Part shown: positions 1 through 33,719 of the stretch, piece after piece
How the letters are laid out: every line of letters begins with the position of its first letter
Numbering within the stretch: the first letter of the stretch is position 1
Assembly: GCF_003334315.1 (NCBI RefSeq)
Contig: NZ_QOWR01000051.1
DNA from: Escherichia coli
GTDB taxonomy: Bacteria > Pseudomonadota > Gammaproteobacteria > Enterobacterales > Enterobacteriaceae
Direction: 5' to 3' (one strand)
DNA length: 33,719 nt
Made by a program: the position numbers and the translations under genes
Notes under the pieces: model-generated
The model's input: the letters and a program-made list of their open reading frames with translations, nothing else
Told to the model about the DNA's origin: nothing
Databases searched by the model: none

Positions 1-81
1 AAGTCGCTGTCGTTCTCAAAATCGGTGGAGCTGCATGACAAAGTCATCGGGCATTATCTGAACATAAAACACTATCAATAA
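1..81 (+). CDS. insB: IS1 transposase InsB, C-terminal fragment (5' part outside window)
   Basis: In-frame translation ends ...[15 protein letters not shown] with TAA at 79-81; identical to the C-terminus of the 33282-33659 minus-strand ORF at the other edge. Confidence 0.85.
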   Translation, partial: KSLSFSKSVELHDKVIGHYLNIKHYQ

Positions 82-97
82 GTTGGAGTCATTACCC
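1..97 (+). mobile_element. IS1 insertion sequence, partial (insB-proximal end; continues left of the window)
   Basis: Bases 1-81 translate in frame 1 to [26 protein letters not shown], the C-terminus of IS1 InsB; 75-97 (atcaataagttggagtcattacc) is the IS1 terminal inverted repeat as I recall it. Recognised from memory, not searched. Confidence 0.9.
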
Positions 98-177
98 ATT
101 TTCTTGTCTCTCCGACAGACTGACCGAATTGTTATCAATGTTAACAAAAAAAGAACAATTGGTTATAAGGAGAGAGT

Positions 178-753
178 ATGCGTGTCATCACCCTGGCGGG
201 TAGTCCTCGCTTTCCTTCTCGCTCCAGCTCCTTGCTGGAATATGCGCGGGAAAAACTAAATGGCCTGGATGTAGAGGTTTATCACTGGAATCTGCAAAAC
301 TTCGCCCCGGAAGATCTGCTTTATGCTCGTTTCGATAGTCCGGCACTCAAGACCTTCACCGAACAGCTGCAACAGGCTGATGGACTGATAGTCGCTACAC
401 CTGTGTATAAAGCCGCCTATTCCGGCGCGCTGAAAACCCTGCTCGACCTGCTGCCAGAGCGCGCTTTGCAAGGCAAAGTGGTGCTACCGCTGGCGACGGG
501 CGGTACCGTGGCCCATCTGCTGGCGGTCGATTATGCCCTTAAACCAGTTTTAAGCGCACTGAAAGCTCAGGAGATCCTGCACGGCGTGTTTGCCGATGAC
601 TCACAAGTAATTGATTACCATCACAGACCCCAGTTCACGCCAAATCTGCAAACCCGTCTTGATACCGCGCTAGAAACTTTCTGGCAGGCATTGCACCGCC
701 GCGATGTTCAGGTTCCTGACCTTCTGTCTCTGCGAGGTAATGCCCATGCGTAA
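178..753 (+). CDS. ssuE: NADPH-dependent FMN reductase (sulfonate-sulfur utilisation)
   Basis: 191-aa ORF with RBS aaggagag upstream; product and length match E. coli SsuE; first gene of the ssuEADCB order. Confidence 0.93.
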   Translation: MRVITLAGSPRFPSRSSSLLEYAREKLNGLDVEVYHWNLQNFAPEDLLYARFDSPALKTFTEQLQQADGLIVATPVYKAAYSGALKTLLDLLPERALQGKVVLPLATGGTVAHLLAVDYALKPVLSALKAQEILHGVFADDSQVIDYHHRPQFTPNLQTRLDTALETFWQALHRRDVQVPDLLSLRGNAHA

Positions 754-1705
754 CATCATTAAACTGGCGCTGGTGGGATTGCTTAGCGTCTCTACGATTG
801 CGGTTGCTGCAGAATCCTCGCCTGAAGCGTTACGTATAGGCTATCAGAAAGGCAGTATTGGTATGGTACTGGCAAAAAGCCACCAGTTACTGGAAAAACG
901 CTATCCGCAATCAAAAATCTCCTGGGTGGAGTTCCCCGCGGGTCCGCAAATGTTGGAAGCGTTAAACGTTGGCAGTATTGATCTCGGCAGTACCGGGGAT
1001 ATTCCGCCAATCTTTGCCCAGGCTGCCGGGGCTGATTTGGTATATGTGGGCGTCGAGCCACCGAAGCCCAAAGCCGAAGTGATTCTGGTGGCAGAAAACA
1101 GCCCGATCAAAACCGTAGCCGATCTTAAAGGTCACAAAGTTGCCTTTCAGAAAGGTTCCAGTTCACACAACCTTTTACTGCGTGCACTGCGTCAGGCCGG
1201 ACTTAAGTTTACCGATATCCAACCCACTTACCTGACGCCCGCTGATGCCCGCGCCGCGTTCCAGCAAGGTAACGTTGACGCCTGGGCTATCTGGGATCCC
1301 TACTACTCTGCTGCATTATTACAGGGCGGCGTGCGGGTGCTGAAAGACGGCACCGATCTCAATCAAACTGGATCGTTTTATCTGGCAGCTCGTCCCTATG
1401 CAGAAAAAAACGGCGCTTTTATTCAGGGCGTACTGGCAACCTTTAGTGAGGCCGATGCGTTAACCCGCAGCCAGCGCGAGCAAAGCATCGCTTTACTGGC
1501 AAAAACGATGGGCTTACCGGCACCGGTGATTGCCTCTTACTTAGATCATCGCCCTCCTACCACCATCAAACCGGTTAACGCCGAGGTTGCCGTCTTACAG
1601 CAGCAAACGGCAGATCTGTTTTATGAAAATCGTCTGGTGCCGAAAAAAGTCGATATTCGCCAGCGCATCTGGCAGCCCACTCAACTGGAAGGAAAACAAT
1701 TATGA
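746..1705 (+). CDS. ssuA: Aliphatic sulfonate ABC transporter periplasmic binding protein
   Basis: ORF track starts at 704, but the signal-peptide start [21 protein letters not shown] begins at the ATG at 746, giving 319 aa; overlaps the ssuE stop by 8 bp. Confidence 0.9.
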
Positions 1706-2847
1706 GTCTGAATATGTTCTGGTTTTTACCGACCCACGGTGACGAGCATTATCTGGGAACGGAAGAAGGTTCACGCCCGGTTGATCACGGTTATCTGCAA
1801 CAAATTGCGCAAGCGGCGGATCGTCTTGGCTATACCGGTGTGCTAATTCCAACGGGGCGCTCCTGCGAAGATGCGTGGCTGGTTGCCGCATCGATGATCC
1901 CGGTGACGCAGCGGCTGAAGTTTCTTGTCGCCCTGCGTCCCAGCGTAACCTCACCTACCGTTGCCGCCCGCCAGGCCGCCACGCTTGACCGTCTCTCAAA
2001 TGGACGTGCGTTGTTTAACCTGGTCACAGGCAGCGATCCACAAGAGCTGGCAGGCGACGGAGTGTTCCTTGATCATAGCGAGCGCTACGAAGCCTCGGCG
2101 GAATTTACCCAGGTCTGGCGGCGTTTATTGCAGAGAGAAACCGTCGATTTCAACGGTAAACATATTCATGTGCGCGGAGCAAAACTGCTCTTCCCGGCGA
2201 TTCAACAGCCGTATCCGCCACTTTACTTTGGCGGATCGTCAGATGTCGCCCAGGAGCTGGCGGCAGAACAGGTTGATCTCTACCTCACCTGGGGCGAACC
2301 GCCGGAACTGGTTAAAGAGAAAATCGAACAAGTGCGGGCGAAAGCTGCCGCGCATGGACGCAAAATTCGTTTCGGTATTCGTCTGCATGTGATTGTTCGT
2401 GAAACTAACGACGAAGCGTGGCAGGCCGCCGAGCGGTTAATCTCGCATCTTGATGATGAAACTATCGCCAAAGCACAGGCCGCATTCGCCCGGACGGATT
2501 CCGTAGGGCAACAGCGAATGGCGGCGTTACATAACGGCAAGCGCGACAATCTGGAGATCAGCCCCAATTTATGGGCAGGCGTTGGCTTAGTGCGCGGCGG
2601 TGCCGGGACGGCGCTGGTGGGCGATGGTCCTACGGTCGCTGCGCGAATCAACGAATATGCCGCGCTTGGCATCGACAGTTTTGTGCTTTCGGGCTATCCG
2701 CATCTGGAAGAAGCGTATCGGGTTGGCGAGTTGCTGTTCCCGCTTCTGGATGTCGCCATCCCGGAAATTCCCCAGCCGCAGCCGCTGAATTCGCAAGGCG
2801 AAGCGGTGGCGAATGATTTTATCCCCCGTAAAGTCGCGCAAAGCTAA
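1702..2847 (+). CDS. ssuD: FMNH2-dependent alkanesulfonate monooxygenase
   Basis: 381-aa ORF, luciferase-like monooxygenase sequence matching SsuD; ATGA overlap with the ssuA stop. Confidence 0.93.
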
Positions 2848-2857
2848 GGAAGAAATA

Positions 2858-3649
2858 ATGGCAACGCCAGTGAAGAAGTGGTTATTGCGCGTTGCCCCCT
2901 GGTTTTTACCGGTGGGCATCGTGGCGGTGTGGCAACTGGCCTCCTCGGTTGGCTGGCTGTCGACGCGTATTTTGCCTTCACCGGAAGGAGTGGTGACGGC
3001 GTTCTGGACGCTCTCCGCCAGCGGCGAACTGTGGCAGCATCTGGCGATCAGCTCCTGGCGGGCGCTGATTGGCTTTTCAATTGGCGGATCGCTGGGGTTG
3101 ATTTTGGGACTGATTAGCGGGCTATCTCGCTGGGGAGAACGGCTGCTGGATACCTCAATTCAGATGTTGCGCAACGTGCCGCATCTGGCGCTGATCCCGC
3201 TGGTGATTTTGTGGTTTGGCATTGATGAATCCGCAAAAATCTTTCTGGTGGCGCTCGGTACGCTATTCCCCATTTATATCAACACCTGGCATGGCATCCG
3301 TAATATCGATCGCGGGTTGGTGGAGATGGCGCGTAGCTATGGATTATCCGGCATACCGCTGTTTATCCATGTGATCCTGCCTGGTGCCCTGCCCTCAATT
3401 ATGGTCGGCGTGCGTTTTGCGTTGGGCCTGATGTGGCTGACGCTGATTGTTGCCGAAACCATTTCTGCCAATTCAGGCATTGGTTATCTGGCGATGAATG
3501 CGCGGGAGTTTTTGCAAACGGACGTGGTGGTAGTCGCTATTATTCTTTACGCCCTGCTCGGCAAACTGGCTGACGTCAGCGCGCAGCTGTTAGAGCGCCT
3601 CTGGTTGCGCTGGAACCCGGCTTATCATTTGAAGGAGGCCACGGTATGA
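2858..3649 (+). CDS. ssuC: Aliphatic sulfonate ABC transporter permease
   Basis: ORF track starts at 2813; the ATG at 2858 preceded by aaggaag gives 263 aa starting [10 protein letters not shown], a hydrophobic multi-helix permease. Confidence 0.9.
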
Positions 3650-4413
3650 ATACTGCTCGTCTGAACCAGGGCACGCCATTGTTGCTCAATGCAGTAAGCA
3701 AACATTACGCGGAAAATATCGTCCTGAACCAACTGGATTTACATATTCCGGCAGGTCAGTTTGTGGCGGTGGTGGGCCGCAGCGGTGGTGGCAAAAGTAC
3801 CCTGCTGCGCCTGCTGGCAGGTCTGGAAACGCCAACCGCAGGCGATGTGTTAGCGGGCACCACACCGCTGGCTGAAATTCAGGAAGACACGCGAATGATG
3901 TTTCAGGATGCGCGTCTGCTACCGTGGAAATCGGTGATTGATAACGTTGGGTTAGGCCTTAAAGGCCAGTGGCGCGATGCCGCACGTCGAGCGTTGGCTG
4001 CGGTAGGACTGGAGAATCGCGCAGGGGAATGGCCTGCCGCACTTTCTGGCGGGCAGAAACAGCGAGTGGCGCTGGCAAGAGCGTTGATTCATCGACCGGG
4101 ATTATTGTTGCTTGATGAACCGCTCGGGGCGCTGGACGCCTTAACGCGACTCGAGATGCAGGATTTGATTGTGTCACTTTGGCAGGAGCACGGCTTTACC
4201 GTACTGTTGGTGACGCATGATGTGAGCGAAGCGGTAGCGATGGCTGACCGGGTGCTGTTAATTGAAGAGGGAAAAATTGGTCTGGATTTGACAGTGGATA
4301 TCCCCCGTCCGCGTCGATTAGGGTCGGTGCGATTAGCGGAGCTGGAAGCGGAGGTGTTGCAACGGGTGATGCAACGTGGTGAATCTGAAACTCGCCTGAG
4401 AAAACAGGGGTAA
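3646..4413 (+). CDS. ssuB: Aliphatic sulfonate ABC transporter ATP-binding protein
   Basis: 255 aa with Walker [13 protein letters not shown] signature LSGGQKQR and Walker B LLLDEP; ATGA overlap with ssuC. Confidence 0.93.
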
Positions 4414-4416
4414 ATT

Positions 4417-4455
4417 CCCCGAATGGCGGCGCTATTGCCGCCATTCGGTTATTTA
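4417..4455. terminator. Hairpin between convergent ssuB and pepN, likely bidirectional intrinsic terminator
   Basis: Inverted repeat ccgaatggcggc / gccgccattcgg (4419-4448), followed by ttattta on the plus strand and a weaker U-tract on the minus strand. Confidence 0.6.
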
Positions 4456-7068
4456 TCAAGCCAGTGCTTTAGTTATCTTCTCGTACAGATCGCCAGAGAG
4501 ATTTTCCAGCCCTTTCAACTGTTCCAGCGCCGCGCGCATTTTCTCCTGACGTTTGGCATCGTAACGTTTCAGGCGAATCAGCGGTTCAATCAGACGTGAA
4601 GCCACCTGCGGGTTACGGCTGTTGAGGTCGGTAAGCATTTCCACCAGGAACAGGTAACCGCTGCCATCTTCGGCATGGAACGCTGCCGGATTGCTGCCCG
4701 CAAACGCGCCAATCAACGAACGAATACGGTTCGGGTTGCTCATGGTAAATGAGCGATGCTGCAACAGGCCGCGCACCGTCTCCAGCACATTCGCCGCCGG
4801 GCTGGTGGCTTGCAGGATAAACCATTTATCCATCACCAGACCGTTCTGATGCCACTTGTCGTCGTACTCCTGCATCAGCGCGTCACGGCAAGGCAGCTGT
4901 GCGGCAACCGCCGCAGAAAGCGCCGCCAGCGCATCAGTCATATTGTTTGCTTCGTGGAACTGCTTGCTCACCAGCACATCAGCCAGATGCGTTTCACCAA
5001 AAGCGAGGAAACGCAGGCAGGCATTACGCAGAGTGCGTTTTGCAATATCTTCATGCTCAACACGGTACTCGCTCTGGTAATTCGCGTTGTAAATAGCCAG
5101 TAGCTCATCCGCCAGTTCAGTCGCCAGAGTACGAGTGAGTGCTTCGCGTACTTCGGCAATAGCAATCGGGTCGATGATATCGAACAATTCAGCCATTTCA
5201 TTGACAGAAGGCAGCGTCAGGATTTCTGCCGCCAGCGCTGGATCAATCTTCTCATCAAGCAGTACCGCGCGGAAAGCATCAGCCACATGCACCGGCAGAG
5301 ACAGCGGCTGACCTTGCTGATGACGCGCGACGTTCAGCTTGATGTAGGTTGCCAGCAAACTTTGCGCCGCATCCCAGCGGGAGAAATCATTACGCGCATG
5401 ACGCATCAGGAAGGTCAGTTGCTGATCGCTCCACTTATATTCCAGTTTCACTGGCGCAGAGAATTCGCACAGCAGCGCAGGCACCGGCTGGAAGTAGACA
5501 TTATCAAAGACAAAGGTCTGTTCCGCCTGAGTGACGTTCAGCACGGAATTCACCGGATGACCGCCTTTCTGCAACGGGATCACTTTGCCTTCGTTATCAT
5601 ACAGTTCGATGGCAAACGGAATATGCAGCGGCTGTTTTTCTGCCTGATCCGGCGTGGCTGGCGTGCGCTGGCTGATGGTCAGGGTGTACTGCTCGGTTTC
5701 CGGATTGTAGTCGTCTTTGACGGTCACAATCGGTGTACCGGACTGGCTGTACCAACGGCGGAAATGGGAGAGATCGACATTCGACGCATCTTCCATCGCC
5801 TGCACAAAGTCGTCACAGGTCGCTGCACTACCATCATGACGCTCGAAATAAAGCTGCATCCCTTTCTGGAAGTTTTCTTCGCCAAGCAGGGTGTGGATCA
5901 TGCGAATCACTTCCGCGCCCTTCTCGTAAACGGTCAGGGTGTAGAAGTTGTTCATCTCAATGACCATATCCGGGCGGATCGGGTGCGCCATCGGGCTGGC
6001 GTCTTCTGCAAACTGCAATCCGCGCATGGTGCGTACATTATTGATGCGGTTAACTGCGCGGGAACCAAGGTCAGAGCTGAACTCCTGATCGCGGAAGACG
6101 GTTAAACCTTCTTTCAGGCTGAGCTGGAACCAGTCGCGACAGGTCACTCGGTTACCGGTCCAGTTATGGAAATATTCATGGCCGATAACGCGTTCAATAT
6201 CGAGGTAATCTTTGTCGGTGGCGGTGTCGGTGCGGGCCAGCACATATTTGGAGTTAAAGATATTCAGCCCCTTATTCTCCATTGCGCCCATATTGAAGAA
6301 ATCCACCGCGACGATCATATAGATGTCGAGGTCATACTCCAGGCCAAAGCGTTCTTCATCCCATTTCATGGAGTTTTTCACCGAGGTCATCGCCCACGGC
6401 GCGCGATCAAGGTTGCCGCGATCGACGTACAGCTCCAGTGCTACTTCGCGACCAGAACGCGTGGTAAAGGTATCGCGCAGTACATCAAAGTCGCCTGCCA
6501 CCAGCGCAAACAGGTAGCACGGTTTCGGGAACGGGTCCTGCCACTGTACCCAATGGCGTCCGTTTTCCAGTTCGCCTTGCGCAACGCGGTTACCATTGGA
6601 AAGCAGGAAGGGATATTTGATTTTATCGGCAATAATTTTGGTGGTAAAACGCGCCAGCACGTCCGGGCGGTCGAGATAATACGTAATATGGCGGAAACCT
6701 TCGGCTTCACACTGGGTGCAAAGCGCATCGCCTGACTGATAAAGCCCTTCCAGCGCGGTATTCGCCGCCGGGCTTATTTCATTAATGATCTTAAGCGTAA
6801 AACGCTCCGGCAAATTACTGATAACCAGTGCGCCCTCTTCTTCTTTCCAGGCGGTCCACGGCTCATCATTAATATGAACAGAAACCAGTTTGAGGTCTTC
6901 GCCGTTGAGACGAAGGGGAGCATCTGATGCACCATGACGGACAGCCTGGCTGACCGCGGTAACGACCGTCTTTTGCGCGTCGAGGTCAAAGGTCAAGTCA
7001 ATATCAGTAATCTGGTAATCCGGCGCACGATAATCGTGACGGTATTTGGCTTGTGGCTGTTGAGTCAT
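4456..7068 (-). CDS. pepN: Aminopeptidase N (M1 zinc metallopeptidase)
   Basis: 870-aa ORF with HEYFHNWTG (HExxH) zinc motif and GAMEN motif; length matches E. coli PepN. Confidence 0.95.
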   Translation of the reverse strand: MTQQPQAKYRHDYRAPDYQITDIDLTFDLDAQKTVVTAVSQAVRHGASDAPLRLNGEDLKLVSVHINDEPWTAWKEEEGALVISNLPERFTLKIINEISPAANTALEGLYQSGDALCTQCEAEGFRHITYYLDRPDVLARFTTKIIADKIKYPFLLSNGNRVAQGELENGRHWVQWQDPFPKPCYLFALVAGDFDVLRDTFTTRSGREVALELYVDRGNLDRAPWAMTSVKNSMKWDEERFGLEYDLDIYMIVAVDFFNMGAMENKGLNIFNSKYVLARTDTATDKDYLDIERVIGHEYFHNWTGNRVTCRDWFQLSLKEGLTVFRDQEFSSDLGSRAVNRINNVRTMRGLQFAEDASPMAHPIRPDMVIEMNNFYTLTVYEKGAEVIRMIHTLLGEENFQKGMQLYFERHDGSAATCDDFVQAMEDASNVDLSHFRRWYSQSGTPIVTVKDDYNPETEQYTLTISQRTPATPDQAEKQPLHIPFAIELYDNEGKVIPLQKGGHPVNSVLNVTQAEQTFVFDNVYFQPVPALLCEFSAPVKLEYKWSDQQLTFLMRHARNDFSRWDAAQSLLATYIKLNVARHQQGQPLSLPVHVADAFRAVLLDEKIDPALAAEILTLPSVNEMAELFDIIDPIAIAEVREALTRTLATELADELLAIYNANYQSEYRVEHEDIAKRTLRNACLRFLAFGETHLADVLVSKQFHEANNMTDALAALSAAVAAQLPCRDALMQEYDDKWHQNGLVMDKWFILQATSPAANVLETVRGLLQHRSFTMSNPNRIRSLIGAFAGSNPAAFHAEDGSGYLFLVEMLTDLNSRNPQVASRLIEPLIRLKRYDAKRQEKMRAALEQLKGLENLSGDLYEKITKALA

Positions 7069-7286
7069 AAATAACCTTTAGCATCTTTTATAGAGTCTGG
7101 TGTTCAGTCTATTCCTGTTGCGTAAATCGCGCTATGCAGAATCTTCATCTTTTCAGGTACAAACGCCTTTATTGCTACATTTTTATAACATACACCGCGT
7201 AATGCCATCGACCAGAAAGGTGGCATATGGTGTGATCGGGGTTCAATAAATTGCGAAACAAGGTATACTCCAGCAGTTCCTGAAGA

Positions 7287-7304
7287 TGTTTATTGTACTA
7301 AACG
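7287..7304 (+). promoter_or_regulatory. Putative NadR operator (NAD box) upstream of pncB
   Basis: Palindrome tgtttA-ttgtac-TAAAcg directly upstream of the pncB start; pncB is an established NadR-repressed gene. A tatact hexamer lies at 7264-7269. Confidence 0.55.
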
Positions 7305-7333
7305 CTCCTGTACGAGGACGCTACTGCGCACCT

Positions 7334-8536
7334 ATGACACAATTCGCTTCTCCTGTTCTGCACTCGTTGCTGGATACAGATGCTTATAAGTTGCATATGC
7401 AGCAAGCCGTGTTTCATCACTATTACGATGTGCATGTCGCGGCGGAGTTTCGTTGCCGAGGTGACGATCTGCTGGGTATTTATGCCGATGCTATTCGTGA
7501 ACAGGTTCAGGCGATGCAGCACCTGCGCCTGCAGGATGATGAATATCAGTGGCTTTCTGCCCTGCCTTTCTTTAAGGCCGACTATCTTAACTGGTTACGC
7601 GAGTTCCGCTTTAACCCGGAACAAGTCACCGTGTCCAACGATAATGGCAAGCTGGATATTCGTTTAAGCGGCCCGTGGCGTGAAGTCATCCTCTGGGAAG
7701 TTCCTTTGCTGGCGGTTATCAGTGAAATGGTACATCGCTATCGCTCACCGCAGGCCGACGTTGCGCAAGCCCTCGACACGCTGGAAAGCAAATTAGTCGA
7801 CTTCTCGGCGTTAACCGCCGGTCTTGATATGTCGCGCTTCCATCTGATGGATTTTGGCACCCGTCGCCGTTTTTCTCGCGAAGTACAAGAAACCATCGTT
7901 AAGCGTCTGCAACAGGAATCCTGGTTTGTGGGCACCAGCAACTACGATCTGGCGCGTCGGCTTTCCCTCACGCCGATGGGAACACAGGCACACGAATGGT
8001 TCCAGGCACATCAGCAAATCAGCCCGGATCTAGCCAACAGCCAGCGAGCTGCACTTGCTGCCTGGCTGGAAGAGTATCCCGACCAACTTGGCATTGCATT
8101 AACCGACTGCATCACTATGGATGCTTTCCTGCGTGATTTCGGTGTCGAGTTCGCTAGTCGGTATCAGGGCCTGCGTCATGACTCTGGCGACCCGGTTGAA
8201 TGGGGTGAAAAAGCCATTGCACATTATGAAAAGCTGGGAATTGATCCACAGAGTAAAACGCTGGTTTTCTCTGACAATCTGGATTTACGCAAAGCGGTTG
8301 AGCTATACTGCCACTTCTCTTCCCGCGTGCAATTAAGTTTTGGTATTGGGACTCGCCTGACCTGCGATATCCCCCAGGTAAAACCCCTGAATATTGTCAT
8401 TAAGTTGGTAGAGTGTAACGGTAAACCGGTGGCGAAACTTTCTGACAGCCCTGGCAAAACTATCTGCCATGATAAAGCGTTTGTTCGGGCGCTGCGCAAA
8501 GCGTTCGACCTTCCGCATATTAAAAAAGCCAGTTAA
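7334..8536 (+). CDS. pncB: Nicotinate phosphoribosyltransferase
   Basis: ORF track starts at 7286, but [19 protein letters not shown] begins at the ATG at 7334, giving the expected 400 aa; the 7286 start would sit inside the NAD box. Confidence 0.92.
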
Positions 8537-8544
8537 TATCATCA

Positions 8545-8569
8545 GGGAGCTAATCGGCTCCCTTTTTTT
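8545..8569 (+). terminator. Intrinsic terminator of pncB
   Basis: Stem gggagc / ggctccc with loop taatc, followed by a T7 run, 9 bp after the pncB stop. Confidence 0.75.
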
Positions 8570-8704
8570 ACCTTTAATTCCGAAATCTTTCGCTGCATTT
8601 GCGAATTCTGCTTGTCTGATTGCAGATGCCAGGTAACATAGGTATCCCCCCATTTACGGGTGGACAAGTGTTTATTTTTTCCGACTATTAACAGAGAGAA
8701 TATT

Positions 8705-10105
8705 ATGAGCGTTGTGCCTGTAGCCGACGTACTCCAGGGCCGTGTAGCCGTTGACAGCGAAGTCACCGTGCGCGGATGGGTACGTACCCGCCGAGATTCA
8801 AAAGCTGGCATCTCCTTCCTCGCCGTTTATGACGGTTCCTGCTTTGATCCTGTACAGGCTGTCATCAATAATTCTCTGCCCAATTACAATGAAGACGTCC
8901 TGCGTCTGACCACCGGCTGCTCGGTCATTGTGACGGGTAAAGTCGTGGCGTCGCCGGGCCAGGGGCAACAATTTGAAATTCAGGCCAGCAAGGTTGAAGT
9001 TGCTGGTTGGGTTGAAGATCCAGACACTTACCCGATGGCGGCAAAACGCCACAGCATTGAGTATCTGCGTGAGGTCGCTCACCTGCGTCCGCGCACAAAC
9101 CTGATTGGTGCCGTCGCGCGCGTTCGCCATACGCTGGCGCAGGCGCTGCATCGCTTCTTTAACGAGCAGGGATTCTTCTGGGTTTCAACGCCACTGATTA
9201 CCGCATCTGATACCGAAGGTGCAGGCGAAATGTTCCGCGTTTCTACGCTGGATCTGGAAAACCTGCCGCGTAACGATCAGGGCAAAGTGGATTTCGACAA
9301 AGACTTCTTTGGTAAAGAGTCTTTCCTGACCGTATCTGGCCAGTTGAACGGCGAAACCTACGCTTGCGCATTGTCCAAAATTTATACCTTCGGCCCGACT
9401 TTCCGTGCTGAAAACTCCAACACCAGCCGTCACCTGGCGGAATTCTGGATGCTGGAGCCGGAAGTGGCGTTTGCTAACCTGAACGATATTGCGGGTCTGG
9501 CTGAAGCCATGCTGAAATATGTCTTCAAAGCGGTTCTCGAAGAACGCGCTGACGACATGAAATTCTTCGCTGAACGCGTAGATAAAGATGCCGTTTCACG
9601 TCTGGAACGCTTCATTGAAGCCGATTTTGCGCAGGTGGATTATACCGACGCAGTGACCATTCTCGAAAACTGCGGCAGGAAGTTTGAAAACCCGGTTTAC
9701 TGGGGAGTCGATCTCTCTTCTGAGCATGAGCGTTATCTGGCGGAAGAACACTTTAAAGCACCGGTAGTGGTTAAAAACTATCCGAAAGATATTAAAGCGT
9801 TCTATATGCGCCTTAACGAAGACGGTAAAACCGTTGCGGCTATGGACGTTCTGGCTCCGGGCATCGGTGAGATCATTGGTGGCTCCCAGCGTGAAGAACG
9901 TCTGGACGTGCTGGACGAGCGTATGCTGGAAATGGGCCTGAATAAAGAAGATTACTGGTGGTATCGCGATCTGCGTCGCTACGGTACTGTTCCGCATTCA
10001 GGTTTCGGTCTTGGTTTTGAACGTCTGATTGCTTACGTAACTGGCGTGCAAAACGTACGTGATGTGATTCCGTTCCCACGTACTCCGCGTAACGCCAGCT
10101 TCTAA
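8705..10105 (+). CDS. asnS: Asparaginyl-tRNA synthetase
   Basis: ORF track starts at 8660; [14 protein letters not shown] begins at the ATG at 8705, giving 466 aa; class II aaRS sequence matching AsnS. Confidence 0.93.
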
Positions 10106-10118
10106 TTTAGCGTCTTCA

Positions 10119-10146
10119 AGAGCCAGCGCCCGCTGGCTCTTTTTTA
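10119..10146 (+). terminator. Intrinsic terminator of asnS
   Basis: agagccagcg-cc-cgctggctct hairpin followed by tttttat, 14 bp after the asnS stop. Confidence 0.8.
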
Positions 10147-10216
10147 TCTTTTCTGTCAAGTTATCTGTTTGTTAAGTCAAGCAATCTATTTGCAACCCCG
10201 CCATAACGATCATCCT

Positions 10217-10246
10217 GTTACGGAATATTACATTGCAACATTTACG
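10217..10246 (+). promoter_or_regulatory. Distal OmpR-binding site F4 of the ompF promoter (recalled)
   Basis: gttacggaatattacattgcaacatttacg lies about 350-380 bp upstream of the expected ompF transcription start, where I recall the F4 site; not verified by search. Confidence 0.45.
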
Positions 10247-10496
10247 CGCAAAAACTAATCCGCATTCTTATTGCGGATTAGTTTTTTCTTAGCTAATAGC
10301 ACAATTTTCATACTATTTTTTGGCATTCTGGATGTCTGAAAGAAGATTTTGTGCCAGGTCGATAAAGTTTCCATCAGAAACAAAATTTCCGTTTAGTTAA
10401 TTTAAATATAAGGAAATCATATAAATAGATTAAAATTGCTGTAAATATCATCACGTCTCTATGGAAATATGACGGTGTTCACAAAGTTCCTTAAAT

Positions 10497-10560
10497 TTTA
10501 CTTTTGGTTACATATTTTTTCTTTTTGAAACCAAATCTTTATCTTTGTAGCACTTTCACG
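10497..10560 (+). promoter_or_regulatory. OmpR-binding sites F1-F3 of the ompF promoter
   Basis: tttacttttggttacatattttttctttttgaaaccaaatctttatctttgtagcactttcac matches the tandem OmpR-box region of ompF as I recall it, about 40-100 bp upstream of a start roughly 110 nt before the ATG. Confidence 0.6.
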
Positions 10561-10706
10561 GTAGCGAAACGTTAGTTTGAATGGAAAGATGCCTGCAGAC
10601 ACATAAAGACACCAAACTCTCATCAATAGTTCCGTAAATTTTTATTGACAGAACTTATTGACGGCAGTGGCAGGTGTCATAAAAAAAACCATGAGGGTAA
10701 TAAATA

Positions 10707-11795
10707 ATGATGAAGCGCAATATTCTGGCAGTGATCGTCCCTGCTCTGTTAGTAGCAGGTACTGCAAACGCTGCAGAAATCTATAACAAAGATGGCAACA
10801 AAGTAGATCTGTACGGTAAAGCTGTCGGTCTGCATTATTTCTCCAAGGGTAACGGTGAAAACAGTTACGGTGGCAATGGCGACATGACCTATGCCCGTCT
10901 TGGTTTTAAAGGGGAAACTCAAATCAATTCCGATCTGACCGGTTATGGTCAGTGGGAATATAACTTCCAGGGTAACAACTCTGAAGGCGCTGACGCTCAA
11001 ACTGGTAACAAAACGCGTCTGGCATTCGCGGGTCTTAAATACGCTGACGTTGGTTCTTTCGATTACGGCCGTAACTACGGTGTGGTTTATGATGCACTGG
11101 GTTACACCGATATGCTGCCTGAGTTTGGCGGTGACACGGCATACAGCGATGACTTCTTCGTTGGTCGTGTTGGCGGCGTTGCTACCTATCGTAACTCCAA
11201 CTTCTTTGGTCTGGTTGATGGCCTGAACTTCGCTGTTCAGTACCTGGGTAAAAACGAGCGTGACACTGCACGCCGCTCTAACGGCGACGGTGTTGGCGGT
11301 TCTATCAGCTACGAATACGAAGGCTTTGGTATCGTTGGTGCTTATGGTGCAGCTGACCGTACCAACCTGCAAGAAGCTCAACCTCTTGGCAACGGTAAAA
11401 AAGCTGAACAGTGGGCTACTGGTCTGAAGTACGACGCGAACAACATCTACCTGGCAGCGAACTACGGTGAAACCCGTAACGCTACGCCGATCACTAATAA
11501 ATTTACAAACACCAGCGGCTTCGCCAACAAAACGCAAGACGTTCTGTTAGTTGCGCAATACCAGTTCGATTTCGGTCTGCGTCCGTCCATCGCTTACACC
11601 AAATCTAAAGCGAAAGACGTAGAAGGTATCGGTGATGTTGATCTGGTGAACTACTTTGAAGTGGGCGCAACCTACTACTTCAACAAAAACATGTCCACCT
11701 ATGTTGACTACATCATCAACCAGATCGATTCTGACAACAAACTGGGCGTAGGTTCAGACGACACCGTTGCTGTGGGTATCGTTTACCAGTTCTAA
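10707..11795 (+). CDS. ompF: Outer membrane porin F
   Basis: 362 aa with signal peptide [22 protein letters not shown], mature [10 protein letters not shown]... and C-terminal VYQF; appears identical to K-12 OmpF from memory. Confidence 0.96.
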
Positions 11796-11820
11796 TAGCA
11801 CACCTCTTTGTTAAATGCCG

Positions 11821-11851
11821 AAAAAACAGGACTTTGGTCCTGTTTTTTTTA
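11821..11851 (+). terminator. Intrinsic terminator of ompF
   Basis: Stem aacaggac / gtcctgtt with loop tttg, followed by a T8 run. Confidence 0.8.
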
Positions 11852-11979
11852 TACCTTCCAGAGCAATCTCACGTCTTGCAAAAACAGCCTGAGTTTTCAT
11901 CAGTAATAGTTGGAATTTTGTAAATCTCCCGTTACCCTGATAGCGGACTTCCCTTCTGTAACCATAATGGAACCTCGTC

Positions 11980-13170
11980 ATGTTTGAGAACATTACCGCC
12001 GCTCCTGCCGACCCGATTCTGGGCCTGGCCGATCTGTTTCGTGCCGATGAACGTCCCGGCAAAATTAACCTCGGGATTGGTGTCTATAAAGATGAGACGG
12101 GCAAAACCCCGGTACTGACCAGCGTGAAAAAGGCTGAACAGTATCTGCTCGAAAATGAAACCACCAAAAATTACCTCGGCATTGACGGCATCCCTGAATT
12201 TGGTCGCTGCACTCAGGAACTGCTGTTTGGTAAAGGTAGCGCCCTGATCAATGACAAACGTGCTCGCACGGCACAGACTCCGGGGGGCACTGGCGCACTA
12301 CGCGTAGCTGCCGATTTCCTGGCAAAAAATACCAGCGTTAAGCGAGTGTGGGTGAGCAACCCAAGCTGGCCGAACCATAAGAGCGTCTTTAACTCTGCAG
12401 GTCTGGAAGTTCGTGAATACGCTTATTATGATGCGGAAAATCACACTCTTGACTTCGATGCACTGATTAACAGCCTGAATGAAGCTCAGGCTGGCGACGT
12501 AGTGCTGTTCCATGGCTGCTGCCATAACCCAACCGGTATCGACCCTACGCTGGAACAATGGCAGACACTGGCACAACTCTCCGTTGAGAAAGGCTGGTTA
12601 CCGCTGTTTGACTTCGCTTACCAGGGTTTTGCCCGTGGTCTGGAAGAAGATGCTGAAGGACTGCGCGCTTTCGCGGCTATGCATAAAGAGCTGATTGTTG
12701 CCAGTTCCTACTCTAAAAACTTTGGCCTGTACAACGAGCGTGTTGGCGCTTGTACTCTGGTTGCTGCCGACAGTGAAACCGTTGATCGCGCATTCAGCCA
12801 AATGAAAGCGGCGATTCGCGCTAACTACTCTAACCCACCAGCACACGGCGCTTCTGTTGTTGCCACCATCCTGAGCAACGATGCGTTACGTGCGATTTGG
12901 GAACAAGAGCTGACTGATATGCGCCAGCGTATTCAGCGTATGCGTCAGTTGTTCGTCAATACGCTGCAGGAAAAAGGCGCAAACCGCGACTTCAGCTTTA
13001 TCATCAAACAGAACGGCATGTTCTCCTTCAGTGGCCTGACAAAAGAACAAGTGCTGCGTCTGCGCGAAGAGTTTGGCGTATATGCGGTTGCTTCTGGTCG
13101 CGTAAATGTGGCCGGGATGACACCAGATAACATGGCTCCGCTGTGCGAAGCGATTGTGGCAGTGCTGTAA
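11980..13170 (+). CDS. aspC: Aspartate aminotransferase
   Basis: 396 aa starting [21 protein letters not shown], with the PLP-lysine context [14 protein letters not shown]; matches AspC. Confidence 0.95.
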
Positions 13171-13186
13171 GCATTAAAAACAATGA

Positions 13187-13206
13187 AGCCCGCTGAAAAG
13201 CGGGCT
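13187..13206 (-). terminator. Hairpin with U-tract on the minus strand (candidate ycbL terminator)
   Basis: Stem agcccgct / agcgggct with loop gaaa; on the minus strand it is followed by tcattgttttt, while the plus-strand side lacks a T-run. Confidence 0.45.
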
Positions 13207-13230
13207 GAGACTGATGACAAACGTAACATT

Positions 13231-13330
13231 GCCTGATGCGCTACGCTTATCAGGCCTACGCGTCCCCTGCAATATTTTGAATTTGCACGATTTTGTAGGC
13301 CGGATAAGGCGCTCGTGCCGCATCCGGCAT
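13231..13330. repeat. REP/BIME element (two inverted REP units)
   Basis: gcctgatgcgctacgcttatcaggcctac (13231-13259) and gtaggccggataaggcgctcgtgccgcatccggcat (13295-13330) are typical REP palindromes in opposite orientation. Confidence 0.8.
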
Positions 13331-13359
13331 AAACAAAGCGCACTTTGCCAGAAATCCAG

Positions 13360-13386
13360 GCCCGCATTAAAAGCGGGCTTTTTTAT
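13360..13386 (+). terminator. Intrinsic terminator on the plus strand (candidate aspC terminator)
   Basis: Stem gcccgc / gcgggc with loop attaaaa, followed by ttttttat; sits 6 bp from the ycbL stop. Confidence 0.6.
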
Positions 13387-13391
13387 GTGCC

Positions 13392-14039
13392 TTACCAGAC
13401 GGGCATTTCGTCTTGCAGGAAGGGATTATGCAGGCGTTCATAACCAAGTGTGGATAATGGTCCGTGACCCGGAATAAATGTCACGTCATCCCCCAGTGGC
13501 AGCAATTTATCTTTGATTGAAGAAATCAGTTGATTATGATCGCCACGCGGGAAGTCACTGCGCCCTACTCCGCCTTTGAAAATAACATCGCCAGAAATCA
13601 GCAGCTTTGCCCGATCATCAAAAAACACTACATGACCCGGCGTATGCCCAGGGCAATGTAACACCTGTAAAGTCACATTCCCTATGCTGATGGTATCGCC
13701 TTCGTTCAGCCAACGATCTGGCGTCAGCGGCTGGCACTCTTCCAGACCAAACATACGACTTTGCGCAGGCAAGCCTTGCAGCCAGAACTCATCTTCTTTT
13801 TCCGGGCCAAAAACTGGCACGCCGTAATGTTGCGCCAGTTCCGCCGCTGCGCCAACGTGGTCCAGATGACCATGCGTCAGCAGGATCTGCATCAGTGTCA
13901 GGCCGCTGTCATCAACTTCCTGTTTGATTTTTTCCGCATCGCCGCCAGGATCGACCAGTGCGGCCAGACGGGTTTGTTCACACCAGATTAATGAACAGTT
14001 CTGGGAGAATGCGGTGACCGGAATAATACGATAGTTCAT
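13392..14039 (-). CDS. ycbL: Metallo-beta-lactamase fold glyoxalase II-like hydrolase
   Basis: 215 aa with the LLTHGHLDH metal-binding motif; matches E. coli YcbL (GloC) in length and sequence. Confidence 0.9.
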
Positions 14040-14065
14040 ACTGCCCCTGTTTCGTTAAGCGATTG

Positions 14066-14614
14066 CTACCAGTGCCGTGCTGGCCCGGTATCAATATGCA
14101 CAAAGTTACTACGTGGGTAATATCCTACACCACCTGCGCGCATAGATAACGCGGCTTTGCGAATATTGCTTAACGCGATACCTTCAATATGGAAATCCAT
14201 CGCCTGGCCTTTAGTGTGATAGCTTTTCTTCGCTACTCCACGGCTGCGGGCGCGTAGTTCATTGTTGGTATCAATAGAACGATAACCGGAAATGAGTTGC
14301 ACCGGTTTGCGCGTGCCTAACAACCCTTGCAGGCGATACAACTGGTCGAATAATCCTGGGTCGATGGACTTTATTTTGTTCGCGCGGTAATCGCGGAAAA
14401 AATGGTTAAGTTTTGCCAATTCTTCCTGAATATAGCCTCTGCCATCGAAAAACTCCGCTTTGATTGACTCTCCGGTATGAAGATTATTGAGTGTCAAAAT
14501 GCGCGGGCGTGGGGTAGAGAGTGTTGCAAACGCAGGGGTCGGCAGGATGGCGGCACCGAGTGCAACGCCACCAAGCGCCAGCAATTTGCGGCGATTAGCG
14601 TCGAATTTGTCCAT
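14066..14614 (-). CDS. mepK: Peptidoglycan endopeptidase with twin-arginine signal (YcbK/MepK)
   Basis: ORF track gives 185 aa from 14623; the expected 182-aa start MDKFDANRRKLLALGG (Tat-type RRK motif) is the ATG ending at 14614. Confidence 0.85.
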   Translation of the reverse strand: MDKFDANRRKLLALGGVALGAAILPTPAFATLSTPRPRILTLNNLHTGESIKAEFFDGRGYIQEELAKLNHFFRDYRANKIKSIDPGLFDQLYRLQGLLGTRKPVQLISGYRSIDTNNELRARSRGVAKKSYHTKGQAMDFHIEGIALSNIRKAALSMRAGGVGYYPRSNFVHIDTGPARHW

Positions 14615-14794
14615 GATAATCAAGTCTACAGGTCAATGTTATCGTTTATATGCACTTCTGGCGCACAAGAGGCACCTTAACCGCCCGTAAAGCAGACGTC
14701 AAGATGACTCAACCCCAGCAGTGACGGGGGCTGCAGAGAATCGCCCCCAATCATGCTAATTATTACGACAACTGATTTCCCCGAACTACTTCAT

Positions 14795-16642
14795 TTACCT
14801 GATTAATTGTTCCGCTTTCGATACGATTTGCGAGCTGGATCGCGCAGGCAGATCATAATTGTAAATATCTGTACGATACTGGGTACGACCATCTGCACCA
14901 ACAAAGGCCGTCAGGTAGTAGAGATTCACCGGAATCGACTGCCGAATATTGACGTAACGTGTATCACCCTGCTTCAGCGCATCAGAAATACGTTTGTCAT
15001 TCCAGCCTGCATCCTGCAACAGCATATTCGCCAGATCGGAAGCTTTATTCACTCGTACACAGCCTGAGCTCAATGCGCGTGTATCACGCTTGAACAGATT
15101 GTGGTTCGGCGTGTCATGCAAATAAATGGCCTCTGAACTCGGCATATTGAATTTATAGCGCCCCAGCGAGTTCCGTGGGCCTGGAGCCTGCTGGAAGCGG
15201 AACGGTAAATTCGAGGCCGTGATTGTAGACCAGTCAACCTGCCATGGGTCAATCGCTTCTCTGCTGTTCCAGCCGCGCATCACCGTATAGCCATGGCTTT
15301 CGAGATATCCCGGATCGTTGCGCACTTTTGGCAGAATATCTTTGCGTGCCAGAGTTGGAGGTACGTTCCACGGCGGGTTTACCACTACGTTGTTAAGGGC
15401 ACTGCTCATCATCGGCGTTTTGCGATCGGGGCGACCGACAATGACTCGCGAATCCAGCACCTGATTGCCGTTCTGATAGTAGACCAGCGAATAGGCCGGA
15501 ATGTTAACCATGATCCCGGTAGAAAGCTCTGTTGGCAGCAAGCGCAATCGCTGGATGTTGAGAGCCAACACGCCAGCACGCTGGGCGGGCGTTACGTTTA
15601 ACCAGTCACGTGTTGCCGGGCCAATAGCACCATCTGCCCCCAATCCTTGCCATGCCTGAAAACGTTTAACGGCTTCCACCAGTTCATTATCGTAGGCGGC
15701 GCGAACGGCAGGCGCAGGTTTACTACGAGACGTCGTTTGCTTATCCATCGGCTTAGTTTCTGCTGTTTCAACAGTAACAGCGGATGGGCTGACTACCGCG
15801 TCAGTTGGCGTGTCATCGCCAGGTAGAGTAATTTTCGGCCCCCCGTCCAACATGCCTGTGCGTTGCAATATTTCGCGCAACGCCGGTACGTCGTTACTCC
15901 ACTGCCCTGGGCGCAACGTTGCTTTGCCGGTCAGTTGGGGCCACGGTTTGGTGTCACAGAGTAAGGCCAGTAACGATTCATGCATCGCCGCATATTGCGG
16001 ATGCTGCGGTGCCAGTCCTGCAACAAACGTAGGCAATTGACCTTTATCCAGCGCCAGCTGCCATTGGTTAATCACCGAGAGCGGCGGCGTTGCAAGTGCA
16101 TAAGGTTTACTGCTATATAGCCAGCGAGTGCCTTTGACCGGAATATTTGCAATGAAATGGAGATAGCCCATCATCGCATCAGAGAGCACCACGTCGCGTG
16201 CCATCCCGTTAACACCAGGATCGGTCAGTAACTCTACCCATTTATTAAACTGCGGCTGGAAACCGGCAATCGCCACCTCTGCCAGCTGTTGCTGGAAGGC
16301 TTTAACAGCATCACGGTTTTCCCACATGGGTTGCATATCGCGTGCGGCATACAACAGTTGAAGCTGGTTAAGATAAACCGGCTTGTAACCTGCGGGTAAT
16401 TGAGATTCGATTTGCGTGCGGGCTTTTTCTGCCGCACCTTCAGGCAATGGCTGGATCCCCGCCATTATTGCCGTGGCTTGCGCCTGCGGCAGTGCCTCGC
16501 CCTGTTCACTGACAGCCACCGGGCTGTCGCCAGGGATTACTTCAGGCTCATCGGCCTGCGCATTGAACAGTGGAGCGAATGTTACGGCCAGGCACAAACT
16601 GATTGCCGACAGCCGACGACCACACATCATATTAAGCAACAT
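14795..16642 (-). CDS. ldtD: L,D-transpeptidase LdtD (YcbB)
   Basis: 615 aa with N-terminal signal sequence and a C-terminal catalytic region containing ...HDTPNHNLF...SSGCVRV...; matches YcbB. Confidence 0.92.
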
Positions 16643-16801
16643 CCCTTGCCCCCTGTTTTTATCATACTCTGAATAGCCAGGCTGTTATTTTACGACTTGC
16701 CTGTACAACGCCAATACTCACGAAAGTATGACGAGCAAGCCTGTTACTCATCAGGCTTATCTTCAGTATATAAACGCCGATACGTTTTTACATAACCTAA
16801 T

Positions 16802-16816
16802 GTAAAGAAGTTTAAA
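16802..16816. promoter_or_regulatory. Putative CpxR box upstream of ldtD
   Basis: gtaaa-gaagt-ttaaa is one mismatch from the GTAAA-N5-GTAAA CpxR consensus, about 160 bp upstream of the ldtD start; ldtD is a reported Cpx regulon member. Found by eye only. Confidence 0.3.
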
Positions 16817-16860
16817 GAAAAGCGCGCCGTAATGTGCCACTTTTTTAGTGCAGAAACGGA

Positions 16861-16898
16861 GTTTTCGGAAAAAGAAAAGGCGGCATTGCTGCCGCCTT
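16861..16898 (-). terminator. Intrinsic terminator of mukB (end of smtA-mukFEB operon)
   Basis: On the minus strand, hairpin aaggcggca / tgccgcctt directly after the mukB stop, followed by ttttctttttcc. Confidence 0.8.
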
Positions 16899-16902
16899 AA
16901 TT

Positions 16903-19900
16903 TTAACTCGCCTGAGAAGGCGCTTCGTCAGTTCCTGGAAGCGTTTCAGGGAGTTGCGGCGCAAATCCTCGCAGGCCGACGACATGAACGTGTTCGGTAT
17001 TCTGGAAGACTTTACGCACCAGTTTATAGGTGGTGCCTTTCTCCGGGCTGATATTTTCCGGCGCTGCGATGATGAGTTGCATTTGCAAACGCTCACACAA
17101 TTCAAACAGCGTGGCGATAGAACGAGCATCCAGTCGCGCTGCTTCATCGAGGAACAGCAGGCGGCAAGGAGAGATATCTTTACCGCGCAGGCGGCGAGAT
17201 TCATCTTCCCAGCTTTGTACCACCATCACCAGAATCGACATACCGGTACCAATCGCCTCACCGGTCGACAATGCACCAGACTCTGCGCGCAGCCAGCCAT
17301 CGGAACCACGGTTAACCTCAACTTCCATTTCCAGATAGTTGCGGTAATCCAGCAGTTCTTCACCGATGGTCTGCGGCGTGCGCTGCCCCATATCAATCTG
17401 CGGGTTAAGACGTTGATACAGTTTCGCCAGCGCTTCCGAGAAGGTCAAACGGTTGCTGTTAAACAGATCCTGATGCTGCTCGTGCTGTTCAGAGAGCACA
17501 TCCAGTAGCATGGCGTGCGTTTCACGCACGTTCACGTTGAGACGCACGCTGTTCACCTGACCAAACGATACGTTCTGCAACCCCTGGTTGAGCATACGGA
17601 TACGGTTCTGCTCGCGCTGAATGGTTTTGCGAATGATGTTCGCCACGCTGCGGGAACTGATCGCCAGTTTCTGTTCACGGGAGGTTAATTCTTCGGTCAG
17701 ACGGCTAAGTTCAATCTCCATCTGTTCGATAGCTTCCACCGGATCATCGGTACGAATAATATCCTGACGAATACGTTCACGCAGATGCTGATAAACCGCC
17801 ACGAAGAACTGAATTTTACGCTCCGGACGTTTCGGATCTTCCGACATGCGCAGCACGTCGCGCAGATGTTCGTTATCCGCCACCGCCAGACGCAGCGCAC
17901 CTAACGCCTTATCCGACATGGAACGCAAATCATCAGCGGAGAGATAAGCCAGCTCACGACGGTGTAAGCGGCGCTCAACGCCGTTATCTTTCACCATGCG
18001 CATCACCGCACACCAGCCCGCTTTGGCGGTCACTACCTGCTCGCGCATCTCAAAGTAATCCCGCTCCAGCTTGCGCAGTTTGCGGGTCAGGTTGTCCATC
18101 TCCGCTTCGCAGAAGGTAAGCGCTTTTTCCAGTTGATTGCGGCGTGAACGGTTATTGCTCAGTTGCGCATGCAGCTCGTCACGGCGAATACGCGCCCGCT
18201 CTTCTGCCCCGCTATCAGCACGCACGCCGATATCCTGCAATTCACGTTGCAGATCGTTGAGTAGCTCTTTTTTGGTGTCGTAAGAACTTTTCAGCGAAGC
18301 CAGCACCTGGTTGTACTGACTCAACTGCGCTGCGTGACCGCGCAACGCTTCGCGAGCGCGGGTACGCTCCGCTTCCGCCTGTTCCAGACGTTCACGCAGT
18401 TTTTCGTTGAGATCGCTGTTACCGCTAAGCATTTCTGCCGAGTCAGAATAGCTAAAGTGCGCACGACGCTGCACCACTTCCGTCAGGGCAAACGCCTGCT
18501 GACGGGCATCGCGCTGCATCTGCTGAGAGTACGCGTAATCTTCTTTTAACTGTTCGAACTGTTCCGGGTCGCTCTGCAATACCGAAACAATCGGTTCCAG
18601 TTTCGCCAGTTGATTGCCAAACTGCTGAACAAAACGCGCGGCTTCCTGGGCTTCATCCAGACGTTCGCGGATTTCATCGACGCGATCCGCCAGGCTGTCA
18701 TCAGCCAACAGGTTGAGACGCGGCAGAATGCGGTTCAGCGCCGTAACGCCCTCTTTCGCCTGCTCAAACTGAATACGCTGCTGCTGGTTATCATTTTCAT
18801 GATTACTTAACGCCCGCTCCAGTTCGACGCGACGGCTGTTCAGTTGACGGATTTCTGCTTCCGGGTCAGACTCAAACGCAACCGCCAGATGACTGCCGAT
18901 AAAGCGGCTGAACGCCTGATGCAGACGCTGAGTTTTCTGTACATCAAAGGAGAGCGTGGCGAAGCGTTCGGAAAGCACTTCACGCTCGGCATGGAGGCTT
19001 TCAATACGGCTTTCACGCGCAGCACGACCAAACAGCGGCACTTCCGGGAAACGTGAATAACGCCACTGACGATCGGCGATTTTCACCACTACCGCTTTTT
19101 CCAGCTCATCAACGCTGAACACGCTGTCATCGAATGACTGCGGATCTCCTTCGATCAGATAGAGATCTTCCGGGCAATCGGTCAAGCCTTCCAGGTGTTC
19201 AGTTACCTGTGACAGATCTGGCACCACGATGGCGTGGCGTGACGGGCCATACAGCGCTGAGAAGTACGGCGCATCTTCCAGGCTAACGTCGTCATAAATT
19301 TCTGACAGCAGCACACCACCAAAACGCTCCGCCAGCGCGTTCAGACGCTGATCTTCAGAGCCGCCAGGCTGGCTTAAACGTTCGATCTCTTCATCGACGG
19401 CGTTTTTGCGCGCGCCCACTTCATCGCGTTCAACAATCGCCTCTCGCTCACGCTCCAGCAACTGTTGCAGATATTCGGTGACGTCCTGGCTGGAGGTAAA
19501 CTCTTCGCCGCACTGTTCGCTCAACTGGTTGAGACTGTTTTGCGCTGCCAGCCAAACCGGCGCACGCTGCATCAAACTCTGAATGCGAGACTGCAGCTGT
19601 TCCTGCTCCTGGCGCAGTGCCATGCGCTCTTCACGGGCGTTAGACACGCTATCGGAAAGAGAGGCAATGCGTGCTTCCAGTTCCTGATGCAGGGCTTCCA
19701 GTTCGTCGATATCAAAATTCTTGCCCTGACGTTTGCAGAAATCTGCCAGCAGACGCTCAGCTTCTTGCTGCTCGCGTAGACGCTGTTCCAGTTCGCTTAA
19801 TCGCATCCGCAGCGGCTGAACCTGCTCTGCCAGGTGACGCTGATCGACCCCTTCGCGCAATAGTTCGCGAGCGACATCCCACGCCTCGTTACGCGCCAGT

Positions 19901-21363
19901 GGGCCGTTGATTGCCACCACCAGCTGATAAGCCTGCTCAAACTGGCTGTGCGCGGTTTGCGCCATGCTCATTTTCTGCTCAAGAGAGAGCATTTTTTCAG
20001 TCGCTTCCAGCTCTTTCGCCTGGAAGGTTTCCAGCCATTCGGCGGCGCAGTCGGCGGTTAAGTCCGGCAGATGGCACAGTTCTTTGGCACGATTAAGCGC
20101 AGCAATCGCCTGGTTATACTGGATCGCGCGCGTTTGCTGGACGTCCAGCGCCTGCTGGTAGTCAGCAAGCTGGCTTTTCAGCTCGTCCACTTCCAGTTCG
20201 GCAGCTTCCGCACGAGCCTCATTCTCTTCCTGGCGTTCGATGGCTTCTGCCACCACTTCATTTTGCTCTTCCAGACGGATCTGCAGCTCATCGAGATCCG
20301 CTTCGTAGCGTTCGATCTTCTCCTGCTGACGCAGTGCGGTTTGCACCAGGTTCAGGTGATCACTGGCCGCCTGATAATCCGCTTCCAGATCGCCTTCGGC
20401 ACCGTTGTGCTCTGCCAGCTCACGCGCCATATCGACGTGTTTGTACTGCTCAGCCGCCAGTTGCTGACGCGAAGTATGTAGCTCGCGACGAAACTCCAGG
20501 GCTTTGTCGAGATGGACACGGCGCTCGTTGGCGTGACGCATGTAGTCCGCCGCCACGTAGTTGGTGGCTTCGCTGATCAGATGCTTAAACAGGTCGCGGT
20601 CCGACTGGGTGACACGAATCGCTTCCAGCGTCATACGGTTTTCACGCAGCGCCGCTTCCATGTCCTGGAACGCTTTACGCACGCCGCTGTTTTCTGGCAA
20701 CAGGTAGTCGCGCAGAGAACGGGTAATGGCACTGGAGATCCCGCCATACAGCGAAGCTTCGATCAGACGATAGAATTTGCTACGGTCAGATGCGGAGCGC
20801 AGACGACGCGCGATGATGCCCAGATCGAACATCAGCGAGTGGTAATCAGTAATGGAGTTGAACTGTTTAAACTGCACGCCTTCCATCGCCTCGAGCTTGT
20901 CTTTCAGCTCGTTAAGCGGCAGCACGCGCGCCTGGCGTTCGTTCAGGGTTTCGGTCACCAGCTGTGTCGGCTGCACCGACATCGGCAGTCCCTGAATGGC
21001 AAACGGCTTGATATCCACTTTACGATCGCGTCCGGCAACCTGTTGCAGACGCACACCGACCACCACGCGCTGGTGGCGCGAGTTAATGGTGTCGAGCATC
21101 GAATAACAGACACCCGCTTTCAGCTTACCGTGCAGACCTTTATCGCGCGAACCGCTGGTGGCCCCGGCTTCCGTAGTGTTACGGAAATGCAGCAGGGTCA
21201 GGTCGGGGATCAGCGCCGTAACGAACGCCGCCATGGTGGTGGATTTACCCGCCCCGTTACCGCCAGAAAGCGTCGTGACCAGCTCGTCAAGGTCAAAAGT
21301 TCGGGCAAAAAAGCCGTTCCAGTTAATCAGCGTCAGTGAGCGAAATTTACCGCGTTCAATCAT
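16903..21363 (-). CDS. mukB: Chromosome partition protein MukB (SMC-like condensin ATPase)
   Basis: 1486 aa with N-terminal Walker [10 protein letters not shown], long coiled-coil middle and C-terminal [11 protein letters not shown]; matches MukB. Confidence 0.96.
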
Positions 21364-22067
21364 TATTCTTCCTCTCCGCTATCTGGCTGATTCTCTTCGG
21401 TTTCATCGTTGAGTTGCAGATGATTTTCAATCGGCATTGCTTCGCCATCACGAATCAGGCGACGCTGTGCTTCACGGGGATCGTCGCCAGCACGCACATC
21501 GGCTCCGAAGCGGAACACCGATTCGGTAATGCGAAACTTGCTGCTGTCGTGGCCCATAAACCACACCATGCCTAAACGACGCAGACGGTTGAGCGAAGAA
21601 CGTACTTTCTCCTGCAACTTCTGACGGTCAACGTCTGAACCGGTTGAACGGTTGTTCACCAGTTTCAGCAGTTTTGCTTCATCGGCCAGGGTGAGCAGTT
21701 CGTCGTACAGTTCCTGCTGGGTGAAAATCCCCTCATTCGCCAGCCGTTCCGGGCTGAGATAGAGATAACAGAGGATTTTCCCGACCATCATATCCAGTTC
21801 CGACAAGACGGAACGAGGGATCAGCGTGGTGGAACGTGGGCGTAAATAGAAGAACCCTTCTGGTGCGCGAATAAGCTCAACGTTATAACGCGCGTAAAAC
21901 TCTTCCAGATATTCCTGAAAATCCATCAGGAATGCATGATTATCCAGTTCGTCGAGGCCAATATGGCGTCCTGAACGTAAGGCGCTGTCCAGCGCCGGAA
22001 ATAACGGATTCGCCAGCGCCTGCGCCAGCTTAACCGGCATCACTTGTTCAATATTTGTCGATGACAT
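21363..22067 (-). CDS. mukE: Chromosome partition protein MukE
   Basis: ORF track gives 243 aa from 22094; the expected 234-aa start [16 protein letters not shown]... is at 22067 (start assignment from memory, less certain). Stop overlaps the mukB start by 1 bp. Confidence 0.88.
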
Positions 22068-23370
22068 GCGCCTGTACCTTGGCTCCGTAATCATTAATCG
22101 GCTGCCATTTCGCTGGCAGTCCGGTGAAATCTGCTTGCGCTACGCCAAGACGTACCGCCTGATCAATAACAATACGCGCAACGTCAAAGTGACGTGCACG
22201 CGGATACTGTGACAGATATTCGCGTACCACCAGACCAAGATCCAGCGGCACTTGTCTGGTTTTGTACACGGCAAGTTGTTCTTCGATGATCGCCGCCAGC
22301 TGTTCGCGGATCTCGTTAAACTCTTCGTATTCCAGATCCTCAGGAAGTTCCCCAGTCACTTCTTCATCGCGCAGTGCCATCTCTTCGTCACGCATATCCA
22401 GCAGACGATCGGCATTGGCATAAGTTAGCGCCCACGGCTCATCAAAATAGGTTTGTACCGACTGACGTAACCGCTGAGCAAAGACGCGGTTTTTATCCAT
22501 ATCGATCGCGGTACGAATAAATTTGTGTACGTGGCGGTCGTAGCCAATCCACAAGTCGATGGATTGCTGGCCCCAACTGATAATACGATCGAGTTTGCTC
22601 TGCAGATCGAACACCAGACGATCGACGAAATGCAGATCGTCATGGGTCATCGTCGCATCCTGAATGCGCAACAGATTAGCCTGCAATTTGTCGCCTGCCG
22701 CTTCCAGCGTATCCTGCAATTCACGCAGCGTTCCGGAAGTTTCCGAAAGCAACAATTCACAGCTGGAAATCGCCGCCCGCCAGTCTTTGTTCAGCAACTG
22801 GGCGATATCGTCCTTCACCTGCTGCTGCTGTTCGTCCATCAGACGTTGCGTCAGGTCGATACTGTCGAAAATTTCTGCTACCGAATATTTCAGTGGCGCA
22901 TAGACATTACGGTGCCAGTGAAATTCATCACCGCCCTCTTCGGCGGCATCTGCTGCGCGTTTGAGCTCACCCGCCACAATCGACAACTGCATAGAAAGAC
23001 GCAGCGTAGAAAACTCGCGCTGACGGATGTAGTAGTCAGTAATGCCGATGCCGAGCGGCGTCAGACGGTAAATTGCGTTCCCTTCCGCCTGCTCGCTGGT
23101 AAAGCGGTTCAGCAGACGTTGACGCACCATGTCGTTGATCGCGTTATTGGCGCGCACGCCGATGGTTTCGCTGGTTTGCTCAAACGCATCACTCACATGG
23201 CGGAATGCATCCACCAGCTCGCCTTCACTCATCTCACCATCCAGACGCTCGCCGTTCAGCGTGGCAACCGCCAGCAGAAAAGAGAGTCGGTCTACCGGCA
23301 GCGAGATGGAGAAGTCATTTTTTCTGGCCCAGGCAACCAGTTCGGGGACTGTCTGGGAAAATTCACTCAT
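22048..23370 (-). CDS. mukF: Chromosome partition protein MukF (kleisin)
   Basis: 440 aa starting [22 protein letters not shown]...; overlaps the mukE start by about 20 bp. Confidence 0.95.
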
Positions 23371-24152
23371 ACTTTATCCTTGCTCTGCGGTTTGCGCGCG
23401 GTGACATGAATATAACGCCCCAGGGTAATATACGGTTCCTGACGGCAATAACGCGTTTCTAATTCAAGTAATGCTTCATAGCAGTCGCGCTGCTGGTGTT
23501 TCTCGCGCAGATAATCATGAAACACGCGAACGCCTGTCTTACCCATAATTTGCCAACCAGCTTCTTCCAGCCACAGATAAACCTGCGCCGGGTCGCGTGG
23601 ATAATCTGGCGAAAGCGTCCGTTTTTTCTTTTTCGGCATTCCCGCCTGCACGTAATCAAAATTCCCGGCGACCATGTTATGCATCAACAAACCATGCGCA
23701 TTGTAGAACATTAACGACAACACGCCGCCTGGACGCAACACTGACCACAGGGTCTGCAATACGCTGCGGGGATCAGCCACCCACTCGAGCACCGCATGGA
23801 ACAATATCAGATCAACGGGCGTTTCCAAATGCGAAGCAACATCCTGAGCGGCGCAATGTATAAATTGCATGTTGTCGCTCACACCTTTTGCTTCTGCCGC
23901 CTGTTTTGCGCGGTCGATCATCTGCGCAGAAAGATCGCATAAAATGACCTGATGCCCACGCTCGGCCATTTTGATTGCGGTCTGCCCTTCTCCACCGCCA
24001 GCATCCAGCACACGCAGTTTTTGCGGGCCCATTTCCGCCAGCACGCGATCGAGATCCTGCCACAGAATAGCCTGTCGAAGCTGCCCTTTGGTGGTGCCGT
24101 AAATGTTACGGGAAAACTTTTCCGCAATATCATCAAAATTGCGATCCTGCAT
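23367..24152 (-). CDS. smtA: SAM-dependent methyltransferase SmtA/CmoM
   Basis: SAM-binding motif VLDAGGGEG; ORF track starts at 24164 (265 aa), the expected 261-aa protein starts MQDRNFDD at 24152; ATGA overlap with the mukF start. Confidence 0.88.
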
Positions 24153-24287
24153 TGCTTTCTCCACCGGTTGGCTAAGACGTTTTCTGATAAAGACGCTATT
24201 TTGTCACAGCCACGGCGAGAATGAACCCGTCTGGTGTAATATCGCTGGCGATCCCTTGCTATATGGTTAAAAAAGGAACCAGAAAGG

Positions 24288-25067
24288 ATGCTTTTTACAC
24301 TGAAAAAAGTGATTGGCAATATGTTGCTGCCACTTCCGCTGATGTTGTTGATTATTGGCGCTGGCCTGGCGCTGCTGTGGTTTAGCCGTTTTCAAAAAAC
24401 CGGGAAGATTTTTATTAGCATTGGGTGGCTGGCGCTCTTGTTATTGAGTTTGCAACCGGTAGCCGACCGCCTGCTGCGTCCCATCGAAAGCACCTATCCG
24501 ACATGGAATAATTCGCAAAAAGTGGACTATATCGTGGTGCTCGGAGGTGGTTATACCTGGAACCCGCAGTGGGCACCGAGCTCTAATTTAATCAATAACA
24601 GTCTGCCACGCCTGAATGAAGGTATTCGCTTATGGCGCGAAAATCCGGGATCAAAACTGATCTTCACGGGAGGCGTAGCAAAAACCAATACGGTGAGTAC
24701 AGCGGAAGTAGGTGCCAGAGTTGCGCAATCGCTGGGCGTGCCGCGCGAGCAAATTATCACCCTGGATTTGCCAAAAGATACCGAAGAAGAAGCTGCAGCA
24801 GTGAAACAGGCGATTGGTGACGCCCCTTTCCTGCTGGTGACCTCCGCATCACATCTGCCGCGGGCGATGATCTTTTTTCAGCAGGAAGGGTTAAATCCGC
24901 TACCAGCCCCGGCGAATCAGTTGGCCATCGACTCGCCGCTTAACCCGTGGGAACGGGCAATCCCTTCTCCGGTCTGGTTGATGCATAGCGATCGTGTTGG
25001 CTATGAAACGCTTGGCCGTATCTGGCAGTGGCTAAAAGGTTCGTCAGGCGAGCCACGGCAAGAGTGA
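24288..25067 (+). CDS. elyC: Envelope biogenesis factor ElyC (YcbC, DUF218)
   Basis: 259 aa with N-terminal transmembrane segments; matches E. coli ElyC. Confidence 0.88.
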   Translation: MLFTLKKVIGNMLLPLPLMLLIIGAGLALLWFSRFQKTGKIFISIGWLALLLLSLQPVADRLLRPIESTYPTWNNSQKVDYIVVLGGGYTWNPQWAPSSNLINNSLPRLNEGIRLWRENPGSKLIFTGGVAKTNTVSTAEVGARVAQSLGVPREQIITLDLPKDTEEEAAAVKQAIGDAPFLLVTSASHLPRAMIFFQQEGLNPLPAPANQLAIDSPLNPWERAIPSPVWLMHSDRVGYETLGRIWQWLKGSSGEPRQE

Positions 25068-25937
25068 TTTTGATGCCAGATCGAAGTTGCGCCGACTAAA
25101 TCGTCCGGTATTAACCAGTTGCGCAACTTCATCCCATAACACATACAACCAACGCCGCCAGATGAACGACTCCGCCACTGGCGCGCGTTGCAGGTAACTC
25201 CAGAGCAAATCTTCCGCCAGAGAATTATCCATTAGTCGGAACAGTTCGTATTCTCGCGGTGCCCAAAGCATTAGTCCCGGCCCGACCATCGCCAGTAACT
25301 GATCGCTGCGCGAATCTTTCAACATGCTGCGTAAACAGAAGTTACCGTGAATCAGCACACAATTGTCGTTAAAGCCTTCAAATAATGCCGGGAGACATTC
25401 GCGAGTGCGAAACAGGATCCGCTTATCCTGCATCGTCAGACCGGTGTTATTGAACTGATTGAGCGTGGTCCATAGCACTTCAACATGTTGCCGGTACCAT
25501 GAGGGCCAGAAATTTTCCTGAGTATTGTCGACCGCGCCGACGCAACCGCGACTGTCCTGACGGTGCCAGGCCAGTAAGGCTTCAACGATTTGGTCTTTGA
25601 GTTGTTCCCAGCGTTCTGGTGTTCGGGCTGGTGCCTCCACCGAAACACCACGCATCCGCTCCAGTAGCAGGACATCGGGGCCGGGGTGTTCTTCATGCGT
25701 CATCACACCATAAATAGTCGGCATACGGACAGTCCCACTTCTTGCCAGCATGGTGGTTTTCCATGCCAGTTGTCGGGCTTTTCCGGGCGTACTAAAGCTT
25801 CTTGCCATTAACGGCATTGGGTTTCCCTGGCTGTCATACAAAGCCCACAACGCCGTATCCGCTTTTTCATTGACGCACTCAATACGACTGAGTTTTTCGC
25901 CCAGTAAATGGCTTAATTCGGCACGCAGCTGTTCCAT
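25044..25937 (-). CDS. ycbJ: Uncharacterised protein YcbJ (kinase-like fold)
   Basis: 297 aa starting MEQLRAELSHLLGEKLSRIE; 3' end overlaps the elyC 3' end by 24 bp in convergent orientation. Confidence 0.85.
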   Translation of the reverse strand: MEQLRAELSHLLGEKLSRIECVNEKADTALWALYDSQGNPMPLMARSFSTPGKARQLAWKTTMLARSGTVRMPTIYGVMTHEEHPGPDVLLLERMRGVSVEAPARTPERWEQLKDQIVEALLAWHRQDSRGCVGAVDNTQENFWPSWYRQHVEVLWTTLNQFNNTGLTMQDKRILFRTRECLPALFEGFNDNCVLIHGNFCLRSMLKDSRSDQLLAMVGPGLMLWAPREYELFRLMDNSLAEDLLWSYLQRAPVAESFIWRRWLYVLWDEVAQLVNTGRFSRRNFDLASKSLLPWLA

Positions 25938-26090
25938 TCAGATTACCCTCATAAAAGCTACTGCTTTCATAATGAGCGCCAATATAAAAGATGTCACCTG
26001 AATGAGATCAATTGTTGAAAAGAAAAATTGAGGAAAATCGTAACGGTACGACACTCCTCCCAAAATTGGCTGAAGTGTCGTGAAGTGAAA

Positions 26091-27016
<926 letters not shown>

Positions 27017-27067
27017 AGTTCCTCCAGATGGATCGGGTTATGAATGCATAAATCTTATCATAATCAT

Positions 27068-28300
27068 TTATGCGACGGGGTCTATTTCCCAGCCGGTGAG
27101 GCAATCAGTAAAGAGGCCTTGCGGGCAGCATCCTAATGTCACCCGCGTTGCCTGCTGCCAGTTAGCGAAATCAGTAATCGCCTGACGTAGCCCTTTTTGC
27201 AGCGTTGTCGTTGGTTTAATACCTTCCTGTAACCACAGAGAGATAACTTCAAGGATGCCTGTCTGGCGATGCATTTTGGCATCCATTCGCCCAACTAATT
27301 GCCCACGATGTAATAACGGCAGAACAAAATAGCCATACTGGCGTTTCGGCGCTGGGGTATAGCACTCCAGCCGGTAGCTAAAATCAAAAAGCTGCTCTGC
27401 GCGTTTGCGATCCCAGACAACAGGATCAAAAGGCGAAAGTACCGCGCTGTGCGTTGCAGTGAGCTTTCCGGCCAGCGCTCGCTCGAGTAGCGGCAGCAAA
27501 TCATCATGCAGCCAAAGATTGCCCAATTTTTCAACATGCACAGCAATGATTTGCTGCTGTTCAGCCCTCGCTTCGCGCCACGCCGCCAGTGCCGGACGTT
27601 TCAGCCGATAGTAATCTGCCAGCCACTGTTCGCGGAATATTCCCAGGCTACGCGCACTGTTATCCAGCATGATGATTTCTGCTTCTGTTTGCGAAACGAG
27701 ATCGCGCTCATCATCCCAGTCAGGCATGACACGGTGGGTTAAATCATAAACGCGCTGGAAGTTGCGCCGTTCAATCACCATCACCTTTCCGGCAGTAAAT
27801 AAACCTTCCAGATGCCGTTTATGCGGCTTCCATTCCCACCAGCCGCTTGCACCTTTACGAGGATGCTCAAAATCGGCTGAACGTACCGGCCCCTTATCAT
27901 GAATATGCTGAATTAACTGTGCAATTTCCGCCTCATGTTCCTGCATCCAGGCGTCTTTGTATTTCCAGCCCATTTTTTCAGGTGCCAGCATGCGGTGGCG
28001 AATAAGACGAAAGTCGCTACGCGGCATAAAGCAGGCTTCATGCGCCCAGTATTCCATTAATTCGCCACGCGCCAGAGACTCATCCAGCCACTGGGCAGGA
28101 TAATTTCCCAGACGACTGAAAAGCACCAGATATGGACTACGGGCAACAATATTGATGGTATCGATTTGCAGCAAGGACATGCGGGAGATCGTTGCCGGAA
28201 TATCCTCCAACGACGCTCGACGGCGGGGTTTGTTTAACAGGCCTTGTGCGGCAAGGTGAAGATTACGCGCATCAGCAAGGGAGAGGTGCGGCAGCGACAT
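27068..28300 (-). CDS. ycaQ: Winged-helix protein YcaQ (AlkZ-like putative DNA glycosylase)
   Basis: 410-aa ORF; sequence and length match E. coli YcaQ from memory. Confidence 0.85.
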   Translation of the reverse strand: MSLPHLSLADARNLHLAAQGLLNKPRRRASLEDIPATISRMSLLQIDTINIVARSPYLVLFSRLGNYPAQWLDESLARGELMEYWAHEACFMPRSDFRLIRHRMLAPEKMGWKYKDAWMQEHEAEIAQLIQHIHDKGPVRSADFEHPRKGASGWWEWKPHKRHLEGLFTAGKVMVIERRNFQRVYDLTHRVMPDWDDERDLVSQTEAEIIMLDNSARSLGIFREQWLADYYRLKRPALAAWREARAEQQQIIAVHVEKLGNLWLHDDLLPLLERALAGKLTATHSAVLSPFDPVVWDRKRAEQLFDFSYRLECYTPAPKRQYGYFVLPLLHRGQLVGRMDAKMHRQTGILEVISLWLQEGIKPTTTLQKGLRQAITDFANWQQATRVTLGCCPQGLFTDCLTGWEIDPVA

Positions 28301-28336
28301 TCATGACTCCATCAATCGAACGCTGCCGCGGCGTAA

Positions 28337-29323
28337 CTAGTTGCCAGAAGCCAGCAAGGTTAGTTGCGTAAGCAGTTTCGCTGGTTCATCACCTGAAAGC
28401 TGTGCGTCTACAGGCAAATACCACCAATTTTCTTCTGCAAAGGCCCGGCATTTCACCGCATCTTTTTCAGTCATTACCAGCGTTTGCCCGGCGCTTACCA
28501 ACGCACTGACATCCGCATGGTTCAAAGACTGATGATCGGCCAGCGGTACACATTTTTCCGGTTGTACGCCACACATCTTCAGCGTGGCAAAAAAGCGCGG
28601 CGGATGCCCAATCCCCGCCATCGCCACTACATGTTCAAGCTGAGCAACGTCACAACGCGTACCGGTACGTAAATTCACCGCCTGACCCGGCAGCAGATGC
28701 ATGGGGATTTCACCGCTGCGAGGGACACCGCCGTTGACGATTACCGCATCAACCGACTTTAAGCGCCCCGCTCGCTCACGCATTGGCCCCGCCGGCAACC
28801 ACCAGCCATTGCCAAAGCGACGCACACCATCAATAACGACAATTTCCACATCACGCGCCAGACGGTAATGCTGTAAACCGTCGTCGGTTACGATGATCTG
28901 CACATCAGGGTGTTGCGCCAGAATGGCTTTTACCGCATCAGAACGAACGGGAGAAACCGCAACAGGCGCATCAGTGCGTTGATAAATCAACACAGGTTCA
29001 TCACCCGCCTGTGCTGTTGTGGTATCTGCCGACAATAACAGCGGATAAGATTCAGCCTTACCACCATATCCCCGCGATACGACCCCCACGCGAATACCGC
29101 GCTGTTGCAACTGTTCCACCAGCCAGACAACGACCGGGGTTTTTCCGTTGCCGCCTGCGGTGAGATTACCAACCACGACAACCGGTACGGGGGCACGCCA
29201 GGCGCGCTTCAGTTTTAGTTTATAGCAAAGACGGATCGCGCCACTCACCAGGCCATACAACCAGGAGAGTGGCAGCAATAGCCGCCACAAAGGGGATTCA
29301 CCAGACCAGATTTTTTCGATCAT
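28337..29323 (-). CDS. lpxK: Tetraacyldisaccharide 4'-kinase (lipid A biosynthesis)
   Basis: 328 aa with P-loop [12 protein letters not shown]; ATGA overlap with the msbA stop. Confidence 0.94.
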
Positions 29324-31068
29324 TGGCCAAACTGCATTTTGTGAAGTTGCGCGTAAACGCCGCGGTGCTCAAGCAAATCGTTATGCGTACCGCGTTCCAC
29401 AATGACACCATCCTCGACGACCACGATTTCGTCTGCCTTTTCAATGGTAGACAAGCGGTGGGCAATCACCAGAGAGGTACGGTTTTTCTGCAACTCATCC
29501 AGTGCCGCCTGAATCGCACGTTCGGATTCGGTATCCAGAGCCGAGGTAGCTTCGTCCAGAATCAGAATCGGGCTATCACGCAACAAGGCTCGAGCGATAG
29601 CAATACGCTGACGCTGACCGCCAGAGAGCAGCACGCCGTTTTCACCAATCACTGTATCGAGACCGTTATCCATCTTATTGATGAAGTCCATGGCGTAGGC
29701 CATACGCGCCGCTTCTTCAATTTGCTCACGGCTGTACTGTTCAGTCCGTGCGTAAGCAATGTTGTTAGCAACCGTATCGTTAAACAGATGGACATTCTGC
29801 GACACCAGAGCAACCTGGTTACGTAACGACGCCAGGGTATACTCGCGCAGATCGTGACCATCCATCAGGATTTCGCCTTCATCAATATCGTAAAAACGCG
29901 TGATCAGGCTGGCGATGGTTGATTTACCCGAACCAGAGCGTCCAACCAGAGCAACCGTCTTCCCTGCCGGAATTTTCAGGTTGATGTTACGCAATGCAGG
30001 TACGTCACGTCCCGGATAAGTAAAGGTGACATTGCGGAATTCCACGTCGCCAGTCGCACGCTCGATCACGCGCTTACCTTCATCTTTCTCCTGCTCACTG
30101 TCCAGAATGGTAAACAGCGTCTGACAAGCCGCCATACCGCGCTGGAACTGGGCGTTAACGTTGGTCAGCGATTTCAGCGGACGCATCAGTGCAATCATTG
30201 AAGAGAAAACAACGGTAATCGTACCGGCAGTCAGGCTATCCATGACACTTGGGAAGCTCGCCGCATACAGAACAAACGCCAGCGCCAAAGAGGCGATCAG
30301 CTGAATGATCGGATCAGAGATGGAAGAGGCTGAAACCATTTTCATCCCCTGAAGACGCATTCGGTTGCTGACTTTATCAAAGCGTTTCGTTTCCACTTCC
30401 TGACCACCGAAAATCAATACTTCTTTGTGGCCCTTCAGCATTTGTTCTGCGCTGGTGGTCACCTGCCCCATGGTGTTCTGCATGTTTTTACTGATGTTGC
30501 GAAAACGCTTCGATACAACGCGAATCGCAATCGAAACAATCGGTGCCAGCACAATCAAAATGATCGACAGTTGCCAACTGTAATAGAACATCATGATGAA
30601 CAGGCCGATGATCGACGCACCTTCACGCACAACAGTAATCAGTGCGCCGGAAGAAGAAGAAGCAACCTGTTCGGAATCGTAGGTAATACGTGACAACAGC
30701 GTACCCGTTGACTGTTTGTCAAAGAATGAAACTGGCATTCCCATCATGTGACCAAACAGGCGGCGACGCATGGTCATTACCACCTTTCCTGATACCCAGG
30801 AGATACAGTAGCTGGAGACATAGCTGGTGATACCACGTAAAATCATCAGCCCGATCACCACCAGCGGCATCCACACCAGCACGGAGCGATCTGTTTTACC
30901 AAAGCCATCATCAAGAAGTGGCTTAAGGAGCGATAACATGAAGGTATCGCTGGCTGCGTTGAGGATTAACGCTACGCCCGCCACGATCAGACCCGCTTTG
31001 AAAGGCGCAATGGTTGGCCACAGTCGGCGGAATGTCTGCCACGTAGAGAGATCTTTGTCGTTATGCAT
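29320..31068 (-). CDS. msbA: Lipid A/LPS flippase ABC transporter MsbA
   Basis: 582 aa with N-terminal transmembrane domain, Walker [10 protein letters not shown], signature LSGGQRQR and Walker [10 protein letters not shown]. Confidence 0.96.
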
Positions 31069-31104
31069 TCAAAAAACCAGCATTTGTTGAAATAGCCGCA
31101 TATT

Positions 31105-33266
31105 CTACCCGTTATCCACTGGCACGCCAAACCACTGATGATACCAACGAGGTAAAATTTGCTCCCTGAGGCTGCTAATCCGCCAGCCTTGCGCTGAAAA
31201 ATTGACCGTTGTTTGACCTTGATGTGGAGTATCAATCCATTGATATCCTTGCAGTTGATAGCGATGCTTAACTTTGTTAGAGGGCAGTCGCCATGCGTTA
31301 TAGCGCGATGCCGATGCGAGTGCCACTTTTCCATTCACTCGCTGAATTAATGGCAACGATGATGAGGTATTACTGCCATGGTGAGGTACCTGAAGCAATG
31401 TTGCCTGCACTTGCTGCCAGTAACGGCTTAGCATCTTTTGTTCAGCTGGGGCTTCAATATCACCGGTTAGAAGAATGCTATTCGTCCCGTCATCAACCTT
31501 AACCACACAGGAATGGTTATTTCCTTTATCGTTGCTACCTTGTAAAGGCCAGTGCGCGCTGAAACGCAATCCTTGCCATTGCCACGCTTCGCCACGCACA
31601 CAGGGCTGATGATGTTCCCAGTTTAACGGACTTCTGATCCATAACATCGGCCATATATGCAATATTGAATCCAGCCCTCCCCGGTGATCCAGATGTTCAT
31701 GGCTCAGAATAACGCCTTCCGGTTCAAGATTATGCCAGTGGAGCCAGGGGATAATCAGTTGTTGCCCACTATCCCCTTCAGGCCAGGCCAGTCCTGTGTC
31801 ATAGAGAATCGCTTTGCCGTTTCTGGCTATCACCATTGCCAGCCCTTGCCCGACATCAAGCATGTACAGCTGCCACTCGTCAGGTCGAGGTTTTTGCCAC
31901 AGCGGCCAGCACATCAGCAAGCCTCCAGCCACACACATTGCTGGCAACGTTCGCCAGGCGTTTAATCGCCATACCACCAGTAAGAACCATGGGGAAAATG
32001 ATAGCCATTGCCAACATTCAGCAATGTTGATCCACCCTTCCGGCAAACTCTTTAACCCCCAGAAAAGTAAAGCCAAAGACCGGTCGGCAAGAAACCATAA
32101 CCCTTGCTCCAGGATTAACGGCCCGCTTAAATGCACAACCATCGCGGCGAGGATCAACGGAACCGTGATAAATGTCACCAAGGGAATTGCTAATAGATTT
32201 GCAATAAACGAGGTCAGACTAATGCCATGAAATATGACGATTTGCACGGGCATAAGCAGAAGTGTGATTCCCAGTTGCAGATGGATGAGGGAAACAACTG
32301 CACGCAATACCGGCGGCAGTTGCCACTCAGGACAGGGAAACCACTGATACCAAAATATCAATGCCGCGACCGCAGCGGCAGAGAGCCATAAACTTTGCGA
32401 GAGAATGGCAACAGGATCCATCAGCAAAATTGCCGCCAGACAACATATCCATACATCCCAGCCACTCCACTGTCGCCCACTTAACTTAAGCATTCCCCAC
32501 GTAGCAAGCGCCACCATGGTACGCAATGCAGGAGGTTGCATTCCCGTCAACCAGGCATAAAAAGCAGCACAGCAGATTCCGCCAATTAATGGTATTTGCC
32601 AGTGGATCCAGCGCCCAGGCAGAAAAATTTGTCCACTGCGAATGAGTCCGGCAGCCAGCAACGCCGCAAAAGCGATGTGCAATCCCGATATCGCCATTAA
32701 ATGCGCCGTTCCAGTATCGCGCATGATATTTTTGATTTCTTTGGGGACGGATAACCGTTCCCCCATACCTAAACCAAGAATAACCGCATTCCACGGATAG
32801 GGTTGCAGCGTTGTTTGTAGTGACGCCAGATACTGTGCACGCAGGCTACAATTCGGTTCAATGACACTTGCCTGCAGAAAACGGCCGGTGAGCGGCTGAT
32901 GCTGGGCAATGGCATAACGCTGGCTATCAAAGCCGCCATCATTAAGTTGGCCATGAACTGCACGAACTTTGAGTTTCATTGACCATTGTTGTCCAGCACA
33001 AACCGCTTGCGGAAGATATTCGCCATACATCACGAGACCTGACGCAGGGAATATACGTCGACCTTGTAGATGAGTAATTTGACCGTAATGAGTGGTCATG
33101 CCGTCAGTTGCAGTGATCTCAACAATTGCATCCTGCGTCGCGCCAGTTAAGGTTTCTCCTGCCCACAAAATTTGCTTTGCTGATAATATGCCCCAAACGA
33201 AAAACAGCAACGTCAGCGCGATATAACGGACGGTTTTAACAGGGATAAATGCCAGTACGCAGGCGA
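31105..33266 (-). pseudogene. ycaI: ComEC/Rec2-family inner-membrane protein YcaI, 5'-truncated by IS1
   Basis: The 701-aa ORF begins at a TTG at 33210, but the frame stays open upstream through 33266 (...LACVLAFIPVKTVRYIALT-LLFFVWGILS...) and runs into the IS1 inverted repeat at 33267 with no start codon. K-12 YcaI is about 754 aa, so roughly 30-35 N-terminal codons are missing. Confidence 0.8.
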
Positions 33267-33719
33267 GGTAATGACTCCAACTTATTGATAGTGTTTTATG
33301 TTCAGATAATGCCCGATGACTTTGTCATGCAGCTCCACCGATTTTGAGAACGACAGCGACTTCCGTCCCAGCCGTGCCAGGTGCTGCCTCAGATTCAGGT
33401 TATGCCGCTCAATTCGCTGCGTATATCGCTTGCTGATTACGTGCAGCTTTCCCTTCAGGCGGGATTCATACAGCGGCCAGCCATCCGTCATCCATATCAC
33501 CACGTCAAAGGGTGACAGCAGGCTCATAAGACGCCCCAGCGTCGCCATAGTGCGTTCACCGAATACGTGCGCAACAACCGTCTTCCGGAGACTGTCATAC
33601 GCGTAAAACAGCCAGCGCTGGCGCGATTTAGCCCCGACATAGCCCCACTGTTCGTCCATTTCCGCGCAGACGATGACGTCACTGCCCGGCTGTATGCGCG
33701 AGGTTACCGACTGCGGCCT
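33267..33719 (-). mobile_element. IS1 insertion sequence, partial (insB-proximal end; continues right of the window)
   Basis: Terminal inverted repeat ggtaatgactccaacttattgat at 33267-33289, followed by the InsB reading frame on the minus strand; inverted relative to the left-edge copy. Confidence 0.92.
33282..33719 (-). CDS. insB: IS1 transposase InsB (N-terminus and insA outside window)
   Basis: Minus-strand frame reads ...[31 protein letters not shown]...[21 protein letters not shown], open to the window edge; the ORF track reports only the part after the internal Met (33282-33659). Confidence 0.9.

Follow-up and report, generated by a model that had tools for sequence, protein, structure and literature searches.

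The analysed window is a stretch of 33,719 nucleotides of Escherichia coli DNA that starts within an IS1 element and continues into the ssuEADCB operon. The 3' end of the element occupies positions 1-96 on the plus strand and comprises the C-terminal codons of insB and the right inverted repeat. These positions correspond to nt 673-768 of complete 768-bp IS1 copies, with 0 mismatches in four reference genomes. The insB stop codon (TAA) lies at 79-81 and the 23-bp right inverted repeat at 74-96, terminating ...GGAGTCATTACC at 96. The presence in the window of both the terminal inverted repeat and the insB 3' end identifies the element as IS1. Its insAB genes are oriented toward ssuE, in the same direction as that gene. 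Relatives with the same junction carry complete annotated IS1 copies there; of the copy in the window, the part from IS1 nt 673 onward is present. The C at position 97 belongs to the native DNA, as PI12, which is free of IS1 at this site, reads tttggCattttctt / TTTGGCATTTTCTT. The position is polymorphic, with C here and in PI12, CUVM53 and CNR85I8, and A in K-12 and the ETEC O25 group. The first-pass annotation had ended the inverted repeat at 97 and left 80 bp of native DNA before ssuE. The repeat in fact ends at 96 and 81 nt are native, whilst the annotated ssuE start at 178 stands. At least 13 complete E. coli genomes contain the identical junction in one unbroken match, indicating that it is neither an assembly quirk nor a chance resemblance.

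The 81 nt of retained native upstream DNA (97-177, plus strand) hold the predicted core promoter, the leader and a Shine-Dalgarno sequence, AAGGAG, at 167-172. Their counterpart in K-12 lies at coordinates 997,513-997,593. An alignment of 98-177 to the K-12 ssuE upstream region, which the first-pass annotation had proposed, gave unbroken identity. The ssuEADCB operon itself (178-4413, plus strand) is intact and without internal stops. The ATG of ssuE (178-753) at 178 aligns with the annotated K-12 start, and open reading frames on the same strand follow for ssuA (746-1705), ssuD (1702-2847), ssuC (2858-3649) and ssuB (3646-4413). Relative to K-12, SsuA carries four amino-acid differences and SsuD two, with none in SsuE, SsuC or SsuB. 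Van der Ploeg et al. reportedly showed in 1999 that the K-12 ssuEADCB promoter is activated by Cbl and also binds CysB and IHF. Gene order, core promoter and leader of this Cbl-activated promoter are all intact in the window.

At its other end the window is closed by a second IS1 copy (33267-33719, minus strand), which interrupts ycaI, a gene of the ComEC family. Its right inverted repeat faces inward, the copy is cut by the window end and collinearity with K-12 stops at 33266. The window is thus a 33.2-kb ssuE-to-ycaI segment between two inverted IS1 copies with their right ends inward, and this segment could invert via IS1-IS1 recombination. The ycaI::IS1 junction is common to about 60 complete genomes, including PI12 and HS30-1, and marks the IS1-rich lineage to which the genome of the window belongs; CUVM53 lacks this marker. 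Among the complete genomes examined, none combines the ssuE junction with that at ycaI.

We placed the ssuE promoter and its start site by a hexamer scan, so that both are predictions rather than positions set by primer-extension data. The preferred predicted core promoter lies at 120-147 on the plus strand, with a -35 hexamer CTGACC at 120-125, a 16-nt spacer, an extended -10 TG at 139-140 and TAACAA at 142-147. This CTGACC-16-TGtTAACAA arrangement predicts a start near 153-154 and puts the junction at about -57. In the alternative prediction, on the same strand, CCGACA (112-117) and TGtTATCAA (130-138) are separated by a 15-nt spacer; transcription would then start near 145 and the junction would lie at about -48. 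With either candidate, only 15-22 bp of native DNA are left upstream of the predicted -35 hexamer. A stricter consensus scan for sigma-70 promoters found no match within window positions 1-400, suggesting a promoter that is weak alone, which fits activator dependence. Within the retained DNA the sigma-70 hexamers are matched best by TTAACA-17-TATAAG at 141-169 (10/12), which overlaps the Shine-Dalgarno sequence; transcription from it would start 1-2 nt before the ATG. In the same region GTTATAAGGAG is nearly invariant in 43 Enterobacteriaceae, a conservation beyond the need of a Shine-Dalgarno sequence alone.

The junction recurs in other E. coli. The IS1 target is the 8-bp sequence CATTTTCT, which lies at 97-104 (no strand assigned) and is duplicated on both sides of IS1 in simple-insertion relatives. 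In CNR85I8 and CUVM53 a 768-bp IS1 is flanked by this 8-bp duplication, and the remaining upstream DNA is shifted 776 bp away. The IS1 copies of these two strains differ at six positions and their ssu backbones are clearly different. GF66.1 carries an inverted IS1, also with the CATTTTCT duplication; the window holds the right flank only. The left flank of such a simple insertion at the ssuE site would read ...TTTGGCATTTTCT. An inverted IS1 sits at the same junction in PSJ-36, and an O121 strain has an inverted copy whose junction is shifted upstream by one base and which borders a fragment of the elf usher gene at its other end. The O19:H7 strain 730V1 and the ETEC O25 group (ATCC 43886 and relatives) have the same right junction as the window with a left flank inside elf genes. 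In these genomes a deletion has taken out the DNA in between, together with the more distal part of the ssuE upstream region, and fragments of elfC or another elf gene lie beyond IS1. The IS1 copies of the ETEC O25 group adjoin the A allele of base 97. Among complete genomes the junction was found at least 13 times in the forward orientation, six times inverted and twice offset by one base. With the window included, IS1 occupies the CATTTTCT target, in one orientation or the other, in at least seven lineage contexts, a number that estimates independent events without a phylogeny.

These two orientations bear on an outcome raised in the first-pass annotation, IS1-dependent expression of ssuE. 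Read-out from insAB, or a promoter at the IS1 end, would then give low, constitutive and Cbl-independent expression of ssuEADCB. The insAB genes do point toward ssuE, and no terminator-like structure lies between the insB stop and the ssuE ATG, so that weak read-through is possible. Hybrid promoters formed by IS1 ends are also said to be known, from work of Prentki et al. in 1986. The IS1 promoter is, however, weak and auto-repressed, and the element is strongly polar. At this junction no -35/-10 hexamer pair scoring at least 8 uses bases before 112, and the consensus scan found none; all candidates are native and start at or beyond 112, rather than spanning or adjoining the junction. The inverted copies in GF66.1, PSJ-36 and the O121 strain occupy the same target with no orientation bias, which argues against selection for read-out. 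We therefore find little support for IS1-dependent expression and consider it very unlikely that IS1 drives the operon.

A further question is whether DNA beyond IS1 was displaced or lost. The junction may mark where an IS1-mediated adjacent deletion, or recombination between two IS1 copies, came to an end, in which case the elf genes and the upstream ssu DNA would be absent rather than displaced. The closest backbones (PI12, HS30-1 and others with ycaI::IS1) have an IS1 of the same orientation within elf, either in elfC or at another position, and 730V1 and the ETEC O25 group show the exact junction with elf fragments beyond IS1. Against this, the window begins inside IS1, so that the left flank falls outside it, and CNR85I8 and CUVM53 show that simple insertion with target duplication also happens here. 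We give such a deletion a substantial chance, somewhat below even. It is a variant of the explanation we prefer, insertion of IS1 into the promoter region, and not a competitor to it; the consequence for ssu would be the same or stronger.

On a wider scale, an IS1 right end lies at most about 500 bp from the junction sequence in 91 of 5426 genomes, and in about 22 more a left end faces ssuE. IS1 is present within about 500 bp upstream of ssuE in about 2% of complete E. coli genomes. In other strains the ssuE ATG is preceded, at distances of 125, 132, 225, about 322 and 410 nt, by the ends of same-orientation IS1 copies whose left flanks lie within elf genes, among them elfA and the usher gene. 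These five copies look like insertions together with nested IS1-mediated deletions that erode the elf operon toward ssuE. The AT-rich ssuE upstream spacer is a real IS1 hotspot, the same bond having been used by differing IS1 variants in different backbones, with different flanks and in both orientations. Published listings class the spacer among the 'promoter islands' (PMC3661553) and among the SELEX sites of RpoD (PMC3946193). A link between IHF and the hotspot was considered and is unsupported: there is no IHF consensus at the target, and the spacer has a single perfect WATCAANNNNTTR match, some 100 bp away, 179-191 nt before the ATG. A literature search for IS1 together with ssuE found no relevant paper. 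The hotspot at ssuE is previously undescribed, whereas the class of mutation, an IS element in a promoter, is ordinary.

Conservation of the ssuE upstream region was assessed by a phylogenetic footprint, an alignment of the upstream regions of 43 Enterobacteriaceae obtained from a genome scan, in which positions are given at K-12-aligned columns as nt before the ATG. Two conserved non-coding blocks lie furthest upstream, block A (TTATGCnnTTTTnnGCA, 125-106 nt) and block B (ATAAATCATTTAG, 98-85 nt). Block C (CTCTGnCAC, 70-57 nt) is near the -35 region and is common to other genera. Block D (AATTGTTATCAATGTTA, 51-35 nt) and, downstream of it, block E, which is the leader with the Shine-Dalgarno sequence, are likewise conserved across the 43 Enterobacteriaceae. 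The position equivalent to the IS1 junction falls between blocks B and C, and C, D and E are retained in the window. The footprint shows blocks A and B as marks of putative regulator positions in the ancestral pyrD-ssuE arrangement, upstream of the junction-equivalent position.

Blocks A and B were then rejected as a locator of the Cbl site in K-12-type genomes. Of 5414 E. coli genomes, 1465 match the K-12 spacer only from 62-68 nt before the ATG onward. In PMV-1 and SCU-101, the two of these 1465 that were examined, pyrD is directly divergent from ssuE and the elf operon is absent. This ancestral arrangement accounts for about 27% of genomes, and the K-12 type for about 73% of complete genomes. 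In the K-12 type an elfADCG-ycbUVF island stands between pyrD and ssuE. Comparison of both ends between K-12 and PMV-1 showed that the island replaced 72 bp of the ancestral spacer, the part with blocks A and B. The upstream DNA of the K-12 type is thus elf island and not homologous to these blocks, which cannot be mapped onto the Cbl site of this window. On the side of ssuE, the island has its boundary about 72 nt ahead of the ATG, close to positions 106-108 and about 10 bp from IS1. The DNA common to K-12-type and ancestral-type E. coli starts at this boundary, and all of it is retained here. On the pyrD side, the island begins directly after GCAAACGTTTTC, which is retained in K-12-type genomes and which resembles the PurR operator of pyrD. 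Cbl/CysB control would have had to be kept or rebuilt when the upstream DNA was replaced in the K-12 type.

The position of the Cbl site can be approached through its expected size. In 1999 van der Ploeg et al. reportedly found that full ssu expression requires a Cbl-binding site upstream of the -35 region; at tauA, Cbl is said to protect 45 bp (van der Ploeg, 1997). Footprints of LysR-type transcriptional regulators (LTTRs) mostly cover 40-50 bp. A footprint of about 45 bp exceeds the 15-22 bp left upstream of the -35 hexamer, and the predicted Cbl site at ssuE is thus most likely split or displaced by IS1. The first-pass annotation had suggested that the activator site may be partly or wholly replaced by IS1. 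The short stretch left upstream of the -35 hexamer fits that suggestion, although a retained dyad at 105-117 means that a minimal site inside the 81 bp is possible.

Sequence motifs were examined as markers of the site. The K-12-type upstream region contains a dyad, AAAATT-N9-AATTTT (6+6 nt, T-N11-A), whose centre falls about 61 bp ahead of the predicted start; the insertion point of IS1 lies between its spacer and its right arm. A distance of about 61 bp before the start is the canonical position of an LTTR recognition site. Such dyads are common in the AT-rich spacer, and this one is not statistically unusual there (P about 0.23); it was set aside as a Cbl-site marker and serves as a lead only. 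Base 97 is both the first base of the IS1 target and part of the right arm of this dyad, and IS1 has used both of its alleles. An apparent motif common to tauA and ssuE, CTTTCnTTAG, was dismissed as chance. When the tauA Cbl-footprint region was compared with the DNA upstream of K-12 ssuE, the best ungapped matches did not exceed those of shuffled sequences (P 0.4-0.8).

Within the retained DNA, the sole LTTR-box-like element is the T-N11-A dyad TGTC-TCTCC-GACA at 105-117 (no strand assigned), which was read from the sequence and is a candidate only. It lies just upstream of or overlapping the -35 region, and it straddles the boundary between elf-island and ancestral DNA. This TGTC-N5-GACA dyad is one reason to ask whether the insertion is neutral for regulation. 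Cbl might contact the retained 81 nt near or overlapping the -35 region, and the operon would still be induced, perhaps less strongly. In line with this, the upstream DNA common to K-12-type and ancestral-type E. coli, and the part near the -35 region common to other genera (block C), all lie downstream of the junction, and IS1 is tolerated at the site in many lineages and in both orientations. A review also states that Cbl activates PssuEADCB from one site only, where it may act as a dimer. However, a dyad with four-base arms is expected by chance, and a mutational hotspot, together with weak selection on ssu, would account equally well for the recurrence of IS1. The 15-22 bp remaining upstream of the -35 hexamer are also hard to reconcile with the reported site position and LTTR footprint size given above. 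A neutral insertion thus appears unlikely.

We favour instead a loss of activation. In this explanation IS1 would have landed on the recurrent CATTTTCT target in the upstream half of the ssuEADCB promoter region, about 48-57 bp before the predicted start, or an IS1-mediated deletion ending at the same point would have produced the same junction. The core promoter, the leader and the five genes are left untouched. The DNA upstream of about -57, where the LysR-type activator Cbl would have to sit to recruit RNA polymerase, is now IS1, and the native upstream DNA would be 776 bp further off or gone. Since the promoter appears intrinsically weak and activator-dependent, the operon would most likely not be inducible by sulfate starvation. 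The strain would then be expected to use aliphatic sulfonates other than taurine poorly as a sulfur source. On this sequence evidence, we consider it probable that IS1 at ssuE causes loss or strong reduction of Cbl-dependent induction in an otherwise intact operon.

Compared with the wild-type K-12 ssuEADCB promoter, the window has the same core promoter, leader, Shine-Dalgarno sequence and five genes, but all DNA upstream of about -57 is IS1 and base 97 is C rather than A. Compared with the ancestral pyrD-ssuE spacer, as found in PMV-1, Citrobacter, Enterobacter and Klebsiella, the core blocks C, D and E are the same. The ancestral spacer carries blocks A and B as well, whereas the window is K-12-type DNA in which IS1 has taken the place of a further stretch. 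IS1 or IS5 in the bgl regulatory region and IS elements upstream of flhDC offer a parallel, as there too an IS element in an AT-rich, H-NS-type spacer alters the upstream DNA. Those insertions activate silent operons by breaking silencing, whilst here loss of an activator site is expected and activation is unsupported. Zerbib et al. (in 1985) and Gamas et al. (in 1987) are said to have described IS1 hotspots and adjacent deletions, the latter reportedly with an IHF site at the pBR322 hotspot. The ssuE locus is similar in its repeated AT-rich target, used in both orientations with an 8-bp duplication, and in its nested deletions into the elf operon. It differs from the pBR322 hotspot in having no IHF consensus at the target.

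The recurrence at one target also invites an adaptive reading. CATTTTCT would be a structure-directed IS1 hotspot, and its repeated occupation, often with elf loss, might result from selection, in commensal and livestock lineages rich in IS1, for silencing of Cbl-dependent ssu expression, the elf fimbriae or both, instead of being neutral. IS1 would then be a second remodelling of the ssuE upstream region after the elf island. A possible hint that loss of Cbl-regulon expression can be advantageous comes from another study (PMC11794783). We regard this selective account as distinctly improbable.

The finding leaves general principles unchanged. It does show that the upstream half of the K-12 ssu promoter, the textbook case, is not ancestral, a point of importance when models of the Cbl/CysB site are moved between E. 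coli phylogroups. The locus is also a natural series for the study of IS1 target choice, with one 8-bp site used in both orientations in several lineages and accompanied by nested deletions. If loss of Cbl-dependent induction is the true outcome, strains with this junction would be unable to induce alkanesulfonate uptake and desulfonation under sulfur limitation. The junction would then be a natural regulatory knockout of ssuEADCB in at least 19 complete E. coli genomes, the ETEC O25 group included.

Follow-up and report, generated by a model that had tools for sequence, protein, structure and literature searches.

The imperfect palindrome TGTTTATTGTACTAAACG upstream of Escherichia coli pncB is very probably the NadR operator of the pncB promoter (transcription start site, TSS, at 7276), with translation proceeding from the ATG at 7334 and the in-frame ATG at 7286, which the palindrome overlaps, being accidental. 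This assignment draws on the match to the known operator pattern, the position of the element relative to a published TSS, its conservation, and the agreement of the proposed gene start with current annotation and with homologous proteins. The operator consensus, the membership of pncB in the NadR regulon and the 400-residue form of the protein are all already known. The coordinates of the features discussed below are collected in Table 1.

Table 1. Features of the pepN-pncB region (positions refer to the window)
Feature	Position	Strand	Remarks
pepN	4456..7068	minus	
pncB-asnS		plus	3' of the 265-bp pepN-pncB spacer
Conserved upstream block TGTGATCGGGGTTCAAT	7231..7247	+	-45..-29 of the pncB TSS; contains a putative weak -35 region
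pncB -10 hexamer TATACT	7264..7269	+	-12..-7, by position relative to the published TSS
pncB TSS (G)	7276	+	Kim et al. 2012
Divergent distal pepN TSS and likely -10 TACAAT	7284..7297	minus	TSS 7284 in two independent maps; source coordinates NC_000913.2
In-frame upstream ATG (start of longest ORF)	7286..7288	+	A plus the TG of the operator left arm; +11 of the mRNA; not conserved
Predicted NadR operator TGTTTA-TTGTAC-TAAACG	7287..7304		+12..+29 of the pncB TSS; -3..-20 of the divergent TSS 7284
GAGGA, sole Shine-Dalgarno-like element	7314..7318	+	15 nt 5' of ATG 7334, unusually far
pncB CDS (nicotinate phosphoribosyltransferase, 400 aa plus stop)	7334..8536	+	Predicted start; RefSeq, TIGR01514 and PDB homologues from this Met

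The pncB locus and promoter

The stretch of DNA analysed here (hereafter, the window; 33,719 nucleotides) is from the E. coli chromosome and carries pepN, followed by pncB and asnS on the opposite strand. Positions 7000-7700 (701 bases), around the operator, match E. coli K-12 MG1655 at 100% identity, and a search of 5426 complete E. coli genomes found this 701-base stretch in every one; the segment 7262-7340 (79 nt) occurs without mismatch (at least 99% identity) in 5404 of the 5426. The nadR gene lies outside the window and is annotated in K-12 as a DNA-binding repressor. The pncB product matches the nicotinate phosphoribosyltransferase PncB family over its full length, above cutoff and from the proposed start, scoring 618.7 bits against TIGR01514 (cutoff 269.55) and 599.1 bits against NCBIfam NF003704.

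A scan of 7000-7400 for consensus promoters and terminators gave no matches, and the promoter was therefore placed from the published TSS. Kim et al. (2012, Table S1; PMC3415461) mapped the start of pncB to NC_000913 989637 (minus strand), supported by 180 reads and giving a 5' UTR of 58 nt; their -50..+1 sequence TATGGTGTGATCGGGGTTCAATAAATTGCGAAACAAGGTATACTCCAGCAG is identical to window positions 7226-7276. The SMRT-Cappable-seq supplement contained no pncB entry. The -10 hexamer is present in 80 of 80 related genomes (as TATACTT in locus L073), and TTCAAT (7242-7247) is, by its 16-nt spacing to the -10, a putative weak -35 region. The surrounding block TGTGATCGGGGTTCAAT is nearly invariant in 50 distinct operator-bearing sequences and largely kept in species that lack the operator; its conservation across most enterobacterial genera is beyond what a weak -35 region alone would explain. 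A CRP site at TGTGATCGGGGTTCA (7231-7245) was considered and rejected, as its second half is poor by eye and its centre would fall near -38.

A predicted NadR operator downstream of the pncB start site

NadR dimers loaded with NAD bind an 18-bp palindrome, TGTTTA-N6-TAAACA, in promoters of genes for the de novo and salvage pathways (PMC2330246, PMC2330245), and NadR represses nadB, nadA, pnuC and pncB (PMC12421817); both the consensus and the repression of pncB are taken here from the literature. In the window, TGTTTATTGTACTAAACG comprises a left arm TGTTTA (7287-7292), a spacer TTGTAC (7293-7298) and a right arm TAAACG (7299-7304), and agrees with 11 of the 12 specified bases, the palindrome being imperfect in that the right arm reads TAAACG and not TAAACA. 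The initial annotation had described this tgttta-N6-taaacg palindrome as overlapping an ATG at 7286, and so it does: the TG of that codon forms the first two bases of the operator. It is the sole match with at most one mismatch in the 33.7-kb window, where 0.09 would be expected, and scaling by simple arithmetic to the 265-bp pepN-pncB spacer gives an expectation of about 7e-4. A second NadR site in the same spacer was sought and rejected. The best candidates (7148-7165 and 7243-7260) each have four mismatches, and the latter also persists in species where the main operator is absent, so that it was treated as promoter sequence rather than as an operator.

The comparison with the nadA and nadB operators, which had been proposed as a check, was run in K-12, and matching palindromes are present at both genes. 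The nadA site, TGTTTAGCATATAAAACA, lies at about -54..-37 of the nadA TSS, as read on the -50..+1 sequence in the table of Kim et al. At nadB a perfect site, TGTTTAGTAAATTAAACA, ends 7 nt 5' of the ATG and is accompanied by a second, TGTTTAGCAACTGTAACA, with two mismatches. The two nadB sites, at 523-540 and 597-614 of locus L003, have centres 74 bp apart, and the perfect one covers the ribosome-binding region. No site with three or fewer mismatches was found upstream of K-12 nadR.

The pncB element shares its half-sites and its 6-bp spacer length with the nadB and nadA-pnuC operators of E. coli and Salmonella. The quality of the match to consensus is similar at the three genes (one mismatch at pncB, one at nadA, none at nadB), and all three sites lie in the promoter or leader of genes for NAD synthesis or salvage. 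Their placement differs, however: at pncB the site follows the TSS, whereas at nadA it overlaps the -35 region and at nadB it abuts the start codon and has the weaker companion. A position of +12..+29 at pncB, compared with that at nadA, suggests that NadR acts from differing positions at differing promoters. The pncB site also differs in the terminal G of its right arm and in its spacer, TTGTAC, as against GCATAT and GTAAAT.

Taken by its match to consensus, its place in the promoter and leader of pncB, the equivalent sites at nadA and nadB, and the conservation of its half-sites described below, the element is classed as a predicted NadR box. The earlier suggestion that it suits a NadR operator positioned to repress pncB thus holds up well, given a single mismatch, a site within the early transcribed region, conservation, and a gene already published as a NadR target.

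Conservation and patchy distribution of the operator

Loci of pncB from 80 Enterobacteriaceae species were retrieved with a protein-based scan that was blind to the upstream DNA. In 54 of these species, which represent more than 15 genera, the 18-mer occupies position -47 or -46 relative to the ATG, and all 12 half-site bases are invariant among the 54. Between the TSS and the operator, the same species differ in sequence and carry insertions and deletions.

The operator is absent from the remaining 26 species, among them Klebsiella, Raoultella, Atlantibacter, Trabulsiella and Mangrovibacter (loci L029, L037, L040, L049, L051, L053-L055, L057-L059, L062, L063, L066-L068, L071, L073, L076-L078 and L080-L084). 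Here the region at about -60..-30 from the ATG is instead occupied by another segment, whose end reads GATGGAAACGCTCC (in the Atlantibacter group, CAGGAAACGC), and the promoter -10, the leader and the GAGGA motif are kept. This distribution points to the gain or loss of NadR control over pncB in particular lineages, and it agrees with the published statement that pncB is in the NadR regulon of several, not all, enterobacteria (PMC5343134).

The right-arm G, where the consensus has A, is conserved, and it is also found in species without the operator (GGAAACGCTCC). Part of the right arm may therefore be kept for another reason, and the apparently mismatched base is best read, from these alignments, as part of an older conserved leader.

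Other palindromes occur upstream of some of the operator-less genes. In Klebsiella, Raoultella and Trabulsiella (L040, L051, L055, L057, L058) a palindrome with two mismatches, TGTTCAATATATTAAACT, is present at -154..-157 relative to the ATG. A perfect one, TGTTTAGTACTCTAAACA, occurs in Enterobacter sp. Ag1 (L078) at 1304-1321, which is 197 nt 5' of pncB and follows an unrelated 406-aa ORF; this ORF has no NCBIfam match.

A divergent pepN start at the operator

The operator lies against a second, opposed transcription start. A distal pepN TSS was mapped to 989629 on the plus strand of K-12, with 5 reads and a 5' UTR of 216 nt (Kim et al. 2012, PMC3415461), and Cappable-seq on the pepN strand gives the same position a score of 39.4, compared with 59.9 for the pepN TSS at 989738. 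On the reverse strand of 7292-7297, at -13..-8 of this start and inside the operator, the sequence reads TACAAT, which is likely to be the pepN -10 hexamer. The promoter of pncB and that of the distal pepN transcript thus face and overlap each other, and the operator may be common to both.

This arrangement raises the question of whether the 18-mer serves mainly as the core promoter of the distal pepN start, or as an element of the pncB mRNA leader, rather than as a repressor site. The agreement of two independent maps on the minus-strand TSS at 7284, and the retention of a reverse-strand TAnnnT in every spacer variant of the other genera, do speak for a promoter function. The outer half-site bases (TGTT and the AACG end), however, fall outside the hexamer and are equally invariant, and the site agrees with the NadR consensus of the literature and is similar to those at nadA and nadB. 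A leader element fares no better, as a scan of 7069-7420 against Rfam (E <= 1) returned no match, the fold of the 85-nt leader was not better than that of shuffled sequences (z = +0.57), and the consensus fold of leaders from 35 species reached -2.3 kcal/mol with zero compensatory changes. We consider either function very improbable as a replacement for the repressor site; for the pepN promoter, an additional role is the more likely one.

The leader 3' of the operator, 7305-7333 (GCTCCTGTACGAGGACGCTACTGCGCACCT), is highly conserved in 80 of 80 genomes, and RNA structure, covariation and Rfam families give no account of this conservation. A leader RNA element, or a hairpin that would reduce the distance between the Shine-Dalgarno sequence and the AUG, was dropped from consideration, with no support from Rfam, folding or covariation.

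If the operator is a NadR site with the TACAAT hexamer inside it, NadR should occlude the distal pepN start as well. Whether one operator in this way serves both opposed promoters is a tentative proposal that we regard as possible but doubtful; a literature search turned up no report that connects pepN with NadR in E. coli. Were it true, the conservation of part of the spacer, equal to that of the half-sites, would follow from the need for a reverse-strand TAnnnT.

Predicted translation start of pncB at the second in-frame ATG

The mechanically generated ORF list places pncB at 7286..8536 (416 aa, beginning MFIVLNAP). Direct reading shows a second ATG at 7334-7336, followed by ACA CAA TTC GCT TCT CCT GTT, to give MTQFASPV. 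The initial annotation had located the longest ORF and this conserved N-terminus at exactly these positions and had argued that the ORF track sets the gene start too far upstream. The homologues concur. In RefSeq, K-12 pncB starts at the base equivalent to 7334 and encodes 400 aa. The NF003704 alignment covers residues 18-414 of the 416-aa form and model positions 3-396, and that of TIGR01514 opens at residue 24 of the same form and model position 1. In the structure of Yersinia pestis PncB (3os4), which begins MTQDASPIL, residue 1 aligns with residue 17 of the 416-aa form. RefSeq, NF003704, 3os4 and the frame-breaking relatives described next thus agree on 7334, and the over-extension affects the ORF track only.

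Among the 80 genomes, an ATG at -48 is restricted to Escherichia and Intestinirhabdus. In about 30 others, including Citrobacter, Salmonella, Enterobacter and relatives, the codon at -48 is TTG, in most cases with a stop at -51. A 1-nt deletion directly 5' of the true ATG puts the TG of the operator out of frame in Kluyvera, Kosakonia, Phytobacter and others, which form the group with the operator at -46, and in further species in-frame stops are found at -9, -21, -39 or -42; in L039 the stop falls within the 16-codon extension. Variable columns are distributed over the three codon positions as 6/4/6 in -48..-1, as compared with 74/49/175 in the first 600 coding bases.

The ribosome-binding context gives less guidance. 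The GAGGA motif pairs with the 3' end of 16S rRNA at -5.9 kcal/mol and is invariant in 35 of 35 aligned species, at much the same distance from the ATG. At normal spacing before ATG 7334 there is no pairing, so that sequence context by itself marks this start only weakly. ATG 7286 would have an mRNA leader of 10 nt, with no anti-Shine-Dalgarno pairing to the 16S 3' end (dG >= 0).

The poor ribosome-binding site at 7334 is among the features that could favour ATG 7286 as a genuine, possibly minor, start, from which a 416-aa PncB isoform would be made and the choice of isoform would also be affected by NadR binding or by the operator sequence. That codon lies inside the mRNA, is in frame with no intervening stop, and is kept in E. 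coli, E. albertii and E. whittamii. Against this, homologue alignments leave the extension without a counterpart in family models or solved structures, the frame is lost or the codon replaced by TTG in most genera, there is no third-position bias, and no Shine-Dalgarno pairing accompanies the short leader; RefSeq does not use 7286. Together these argue that the extension is not coding, and we judge the longer isoform very improbable. The predicted start of pncB is ATG 7334, on the combined evidence of RefSeq, the NCBIfam models, solved homologues and the 80 enterobacterial genomes. The upstream ATG is accounted for by the operator: in Escherichia, an A happens to precede its invariant TG, and no stop follows in that frame.

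No entry for the N-terminus of PncB was found in the published N-terminomics and Ribo-seq supplements searched. The N-terminus is said to have been sequenced as TQFASPV... by Wubbolts and colleagues in the Journal of Biological Chemistry in 1990, and UniProt P18133 reportedly records the removal of the initiator Met from the pncB product.

The over-extended start stems from the rule of taking the longest ORF and does not reflect an error in the databases, current RefSeq already having the short form. It resembles a common annotation artefact, in which an in-frame ATG lies upstream of the true one with no stop between them. A similar case is provided by pncB of Klebsiella pneumoniae MGH 78578 (KPN_00967), listed at 1239 nt as compared with 1203 nt in E. 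coli (Kim et al., PMC3415461). The length of KPN_00967 matches an in-frame ATG at -36 (L055), and it is probably the product of the same long-ORF over-extension.

Discussion

It appears extremely improbable that the palindrome is an AT-rich inverted repeat that arose by chance and regulates nothing, for although about 10 matches with one mismatch to a 12-base pattern are expected by arithmetic in a 4.6-Mb genome, and at least one arose in 8 of 100 shuffles of the window, this one sits in the 265 bp that hold the promoter of a published NadR target, its half-sites are invariant in the 54 operator-bearing species while the adjoining leader diverges, and equivalent sites are found at nadA and nadB.

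In E. coli and Salmonella, NAD-loaded NadR acts as a repressor of both nicotinate salvage and the de novo pathway. With 7287-7304 as the NadR operator of pncB, the repressor would be bound when NAD is plentiful, inside the downstream edge of the RNA polymerase footprint or slightly past it. From its position we infer a steric mechanism, in which bound NadR would block open-complex formation, promoter escape or early elongation. Less nicotinate phosphoribosyltransferase, which catalyses the first step of nicotinate salvage, would then be made. The lac operator O1 offers a general parallel, in that there, too, the repressor occupies the early transcribed region and overlaps the polymerase footprint on its downstream side. 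The NadR site of pncB is centred further downstream, however, near +20.5 as compared with +11 for O1, and the lac repressor differs in family and effector.

The significance of these results is mainly one of quality control: both the true operator and the true start codon of pncB can be recognised from raw sequence, and longest-ORF tracks over-extend the gene by 16 codons. Two observations go slightly beyond the literature consulted, namely the patchy distribution of the operator among the Enterobacteriaceae and its position over the divergent pepN start. If the latter does reflect shared control, high NAD would shut off not only pncB but also the long-leader pepN mRNA.

Follow-up and report, generated by a model that had tools for sequence, protein, structure and literature searches.

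Does the DNA between asnS and ompF in this Escherichia coli isolate (assembly GCF_003334315.1, contig NZ_QOWR01000051.1) hold an ompF control region of the kind characterised in K-12, or has it been altered, and does the locus reveal the lineage of the strain? We examined these questions in a stretch of 33,719 nucleotides, which in its full length we call the window and whose first letter is position 1. On sequence grounds the region is almost certainly the canonical, unmutated E. coli ompF regulatory region; everything found in it is already described for E. coli K-12, and no new biology is added.

The asnS-ompF spacer

The window carries the segment pncB-asnS-ompF-aspC on its plus strand, with the following boundaries (from the list of open reading frames and the sequence):

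10105, plus strand: last base of the asnS stop codon
10106-10706: asnS-ompF spacer, 601 bp from the asnS stop to the ompF ATG
10707-11795, plus strand: ompF coding sequence, 362 codons plus stop
11980, plus strand: start of aspC

The spacer, introduced in the preliminary description as an AT-rich intergenic region of about 600 bp, is exactly 601 bp long and has a GC content of 34%, as against 52% for the whole window. We aligned positions 8660-13170 with K-12 MG1655 and with the best database match, strain CP53. Against K-12 the spacer shows a single difference, a run of six T residues (T6) at 10140-10145 where K-12 has seven (T7), and positions 10147-10706 are 100% identical; the comparison with CP53 likewise gives one difference, again T6 in the window and T7 in CP53. 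No substitution falls in the OmpR boxes or the MicF site when the spacer and ompF are aligned with K-12, and OmpR boxes F1-F4, core promoter and leader are all those of K-12, in agreement with the earlier claim of an intact, K-12-type regulatory region. We accept the region as real on account of its identity to the K-12 sequence, which has been characterised by experiment, and not on the strength of motif statistics; the control region is presumably functional. An Rfam search of the spacer returned only sub-threshold Listeria sRNA noise, and a full-text literature search with the OmpR box sequences gave no match.

For the comparison across species we used 113 loci with enough upstream sequence (loci L020-L139 were compared). 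The upstream neighbour of ompF is asnS in 103 loci, and the spacer measures either about 300 bp (Pantoea-type) or 587-618 bp. Conservation over the 113 loci is 0.96 at the MicF site, 0.84-0.86 in the leader, 0.79 in the core promoter and 0.66-0.81 in F1-F3; taken across 71-113 enterobacterial species, F1-F3, core promoter, leader and CRP box lie at about 0.8-0.96 (with F1-F3 at the values just given in the 113 loci). Within the class of about 600 bp (71 genomes), the distal half of the spacer holds conserved islands at the stem of the asnS terminator, at the TGTTAC of F4, at -198 to -169 and at -134 to -107 (relative to the transcription start, as placed below).

Core promoter, CRP box and distal conserved block

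Upstream of the ompF leader the following elements were located:

10582-10590, plus strand: extended -10 element TGgAAAGAT, made up of TGn (10582-10584) and the weak -10 hexamer AAAGAT (10585-10590)
10465-10486, no strand assigned: CRP box AAATATGACGGTGTTCACAAAG, centred at -121.5, of the form TATGA-N6-TCACA
10399-10428, no strand assigned: deeply conserved block, -198 to -169 (conservation profile, 71 species)

In the published description of the ompF promoter the -10 hexamer, AAAGAT, is weak and requires the TGn in front of it (PMC2613000), and the TGgAAAGAT element is near-invariant in the 71 species. The same study places -12 at the first A of AAAGAT and reports that OmpR overlaps the -35 region of ompF (PMC2613000). 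We therefore set the transcription start (+1) at 10597, deriving it from that hexamer position, since we did not find the start coordinate itself stated in the open-access literature.

The sequence TATGA-N6-TCACA at 10468-10483 matches TGTGA-N6-TCACA at nine of ten positions, and the box around it is the most conserved upstream block in the 113 loci, with TGA and TCACA invariant in every one. A homologous CRP site, with which the box aligns, has been footprinted with DNase at -131 to -109 of Yersinia pestis ompF, where direct CRP control of the gene was presented as a Yersinia innovation (PMC3050693); E. coli ompF is itself a CRP target in RegulonDB and was recovered by genomic SELEX (PMC3105977). 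We infer that in E. coli CRP binds exactly the box at 10465-10486. We briefly considered this box as a new element for E. coli and dropped the idea on account of the RegulonDB and SELEX record (PMC3105977).

The block at -198 to -169 is overlapped by an IHF-consensus-like sequence, WATCAANNNNTTR with one mismatch, at 10420-10432. This block is presumably where an upstream IHF site has been mapped, and it is probably that site. The CRP box, this block and the second hairpin discussed below were absent from the preliminary description; all are known or conserved elements. As a separate observation, a direct repeat, AGTTCC(T/G)TAAATTTT, occurs at 10485-10499 (the junction of CRP box and F1) and at 10628-10642 (in the leader stem-loop), and the AGTTCC of both copies lies within sequence conserved across species.

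OmpR boxes

The four OmpR-binding sites are placed as follows, each identical to K-12:

10497-10516, plus strand: F1, -100 to -81, TTTACTTTTGGTTACATATT (register and key bases checked)
10517-10536, plus strand: F2, -80 to -61, TTTTCTTTTTGAAACCAAAT (register and key bases checked)
10539-10558, plus strand: F3, -58 to -39, TTATCTTTGTAGCACTTTCA, overlapping the -35 region
10217-10246, plus strand: distal site F4, -380 to -351, GTTACGGAAT ATTACATTGC AACATTTACG

In the register published by Delihas and colleagues, F1 occupies positions 1-20, F2 positions 21-40 and, after two skipped bases, F3 positions 41-60, with the key bases A4, C5, A14, C15, A34, C35 and C53 and with GNNNC motifs in the boxes (PMC1489923). 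With F1 set at 10497, all seven key bases are present, as are three GNNNC motifs (GTTAC, GAAAC and GTAGC). The published register thus gives 10497-10558 for F1-F3, within 2 bp of the interval 10497-10560 at which they had been placed. F3 is invariant in 14 of 14 E. coli alleles. Within the species F1, F2 and F4 are polymorphic and no better conserved than their flanks; F1 and F4 being as variable as the surrounding sequence, within-species variation alone does not mark the boxes.

The distal site was likewise found where it had been placed, at 10217-10246. Its successive 10-bp units begin with GTTAC, ATTAC and AACAT, and the gap of 250 bp between F4 and F1 in the window is in keeping with a weak OmpR site reported to lie upstream of F1-F2-F3 at a distance of about 260 bp (PMC3050692). 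A half-site matrix derived from F1-F3 ranks F4 about 75th among 67,400 window positions (top 0.1%), and shuffled AT-rich spacer scores as well in most trials; we rejected this matrix as a test of F4, which it cannot separate from shuffled spacer. What leads us to accept F4 is its identity to the sequence footprinted in K-12, and not motif statistics. The TGTTAC that opens F4 is conserved across genera, and 46 species keep it 259-264 bp away from the proximal TCACAAAG, with only about 50-60% conservation of the sequence between. A fixed spacing of 259-264 bp is what one would expect if looping or phasing constrained F4 relative to the proximal sites, and this footprint is, as far as sequence comparison goes, a tidy confirmation of the looping model.

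Leader and MicF pairing site

Downstream of the promoter we distinguish:

10597-10706, plus strand: ompF 5' leader, 110 nt, with a long imperfect stem-loop at 10608-10678 (RNA fold)
10690-10717, plus strand: MicF pairing site, covering the Shine-Dalgarno sequence GAGGG (10693-10697) and the AUG (10707)

The leader, expected at about 110 nt, is exactly that length with +1 at 10597. Its mean conservation is 0.90 in the 71 species, and the stem-loop at 10608-10678 agrees with the 'large stem loop' described for the ompF leader (PMC1489923).

The conserved 5' end of MicF pairs with the 3' end of the ompF leader (PMC1489923). Taking nucleotides 1-33 of K-12 MicF as the pairing arm, we ran RNAduplex over 1682 window tiles on both strands. 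The arm pairs best at 10690-10717, with -27.1 kcal/mol against a mean of -10.6 (standard deviation 3.5), and the predicted duplex of about 28 nt extends from the last 17 nt of the leader into the first 11 coding nucleotides; the MicF 5' end (GCUAUCAUCAUUA...) is thus complementary, as predicted, to the ribosome-binding site and start codon of ompF. The site is invariant in 14 E. coli alleles, and the 22-mer at 10693-10714 occurs exactly in at least 120 species-representative genomes. The leader had been named as a whole as the MicF target; the pairing site is indeed intact and identical to K-12, and it is confined to 10690-10717 rather than extending over all 110 nt.

A near-tie for the MicF arm lies at 3762-3793 on the plus strand, inside ssuB (-26.4 kcal/mol), so that duplex energy alone is not decisive. 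This match, which falls in the G-rich Walker-A coding sequence and leaves a large internal loop in the duplex, is probably due to chance. Duplexes with the full-length 93-nt MicF were uninformative (-39.4 kcal/mol versus a shuffled mean of -32.7, with many window tiles scoring better) and were set aside. K-12 micF adjoins ompC about 1.3 Mb away, beyond the window.

Coding sequence and 3' end

The ompF product is identical over 362 of 362 residues to the full-length chain of PDB 3hw9, and its accession, WP_000977920.1, is shared by CP53, BL21(DE3) and PD7. The coding DNA differs from that of K-12 at eight positions (10826, 10841, 11120, 11123, 11129, 11135, 11138 and 11276), all of them silent, since the protein is identical to K-12 OmpF; one silent change separates it from BL21(DE3), and with CP53 it is identical. 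The statement that the coding sequence appears identical to K-12 is thus correct for the protein and incorrect for the DNA, and the absence of a divergent porin allele is borne out by the full match to the reference protein.

Five of the eight silent differences are packed into 19 bp (11120-11138), in the codons for the PEFGGD motif of the L3 loop, and ompF, at 1.1 kb, accounts for 8 of the 49 mismatches to K-12 found in the whole window. This cluster looks like a small recombination patch; its DNA (11120-11138) is the same in CP53 and nearly the same in BL21(DE3). Beyond the stop codon lies one further element, which was read from the sequence and is not among the hits of the terminator scan:

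11826-11850, plus strand: likely ompF terminator, ACAGGAC-TTTG-GTCCTGT followed by a T-run

Farther downstream, between aspC and gloC, positions 13252-13294 of the minus strand match the ES036 (CssrF) small RNA (53 bits, E = 2.6e-08), the sole Rfam match above gathering score in the window.

Variation among E. coli strains

The ompF locus is present in all 5,426 complete E. coli genomes. The 560-bp control region is identical in about one sixth of some 5,425 such genomes and at least 99% identical in 1,441, the remainder being mostly 96.6-98.2% identical; an exact match to all 1,690 bases occurs in none of the 5,426. We aligned twelve alleles (PD7 and eleven taken from the control-region matches) with K-12. 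F3, core promoter and MicF site are invariant in the sampled alleles except for two core-promoter changes, each in a single strain.

Two of the sampled isolates carry lesions worth recording. In ST12468, a blood isolate, an IS1 element with a 9-bp target duplication lies in the leader at +10 to +18, corresponding to window positions 10606-10614, and separates the ompF promoter from its gene. In 08A21CPO005, a carbapenemase-producing clinical isolate, a T>G change at -7 (10590) turns AAAGAT into AAAGAG, plausibly a porin-down promoter mutation. Given that other sampled isolates have such ompF lesions, the present result is a mildly useful negative with regard to antibiotic resistance through porin loss. 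Otherwise it is of little significance that ompF in this strain has a wild-type control region and encodes the reference protein.

Alternative readings of the locus

Three further features of the spacer bear on other ways of reading it:

10118-10145, plus strand: asnS intrinsic terminator, stem 10118-10141 (AAGAGCCAGC / GCTGGCTCTT) with loop GCCC, followed by the T-run at 10140-10145 (terminator scan)
10250-10286, no strand assigned: perfect inverted repeat with 15-bp arms and a 7-nt loop, flanked by an A-run and, at the opposite end, a T-run (repeat finder)
10416-10445, minus strand: sigma-70-like promoter, TTTACA-18-TATGAT, matching at 10 of 12 positions (promoter scan)

The T6 run in the tail of the asnS terminator is the sole spacer difference from K-12 and the sole gap relative to K-12 in 33 kb, and one might suppose that it weakens termination and lets transcription of asnS read through into the ompF control region. 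The exact 70-mer around the run occurs in only 2 of 2,817 matching genomes, which could suggest a rare state; we rejected that interpretation, what is rare being the exact 70-mer, with T6 common in other haplotypes. Among 12 alleles chosen irrespective of the T-run, six naturally have T6, that of O157:H7 being one of them. The terminator hairpin is unchanged at -17.8 kcal/mol (z = -4.45 for the RNA fold) and is still followed on its 3' side by TTTTTTATCTTTT, its stem is kept in the 71 species with E. coli variation confined to loop and flanks, a second strong hairpin stands 110 bp downstream, and T6 could itself be a homopolymer sequencing error. We consider read-through of this origin very improbable. 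That second hairpin, at 10250-10286, looks like a bidirectional terminator (-21.2 kcal/mol on the plus strand and -20.3 on the minus strand, z about -5.5), and it leads to another reading, in which the spacer would contain an independent minus-strand gene. Two array studies have reported an opposite-strand transcript or putative small ORF, C0240, between ompF and asnS (PMC3082872), and the promoter-like site at 10445-10416, both of whose hexamers are invariant in 14 E. coli alleles, together with a 3' hairpin at 10286-10250 resembling a bidirectional terminator, could give this transcript, whether it encodes a protein of 39-42 amino acids or is a non-coding RNA. Several observations speak against a gene: of the 14 alleles, four have premature stops in the ORF, O157:H7 has a frameshift and in the other six alleles that are not of K-12 type the stop codon is gone; only the haplotype of K-12, B and the window has the hairpin in perfect form, which in other E. 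coli alleles folds at just -3 to -14 kcal/mol, degraded without compensating changes, with CP131 as an example of a degraded hairpin; other genera do not keep the minus-strand -35 hexamer; the block at -198 to -169, which contains the '-10', offers a better account of the constancy of that hexamer; and the C0240 region has no match in Rfam. We accordingly rejected the ORF as a gene, broken or extended as it is in most other alleles, and regard an independent C0240 gene of either kind as doubtful; the opposite-strand element would be at most a lineage-specific non-coding transcript. It is a more speculative and quite unlikely idea that hairpin and minus-strand promoter yield a lineage-specific non-coding C0240 of about 160 nt inside the loop between F4 and F1-F3, and that C0240 transcription, or termination of asnS read-through at the hairpin, tunes looping and ompF repression in a haplotype-specific manner.

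The preliminary description also saw in the porin a sign of a K-12-like or B-like lineage. Closeness to both holds: K-12 and B strain C3029 have the same regulatory region as the window, the OmpF protein is that of K-12 and BL21(DE3), and positions 98-33266 align collinearly with K-12 over 33.2 kb, showing 49 mismatches and 1 gap (99.85% identity), BL21(DE3) giving 62 mismatches and 2 gaps over the same length (99.81%). Those mismatches are also what separates the window from either strain, and its ompF DNA is neither that of K-12 nor that of BL21(DE3) but that of the pig isolate CP53. IS1 termini (GGTAATGACTCCAACTTATTGATAGTG...) occupy positions 1-97 and 33267-33719, sites at which K-12 and BL21(DE3) have no IS1; the two ends are inverted, the same IS1 end facing inward, and bracket the 33.2 kb of K-12-collinear chromosome, the left copy lying in the ssuE-elfA spacer and the right copy interrupting ycaI. 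Over 25 kb the window is matched best by isolates from pig, human and chicken that carry many IS1 copies, and WP_000977920.1 is found also in JS316 and E10, whose regulatory regions are only about 98% identical; a protein common to divergent regulatory haplotypes is not diagnostic of lineage. The sequence thus refutes identity with K-12 or B, and we give next to no credence to the locus as a marker of either laboratory lineage: the strain is a close relative of both, about equally close, and is neither one.

The junctions of the IS1 copies were also searched for in other genomes. A query spanning the ycaI junction is at least 80% covered in about 51 genomes, and the left junction is present exactly and in one piece in at least 3; in CUVM53, which shares the left junction with the window, ycaI is intact and the OmpF allele is another one. 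A second mismatch cluster relative to K-12, 9 mismatches in 142 bp, lies in ssuE (318-459) and suggests a recombination patch.

Proposed control and comparison with known systems

The reading that we prefer, a canonical K-12-type control region, is contradicted by nothing in the data. Because the sequence is identical, the mechanism worked out in K-12 can be transferred to the window. OmpR-P would bind F1-F2(-F3) in tandem beside the weak TGn/AAAGAT promoter and activate ompF at low osmolarity; at high levels of OmpR-P, the weak distal F4, the repressing site in the looping model, would be filled as well, a DNA loop would form across about 260 bp and the promoter would be shut off. The CRP box at -121.5 would add catabolite control, and under stress the 5' end of MicF would pair with the ribosome-binding region at the end of the leader and block translation. 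Identity, positions, conservation and pairing potential of the region are observations on this DNA; OmpR-P binding with osmolarity-dependent activation and repression, and more generally the action of the proteins and of MicF on the region, are expected for this strain from the likeness to K-12. The window covers the target of the circuit, its trans-acting half (ompR and envZ, and likewise micF and ompC) lying beyond it.

Set against K-12 MG1655 (asnS-ompF spacer and ompF, b0929; NC_000913.3, 985,894-987,584), the window has the same F1-F4, CRP box, TGn/AAAGAT element, 110-nt leader, MicF site and OmpF protein, and it differs by the T6 run after the asnS terminator (T7 in K-12) and the eight silent changes in ompF. 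CP53 (NZ_CP033096.1) and similar pig, poultry and human isolates have the same ompF coding DNA and the same spacer apart from the T-run, which is T7 in CP53 and T6 in the window. BL21(DE3) (NC_012971.2) encodes the same OmpF protein with one silent coding difference, whereas its record departs from the window at three places in the control region: a T>C change in F4 (10234, -363), a G>T change at -18 (10579) and a 1-bp deletion in F1 at 10515 (-82), at the boundary of F1 and F2. B strain C3029 has none of these three changes and equals K-12 and the window over the 560 bp; those of BL21(DE3) are either real promoter variants or errors in the record. In Y. pestis the ompF promoter has F1-F2-F3 in tandem as in the window (PMC3050692), and the CRP site is in the same place (-131 to -109 in Y. 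pestis, -132 to -111 in the window) with the common core TCACAAAGT (PMC3050693). Y. pestis, however, has no F4, and high osmolarity does not lead to repression of its ompF (PMC3050692), whereas the window has F4 at the conserved distance.

Follow-up and report, generated by a model that had tools for sequence, protein, structure and literature searches.

BIME-1 elements of E. coli, also termed RIP or RIB, are defined by a Y REP and a Z1 REP that are inverted relative to each other, a long conserved L linker and an IHF-type site (Ton-Hoang et al. 2012, PMC3333891, summarising Gilson 1991; Boccard & Prentki 1993; Oppenheim 1993). They resemble the REPINs mobilised by RAYT (TnpA-REP), in which two inverted REPs give a long hairpin (Bertels & Rainey 2011; Nunvar 2010), and like them are non-autonomous, slow-spreading and vertically persistent. 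Papers on BIMEs, REPINs and RAYTs describe the insertion mechanism as unknown or 'semi-random', and a 2026 preprint still treats the way in which REP/BIME elements choose targets and insert as not established; transposition of the IS200/IS605 type, which relies on Y1 enzymes, leaves no target duplication. The closest precedent that we found for the arrangement reported below is YPAL/RU-2 of Yersinia, a palindromic intergenic element of ~160 bp that is summarised as generating target duplications of 3-26 bp at targets that extend across dyad symmetries or adjoin them (De Gregorio et al. 2006, cited by Delihas 2008, PMC2229807). As portrayed in that summary, YPAL/RU-2 shares with the BIME-1 sites a duplication of variable length at dyad symmetries, but it belongs to another sequence family and another host genus, and the summary reports no REPs in it. 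Messenger RNA 3' ends of the malE-malF type are reportedly stabilised by REPs, which lie, as at the locus described here, in the 3' untranslated region downstream of a well-expressed gene. Convergent genes may also share overlapping bidirectional intrinsic terminators, of which 306 have been detected experimentally in K-12 (Harris et al. 2026, Table S16).

We analyzed a 33,719-nt stretch of DNA (the window) from an E. coli strain that is not K-12 and that shares 99.3% identity with K-12 across the aspC-gloC stretch. In this window, aspC ends at 13170 on the plus strand and gloC (ycbL) at 13392 on the minus strand, leaving a convergent gap of 221 bp (13171-13391). The original prediction had described this gap as a REP/BIME element comprising two inverted REPs, accompanied by two hairpins; all of these were recovered (Table 1), and the element proved to be a BIME-1. 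The origin of the layout had escaped that prediction: one terminator was split and duplicated by an insertion. The evidence presented below makes it likely that a BIME-1 inserted in a bidirectional terminator shared by both genes, duplicating its hairpin, and that both mRNAs have their working 3' boundary at the left hairpin copy (hairpin 1), with the BIME as a passenger and not a determinant of the ends.

Table 1. Features of the convergent aspC-gloC gap and of the two genes that border it (window positions).
Feature	Position	Strand	Basis
aspC CDS (aspartate aminotransferase), upstream convergent gene	11980..13170	+	396-aa ORF; aspC in matching RefSeq genomes
A-rich stretch of the plus strand, U-rich tail UCAUUGUUUUUAAUGC of hairpin 1 for gloC-direction RNA; left half inherited from the ancestral bidirectional terminator	13171..13186	-	Identical bases beside the single hairpin of short-allele strains
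Hairpin 1 (stem of 8 bp, loop GAAA), the left-hand copy of the stem-loop of the ancestral terminator	13187..13206	.	Terminator scan and folding; K-12 3' ends at window 13210 (aspC) and 13183 (ycbKL)
BIME-1 (RIP/RIB, REPIN-type), 153 bp	13207..13359	+	Missing from short-allele E. coli and outgroups; 88% identity to consensus
Conserved outer motif beside Z1 REP, GAGACTGATGACAAACGTAACAT; one element terminus	13207..13229	+	Same position in all full-length copies; weak complementarity to other terminus
REP, short Z1 type, ending GGCCTAC	13230..13259	+	Sequence TGCCTGATGCGCTACGCTTATCAGGCCTAC
Long linker L, 35 bp, with IHF-consensus-like site ATTCAAAATATTG	13260..13294	.	Linker conserved across copies; site at 13270-13282, minus strand
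REP, Y type, inverted, head to head with Z1 REP	13295..13329	-	Sequence GTAGGCCGGATAAGGCGCTCGTGCCGCATCCGGCA
Conserved outer motif beside Y REP, TAAACAAAGCGCACTTTGCCAGAAATCCAG; other element terminus	13330..13359	+	
Hairpin 2, right stem-loop copy with the hairpin 1 stem and loop ATTAAAA; intact here, broken by C-to-A in K-12	13360..13379	.	
T-run and tail TTTTTTATGTGCC; right half inherited from the ancestral bidirectional terminator	13379..13391	+	
gloC (ycbL) CDS, convergent partner	13392..14039	-	215-aa ORF; RefSeq annotation

The element is a member of BIME-1, a known object that shows nothing structurally different from the described form. It presents the same inverted Y and Z1 REPs, conserved L linker and IHF-type site, its REPs facing each other head to head as a short GCCTGATGCG...TATCAGGCCTAC unit and an inverted GCCGGATGCG...TATCCGGCCTAC unit. 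We take these REPs to be of the Z1 and Y types, respectively, as judged by their sequence. Exact matches to the REP head motif TATCMGGCCTAC are confined to these two REPs in the 33.7-kb window, with 0.14 matches expected by chance. The linker is long and conserved, and its ATTCAAAATATTG segment lies one mismatch away from the IHF consensus WATCAANNNNTTR, making it a possible IHF site, at a level of similarity that is not significant alone (31 matches in the window, against 26 expected). Furthermore, the element is a single 153-bp unit, not a tandem array, and units of equal length with the same end motifs occur at at least 11 other sites; the 153-bp consensus used here was built from 11 other copies. 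The two termini are weakly complementary, at 12 of 18 positions in the consensus and 9 of 18 in the window copy. In at least two E. coli strains, MS6192 (NZ_CP054940.1; locus L003, 1-600) and GPEC389, the Z1 REP of this same aspC-gloC BIME-1 is itself interrupted, at about window position 13255, by the IS110-family element IS621, with an end junction at which ...TCTAC meets GCGTCCCC. IS621 targets REPs.

The candidate IHF site raises the question of whether the BIME-1 is retained for a function at the DNA level, such as IHF binding or a gyrase-related or topological barrier between convergent units, and is not a neutral passenger. We consider this doubtful. BIME-1 linkers often carry IHF sites (Ton-Hoang et al. 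2012, PMC3333891), convergent gene pairs bearing REPs are more highly expressed genome-wide (Harris et al. 2026), and the element is ~99% conserved among long-allele strains, all of which would agree with such a role; conservation of this kind, however, may merely reflect recent common descent, and the element is absent from about half of E. coli genomes and from most related genera.

The two hairpins that enclose the BIME-1 are copies of each other in their stems. Hairpin 1 (AGCCCGCT-GAAA-AGCGGGCT, -15.4 kcal/mol) is followed by a T-rich tail on the minus strand only (TCATTGTTTTT), its plus-strand follower being GAGACTGATG, whereas hairpin 2 (GCCCGC-ATTAAAA-GCGGGC, -13.6 kcal/mol) has a run of six T behind it on the plus strand and CTGGATTTCTGG on the minus strand. 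The hallmark of intrinsic terminators, a GC-rich stem-loop running straight into a U-tract, is thus seen when hairpin 1 is read from the minus strand or hairpin 2 from the plus strand; read the other way, neither hairpin has a U-tract directly after it. A terminator scan called both hairpins in exactly these orientations, which agree with those originally predicted for the aspC-side U-tract and the ycbL-side T-run, and hairpin 2 with the T-run at 13379-13391 is predicted to be a canonical intrinsic terminator for read-through in the aspC direction. Both strands of the gap fold far more stably than their shuffles (z = -5.6 and -4.4). The copies have identical stems and include an exact 11-bp repeat, AAAAGCGGGCT, at a spacing of 173 bp, and their loops differ (TGAAAA vs ATTAAAA), a difference that simple fill-in duplication does not predict.

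The lowest-energy fold of the whole gap pairs 13186-13194, in the left arm of hairpin 1, with 13372-13380, in the right arm of hairpin 2, and the BIME thereby comes to lie within a super-hairpin of ~190 nt. Because the duplicated hairpin is palindromic, its copies are also inverted repeats of each other, and such a super-hairpin may favour precise excision or cruciform formation. A weak hairpin, GTGCC...GGGCAT (13387-13406, plus strand), lies just within the 3' end of gloC and precedes the Rho-dependent 3' end mapped on the aspC strand in K-12 (984273, window ~13416).

Published maps of K-12 transcript ends cover this locus, and their MG1655 coordinates were converted as window position = 13170 + (984519 - K-12 coordinate). 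In Term-seq data (Adams et al. 2021, supplementary file 1), the sole 'primary' aspC 3' end maps to 984479 in two conditions, which corresponds to window position 13210, 4 nt beyond the proximal hairpin 1. Consistent with this position, entry 69 of Table S16 (Harris et al. 2026), a list that we infer from its format to be the SEnd-seq list of Ju et al. 2019, reports a 29-nt overlap between the aspC and ycbK-ycbL transcripts (984478-984506) in both log and stationary phase. This overlap is centred on hairpin 1, with the aspC end at 984478 and the ycbK-ycbL end at 984506, 4 nt past hairpin 1 in the opposite direction, after hairpin 2 and the BIME have been crossed. In K-12, these data show that hairpin 1 marks the ends of both convergent mRNAs. 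Hairpin 1 of the long allele differs from textbook bidirectional terminators in having no T-run on the aspC side (one A in the 5' flank of Table S16), and the aspC 3' end is nonetheless located at it; both termination and trimming could place an end 4 nt beyond a stem. Experiments with bicyclomycin (Adams et al. 2021) further reveal Rho-dependent termination on both strands, for aspC transcription at 984273 (-), which is 25 nt into gloC, and for gloC transcription at 984537 (+), 18 nt into aspC, and therefore some polymerases from each side traverse the whole gap.

All of these transcript-end data come from K-12, in which hairpin 2 is defective. K-12 strains carry a C-to-A change in its left arm (window 13363; NC_000913.3 ~984326) that lowers its predicted stability to about -8 from -13.6 kcal/mol and collapses the hairpin, which fits both the absence of a 3' end at that position in K-12 and the Rho-dependent site 25 nt inside gloC. 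The intact form found in the window strain is the majority form, present in at least 2,644 of the ~3,190 genomes carrying that flank. Since hairpin 2 is intact in the window strain and mutated in K-12, a fraction of aspC transcripts may well stop there in the former. Our literature search returned no paper naming aspC together with ycbL.

These maps also bear on the original prediction that both transcripts traverse the REP pair before terminating at the distal hairpin with a U-tract, the REPs acting as stabilisers of the 3' ends, an account that we now regard as quite unlikely. The sequence geometry is as that prediction described, each U-tract-bearing hairpin lying beyond the REP pair from the gene that it would terminate, and the gloC half of the prediction stands, given that the K-12 ycbKL end lies at the distal hairpin 1. 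In its favour, too, some aspC transcription crosses the entire gap to the Rho-dependent site at 984273, and hairpin 2 with its U6 would form a canonical terminator in the window strain. The aspC half, however, does not hold in K-12, where two independent data sets place the dominant aspC end at the proximal hairpin. Proximal ends of both transcripts had been named as the result that would contradict the prediction, and K-12 thus shows half of that result. Moreover, K-12 Term-seq shows zero peaks between 984300 and 984478, that is, none at the REPs or at hairpin 2, among the uniquely aligned reads to which its peak calling is restricted and with which ends inside repeats could be under-called. 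Because no 3' end is reported at either REP or hairpin 2, the mapped ends are not REP-stabilised; unlike those of the malE-malF type, they lie at a terminator-derived hairpin and not at the feet of REPs, and the REPs are downstream of the main aspC end.

The insertion of a BIME-1 in a shared terminator, the reading that we favour, draws on the comparison of alleles at this locus. The full 451-bp query is present in 2,811 of 5,426 complete E. coli genomes, and partial matches at the aspC-gloC locus span ~172 bp less among the matches listed. In this short allele, the gap measures 50 bp and contains one hairpin, AGCCCGCTGAAAAGCGGGCT, with an A-run side, AAAAACAATGA, and a T-run side, TTTTTATG; judged by its bases, it is a classic bidirectional intrinsic terminator common to both convergent genes, with the textbook order of A-run, hairpin and T-run. 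The additional 173 bp of the long allele consist of the 153-bp BIME-1 and a second copy of the stem-loop, the BIME-1 sitting between the stem and the T-run of the ancestral terminator. With an insertion at this point, the left copy keeps the A-run only and the right copy the T-run only, and each U-tract-bearing hairpin is therefore distal to the gene that it faces.

We surveyed outgroups by scanning for AspC in one genome per species, which yielded 80 Enterobacterales loci, with aspC and gloC adjacent and convergent in most. In the ~70 species of Enterobacterales other than E. coli in which the two genes are neighbours, the gap mostly measures ~40-100 bp, and a single A-run/hairpin/T-run is found in 30 of the 35 outgroup gaps listed. 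Because the short single-hairpin form prevails in these outgroups, the comparison of sequences shows the short form to be ancestral and the long form to be an insertion. Within E. coli, short alleles are diverse, share at most 97.3% identity with the long allele and differ from it at flanking sites, and for this reason they give no sign of recent excision. The outgroups led us to reject the opposite polarity as very improbable; on that view the long form came first, and slipped-strand deletion between the 11-bp direct repeats AAAAGCGGGCT gave rise to the short one. Slippage between these repeats would generate exactly the short allele, and excision of whole BIME-1 units has reportedly been seen in natural isolates; nevertheless, the short single-hairpin form is the rule in Citrobacter, Enterobacter, Klebsiella, Kosakonia and many others, and the short E. 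coli alleles differ among themselves and at flanking SNPs.

Two other derivations of the right-hand hairpin were discarded. A search with 13326-13395 for a source from which hairpin 2 and its right flank might have been copied recovered only the generic BIME-1 end motif as a recurring sequence, the hairpins being locus-specific. The notion that the left hairpin was copied in inverted form to give the right one, with reverse-complementary loops, does not fit the E. coli sites and suits only an element of Dryocola boscaweniae. This ~150-bp element (L064, 3691-3895) lies in the aspC-gloC terminator between hairpin copies with reverse-complement loops (ATAA / TTAT), and has BIME-1-like termini, GAGAATGATGACAAG ... 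TTTGTCTGCAATCTGA, around a non-REP interior. The aspC-gloC gaps of seven other Enterobacteriaceae loci have been repeatedly colonised by other REP-type palindromes, located between the aspC stop codon and the terminator and devoid of hairpin duplication, one of them as a 474-bp array.

A small RNA gene at this locus was rejected as very improbable: although Rfam RF02751 (ES036/CssrF), the sole family to reach its gathering score in the whole window, matches 13252-13294 on the minus strand (53 bits vs a threshold of 37.6), the match covers generic BIME-1 linker and part of the Z1 REP, the scan gave no promoter-like site in or near it and no K-12 3' end maps within it. RF02751 appears to model a segment of the repeat element, in which case every BIME-1 copy should match it.

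The sequence of events at this locus may be reconstructed as follows. The ancestral aspC-gloC gap, ~50 bp long, contained a lone GC hairpin, preceded by an A-run and followed by a T-run, as a bidirectional intrinsic terminator common to both genes. In the lineage of the window strain, a 153-bp BIME-1 landed between the stem and the T-run and is bordered by a ~20-bp stem-loop copy on each side, so that the left copy provides a U-tract for gloC-direction RNA only and the right copy for aspC-direction RNA only. In K-12, and presumably in the window strain, polymerases moving in the gloC direction traverse hairpin 2 and then the BIME before halting at hairpin 1, which has a U-rich tail for them; likewise, the 3' end of the abundant aspC mRNA lies 4 nt beyond hairpin 1 in K-12 and would be expected there in the window strain. 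Because no U-tract follows hairpin 1 in RNA made in the aspC direction, this aspC end is most likely the product of 3'-to-5' trimming to a protective stem or of termination aided by convergent transcription. Transcription continuing from aspC would be halted at hairpin 2 and its U6 in the window strain and, in K-12, where hairpin 2 is mutated, by Rho just inside gloC. The BIME would lie mainly within the gloC 3' UTR, as a passenger that possibly binds IHF.

Duplicated hairpins are not restricted to aspC-gloC. Local hairpins are duplicated on the flanks of BIME-1 at 8 of ~15 sites in at least four genera, a tally made up of 11 sites and four extra K-12 sites. As a control, the similarity of the left to the right flank was compared with that of flanks from different sites, and it exceeded all 110 cross-site comparisons in 7 of the 11 sites. 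Three metagenome contigs in which a BIME-1 is bordered on its left by the flank of one site and on its right by that of a different site were excluded from the site count; they are probably assembly chimeras across the repeat, real recombination between copies being the alternative. At sites without duplication, a hairpin still adjoins one end of the element. In a 100-kb unbiased sample of K-12 there was only one full BIME-1 (yiiF-fdhE), with no duplication, and pattern scans of viral contigs for BIME-1 found none.

Filled and empty sites could be compared at four convergent gene pairs, aspC-gloC, artJ-rlmC, prohibitin-tkt and narP-ccmH, and each empty site has exactly one hairpin copy. At artJ-rlmC, the empty allele reads AGCCGCACCTGCGGCTT followed by T-rich sequence, and the filled K-12 allele reads AGCCGCAACCGCGGCTT, 153 bp and AGCCGCACATGCGGCTT followed by the same T-rich sequence. 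At prohibitin-tkt, the GGGCCGCTTTCGCGGCCCTT hairpin of the empty allele is found on both sides of the 153-bp element in the filled allele. At both of these sites the filled alleles exceed the query by 153 bp, and the empty alleles fall short of it by the length of precisely one hairpin (17 or 20 bp). In E. coli the narP-ccmH site is empty and has the hairpin once; in a metagenomic relative, a BIME-1 lies between two copies of that hairpin. Further cases have no empty-site partner: two related hairpins with the same loop at rsmS-mscK of K-12, a perfect 22-bp flanking repeat, GGCCAGCAATGCTGGCCTGTGG, at a Citrobacter youngae copy, and two AGCCAGC...GCTGGCT hairpins flanking a Superficieibacter copy. 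Furthermore, Pseudocitrobacter faecalis harbors an independent, oppositely oriented BIME-1 in the same aspC-gloC terminator, with the hairpin on both sides.

Across sites, the duplication measures 17-22 bp and tracks the hairpin instead of being fixed, in contrast with transposition of the IS200/IS605 type, and the hairpin copies usually have identical stems and different loops. Possible sources of the loop differences are selection on the stems, the survival of interrupted repeats that resist slippage, or a feature of the insertion process itself. The recurrent flanking duplication suggests structure-guided insertion of BIME-1 at terminators. We advance only tentatively, as a possibility that we would not yet bet on, the more specific proposal that BIME-1 (REPIN-type) insertion is not semi-random, targeting GC-rich terminator-like hairpins and duplicating exactly that hairpin, with a length of 17-22 bp set by the stem-loop and no fixed stagger. 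If general and previously undescribed, the hairpin duplication would be the footprint of an insertion mechanism involving cleavage at the feet of an extruded hairpin, plausibly by a hairpin-recognising RAYT, and hairpin targeting, if true, would explain the enrichment of REPs at 3' ends and between convergent genes. In the literature within reach, which does not include the oldest BIME papers, we found no description of a BIME-1 inside a former bidirectional terminator with a duplicated hairpin, and we claim no priority.

As a feature, the gap is ordinary: its element is known, and public K-12 data already cover the locus. The least ordinary finding is the recurrence of the duplicated hairpins; this footprint and the origin of the layout in a split and duplicated bidirectional terminator deserve systematic follow-up. 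No special regulatory logic is needed for the aspC-gloC layout, which is the scar left in a shared terminator by a mobile repeat; in K-12, the old hairpin still sets the mRNA ends. The locus also offers natural matched alleles with and without a BIME-1, each in thousands of sequenced strains, that can be used to measure the effect of BIME-1 on convergent genes, and the hairpin duplication, if it extends genome-wide, would give a testable handle on target choice and insertion by REP/BIME elements.

Two additional elements were observed at other loci. A third allele of artJ-rlmC, seen in E. coli MB165 by comparison with DH1, has a clearly diverged BIME-1 and no left hairpin copy, TAATT being directly followed by GAGACTG; it derives from a deletion long ago or from another insertion into this site. 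The K-12 glnA-glnL gap (L213, 6448-6577) contains a degenerate BIME-1-like element whose outer motif adjoins the glnA terminator hairpin, at a boundary between TTTGTCAGCTATCTGT and AGCCCATCTCTGCATGGGCTTTTTT, and which therefore lies within the annotated GlnZ small RNA.

Follow-up and report, generated by a model that had tools for sequence, protein, structure and literature searches.

A conserved tandem repeat at the ldtD promoter of Escherichia coli as the likely CpxR operator

Through which DNA element does the Cpx envelope stress response reach the ldtD promoter? LdtD (YcbB) forms 3-3 peptidoglycan cross-links that support survival of outer-membrane assembly defects and, together with a few other factors, permit bypass of the penicillin-binding proteins. 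These roles give practical interest to the way in which the promoter reads stress. That Cpx controls ldtD is already established, and a CpxR box at the gene is thus to be expected. Cpx activation raises YcbB protein 4.69-fold (PMC4985592), and reviews describe Cpx-dependent ldtD induction; an earlier note on this DNA, made from the sequence alone, had anticipated a CpxR site on the same grounds, a reading that the analysis below supports. An ldtD promoter fusion is also induced up to eightfold by outer-membrane (LPS-export) stress, independently of RpoS. The 15-mer considered here had already appeared, uncommented, in a supplementary table of 2022 (PMC9600279). The new part is small: the curated ldtD site is probably wrong, and a conserved repeat centered at -51 is probably the operator.

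The repeat and its matrix score

We analyzed a 33,719-nucleotide stretch of E. coli DNA (hereafter the window). The local genes are all encoded on the minus strand, with mukB followed by ldtD and then mepK and gloC. The 260 bp from 16643 to 16902 constitute the entire mukB-ldtD intergenic region. This interval is identical to that of K-12 MG1655 and was found in 5426 of 5426 complete E. coli genomes, with at least 99% identity in 5263. The following features frame the analysis, with the terminator sitting at the mukB-proximal end of the interval, between the mukB coding sequence and the ldtD promoter.

14795-16642, minus strand: ldtD (ycbB) coding sequence, 615 aa
16802-16816, plus strand (antisense to ldtD): candidate CpxR box GTAAAGAAGTTTAAA, matrix score 14.8-15.0
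16877-16898, minus strand: mukB (mukFEB) intrinsic terminator hairpin, a 9-bp stem with 6 G-C pairs, then a T run
16903-21363, minus strand: mukB

On the plus strand at 16802-16816, gtaaagaagtttaaa agrees with GTAAA-N5-GTAAA at 9 of 10 positions, which confirms the near-consensus CpxR direct repeat reported in the earlier note. With one mismatch at most, this pattern occurs four times in the window against 1.49 expected. Because the bare consensus is weak evidence at that frequency, we built a log-odds matrix from published sites, namely the 40-41 "known" CpxR sites in Table S1 of PMC9600279. The ldtD box ranked second among 67,410 window positions, and under leave-one-out scoring it exceeded 27-30 of the 38-41 known CpxR sites (about 70%). 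Table S2 of the same 2022 genome-wide scan (PMC9600279) prints 14.79 for the box (entry ldtD_976329_c), a value that our recomputed 41-site matrix reproduced. Scores in that table reach down to ~7.2, and the ldtD box stands at about twice this figure; the weight-matrix scan that had been proposed as a check on the ldtD upstream region therefore puts the box well over threshold. Equal in score is the adiA site (14.82), where CpxR binding was observed by EMSA in PMC9600279. The window also contains two literature-listed sites, which we used as internal positive controls; the ldtD box outscores both.

10497-10511, minus strand: literature-listed CpxR site upstream of ompF, score 13.6
10217-10231, minus strand: literature-listed CpxR site upstream of ompF, score 11.7

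A score this high has a probability of 3e-6 to 1e-5 per position, equivalent to 0.001-0.005 matches expected in 260 bp on both strands, and it was attained in 40 of 5000 dinucleotide-preserving shuffles of the region. Together, these estimates put the number of chance matches at 0.001-0.008 per region. Across the genome (4.6 Mb), 27-100 chance matches are expected at the same score. The box also belongs to a perfect 7-bp tandem repeat, TAAAGAA-GTT-TAAAGAA (16803-16819), that is unique in the window and arose in 0 of 100 shuffles. Its repeat unit can be written (G/T)TAAAGAA, with a 10-bp period.

Promoter context and conservation

The box had been described as lying in a 260-bp ldtD leader. Its location upstream of ldtD stands, but the 260 bp are the whole intergenic region, and the transcribed leader takes up only 16758-16643. 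The box belongs instead to the promoter, antisense to the gene, as the following elements make clear.

16758, minus strand: main ldtD transcription start site (TSS), an A, from Cappable-seq and SMRT-Cappable-seq
16765-16770, minus strand: -10 hexamer TATACT, 7 nt upstream of the TSS, invariant at columns 73-76 and 78 of alignment A1
16788-16793, minus strand: putative -35 position ATGTAA, a poor hexamer with a 17-bp spacer, assigned from the sequence and alignment A1
16792-16806, plus strand: weak third half-site ATAAC-CTAAT-GTAAA, score 7.2, in 10-bp phase with the box and toward the -35 region

In Cappable-seq data (PMC4782308, U00096.2), the dominant ldtD start is 980154, with a relative read score (RRS) of 80; minor starts at 980121, 980232, 980263, and 980280 have RRS values of 2.5-7.4. 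SMRT-Cappable-seq (PMC6131387, NC_000913.3, 0-based) places the ldtD start at 980930. With the ldtD ATG at 981047, both data sets map to window position 16758. The TATACT hexamer had been chosen as the -10 element by conservation alone, ahead of the TSS data. Given a start at 16758, the box spans -44 to -58 and is centered at -51, a position that is compatible with activation and resembles those at yccA and ppiA. The -35 position reads TAGGCA with an 18-bp spacer in most other species of alignment A1. The third half-site is moderately conserved as CTAACCTAATGTAAA and is a candidate element by sequence only. Two promoter-like sites from a consensus scan (16714-16687 and 16688-16661) were rejected as the main promoter, being absent from species with short leaders and having only minor TSSs nearby. 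A TATGAT near the ldtD ATG was likewise set aside as a promoter element, as it forms the 3' arm of a conserved RNA helix.

To follow the box across species, we scanned representative genomes once with LdtD, which gave 34 loci; 32 could be used, and LdtD identity among them goes as low as 71%. The usable loci come from Escherichia, Salmonella, many Citrobacter, an Enterobacter, Klebsiella indica, Atlantibacter, Intestinirhabdus, and other Enterobacteriaceae, at least seven genera in all, and we take CpxRA to be present in the Enterobacteriaceae compared. At 32 of 32 loci, the orthologous box is the best matrix match in the 330 bp upstream of ldtD (scores 12.8-15.3), lies antisense to ldtD, and is separated from the -10 element by a gap of exactly 31 bp. 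The distance from the -10 element to the ATG varies from 50 to 143 nt through leader indels. The ungapped 19-species alignment A1 has its invariant columns at the box and its repeat-unit flanks, at the -10 element, and at the start-site A; upstream of the box, there is essentially no conservation.

All loci keep the GTAAA half-site of the box intact. Most changes affect either the spacer or the base that opens the second half-site. That base is T, C, or A in every species and never the consensus G. A few loci also vary at box positions 12 or 15. The -10 hexamer drifts only to TATAAT, in the group of C. amalonaticus and C. sedlakii. In the alignments, box and -10 element are conserved jointly, as one would expect where the site of a dimeric regulator is coupled with a core promoter.

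We compared these features with other CpxR promoters, using TSSs from the SMRT-Cappable-seq set to position the boxes at yccA, ppiA, and degP. At yccA, the box GTAAAGATGGGTAAA repeats GTAAAG in tandem with a 10-bp period and occupies -57 to -43, nearly the placement seen at ldtD (-58 to -44); both genes have a sigma-70-type promoter downstream of the box. The two boxes differ in orientation, sense at yccA and antisense at ldtD, and in the second half-site, where ldtD has T; yccA has the consensus G in both half-sites. Also in the sense orientation is the ppiA box (-54 to -40), and the degP box lies further out, at -79 to -65. At ompC, the listed CpxR site GTAAAGAAGGGTAAA agrees with the ldtD box at 13 of 15 bases, among them the first nine and the spacer GAAG, and differs at positions 10-11, which are GG at ompC and TT at ldtD; this 15-mer was not located in the 451 bp upstream of ompC. 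The repeat unit of the ldtD box, GTAAAGAA, agrees with the strong CpxR sites at both ompC and yccA.

An antisense box is found also at cpxP, the strongest Cpx-activated gene. The cpxR/cpxP box, GTAAAACAACGTAAA, lies antisense to the activated cpxP, 79-93 bp upstream of the cpxP ATG, and would occupy roughly -44 to -58, as at ldtD, if TAAACT is the cpxP -10 element, an assignment made from the -10 match only. Unlike the ldtD box, it is a perfect consensus repeat, serves two divergent genes, and is accompanied by a second weak site over the -35 region. Judged against yccA, ppiA, and ompC, the ldtD box is thus typical in position and sequence, and its antisense orientation has a precedent at cpxP.

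The curated site and competing readings

A different sequence is currently credited with CpxR control of ldtD.

16943-16957, minus strand (sense to ldtD): literature-listed ldtD CpxR site GCAACTCCCTGAAAC, in the last mukB codons

Table S1 of PMC9600279 lists GCAACTCCCTGAAAC as a "known" ldtD CpxR site and credits Bernal-Cabas 2015; it is the only CpxR site credited to ldtD in the literature searched. The site agrees with the consensus at 7 of 10 positions; relative to the TSS, its center is at -192, beyond the mukB terminator. Its score was 6.7 with the site included in training and 5.0 with it excluded, the latter giving rank 132 in the window. It also falls under the cut-off of PMC9600279 and is absent from Table S2 of that study, which holds the above-threshold matches. 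Outside Escherichia, the orthologous positions score -1 to -20, and the distance from the end of mukB to the promoter differs in Salmonella and several other species. The published ldtD site, with which the earlier note had called for comparison, is therefore weak and unconserved and does not amount to a better-mapped rival. A CpxR site mapped elsewhere in the leader had been named as evidence that would count against the box, and a site of the quality of GCAACTCCCTGAAAC does not carry that weight. On all computational criteria, the box outperforms GCAACTCCCTGAAAC as a candidate, and the curated ldtD CpxR site probably needs correction. Training matrices and regulon databases that contain the weak GCAACTCCCTGAAAC would gain from such a correction, and 16802-16819 is the proper target for mutagenesis of the ldtD promoter.

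Published experiments bear on the two sites to differing degrees. The ldtDp-lacZ reporter fragment of Morè 2019 extends from -579 to +232; it holds both candidate sites and so cannot tell the box from GCAACTCCCTGAAAC. Our literature search returned no footprint, mutational, or site-resolved ChIP evidence on the ldtD box and no CpxR ChIP-seq at ldtD. In Bernal-Cabas 2015, CpxR~P reportedly shifted an ldtD upstream fragment that may have included GCAACTCCCTGAAAC. A CpxR ChIP-exo and RNA-seq study (PMC7657598) reports no ldtD peak and names ldtD only in its RegulonDB column; the ChIP-exo set comprises only about a dozen peaks, and degP is also unlisted. The strongest of these peaks is at yccA (S/N 58), whose expression drops 16-fold in the cpxR deletion (PMC7657598). 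In the same deletion, ldtD mRNA does not fall but rises, by log2 +1.58 in LB and +1.12 in LB plus ethanol, or about 3-fold (PMC7657598), opposite to cpxP, yccA, and degP (log2 -6, -4.1, and -2.2, respectively). CpxR is accordingly not needed for basal ldtD expression. The rise could reflect secondary envelope stress in the mutant, the action of a further regulator at the same block, or an UP-like contribution of the A/T-rich tract between -40 and -60.

With a probability that we put at about 0.7, the 16802-16816 box would be the main operator through which CpxR~P controls the ldtD promoter, as its sequence, placement, and conservation suggest; the mapped TSS and the fixed spacing to the -10 element across genera count as independent support. 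In the proposed mechanism, envelope stress would lead CpxA to phosphorylate CpxR, and a CpxR~P dimer would bind the tandem repeat head-to-tail from -44 to -58. Activators of the OmpR/PhoB family generally act by recruiting or stabilizing RNA polymerase from upstream of the -35 element. CpxR~P, seated just upstream of the -35 position, may thus recruit or stabilize sigma-70 RNA polymerase at this promoter, whose -35 is weak. The predicted outcome is a rise in ldtD transcription, with read-through into mepK-gloC, and in 3-3 peptidoglycan cross-links. In addition, the promoter has a basal activity that is independent of CpxR.

The main competitor to this reading is that the -40 to -60 block is kept for a role other than CpxR binding, as an UP-like A/T tract or as the site of an OmpR-family regulator such as OmpR itself, with the Cpx effect being indirect or exerted through another site. 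We consider this unlikely, even though the promoter is active without stress (the RRS of 80), ldtD mRNA increases when CpxR is absent, and the ChIP-exo data hold no ldtD peak. The block is A/T-rich and lies exactly at the location of an UP element; against a generic A/T tract, its invariant positions include G/C bases within an exact 10-bp tandem repeat, and invariant G/C at that period points to a sequence-specific dimeric regulator. As for OmpR, inspection by eye shows a likeness between TTTACATTAGGTTAT at ldtD and OmpR sites of the F1 and C1 types, and the motifs of CpxR and OmpR overlap at ompF1, where the reverse complement TTTACTTTTGGTTAC corresponds to the OmpR F1 site. Set against this, the literature search found no link between OmpR and ldtD, the repeat unit matches the CpxR sites of ompC and yccA, and Cpx activation raises LdtD.

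That GCAACTCCCTGAAAC is the functional site, alone or together with the box, and that the -51 box is secondary, appears quite improbable to us: its listing as a known site (Table S1, PMC9600279) and its sense orientation to ldtD have to be set against a modest consensus match, low scores, a position at -192 beyond the terminator and inside a coding sequence, and the lack of conservation. Least credible of all is a chance match without function. Tens of matches of equal score are expected per genome, and the top match in the window, at 2828-2842, is probably one of them; but chance would hardly yield half-sites that are invariant, and a spacing to the -10 element that is fixed, in at least seven genera while the flanks and leader length diverge, or a position relative to the mapped TSS that agrees with other CpxR promoters. 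Returning to the -51 repeat as the operator, we also entertain an unlikely elaboration in which the curated site is misplaced and the block, with its in-phase third half-site (to -34), would also serve a second input, either an OmpR-family regulator or an UP-like element. If true, such a second input at the -51 block would explain the rise of ldtD on cpxR deletion.

Leader, read-through, and other matrix matches

Downstream of the start site, the leader has features of its own.

16643-16757, minus strand: ldtD 5' UTR, 116 nt including the +1 base
~16757-16738, minus strand: predicted 5'-terminal hairpin
16732-16724 with 16669-16661, minus strand: predicted long-range helix, GUCAUACUU pairing with GAGUAUGAU

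In alignment A2, which contains 19 species with long leaders, 97% of cells are paired and three pairs are compensatory; most pairs never vary. The z-score of the minimum free energy of the 5' UTR is only -1.9, and no family in an Rfam scan of 16500-17000 came close to its gathering score. Nine loci have a leader of 50-65 nt without the long-range helix block, yet their box, -10 element, and ribosome-binding region are unchanged. This makes the leader element either dispensable or lineage-specific.

SMRT-Cappable-seq (PMC6131387) shows read-through from the ldtD TSS across b0925-b0926-b0927 (ldtD-mepK-gloC; window 14066-16758, minus strand), and separate mepK-gloC starts are reported at 982931 and 983022 (NC_000913.3) in the same data. 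Owing to the read-through, Cpx induction of ldtD could also raise MepK, an endopeptidase. An N6 "CpxR box" listed for mepK in Table S3 of PMC9600279, GTAAAGCAGACGTCAA (14687-14702, plus strand, score 15.5), was rejected as it is not conserved beyond Escherichia. Outside that genus, only TTGACG is kept of the 16-mer, and this is probably a -35 element.

The highest CpxR-matrix score in the window (15.0) belongs to GTAAAGTCGCGCAAA at 2828-2842 on the plus strand, where the plus-strand open reading frames 1702-2847 and 2813-3649 overlap. From K-12 coordinates, we take these frames to be ssuD and ssuC, and the match, lying in coding sequence, is probably due to chance.

Follow-up and report, generated by a model that had tools for sequence, protein, structure and literature searches.

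The cmoM-mukF-mukE-mukB locus

The window, by which we mean the whole stretch of 33,719 nt analysed (Escherichia coli, GCF_003334315.1 NZ_QOWR01000051.1), carries the cmoM(smtA)-mukF-mukE-mukB operon of E. coli on its minus strand (Table 1). mukF, mukE and mukB each encode one of the three subunits of MukBEF, the chromosome-condensing complex. Transfer of the RefSeq annotation onto the window gave intact reading frames, and all four proteins exceeded the NCBIfam equivalog cut-offs: CmoM with 504 bits (NF008264, cut-off 366, spanning 1-261 of 261), MukF with 845 bits (NF003615, 1-440 of 440), MukE with 412 bits (NF003602, residues 4-216 corresponding to profile positions 2-214) and MukB with 2647 bits (NF003422). 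Segment 16500-24500 shows 100% identity to E. coli chromosomes; it was matched by 5426/5426 complete E. coli genomes, 5425 of them across 80% or more of the segment. The same gene order on one strand was also found in 76-80 Enterobacteriaceae species. Compared with the K-12 operon (b0921-b0924), the genes, their order, their lengths and the junction distances are alike, as is the 260-nt gap to ldtD; there is no difference of substance, the window being another E. coli strain. Similarly, the MG1655 record (NC_000913.3) shows the same junction geometry and a MukE of 234 aa (NP_415443.2). The four genes have been described as one operon (Yamanaka, 1996, as cited in a passage of PMC4255302; see also PMC3871593). 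Gene identities, order, overlaps, terminator and chosen starts of the first-pass annotation match RefSeq including MG1655, the NCBIfam models and the literature; the minus-strand placement of all four genes was absent from it. Operon, overlaps and distances were already known from RefSeq, EcoCyc-derived tables and a published survey of gene-pair distances.

Table 1. Features of the operon and further gene overlaps in the window (SD, Shine-Dalgarno motif).
Feature	Position	Strand	Remarks
cmoM (smtA) CDS	23367-24152	-	261 aa, tRNA cmo5U34 methyltransferase, first gene of the operon; RefSeq
mukF CDS	22048-23370	-	440 aa, kleisin subunit; RefSeq
mukE CDS	21363-22067	-	234 aa; RefSeq
mukB CDS	16903-21363	-	1486 aa, SMC-like ATPase; RefSeq
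cmoM/mukF overlap, ATGA	23367-23370	-	4 nt, mukF start on cmoM stop; sequence
mukF/mukE overlap, ATGTCATCGACAAATATTGA	22048-22067	-	exactly 20 nt; sequence
mukE/mukB junction, TAATG	21361-21365	-	1-nt overlap, stop and start share one base; sequence
SD of cmoM, GGAG	24159-24162	-	6 nt before ATG 24152
SD of mukF, AAGGA	23377-23381	-	within cmoM 3' end; anti-SD duplex -5.2 kcal/mol
26-nt block before mukE ATG	22068-22093	-	within mukF 3' end; putative mukE ribosome-binding region
SD of mukB, GGAGAGG	21371-21377	-	within mukE 3' end; anti-SD duplex -6.6 kcal/mol
Alternative in-frame ATG, Met10 of MukE	22038-22040	-	7 nt past mukF stop; former 225-aa annotation
mukE ATG, rejected start	22092-22094	-	ACG in many Enterobacteriaceae (synonymous in mukF); no SD match
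Intrinsic terminator (predicted)	16867-16898	-	G+C-rich hairpin 16877-16898 and T-tract 16867-16876
ssuE/ssuA overlap	746-753		8 nt
ssuA/ssuD overlap	1702-1705		4 nt
ssuC/ssuB overlap	3646-3649		4 nt
ycaR/kdsB overlap	26834-26837		4 nt
msbA/lpxK overlap	29320-29323		4 nt

Gene junctions and their conservation

Overlaps of 4 bp (ATGA), about 20 bp and 1 bp had been proposed for the three junctions, and the sequence reads 4, exactly 20 and 1 nt, with the mukE reading frame one base downstream of that of mukF. The K-12 distances for these pairs are tabulated as -4, -20 and -1 (Huber et al., 2023; PMC10666635 supplement). The overlaps claimed for the sulfonate genes, ycaR/kdsB and msbA/lpxK were likewise recovered from the window coordinates, which in the first 10 kb equal those of the reference strain plus 1. 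Short gene overlaps are frequent and non-random in bacterial operons: of 2,987 same-direction E. coli gene pairs, 707 (24%) have a spacing from -8 to +6 nt, and the commonest distances are -4, -1 and -8 (PMC10666635). Only mukF/mukE falls outside this range among the three junctions of the operon.

Comparison across lineages shows that the junction geometry is evolutionarily labile. Within the Enterobacteriaceae, the one family covered by the profile search of genome contigs (identity at least 89%), the cmoM/mukF distance is -8, -4 or +3, and mukE and mukB overlap in 80/80 species, with -1 in 62, -4 in 14 and -8 in 4. Seven distant lineages with mukFEB/MksBEF-type condensin operons from other gammaproteobacteria were added individually from contigs of metagenomes and genomes, with gene calls taken from the sources and starts being predictions; here mukF/mukE distances run from -32 to +85 nt, including +34 and +85, and the mukE/mukB junction is tight or overlapping in 7/7. 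The order mukF-mukE-mukB is common to all seven, and of the two loci that extend beyond mukF on its upstream side, L085 has a cmoM-like gene and L083 does not, the other five contigs ending within or just before mukF. An smtA-mukFEB operon is predicted for Vibrio fischeri as well, with the smtA linkage of E. coli. The AAGGA ahead of mukF is essentially invariant over 76 species even though the cmoM stop shifts between them, and a purine-rich motif of the GGAG type is kept ahead of mukB in the junction variants over 80 species. In this operon, downstream starts and ribosome-binding sites are thus fixed while upstream stops drift, which is the usual origin of short overlaps.

Start codons of cmoM and mukE

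Within the operon, the longest open reading frame departs from the annotated start for two genes only, cmoM (GTG 24164 instead of ATG 24152) and mukE (ATG 22094 instead of ATG 22067). If the longest frames were the true ones, CmoM would have 265 aa, and MukE would have 243 aa with a 47-nt overlap with mukF. Each of the two codons is the earliest start following an in-frame stop, and one Photorhabdus record (P0074) annotates the long MukE form, but neither has a Shine-Dalgarno match: the anti-SD duplex reaches -6.4 kcal/mol at cmoM ATG 24152 and is lacking at GTG 24164, which shares one base (24162) with the GGAG of cmoM and so has no motif of its own. At the aligned position of the cmoM start, 76/76 species carry a start codon (ATG in 53, GTG in 23), and in 30 of them no in-frame start exists further upstream; in addition, no coding-type conservation is seen upstream of ATG 24152, and the CmoM profile already accounts for the complete 261-aa form. 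The residues that ATG 22094 would add to MukE merely mirror conservation in the mukF frame. Taken together, the comparative data effectively refute the longest-frame starts, and we regard them as extremely improbable.

The first-pass annotation had argued that the overlaps support the corrected starts. The starts themselves stand, on conservation and Shine-Dalgarno matches. The overlap as an argument does not: no gene of the operon precedes cmoM, so that no overlap informs its start, and the mukE starts at 22094 and 22067 both overlap mukF, so that overlap does not discriminate between them. The mukE starts are told apart by conservation and ribosome-binding sites instead. The comparison of homologues that had been proposed as a check favours the chosen starts through conserved ATG codons, synonymous freezing and N-termini, as do the Shine-Dalgarno matches.

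For mukE this comparative evidence favours ATG 22067 (234 aa) over both ATG 22040 and ATG 22094. ATG 22067 and the 20-nt overlap occur without exception among the Enterobacteriaceae (79/79 species), and the 20-nt overlap is also found in L085, where MukE identity is just 61%. Preservation of this ATG requires CAT at MukF His435, which is the codon used in 75/75 species; four of the five other invariant MukF His codons mix CAT and CAC. The 26-nt block in front of the ATG contains GGAG (22083-22086) and AAGG (22077-22080), with an anti-SD duplex of -5.8 kcal/mol, and 22067 is the only mukE start candidate with a Shine-Dalgarno match. Wobble-site entropy of mukF is 0.15 bit in this block and 1.09 bit upstream of it, and mukF codons 427-435 form the minimum of synonymous variation in the whole gene (0.054 bit; mean 0.958 bit). 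MukE is present in its 234-aa form in PDB 3EUH, 9GMB and 9GMD.

Initiation at ATG 22040 instead would yield a MukE of 225 aa without any mukF overlap, made by reinitiation after the mukF stop across a 7-nt gap, which falls within the range where reinitiation works. This form is the older K-12 annotation, used by Burkhardt et al. (2017; mukE length 677, ORF_distance 8), such constructs have been crystallised (PDB 7V8P, 3RPU), and ATG 22040 does not vary among 79 species of Enterobacteriaceae. However, the lack of a Shine-Dalgarno match upstream of it, the invariance of ATG 22067 despite the need for CAT rather than CAC at His435, and the strongest synonymous constraint in mukF directly upstream of 22067 all argue against the shorter form. 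The NCBIfam MukE profile starts at residue 3 of the 234-aa form, and RefSeq has revised MukE to 234 aa. Furthermore, homologues in lineages without the overlap have an equivalent N-terminal extension: in the lineage with a 34-nt mukF-mukE gap the MukE N-terminus is similar (MNENLQDLISTKL versus a 14-residue counterpart) and has no Met at the position of Met10. Sole use of ATG 22040 is therefore judged improbable. A literature search retrieved no study that maps initiation sites or the N-terminus of MukE directly, and the TRAINSPOTTER N-terminomics supplements hold no muk entries.

As a side aspect, a mukE start without overlap, which the first-pass annotation had named as the outcome that would speak against it, was once the official annotation in the form of ATG 22040.

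It is also conceivable, if rather doubtful, that mukE has two in-frame starts, a Shine-Dalgarno-driven one at 22067 (234 aa) and one at 22040 used by reinitiation after mukF (225 aa), with the 26-nt block setting MukE:MukF near 2:1. The invariance of both ATGs in 79 species and the crystallised 225-aa constructs are compatible with this idea. If it were true, the unusually long frozen block would be more than a Shine-Dalgarno site.

Transcription unit

The predicted terminator starts 5 nt past the mukB stop. Its hairpin AAGGCGGCAGCAATGCCGCCTT (16898..16877) has a 9-bp stem with six G-C pairs, a 4-nt loop and a stability of -16.5 kcal/mol, and is followed by the tail TTCTTTTT. In 62/68 species a hairpin with a T-run occurs no more than 90 nt from the mukB stop; the hairpin is kept although its stem and loop differ in sequence between species. 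That a single terminator follows mukB, as the first pass had stated, is borne out: this is the sole strong terminator-like site, other minus-strand matches in the operon being weak (three G-C pairs). Weak terminator-like matches inside cmoM were ascribed to chance, the total of such matches being 12 against 9.1 expected. Junctions of -4, -20 and -1 nt leave no space between the genes for a terminator or promoter.

No strong sigma-70 match was found in a consensus scan upstream of cmoM (cmoM-elyC spacer). Replacement of the promoter upstream of smtA by Para increased MukBEF expression (PMC7163298), and published mRNA abundance is similar over cmoM, mukF, mukE and mukB (162, 161, 221 and 223). 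Two consensus sigma-70 sites precede ldtD, which fits a separate unit for that gene. Rfam gave no match in 16400-24500. Folding of the mukF/mukE junction gave a weak predicted structure (-33.6 kcal/mol, z = -2.1); as the block is nearly invariant, covariation is uninformative, and we claim no structure there.

Translational coupling

The layout makes translational coupling in this operon plausible. Coupled overlapping pairs (Huber et al., 2019, 2023; classically trpBA and atpHA) have ATGA or TAATG junctions and a Shine-Dalgarno motif in the upstream gene, and the same is seen here, with motifs inside the upstream gene for mukF, mukE and mukB (duplexes of -5.2 to -6.6 kcal/mol). Also as in coupled pairs, mukF/mukE and mukE/mukB encode subunits of one complex. 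In contrast to such pairs, mukF and mukE overlap by 20 nt, ribosome density rises downstream, and coupling is here suggested from sequence layout. Termination-reinitiation is associated with a junction window of -8 to +10 nt, which includes cmoM/mukF (-4) and mukE/mukB (-1) and excludes mukF/mukE; at -20, the latter is not to be filed under termination-reinitiation pairs. No paper joining mukFEB with translational coupling was found in a literature search.

Published ribosome densities climb along the operon, from 44.7 for cmoM and 78.5 for mukF to 130.3 for mukE and 116.5 for mukB. As reinitiation alone cannot give such a rise, independent internal initiation must be substantial, and as translation is higher for downstream than for upstream genes, dependence on upstream translation cannot be complete. 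These densities would also suit a reading, which we consider possible but unlikely, that the overlaps are real but neutral by-products of stop drift, each gene being initiated at its own Shine-Dalgarno motif without meaningful coupling. The wandering of the upstream stops at cmoM/mukF and mukE/mukB against fixed downstream signals, and the wide mukF-mukE gaps in other lineages, point in the same direction; moreover, cmoM is functionally unrelated to Muk (flagged 'CMPLX not' in the PMC10666635 supplement). On the other hand, mukE and mukB overlap in 87/87 lineages examined (tight or overlapping in the distant seven), and the mukF/mukE overlap is frozen over the Enterobacteriaceae and in L085. 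Native E. coli pairs with 4-nt overlaps showed translational coupling in 4/5 tested cases, bioBF being the uncoupled one (PMC6728339), and genes for subunits of heteromeric complexes show a 4.5-fold enrichment among short overlaps.

Proposed model and significance

From the conserved starts, the internal Shine-Dalgarno motifs and the terminator, it is very probable that the four genes form one operon with the annotated starts, and overlaps of 4, 20 and 1 nt, which follow from those starts; the compact layout may aid initiation of the next gene. Transcription would run from a promoter upstream of cmoM to the Rho-independent terminator past mukB. With the Shine-Dalgarno motif of each downstream gene in the 3' end of the preceding one, ribosomes ending one gene may begin the next. 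The ATGA and TAATG junctions would permit termination-reinitiation, and the mukF/mukE junction would depend on Shine-Dalgarno-directed initiation, with ribosomes on the upstream gene helping to hold that site open. Output may then be tuned toward the MukBEF subunit ratio by ribosomes that initiate independently at the internal binding sites. The overlaps are the ordinary result of operon compaction and upstream stop-codon drift, and no special device.

The significance is small beyond annotation quality. As a by-product, comparative support was obtained for the 234-aa MukE start and hence for the 20-nt overlap. As older datasets used the 225-aa MukE, their mukE translation-efficiency and Shine-Dalgarno values, such as the aSD of -0.28 under the old annotation (Burkhardt et al., 2017), would refer to the wrong site.

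Layout of the operon

A sequence search with positions 16500-24500 gave 100% identity to several E. coli chromosomes, and matches were found in 5426/5426 complete E. coli genomes, in 5425 of them over at least 80% of the segment's length. Gene placement was taken from the RefSeq annotation of identical DNA. All four reading frames are intact in the window. CmoM, MukF, MukE and MukB each scored above the cut-off of a curated NCBIfam equivalog model, and the matches span the proteins almost from end to end. The genes are packed closely, ribosome-binding sites lie inside the operon and a terminator closes it; the geometry is identical to that in MG1655 (NC_000913.3). The first-pass annotation had left the minus-strand orientation unstated.

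Coordinates of the operon genes, their overlaps and the terminator
Feature	Position	Strand	Remark
cmoM (current name of smtA)	23367-24152	minus	RefSeq annotation
mukF	22048-23370	minus	RefSeq annotation
mukE	21363-22067	minus	RefSeq annotation
mukB	16903-21363	minus	RefSeq annotation
cmoM/mukF overlap	23367-23370	minus	common ATGA, 4 nt
mukF/mukE overlap	22048-22067	minus	exactly 20 nt in common
mukE/mukB junction	21361-21365	minus	A of TAATG in common, 1 nt
Terminator hairpin	16877-16898	minus	9 bp, G+C-rich, -16.5 kcal/mol, then T-tract

Overlaps of 4, about 20 and 1 nt had been claimed for the three junctions, and direct reading of the sequence bore them out (4, 20 and 1 nt). Those named for other gene pairs were also right, namely ssuE/ssuA (8 nt) and, with 4 nt each, ssuA/ssuD, ssuC/ssuB, ycaR/kdsB and msbA/lpxK. 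The smtA-mukF-mukE-mukB genes have been reported as one operon (PMC4255302, PMC3871593), and the K-12 operon described in 1996 is the same as the one in the window. The supplement to Huber et al. 2023 (PMC10666635) gives the K-12 distances (negative for overlaps, positive for gaps, in nt) as -4, -20 and -1, with +260 from mukB to ldtD, and distances from -8 to +6 nt account for 24% of the same-direction gene pairs in E. coli (PMC10666635). The operon and its overlaps are thus already known, and nothing in them is new.

On the operon strand, no terminator-like site within the operon is strong except the single terminator proposed after mukB. Its hairpin begins 5 nt past the mukB stop, and a terminator-like hairpin is retained 3' of mukB in 62/68 species with varying stem and loop sequences. 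A simple scan upstream of cmoM found no consensus promoter. Between mukB and ldtD, which are 260 nt apart, the minus strand has two sigma-70-like promoter matches (16661-16714) upstream of the ldtD start at 16642, as would fit an ldtD transcribed as its own unit.

Elsewhere, the window departs from the reference strain after 33266, and the rest (33267-33719) matches an IS1A-like element that interrupts ycaI (ComEC family; 31105-33266 in the window) in its 5' part, with an IS1/ycaI junction present identically in other E. coli strains; the ycaI ORF remaining in the window has 701 aa (31105-33210, TTG start) vs 754 aa. The convergent genes elyC (plus) and ycbJ (minus) overlap at their 3' ends by 24 nt (25044-25067). 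Just downstream of asnS, the T-run after a hairpin (about 10130-10140) has one T fewer than in strain CFSAN061762, which shifts the coordinates in the first 10 kb by +1.

Start codons of cmoM and mukE

Within the operon, only cmoM and mukE have starts departing from the longest ORF. These corrected starts had been preferred because of the overlaps; the starts proved right on other evidence, but the overlaps themselves lend no support, since no operon gene precedes cmoM, and mukE overlaps mukF whether it begins at the 243-aa or the 234-aa start. The check proposed at the time, homologue alignment, places a start codon at the cmoM start position in 76/76 Enterobacteriaceae species, 30 of which lack any in-frame start further upstream. 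ATG 24152 of cmoM has GGAG 6 nt upstream; GTG 24164, which opens the longest ORF, shares one base with this GGAG and is itself preceded by no Shine-Dalgarno match.

For mukE three starts were considered: ATG 22094 (longest ORF, 243 aa), ATG 22067 (RefSeq, 234 aa) and ATG 22040 (225 aa). The 225-aa form goes back to an older K-12 annotation, on which Burkhardt et al. 2017 relied (length 677, ORF_distance 8, aSD -0.28), and is the construct of PDB 7V8P and 3RPU; 3EUH, 9GMB and 9GMD have 234 aa. With ATG 22040, the mukF/mukE overlap turns into a 7-nt gap, the kind of alternative start that had been named as telling against the overlaps; comparison of 80 Enterobacteriaceae species loci instead favours ATG 22067, since an ATG at this position and the 20-nt overlap occur in 79/79 species. 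It is also the only candidate with a Shine-Dalgarno match (GGAG and AAGG), and the NCBIfam MukE profile begins at residue 3 of the 234-aa form. ATG 22094 is replaced by ACG, a mukF-silent change, in many species and lacks a Shine-Dalgarno match.

In the 26 nt preceding ATG 22067, even the mukF wobble positions hardly vary, with an entropy of 0.15 bit vs 1.09 bit over the preceding 51 codons, and mukF codons 427-435 show the lowest synonymous variation of the whole gene (0.054 vs a mean of 0.958 bit). The first two bases of the mukE ATG come from the codon of MukF His435. This codon is CAT throughout (75/75 species), and four of the five other invariant MukF His codons are mixed CAT/CAC. Further away, a lineage with 61% MukE identity keeps both the ATG-in-CATGTC arrangement and the 20-nt overlap, and one with 69% identity, in which mukE follows mukF after a gap of 34 nt, retains MNENLQDLISTKL, resembling the E. 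coli MukE N-terminus, with Ile at the position of E. coli Met10. From this comparative and sequence evidence we concluded that ATG 22067 is the predicted main mukE start. Like it, ATG 22040 is invariant, and it follows the mukF stop at a distance of 7 nt; reinitiation there, yielding a 225-aa MukE as a minor isoform, appears improbable.

One element of the operon alone is slightly unusual, the conserved 20-nt overlap together with the frozen block before it, and a ribosome-binding site lying within coding sequence explains this in an ordinary way. Folding of the mukF/mukE junction gave only a weak RNA structure (z = -2.1), and an Rfam search of 16400-24500 gave no match. Synonymous variation is also very low across 75 species in the first ~15 mukF codons (about 23326-23370), which may reflect initiation constraints just after the cmoM overlap.

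Translation of the operon

Subunits of complexes are 4.5-fold enriched among short overlaps. Translational coupling was found in 4/5 native E. coli 4-nt overlaps tested (PMC6728339), and Para in place of the promoter upstream of smtA led to more MukBEF (PMC7163298). Termination-reinitiation may contribute at the ATGA and TAATG junctions; the -20 mukF/mukE junction falls outside its -8 to +10 window, and initiation there is probably Shine-Dalgarno-driven. Ribosome densities of Burkhardt et al. 2017 are 44.7 for smtA, 78.5 for mukF, 130.3 for mukE (old coordinates) and 116.5 for mukB. Reinitiation alone cannot give this downstream rise in output, so independent initiation is substantial. At ~1:1.7:1.5, the F:E:B density ratio comes near the MukB2E4F2 composition given in a review. 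In the same K-12 data, mRNA levels are 162, 161, 221 and 223 in gene order (mukE on the old 225-aa coordinates); the step from ~161 (smtA, mukF) to ~221 (mukE, mukB) could reflect a promoter inside mukF or mRNA segments of unequal stability.

Evolution of the junctions

Some MukE homologues from other lineages (P0127, P0130, P0133, P0136) are 450-574 aa long owing to largely low-complexity, Asp/Glu-rich C-terminal tails of ~240-350 aa beyond the MukE domain of ~215-220 residues; the acidic tail of E. coli MukE has just 15 residues.

Among Enterobacteriaceae, the cmoM/mukF distance is -8 in 36 species, -4 in 10 and +3 in 30, and that of mukE/mukB is -1 in 62, -4 in 14 and -8 in 4. In seven distant MukE lineages, with distances from the sources' own gene calls, mukF/mukE values were +34, +85, -20, -8, -32, +1 and -4, and mukE/mukB values, in the same order, -1, -1, -7, -4, -11, -8 and -4. 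Therefore, mukE and mukB always overlapped, and the other two junctions vary in spacing but stay close. What remains constant is the start of each downstream gene with its Shine-Dalgarno motif; the stop of the gene before it shifts.

Follow-up and report, generated by a model that had tools for sequence, protein, structure and literature searches.

Two genes on opposite strands that end inside one another raise the question whether the shared DNA serves a regulatory purpose, reflects the way in which the genes came to lie together, or exists in the annotation alone. The pair elyC and ycbJ poses this question in a stretch of 33,719 nucleotides from Escherichia coli (contig NZ_QOWR01000051.1), which is called the window here; unless a locus is named, all positions refer to it. 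The gene order in the neighbourhood is mukF-cmoM / elyC / ycbJ-kdsB-ycaR-ycaQ. According to annotation, elyC encodes the envelope biogenesis factor ElyC (DUF218) and ycbJ a YcbJ family phosphotransferase with an APH-like fold. The domain PF02698, corresponding to DUF218, was found on ElyC orthologues, and PF01636 on YcbJ.

Geometry and distribution of the overlap

In the list of open reading frames, elyC occupies positions 24288-25067 on the plus strand (259 aa, stop codon TGA at 25065-25067) and ycbJ positions 25044-25937 on the minus strand (297 aa, stop codon TGA at 25046-25044). The coding sequences overlap tail to tail by 24 bp (25044-25067, both strands), and their frames are aligned codon against codon. 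In the elyC frame the overlap reads TCA GGC GAG CCA CGG CAA GAG TGA, while the ycbJ frame gives the exact reverse complement, TCA CTC TTG CCG TGG CTC GCC TGA. Either TGA stop is a TCA serine codon of the partner: the elyC stop (25065-25067, plus strand) is the complement of the ycbJ codon for Ser291, and the ycbJ stop (25044-25046, minus strand) that of the elyC codon for Ser253. ElyC residues 253-259 (SGEPRQE) are encoded within ycbJ. RefSeq/PGAP gives the same overlap (positions 2345-2368 of the E. coli locus L001), such that open reading frames, sequence and RefSeq all bear out the initial annotation, which had reported 3' ends of elyC (+) and ycbJ (-) shared over 24 bp at 25044-25067. Both reading frames represent conserved full-length proteins, with YcbJ homologues of 297 aa at 81-99% identity and ElyC homologues of 258-259 aa.

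Within E. coli, the 1.9-kb region and the 84-bp junction were found in 5,426 of 5,426 complete genomes. The junction is at least 99% identical in 2,130 of these 5,426 genomes and at least 95% identical in all but two. Both genes are annotated across the junction in seven of the eight E. coli matches listed. In the eighth, strain R9 (NZ_CP107164.1, locus L090 from position 2568 onward), ycbJ is interrupted by a prophage, and R9 is the single genome among the 5,426 in which the two halves of the locus lie approximately 38 kb apart. The break corresponds to window positions ~25075-25081, in the last ycbJ codons and 8-14 nt past the elyC stop, and leaves elyC intact. Prophage genes on the elyC-side flank code for a recombinase-family protein and for tail-fibre and tail proteins. 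Judging from this prophage, the 3' end of ycbJ may be a phage attachment site.

Moving to the family level, the ycbJ locus was taken from 80 Enterobacteriaceae species representatives, giving 78 loci that hold both genes, and the stops of both genes were placed for each locus by tblastn and frame extension. The overlap is kept in 74 of these 78 species. Its length is 24 bp in 68 loci, 21 bp in five (L020, L059, L060, L067, and L073) and 36 bp in one (L057), and the genes are separated by 35-117 bp in four (L006, L014, L018, and L029). In L057, from Enterobacter sp. kpr-6, GGC stands in place of the ycbJ TGA and the frame continues for four codons to a TAA (locus positions 3392-3406), which yields the overlap of 36 bp. 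Locus L066 of Leclercia adecarboxylata NCTC13032 has a broken elyC frame downstream of locus position 3394, with a 123-aa product from the aligned start and a 3' end that still aligns; the cause is either a frameshift, which would make elyC a pseudogene, or a fault in the assembly.

The loci with separated genes all come from the Citrobacter freundii complex, and their gaps measure 117 bp (L006), 35 bp (L014), 93 bp (L018), and 58 bp (L029). The insert occupies locus positions 1364-1480 in L006 and lies just after 3394 in the other three. It carries GCCGGATGGCGGCGTGAGCGTCTTATCCGGCCTAC together with an inverted partner and, by the REP consensus, resembles a REP/BIME element. ElyC of these four species has 254 aa, ends in ...WQWLKG(S/A/R)EH and lacks the tail. 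With this REP/BIME-like insert, the overlap has been reversed naturally in these Citrobacter species.

Homologues beyond the family were taken as representatives of 50%-identity clusters, and their contigs were looked up. A Buttiauxella/Dryocola-like relative (73% identity to E. coli YcbJ) reveals an overlap of 21 bp. In a Plesiomonas-like relative (42% identity) ycbJ is convergent with a DUF218 gene across a 30-bp spacer, and a more distant homologue (33% identity) is convergent across 107 bp; elyC is absent from the corresponding site of homologue L084 (44% identity). Since distant YcbJ homologues are convergent with spacers of 30-107 bp, the convergent pairing is older than the overlap. The Plesiomonas-like spacer contains a hairpin, AATAACCGC-CAGCGCA-GCGGTTATT, with a 9-bp stem and A/T flanks on both sides, and this arrangement is likely the ancestral state. 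The YcbJ family as such is narrow: a search of 1.84 billion cluster representatives gave 201 matches at E <= 1e-3, and full-length distant members are few. Throughout, including loci L082-L087, ycbJ adjoins kdsB and often the LPS genes lpxK and msbA.

Codon constraint in the shared segment

The YcbJ C-terminus KSLLPWLA is conserved, and a related ending, L-I-P-W-L-E, is present in the Plesiomonas-like YcbJ homologue. The conserved core of ElyC ends with ...GRIWQWLKG at approximately residue 251, and the tail behind it varies with the synonymous third positions of ycbJ, taking E/K/Q/D, G/R, and Q/E/K at its variable sites across the 78 species. This pattern points to the YcbJ C-terminus as the constrained partner and to the last seven residues of ElyC as mostly a passenger.

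The position at which ElyC stops is a different matter. The elyC stop is supplied on the opposite strand by the ycbJ codon for Ser291, for which 72 of 76 species use TCA. The entropy of this codon, 0.34 bit, compares with a median of 1.18 among 206 conserved degenerate codons and is the fourth lowest. The five exceptions to TCA are all compensated: L059, L060, and L067 gain a TAA or TAG one codon earlier, and L006 and L018 are among the loci whose genes lie apart. On the level of sequence, this frozen and compensated codon is direct evidence of selection on the ElyC stop position.

At the other end of the overlap, 76 of 77 species terminate ycbJ with TGA. Codon 297 of ycbJ has C as its third base in an equal number of species (76 of 77), despite variation among A, S, V, and T at this residue. 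This C keeps a Gly in ElyC in most species, and the ElyC tail is thus not entirely free. Further synonymous sites of low entropy in or beside the overlap are Lys290 (25068-25070), Leu292 (25062-25064), and Pro294. In 74 of 77 species Lys290 is encoded by AAA, such that the elyC TGA is directly followed by T (TGAT context), and in 66 of 77 species Pro294 has CCC, a codon that is usually rare.

Transcript ends and antisense transcription

The initial annotation had noted that no terminator lies between the two stops, that the transcripts must be antisense to each other over their ends, and that transcriptional interference is possible. The first of these observations holds. With zero intergenic bases there is no bidirectional intrinsic terminator between the stops, and a scan for a consensus hairpin followed by a T-tract gave no intrinsic terminator at or near 25044-25067. 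The only terminator match nearby, on the minus strand (25170-25154), was dismissed, as it lies inside ycbJ and upstream of the ycbJ stop. Rfam revealed no family in 23300-27100 and none in the four Citrobacter loci. The second observation is a matter of geometry: since there is no DNA between the stops, mRNAs that carry their own stop codon are complementary over at least 24 nt.

Two stem-loops are predicted in the RNA that follows the elyC stop. The proximal one (25079-25133, plus strand; dG -20.9 kcal/mol, z -4.55) contains a perfect 10-bp inverted repeat (25083-25092 / 25121-25130) and has no U tract. The distal one is a GC-rich hairpin within ycbJ (25144-25197), located 77-130 nt past the elyC stop, which can form on either strand and likewise has no U tract. 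An RNA comprising both (25068-25200) folds with a dG of -44.3 and z of -4.29. The proximal hairpin was rejected as a conserved elyC terminator, as its core is Escherichia-specific and unpaired in most others of 75 species compared. The distal hairpin is stable in most of the 75 Enterobacteriaceae species, with 81% of cells paired, a median dG of approximately -20 kcal/mol and a median z of -2.4, and it reveals a GC/AU exchange at one pair (helix 5). Its pairing shows no strand asymmetry of G-U versus A-C pairs (81 vs 80% paired). It sits on the invariant WRRWL/QRAPV codons, and structural and protein constraint are therefore inseparable at 25144-25197. For the whole two-hairpin structure, 73.8% of cells are paired, compared with 73.4% in column shuffles. 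The distal hairpin is possibly a pause site or a structure protecting the 3' end. Past the ycbJ stop, the RNA (antisense of elyC) is no more stable when folded than shuffled sequences are (z approximately -0.6), and there is no candidate for a ycbJ 3' structure.

Transcription across the junction was assessed with data of others, i.e., gene-level values for a few growth conditions, taken from published supplements; MG1655 coordinates were converted by window = 997679 - coordinate. ExcludonFinder (2025) counts ycbJ-elyC as one of 165 convergent excludons that occur in at least 50% of 58 MG1655 transcriptomes (PMC12288877). In Table S1c of Huang et al. 2020 (PMC7373196), wild-type sense/antisense values are 36.4/5.4 RPM for ycbJ and 20.5/7.1 RPM for elyC (listed as ycbC), compared with 106/1.7 RPM for kdsB and 91.6/2.4 RPM for smtA/cmoM. 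These published values correspond to an antisense/sense ratio of 15-35% on ycbJ and elyC versus 2-3% on the neighbours. Both genes are weakly expressed. The excludon listing (PMC12288877) and the raised antisense RPM (PMC7373196) are thus in agreement with the antisense overlap expected from the initial annotation.

No consequence of this overlap is visible in the same supplement. In its gene-level values, neither ycbJ nor elyC gains sense or antisense RPM in the RNase III mutants rnc-14 and rnc-38 (PMC7373196). Double-stranded RNA captured by p19 amounts to 8-19 RPM on ycbJ/elyC versus 15-81 RPM on kdsB, again as gene-level values (PMC7373196), and is close to that of several other genes listed there and far below that of cmoM (PMC7373196). 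With regard to interference, the overlapping transcription required for it exists, but the rnc data reveal no rise in RPM and p19 dsRNA is not enriched, i.e., no effect was seen; regulation by interference is unlikely to be strong. A separate observation concerns smtA/cmoM (23367-24164), whose p19 dsRNA is unusually high (141-593 RPM vs 8-80 RPM for the neighbours; PMC7373196). A Term-seq 3' end lies inside the cmoM reading frame at window position 24041 (PMC7815308). Both observations are suggestive of a strong antisense pair within cmoM.

Mapped 3' ends and Rho-dependent regions are available from Adams et al. 2021. In their Supplementary file 1 (PMC7815308), a Term-seq 3' end of kdsB lies at MG1655 971644, i.e., window position 26035 on the minus strand and upstream of ycbJ. 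Two passages of this list, which appear sorted by coordinate, hold no curated Term-seq 3' end between window positions 26035 and 24041 (PMC7815308). Supplementary file 2 gives a Rho termination region termed "internal ycbJ" on the minus strand of the window, with its peak at window position ~25559 (MG1655 972120, plus strand there; PMC7815308). Upstream/downstream reads in 800-nt windows are 135/18 without BCM and 192/140 with BCM, and the Rho score is 5.47 (p = 5e-12) in LB-grown cells (PMC7815308). The elyC strand has no reported Rho region (PMC7815308). Because the Rho-dependent region is located inside ycbJ, part of the ycbJ-strand transcription stops before the overlap. The initial annotation had named a transcript ending ahead of the overlap as an outcome that would contradict it; for the ycbJ strand, the region at ~25559 (PMC7815308) shows this in part. 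The supplements of SMRT-Cappable-seq make no mention of elyC/ycbJ. Taken together, the data of others support overlapping transcription that is real and extends beyond 24 bp, occurs in low amount, is partly limited by Rho and has no visible RNase III dependence.

Origin of the overlap and its significance

The elyC/ycbJ overlap is real and neither a chance feature nor an effect of annotation, because 74 of the 78 Enterobacteriaceae species retain it and measurable constraint acts on the synonymous sites forming the stops. As the probable account of it, we favour an ancient tail-to-tail overlap of two real genes, of which interference and double-stranded RNA are a weak side effect rather than a dedicated switch. 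Most likely, the convergent genes were once separated by a short spacer, which disappeared in an ancestor of the Enterobacteriaceae. ElyC would have lost its own stop and come to read through the antisense of the last eight codons of ycbJ, codon against codon, ending at the first in-frame stop available, the complement of the Ser291 TCA. The YcbJ C-terminus would be the selected partner and the seven extra residues of ElyC a tolerated, largely unconstrained appendage; selection would keep only the position of the ElyC stop, such that no long extension arises. Both transcripts presumably terminate inside the partner gene after release of the ribosome, and the data of others suggest that they end there diffusely and partly via Rho, not at an intrinsic terminator. 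Ends of this kind would make antisense RNA measurable over both genes. At low expression, interference and dsRNA would then be a weak by-product and not a regulatory switch. Three observations speak against this account: the exact family-wide overlap length could reflect selection for the overlap itself, the third-base C of codon 297 (76 of 77 species) indicates some constraint on the ElyC tail, and the hairpin at 25144-25197, stable in most species, could be a functional RNA element.

These observations lead to the competing readings. The overlap might be a selected excludon, conserved because polymerase collisions and/or RNase III cleavage of dsRNA render ElyC and YcbJ mutually antagonistic. 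The pair is listed as convergent in the MG1655 "excludome" (PMC12288877), its antisense/sense ratio of 15-35% exceeds the 2-3% of its neighbours, the overlap length is fixed family-wide, and no terminator insulates elyC from ycbJ. On the other hand, there is no sense or antisense RPM increase in rnc-14 or rnc-38, and p19 dsRNA of 8-19 RPM is at or below the kdsB level and far below that of cmoM (PMC7373196). Rho already reduces the ycbJ-strand flux within ycbJ (PMC7815308). The genes are apart in four Citrobacter species carrying the REP/BIME-like insert, distant relatives have spacers, expression of both genes is low, and protein and stop-codon constraint alone explain the codon pattern. On balance, we consider a selected excludon unlikely. 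Less probable still is that a functional RNA structure past the overlap is the conserved feature, i.e., a protecting or pausing hairpin that sets the elyC mRNA end in a Rho-dependent manner and without a U tract. The two stable stem-loops after the elyC stop (dG -44.3, z -4.29) would fit this reading, as would the distal stem-loop kept in most species (median z -2.4, 81% of cells paired) and the finding of Dar and Sorek that Rho-dependent transcripts end just past such stem-loops. Its difficulties are that the core of the proximal hairpin is Escherichia-specific, that the distal hairpin lies on the invariant WRRWL/QRAPV codons with equal pairing on both strands, and that paired cells barely exceed column shuffles (73.8 vs 73.4%); moreover, the two coordinate-sorted passages of PMC7815308 contain no Term-seq 3' end here, and Rfam gave no match.

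Equally doubtful is a combination of both ideas, in which the fixed 24-bp overlap and the distal hairpin form a selected antisense module that couples or opposes expression of ElyC and of the kinase-like YcbJ, which is encoded beside the LPS genes lpxK and kdsB. If true, ElyC and YcbJ would be a functional pair in envelope homeostasis. By far the least credible reading is an artefact of annotation or sequencing, in which one gene ends earlier or one reading frame is not a gene. Many long annotated overlaps in prokaryotes are indeed misannotations, but 24 bp is far below the length of 60 bp at which artefacts were found (PMC2478687). Furthermore, each reading frame runs to its first in-frame stop and leaves no choice, both proteins carry Pfam domains and are conserved over their full length, all 5,426 E. 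coli genomes have the junction, and the overlap recurs in 74 of 78 species.

The preferred reading, a tail-to-tail overlap of two real genes, places the pair among known systems. In E. coli, 75 of 663 overlapping gene pairs are convergent (Huvet & Stumpf 2014, PMC4161906). Pallejà et al. noted that genuine overlaps of greater length are tolerated in the convergent orientation alone and arise by 3' extension after loss of a stop (PMC2478687), and conserved convergent overlapping pairs go back to Rogozin et al. 2002, as cited in PMC2478687. The pair elyC/ycbJ has all features of this class: two real genes, mutual in-frame stops (at codons 291 and 253) and occurrence in at least two genomes. As in other members, two conserved genes share 3' DNA in many genomes, the overlap was apparently made by movement of a stop codon, and the protein constraint of one partner dominates. 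Nothing fundamental distinguishes elyC/ycbJ from the class; its length is fixed at 24 bp across the family. The codon-aligned arrangement corresponds to phase 0 of 10.1101/2025.11.07.687268, where it is not named as the commonest phase. With convergent excludons (PMC12288877) the pair shares opposite-strand neighbours and overlapping transcripts, and it is itself in the published list; the defining outcome, mutually exclusive expression with RNase III-dependent decay, is a difference, as rnc and p19 data for elyC/ycbJ give it no support. Insulated convergent pairs with a bidirectional intrinsic terminator have the same gene orientation, and the Plesiomonas-like relative has a hairpin in its spacer. 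In contrast, E. coli elyC/ycbJ has neither a spacer nor a hairpin with U-tract, and termination on the ycbJ strand is at least partly Rho-dependent and occurs inside coding sequence (PMC7815308).

The overlap is already annotated and published; a 2025 preprint states it and says that deletion of ycbJ inactivates elyC. New in this study are the depth of its conservation in the phylogeny, the constraint seen at the level of codons and the variants in which the genes are naturally uncoupled. A practical point concerns the Keio mutants, whose deletions begin with codon 2 and reach to the seventh-last codon. The design of Baba et al. 2006 reportedly leaves six codons and the stop, 21 nt in total. 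From this design and the coordinates, 25044-25064 would remain after deletion of ycbJ and 25047-25067 after deletion of elyC, so that the elyC stop (25065-25067) should be lost in the first case and the ycbJ stop (25044-25046) in the second. Each deletion would drop the stop of the partner, and thus alter the C-terminus of the neighbour and confound the phenotypes of the single mutants. This is a practical warning for phenotypes assigned to ycbJ or elyC on the basis of Keio single mutants.

The overlap is of small biological importance. E. coli has about 75 convergent CDS overlaps of which this is one, and the pair is a single entry among the 165 convergent excludons listed. It is nevertheless a clean and datable example of how an overlap forms and is maintained, and in Citrobacter a REP/BIME-like insertion reverses the arrangement. 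In this example the C-terminus of one protein dictates the sequence, the tail of the other rides along, and a normally uncommon TCA codon is frozen as the stop of the partner.

Follow-up and report, generated by a model that had tools for sequence, protein, structure and literature searches.

One end of the DNA analysed here, a 33,719-bp stretch of Escherichia coli sequence referred to below as the window, lies within an IS1 element that abuts ycaI. This raises the question of whether IS1 has removed the 5' end of the gene or only displaced it, and whether the part of ycaI that is left can still give rise to a ComEC-family protein.

IS1 is joined to codon 35 of ycaI

Alignment to ycaI of MG1655 (b0913) placed the junction at 33266|33267, where 33267 is the terminal base of the IS1 IRR and 33266 is the first ycaI base that was kept. 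The original prediction had put the junction at 33267, at most 1 bp from this position. Window position 33266 corresponds to K-12 ycaI nt 104, the second position of codon 35. From there down to 31105 the remnant is identical to MG1655 ycaI nt 104-2265 (2162/2162 nt), and the IS1 part, 33267-33719, agrees at 453/453 positions with the IRR-terminal 453 nt of MG1655 IS1A. Exact identity over 453 and 2162 nt leaves no room for a chance match. The hybrid codon at 33267-33265 is CTC (Leu) in place of TTC (Phe35). K-12 ycaI nt 1-103, that is, 34 codons and 1 nt, are absent from the window, in line with the earlier claim that the N-terminal segment is missing. The features on which the analysis rests are the following (position, strand, description).

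31105..33266, minus strand: ycaI remnant, K-12 ycaI nt 104-2265; stop codon at 31105-31107
33258..33266, no strand assigned: IRR-side copy of the target-site duplication, CGCAGGCGA, ycaI nt 104-112 (minus strand); the second copy is outside the window
33267..33719, minus strand: IS1 (IS1A type, from its identity to IS1A), IRR-proximal 453 bp of 768; the window ends within the element
33267..33289, no strand assigned: IS1 IRR, GGTAATGACTCCAACTTATTGAT, recognized by sequence; outward -35-like TTGGAG at 33280-33275
33282..33719, minus strand: 3' part of insB, ORF 33282-33659; TAA at 33284-33282, 15 nt before the IS1 end
33267..33327, minus strand: extension of the ycaI frame into IS1, 19 sense codons; upstream TGA at 33327-33325
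33208..33210, minus strand: TTG (K-12 Leu54, mid-TM3), the first canonical start in frame with the remnant, without Shine-Dalgarno sequence
33097..33099, minus strand: first in-frame ATG, K-12 Met91, within the OB-fold domain, without Shine-Dalgarno sequence
29320..31068, minus strand: msbA, from ORF and annotation, 36 bp downstream of ycaI
1..96, plus strand: IRR end of a second IS1 copy, 96/96 nt identical to IS1A; its transposase reads into the window, and the ssuE ATG (178) follows 81 bp downstream

The element shows the characters of the IS1 family. Terminal inverted repeats of about 23 bp (GGTRATG...) are present: the IRR is found again, reversed, at window 74-96, and the IRL was read only in the full copy of the genome HS30-1, where this other end, set against the IRR, is GGTGATGCTGCCAACTTACTGAT. 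The insB part matches the NCBIfam profile NF033558 (IS1 family transposase) with 138 bits (cutoff 100) over positions 82-199 of 199. The insA gene lies outside the window; the full insA/insB pair with its programmed -1 frameshift is annotated in genomes that carry the same junction, where RefSeq labels the product an IS1A-family transposase. Transcription of insA/insB runs in the direction of ycaI. MG1655 IS1A (NC_000913.3 19796-20563) shares with this element its inverted repeats, the arrangement of insA and insB and a target duplication of 9 bp, but occupies another chromosomal site, and MG1655 ycaI contains no IS1.

In related genomes the 5' end of ycaI lies beyond a full-length IS1

We searched 5426 complete E. 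coli genomes with a 120-bp probe centred on the junction. The identical 120-bp sequence was found in one piece in 50 of them (about 1%). A 51st record at 80% coverage or more, TUM12357, matched in two pieces: its IS1 lies in the ihfB-ycaI spacer and ycaI is intact. A second probe, 400 bp of the K-12 ycaI region from -97 to +303, showed the 5' region of ycaI to be uninterrupted in 5375 of the 5426 genomes, and the 51 exceptions match the 50 carriers and TUM12357. On these searches, essentially every disruption at the 5' end of ycaI appears to be due to the ycaI::IS1 allele.

HS30-1 reproduces the last 720 bp of the window exactly and shows what follows. Its IS1 at this junction measures 768 bp, in agreement with the family, of which the window shows 453 bp, and differs by 1 nt from MG1655 IS1A. 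Beyond it come, in succession, ycaI nt 112-1, the native ribosome-binding site and ihfB. The direct repeat that flanks the element is 9 bp long, within the 8-9 bp typical of IS1, with one copy in the window; repeats of 7, 8 or 10 bp fail to match. The gene order msbA - ycaI' - IS1 - stub - ihfB was also found in five further carriers:

2018-11-3CC, Viet Nam
BL12, duck, China
OkiPb01684, bovine feces, Japan
cM2a, Malawi
S171-1, pangolin, China

In all six complete carriers examined, a 768-bp IS1 thus stands between two 9-bp CGCAGGCGA repeats and is followed by ycaI nt 1-112 and then ihfB, so that the first 34 codons of ycaI have been moved away by 777 bp. The term truncation used in the original prediction was therefore right as to the disruption of the gene and, going by these genomes, wrong as to the loss of its 5' end, and the situation it had named as its own refutation, a split gene with the N-terminus beyond IS1, is the one seen in six related genomes, where the disruption nevertheless stands. 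Judged by its ends and repeats, the event at ycaI reads as a simple transposition that interrupts the gene, rather than as an IS1-mediated deletion, and exact excision of IS1 could in principle restore ycaI.

Two other origins of the junction were weighed. It is exceedingly improbable that the junction is an assembly artefact, such as a chimeric contig end or collapsed IS1 repeats, in a source strain whose ycaI is intact. The window is most likely a whole short-read contig broken at two IS1 copies, which places the far side of the ycaI IS1 beyond it, and the ycaI junction is also where draft contigs 33,357 and 33,615 bp long begin. However, the identical junction recurs in 50 independent complete genomes, and a protein that spans it is found on 316 contigs. 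Moreover, the exact IS1 terminus is joined to ycaI, and complete carriers have a second copy of the neighbouring 9 bp at the far IS1 end; this is the signature of transposition and not of misassembly.

The second possibility is a recombination joint at 33267 in the genome of the window itself, the segment having been inverted or moved by homologous recombination between the two bounding IS1 copies, or with one of the many others in such genomes, so that the stub is no longer adjacent. Both ends of the window are indeed inward-facing IS1 IRR ends, the far flanks lie outside it, and the carriers contain from 29 to at least 40 places that match IS1, against a median of 10 per genome. We nonetheless regard such a rearrangement as quite unlikely, the stub being adjacent and accompanied by the 9-bp duplication in 6/6 complete carriers examined. 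It would also leave the functional conclusion unchanged, as ycaI would be disrupted even after an inversion. The second IS1 copy (1-96), which is inverted relative to that in ycaI, has its own distribution: its junction with the ssuE region (96/97) also occurs in CUVM53, and IS1 is absent at that site in HS30-1, whose sequence departs from the window elsewhere in 33.6 kb by just 6 substitutions and an indel in a T run. No ycaI::IS1 carrier was present among the 40 best-ranked complete-genome matches to window positions 1-400.

The interpretation that very probably accounts for these observations is a single IS1A insertion, inherited vertically, that leaves ycaI null. A 768-bp IS1A would have moved once into codon 35 of ycaI in the ancestor of a K-12-like sublineage, duplicating 9 bp of its target (ycaI nt 104-112), and the resulting allele would then have been passed on vertically. 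The insertion would have parted the gene body (codons 35-754, 33266-31105) from its native promoter, its ribosome-binding site GGGAGGGG and its ATG, as well as from the coding sequence of TM1 and of TM2's first half. With a remnant that has no usable translation start and a junction that has no promoter, the predicted outcome is a null allele, an insertional pseudogene, and from the upstream stub only a 38-residue hydrophobic peptide would be possible. Indeed, the stub codes for 37 native residues and a Gly before a TGA within the IS1 IRL. We infer in this way the loss of function, the single origin and the presence of the same arrangement beyond IS1 in the window's own genome.

The remnant has changed little since the insertion. 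In the carriers sampled it shows 0-1 substitutions each (one synonymous, two non-synonymous), and 0 in the window relative to K-12; at locus L009, compared by coordinates, the remnant has 0 differences and a SNP lies in the IRR. This absence of decay indicates that the insertion is recent on the timescale of substitutions, and the substitutions are too few for relaxed selection on the remnant to be judged from sequence alone. In cM2a a second IS1 has entered the ycaI remnant, which fits a gene that is no longer under selection.

The remnant lacks a usable start codon, a ribosome-binding site and a promoter at the junction

The ycaI frame is open over the junction and for 19 codons into IS1, where it is closed by the TGA at 33327-33325. 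Between this TGA and the TTG at 33210-33208, no ATG, GTG or TTG occurs in the ycaI frame. The earlier observation that no ATG precedes this TTG thus extends to the other two canonical start codons, and the first ATG follows at 33099. No Shine-Dalgarno-like motif was seen upstream of either the TTG at 33210 or the ATG at 33099; the native K-12 start is preceded by a strong one. A natural ycaI start at 33210 was considered and rejected: the ComEC profile PRK11539 and the K-12 protein reach about 53 codons further upstream, and the 5' region is unbroken in 99% (5375/5426) of the complete genomes.

IS1 insertions are classically polar, and InsA represses the promoter in the IS1 IRL, which is a weak one. 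The inverted repeat itself contains an outward -35 box, which can make a promoter if a -10 box is suitably spaced (PMC8764528). In the window, spacers of 16-18 nt from the TTGGAG at 33280-33275 lead to GTACTG, TACTGG and ACTGGC, which match TATAAT at 0, 2 and 1 of 6 positions, respectively; these are not hybrid promoters. A consensus promoter scan of 32900-33719 detected no site, and no intrinsic terminator-like site was found in the same interval.

The hybrid promoter that IS1 generates ahead of afaA in E. coli ST131 (PMC8764528) offers a comparison. There, too, an IS1 end with an outward -35 box is co-directional with, and upstream of, a coding region. At ycaI, in contrast, no -10 box lies at the needed spacing and IS1 sits inside the gene and not in front of an intact one, so that inactivation is expected instead of activation. 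IS1 copies upstream of osmB or ugd lowered transcription or left it unchanged (PMC8764528). The proposal, made in the original prediction, that IS1 might drive what remains of ycaI expression therefore finds no counterpart in the sequence, which offers neither a hybrid promoter nor a start codon or ribosome-binding site; its companion proposal, that ycaI is probably inactivated, is supported.

On the upstream side of the break, a search for CRP-S (Sxy-dependent) sites ahead of K-12 ycaI gave a best match of 8/10 at -137. This match is too weak for a claim that IS1 severed a competence promoter, and we did not retain it.

The protein encoded by the remnant

K-12 YcaI (754 aa) is an inner-membrane protein of the ComEC/Rec2 family of DNA-uptake channels, and its gene agrees with the window at the nucleotide level over codons 35-754. 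The loci also share their neighbours, ihfB upstream and msbA-lpxK-ycaQ downstream. The difference resides in codons 1-34, the start codon, the ribosome-binding site and the promoter, which IS1 has detached from the rest and which are absent from the window. Searched against NCBIfam, the remnant scored 1261.9 bits with PRK11539 (ComEC; cutoff 969) over profile positions 37-758 of 758, whereas K-12 YcaI aligned over positions 3-758; with TIGR00361 the remnant scored 1129 bits (cutoff 190). Pfam places the Competence domain (PF03772) at residues 201-467 of K-12 YcaI and the Lactamase_B domain (PF00753) at 505-686. The remnant thus codes for part of TM2, TM3, the OB fold (DUF4131), the competence channel and the metallo-beta-lactamase domain.

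Three hydrophobic peaks precede residue 65 of YcaI, centred near residues 14, 35 and 56. A ComEC structure solved by cryo-EM contains eleven TM helices, of which three precede the periplasmic OB fold (bioRxiv 10.64898/2026.04.23.720307). Taken together, these data indicate that the break at residue 35 takes away TM1 and half of TM2. The remnant does not have the three TM helices, start codon and ribosome-binding site that make up a complete ComEC/Rec2 N-terminus, and on this ground it is to be read as a gene fragment and not as an intact member of the family. By our reasoning, a product initiated downstream should cross the membrane the wrong number of times before the OB fold, which would then be misplaced.

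We set against this the possibility that the remnant is expressed as a shortened or IS1-fused ComEC, either as a 726-aa protein or from the TTG at 33210, by read-through from the IRL promoter, and that it keeps its channel and nuclease functions. Several observations speak for it. The two transcription units are co-directional, so that read-through RNA could reach the remnant, the frame is open for 19 codons into IS1, and no terminator-like site intervenes in 32900-33719. The insertion leaves the nuclease domain and the channel-lining helices TM4-9 whole, and TM1-3 are peripheral in the ComEC structure (bioRxiv 10.64898/2026.04.23.720307). The remnant is also undecayed in the window, and PGAP calls it a protein. 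We consider such expression quite unlikely all the same. The annotated start of that protein is an ATA without Shine-Dalgarno sequence, no canonical start precedes codon 54, none of the candidate starts has a ribosome-binding site, and no hybrid promoter is present at the junction. A start within TM2 or TM3 would, we reason, alter the membrane passes before the OB fold. IS1 polarity and the weakness of the InsA-repressed IRL promoter argue in the same direction, as does the second IS1 that cM2a tolerates in its remnant. Read-through RNA would stay untranslated past the insB stop, because it offers no start codon with a ribosome-binding site. The reading of ycaI as a null allele is thus preferred.

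We know of no strong phenotype of ycaI loss in E. coli. A lower efficiency of chemical transformation has been reported for a ycaI nonsense mutant of DH5alpha (PMC12844161).

The disruption is hidden in the public annotation

In RefSeq (PGAP), the remnant is annotated as a 726-aa 'ComEC family protein' whose first codon is the ATA at 33285-33283, within the IS1 repeat. We located this start by mapping the CDS coordinates of HS30-1 and other carriers. The exact 726-aa protein stands in NCBI as 'MULTISPECIES: ComEC family protein', and the 5' stub is entered as an incomplete hypothetical protein. The annotation hides the disruption of ycaI. Carriers will be scored as ycaI-positive in annotation-based surveys of pan-genomes or competence genes, since RefSeq presents the disrupted gene as an intact 726-aa protein.

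Every element of this locus is already known from textbooks, from IS1A and the duplication of 9 bp to the inactivation, by insertion, of a gene that an IS1-rich lineage can dispense with. IS-mediated pseudogenes are a general feature of IS-rich E. coli and Shigella lineages, and the present case is like them in having one IS fixed in a dispensable gene and many IS1 copies in the genome; nothing at ycaI sets it apart. Its biological significance as one more IS1 insertional pseudogene is small, and we found no paper that names ycaI together with IS1 in our literature search. The main value of the locus lies in the correction of public annotation and in the use of the junction (ycaI nt 112|IS1, with the duplication CGCAGGCGA) as a clean marker for the K-12-like sublineage. 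The carriers are also natural ycaI knock-outs in wild backgrounds, in which ComEC-dependent DNA uptake or the use of DNA as a nutrient could be tested.

Neighbouring genes and spread of the allele

The gene downstream of ycaI, msbA, encodes the essential lipid A flippase, and lpxK is essential as well. The insertion potentially exposes msbA to polarity from IS1. As both genes are essential and the carriers are viable, msbA and lpxK must have transcription that does not depend on the ycaI promoter. A promoter scan of the region gave a single promoter-like hit, TTGGCG-17-TAGAAT at 31130-31102, a short way upstream of msbA, and one hit does not exceed the expectation from shuffled sequence.

The insertion could be thought adaptive, either by altering msbA-lpxK transcription from its position 2.2 kb upstream or through selection for the loss of ComEC in an IS1-rich, animal- and human-associated sublineage. 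We judge this to be highly unlikely. The one observation that speaks for it is the wide geographic and host spread of the allele, which was found in humans, poultry, pigs, ducks, dogs, frogs, a pangolin and sediment, in Asia and Africa. At least one of the carriers, 14EC001 (ST793, O115:H10), is an mcr-1 isolate (PMC6206212).

IS1 at the ends of the window and in carrier genomes

Both ends of the window (1-33719) consist of IS1, the two copies being mutually inverted, and the junction with ycaI is the starting point of two draft contigs, JBLMFG010000038.1 (33,615 bp) and PQPJ01000044.1 (33,357 bp). This makes it likely that the window is an entire contig of a short-read assembly, broken at IS1 repeats. 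Being inverted, the two copies could also bring about inversion of the 33-kb segment from ssuE to ycaI.

The carriers, that is, the genomes sharing the identical ycaI::IS1 junction, have chromosomes with 29 to at least 40 places matching IS1, the median per genome being 10, which suggests that they form an IS1-expanded sublineage. One of them, 14EC001, is of ST793 and serotype O115:H10. In a comparison over 33.6 kb with HS30-1, a complete carrier genome, a T-run at 10139, in the asnS-ompF spacer, is shorter by one T in the window; the other six differences are substitutions (1745, 3865, 8309, 9073, 10487 and 18574).

The IS1 end upstream of ssuE

The second IS1 end lies in the control region of ssuEADCB.

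1-96, second IS1A end (junction 96/97), transposase reading toward ssuE, 96/96 nt identical to IS1A

It is located on the upstream side of ssuE, 81 bp from the gene, whose ATG is at 178. The 96/97 junction is shared by CUVM53, 730V1 and some O25 strains. The 40 best-ranked matches to it include no ycaI::IS1 carrier. Since other genomes hold IS1 at other positions of the elfA-ssuE spacer, this spacer looks like an IS1 hotspot.

Annotation and promoter-like sites at ycaI

The IS1-split ycaI is entered in RefSeq (PGAP) as a 'ComEC family protein' coding sequence carrying no pseudogene flag. Its annotated start falls within the insertion element, and the resulting 726-aa protein is found on 316 contigs in NCBI. 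A promoter-like site is present at the other end of the gene.

33283-33285 (6284-6286 of comparison locus L001), annotated RefSeq (PGAP) start, an ATA codon in the IS1 inverted repeat
31102-31130, minus strand, promoter-like TTGGCG-17-TAGAAT, overlapping the stop codon of ycaI; ATG of msbA 34 bp downstream

The latter site is a candidate for an independent msbA promoter; the number of promoter-like sites in this region is not above chance. A Sxy-dependent promoter was also considered upstream of ycaI in MG1655, beyond the window, where TGGAAGCTGCCTCGCA, 137 nt from the ATG, agrees with the CRP-S core TGCGA-N6-TCGCA in 8 of its 10 positions. Such agreement is too weak to support a promoter of this kind.

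Other IS1 insertions were observed at this locus. In the carrier strain cM2a (NZ_CM176588.1), the ycaI remnant itself contains another IS1, oppositely oriented (418-1130 of the strain's locus, L008). In strain TUM12357 (NZ_CP134370.1), an independent insertion occupies the ihfB-ycaI spacer (6449-7146 of its locus, L002), and the downstream ycaI is intact (754 aa).
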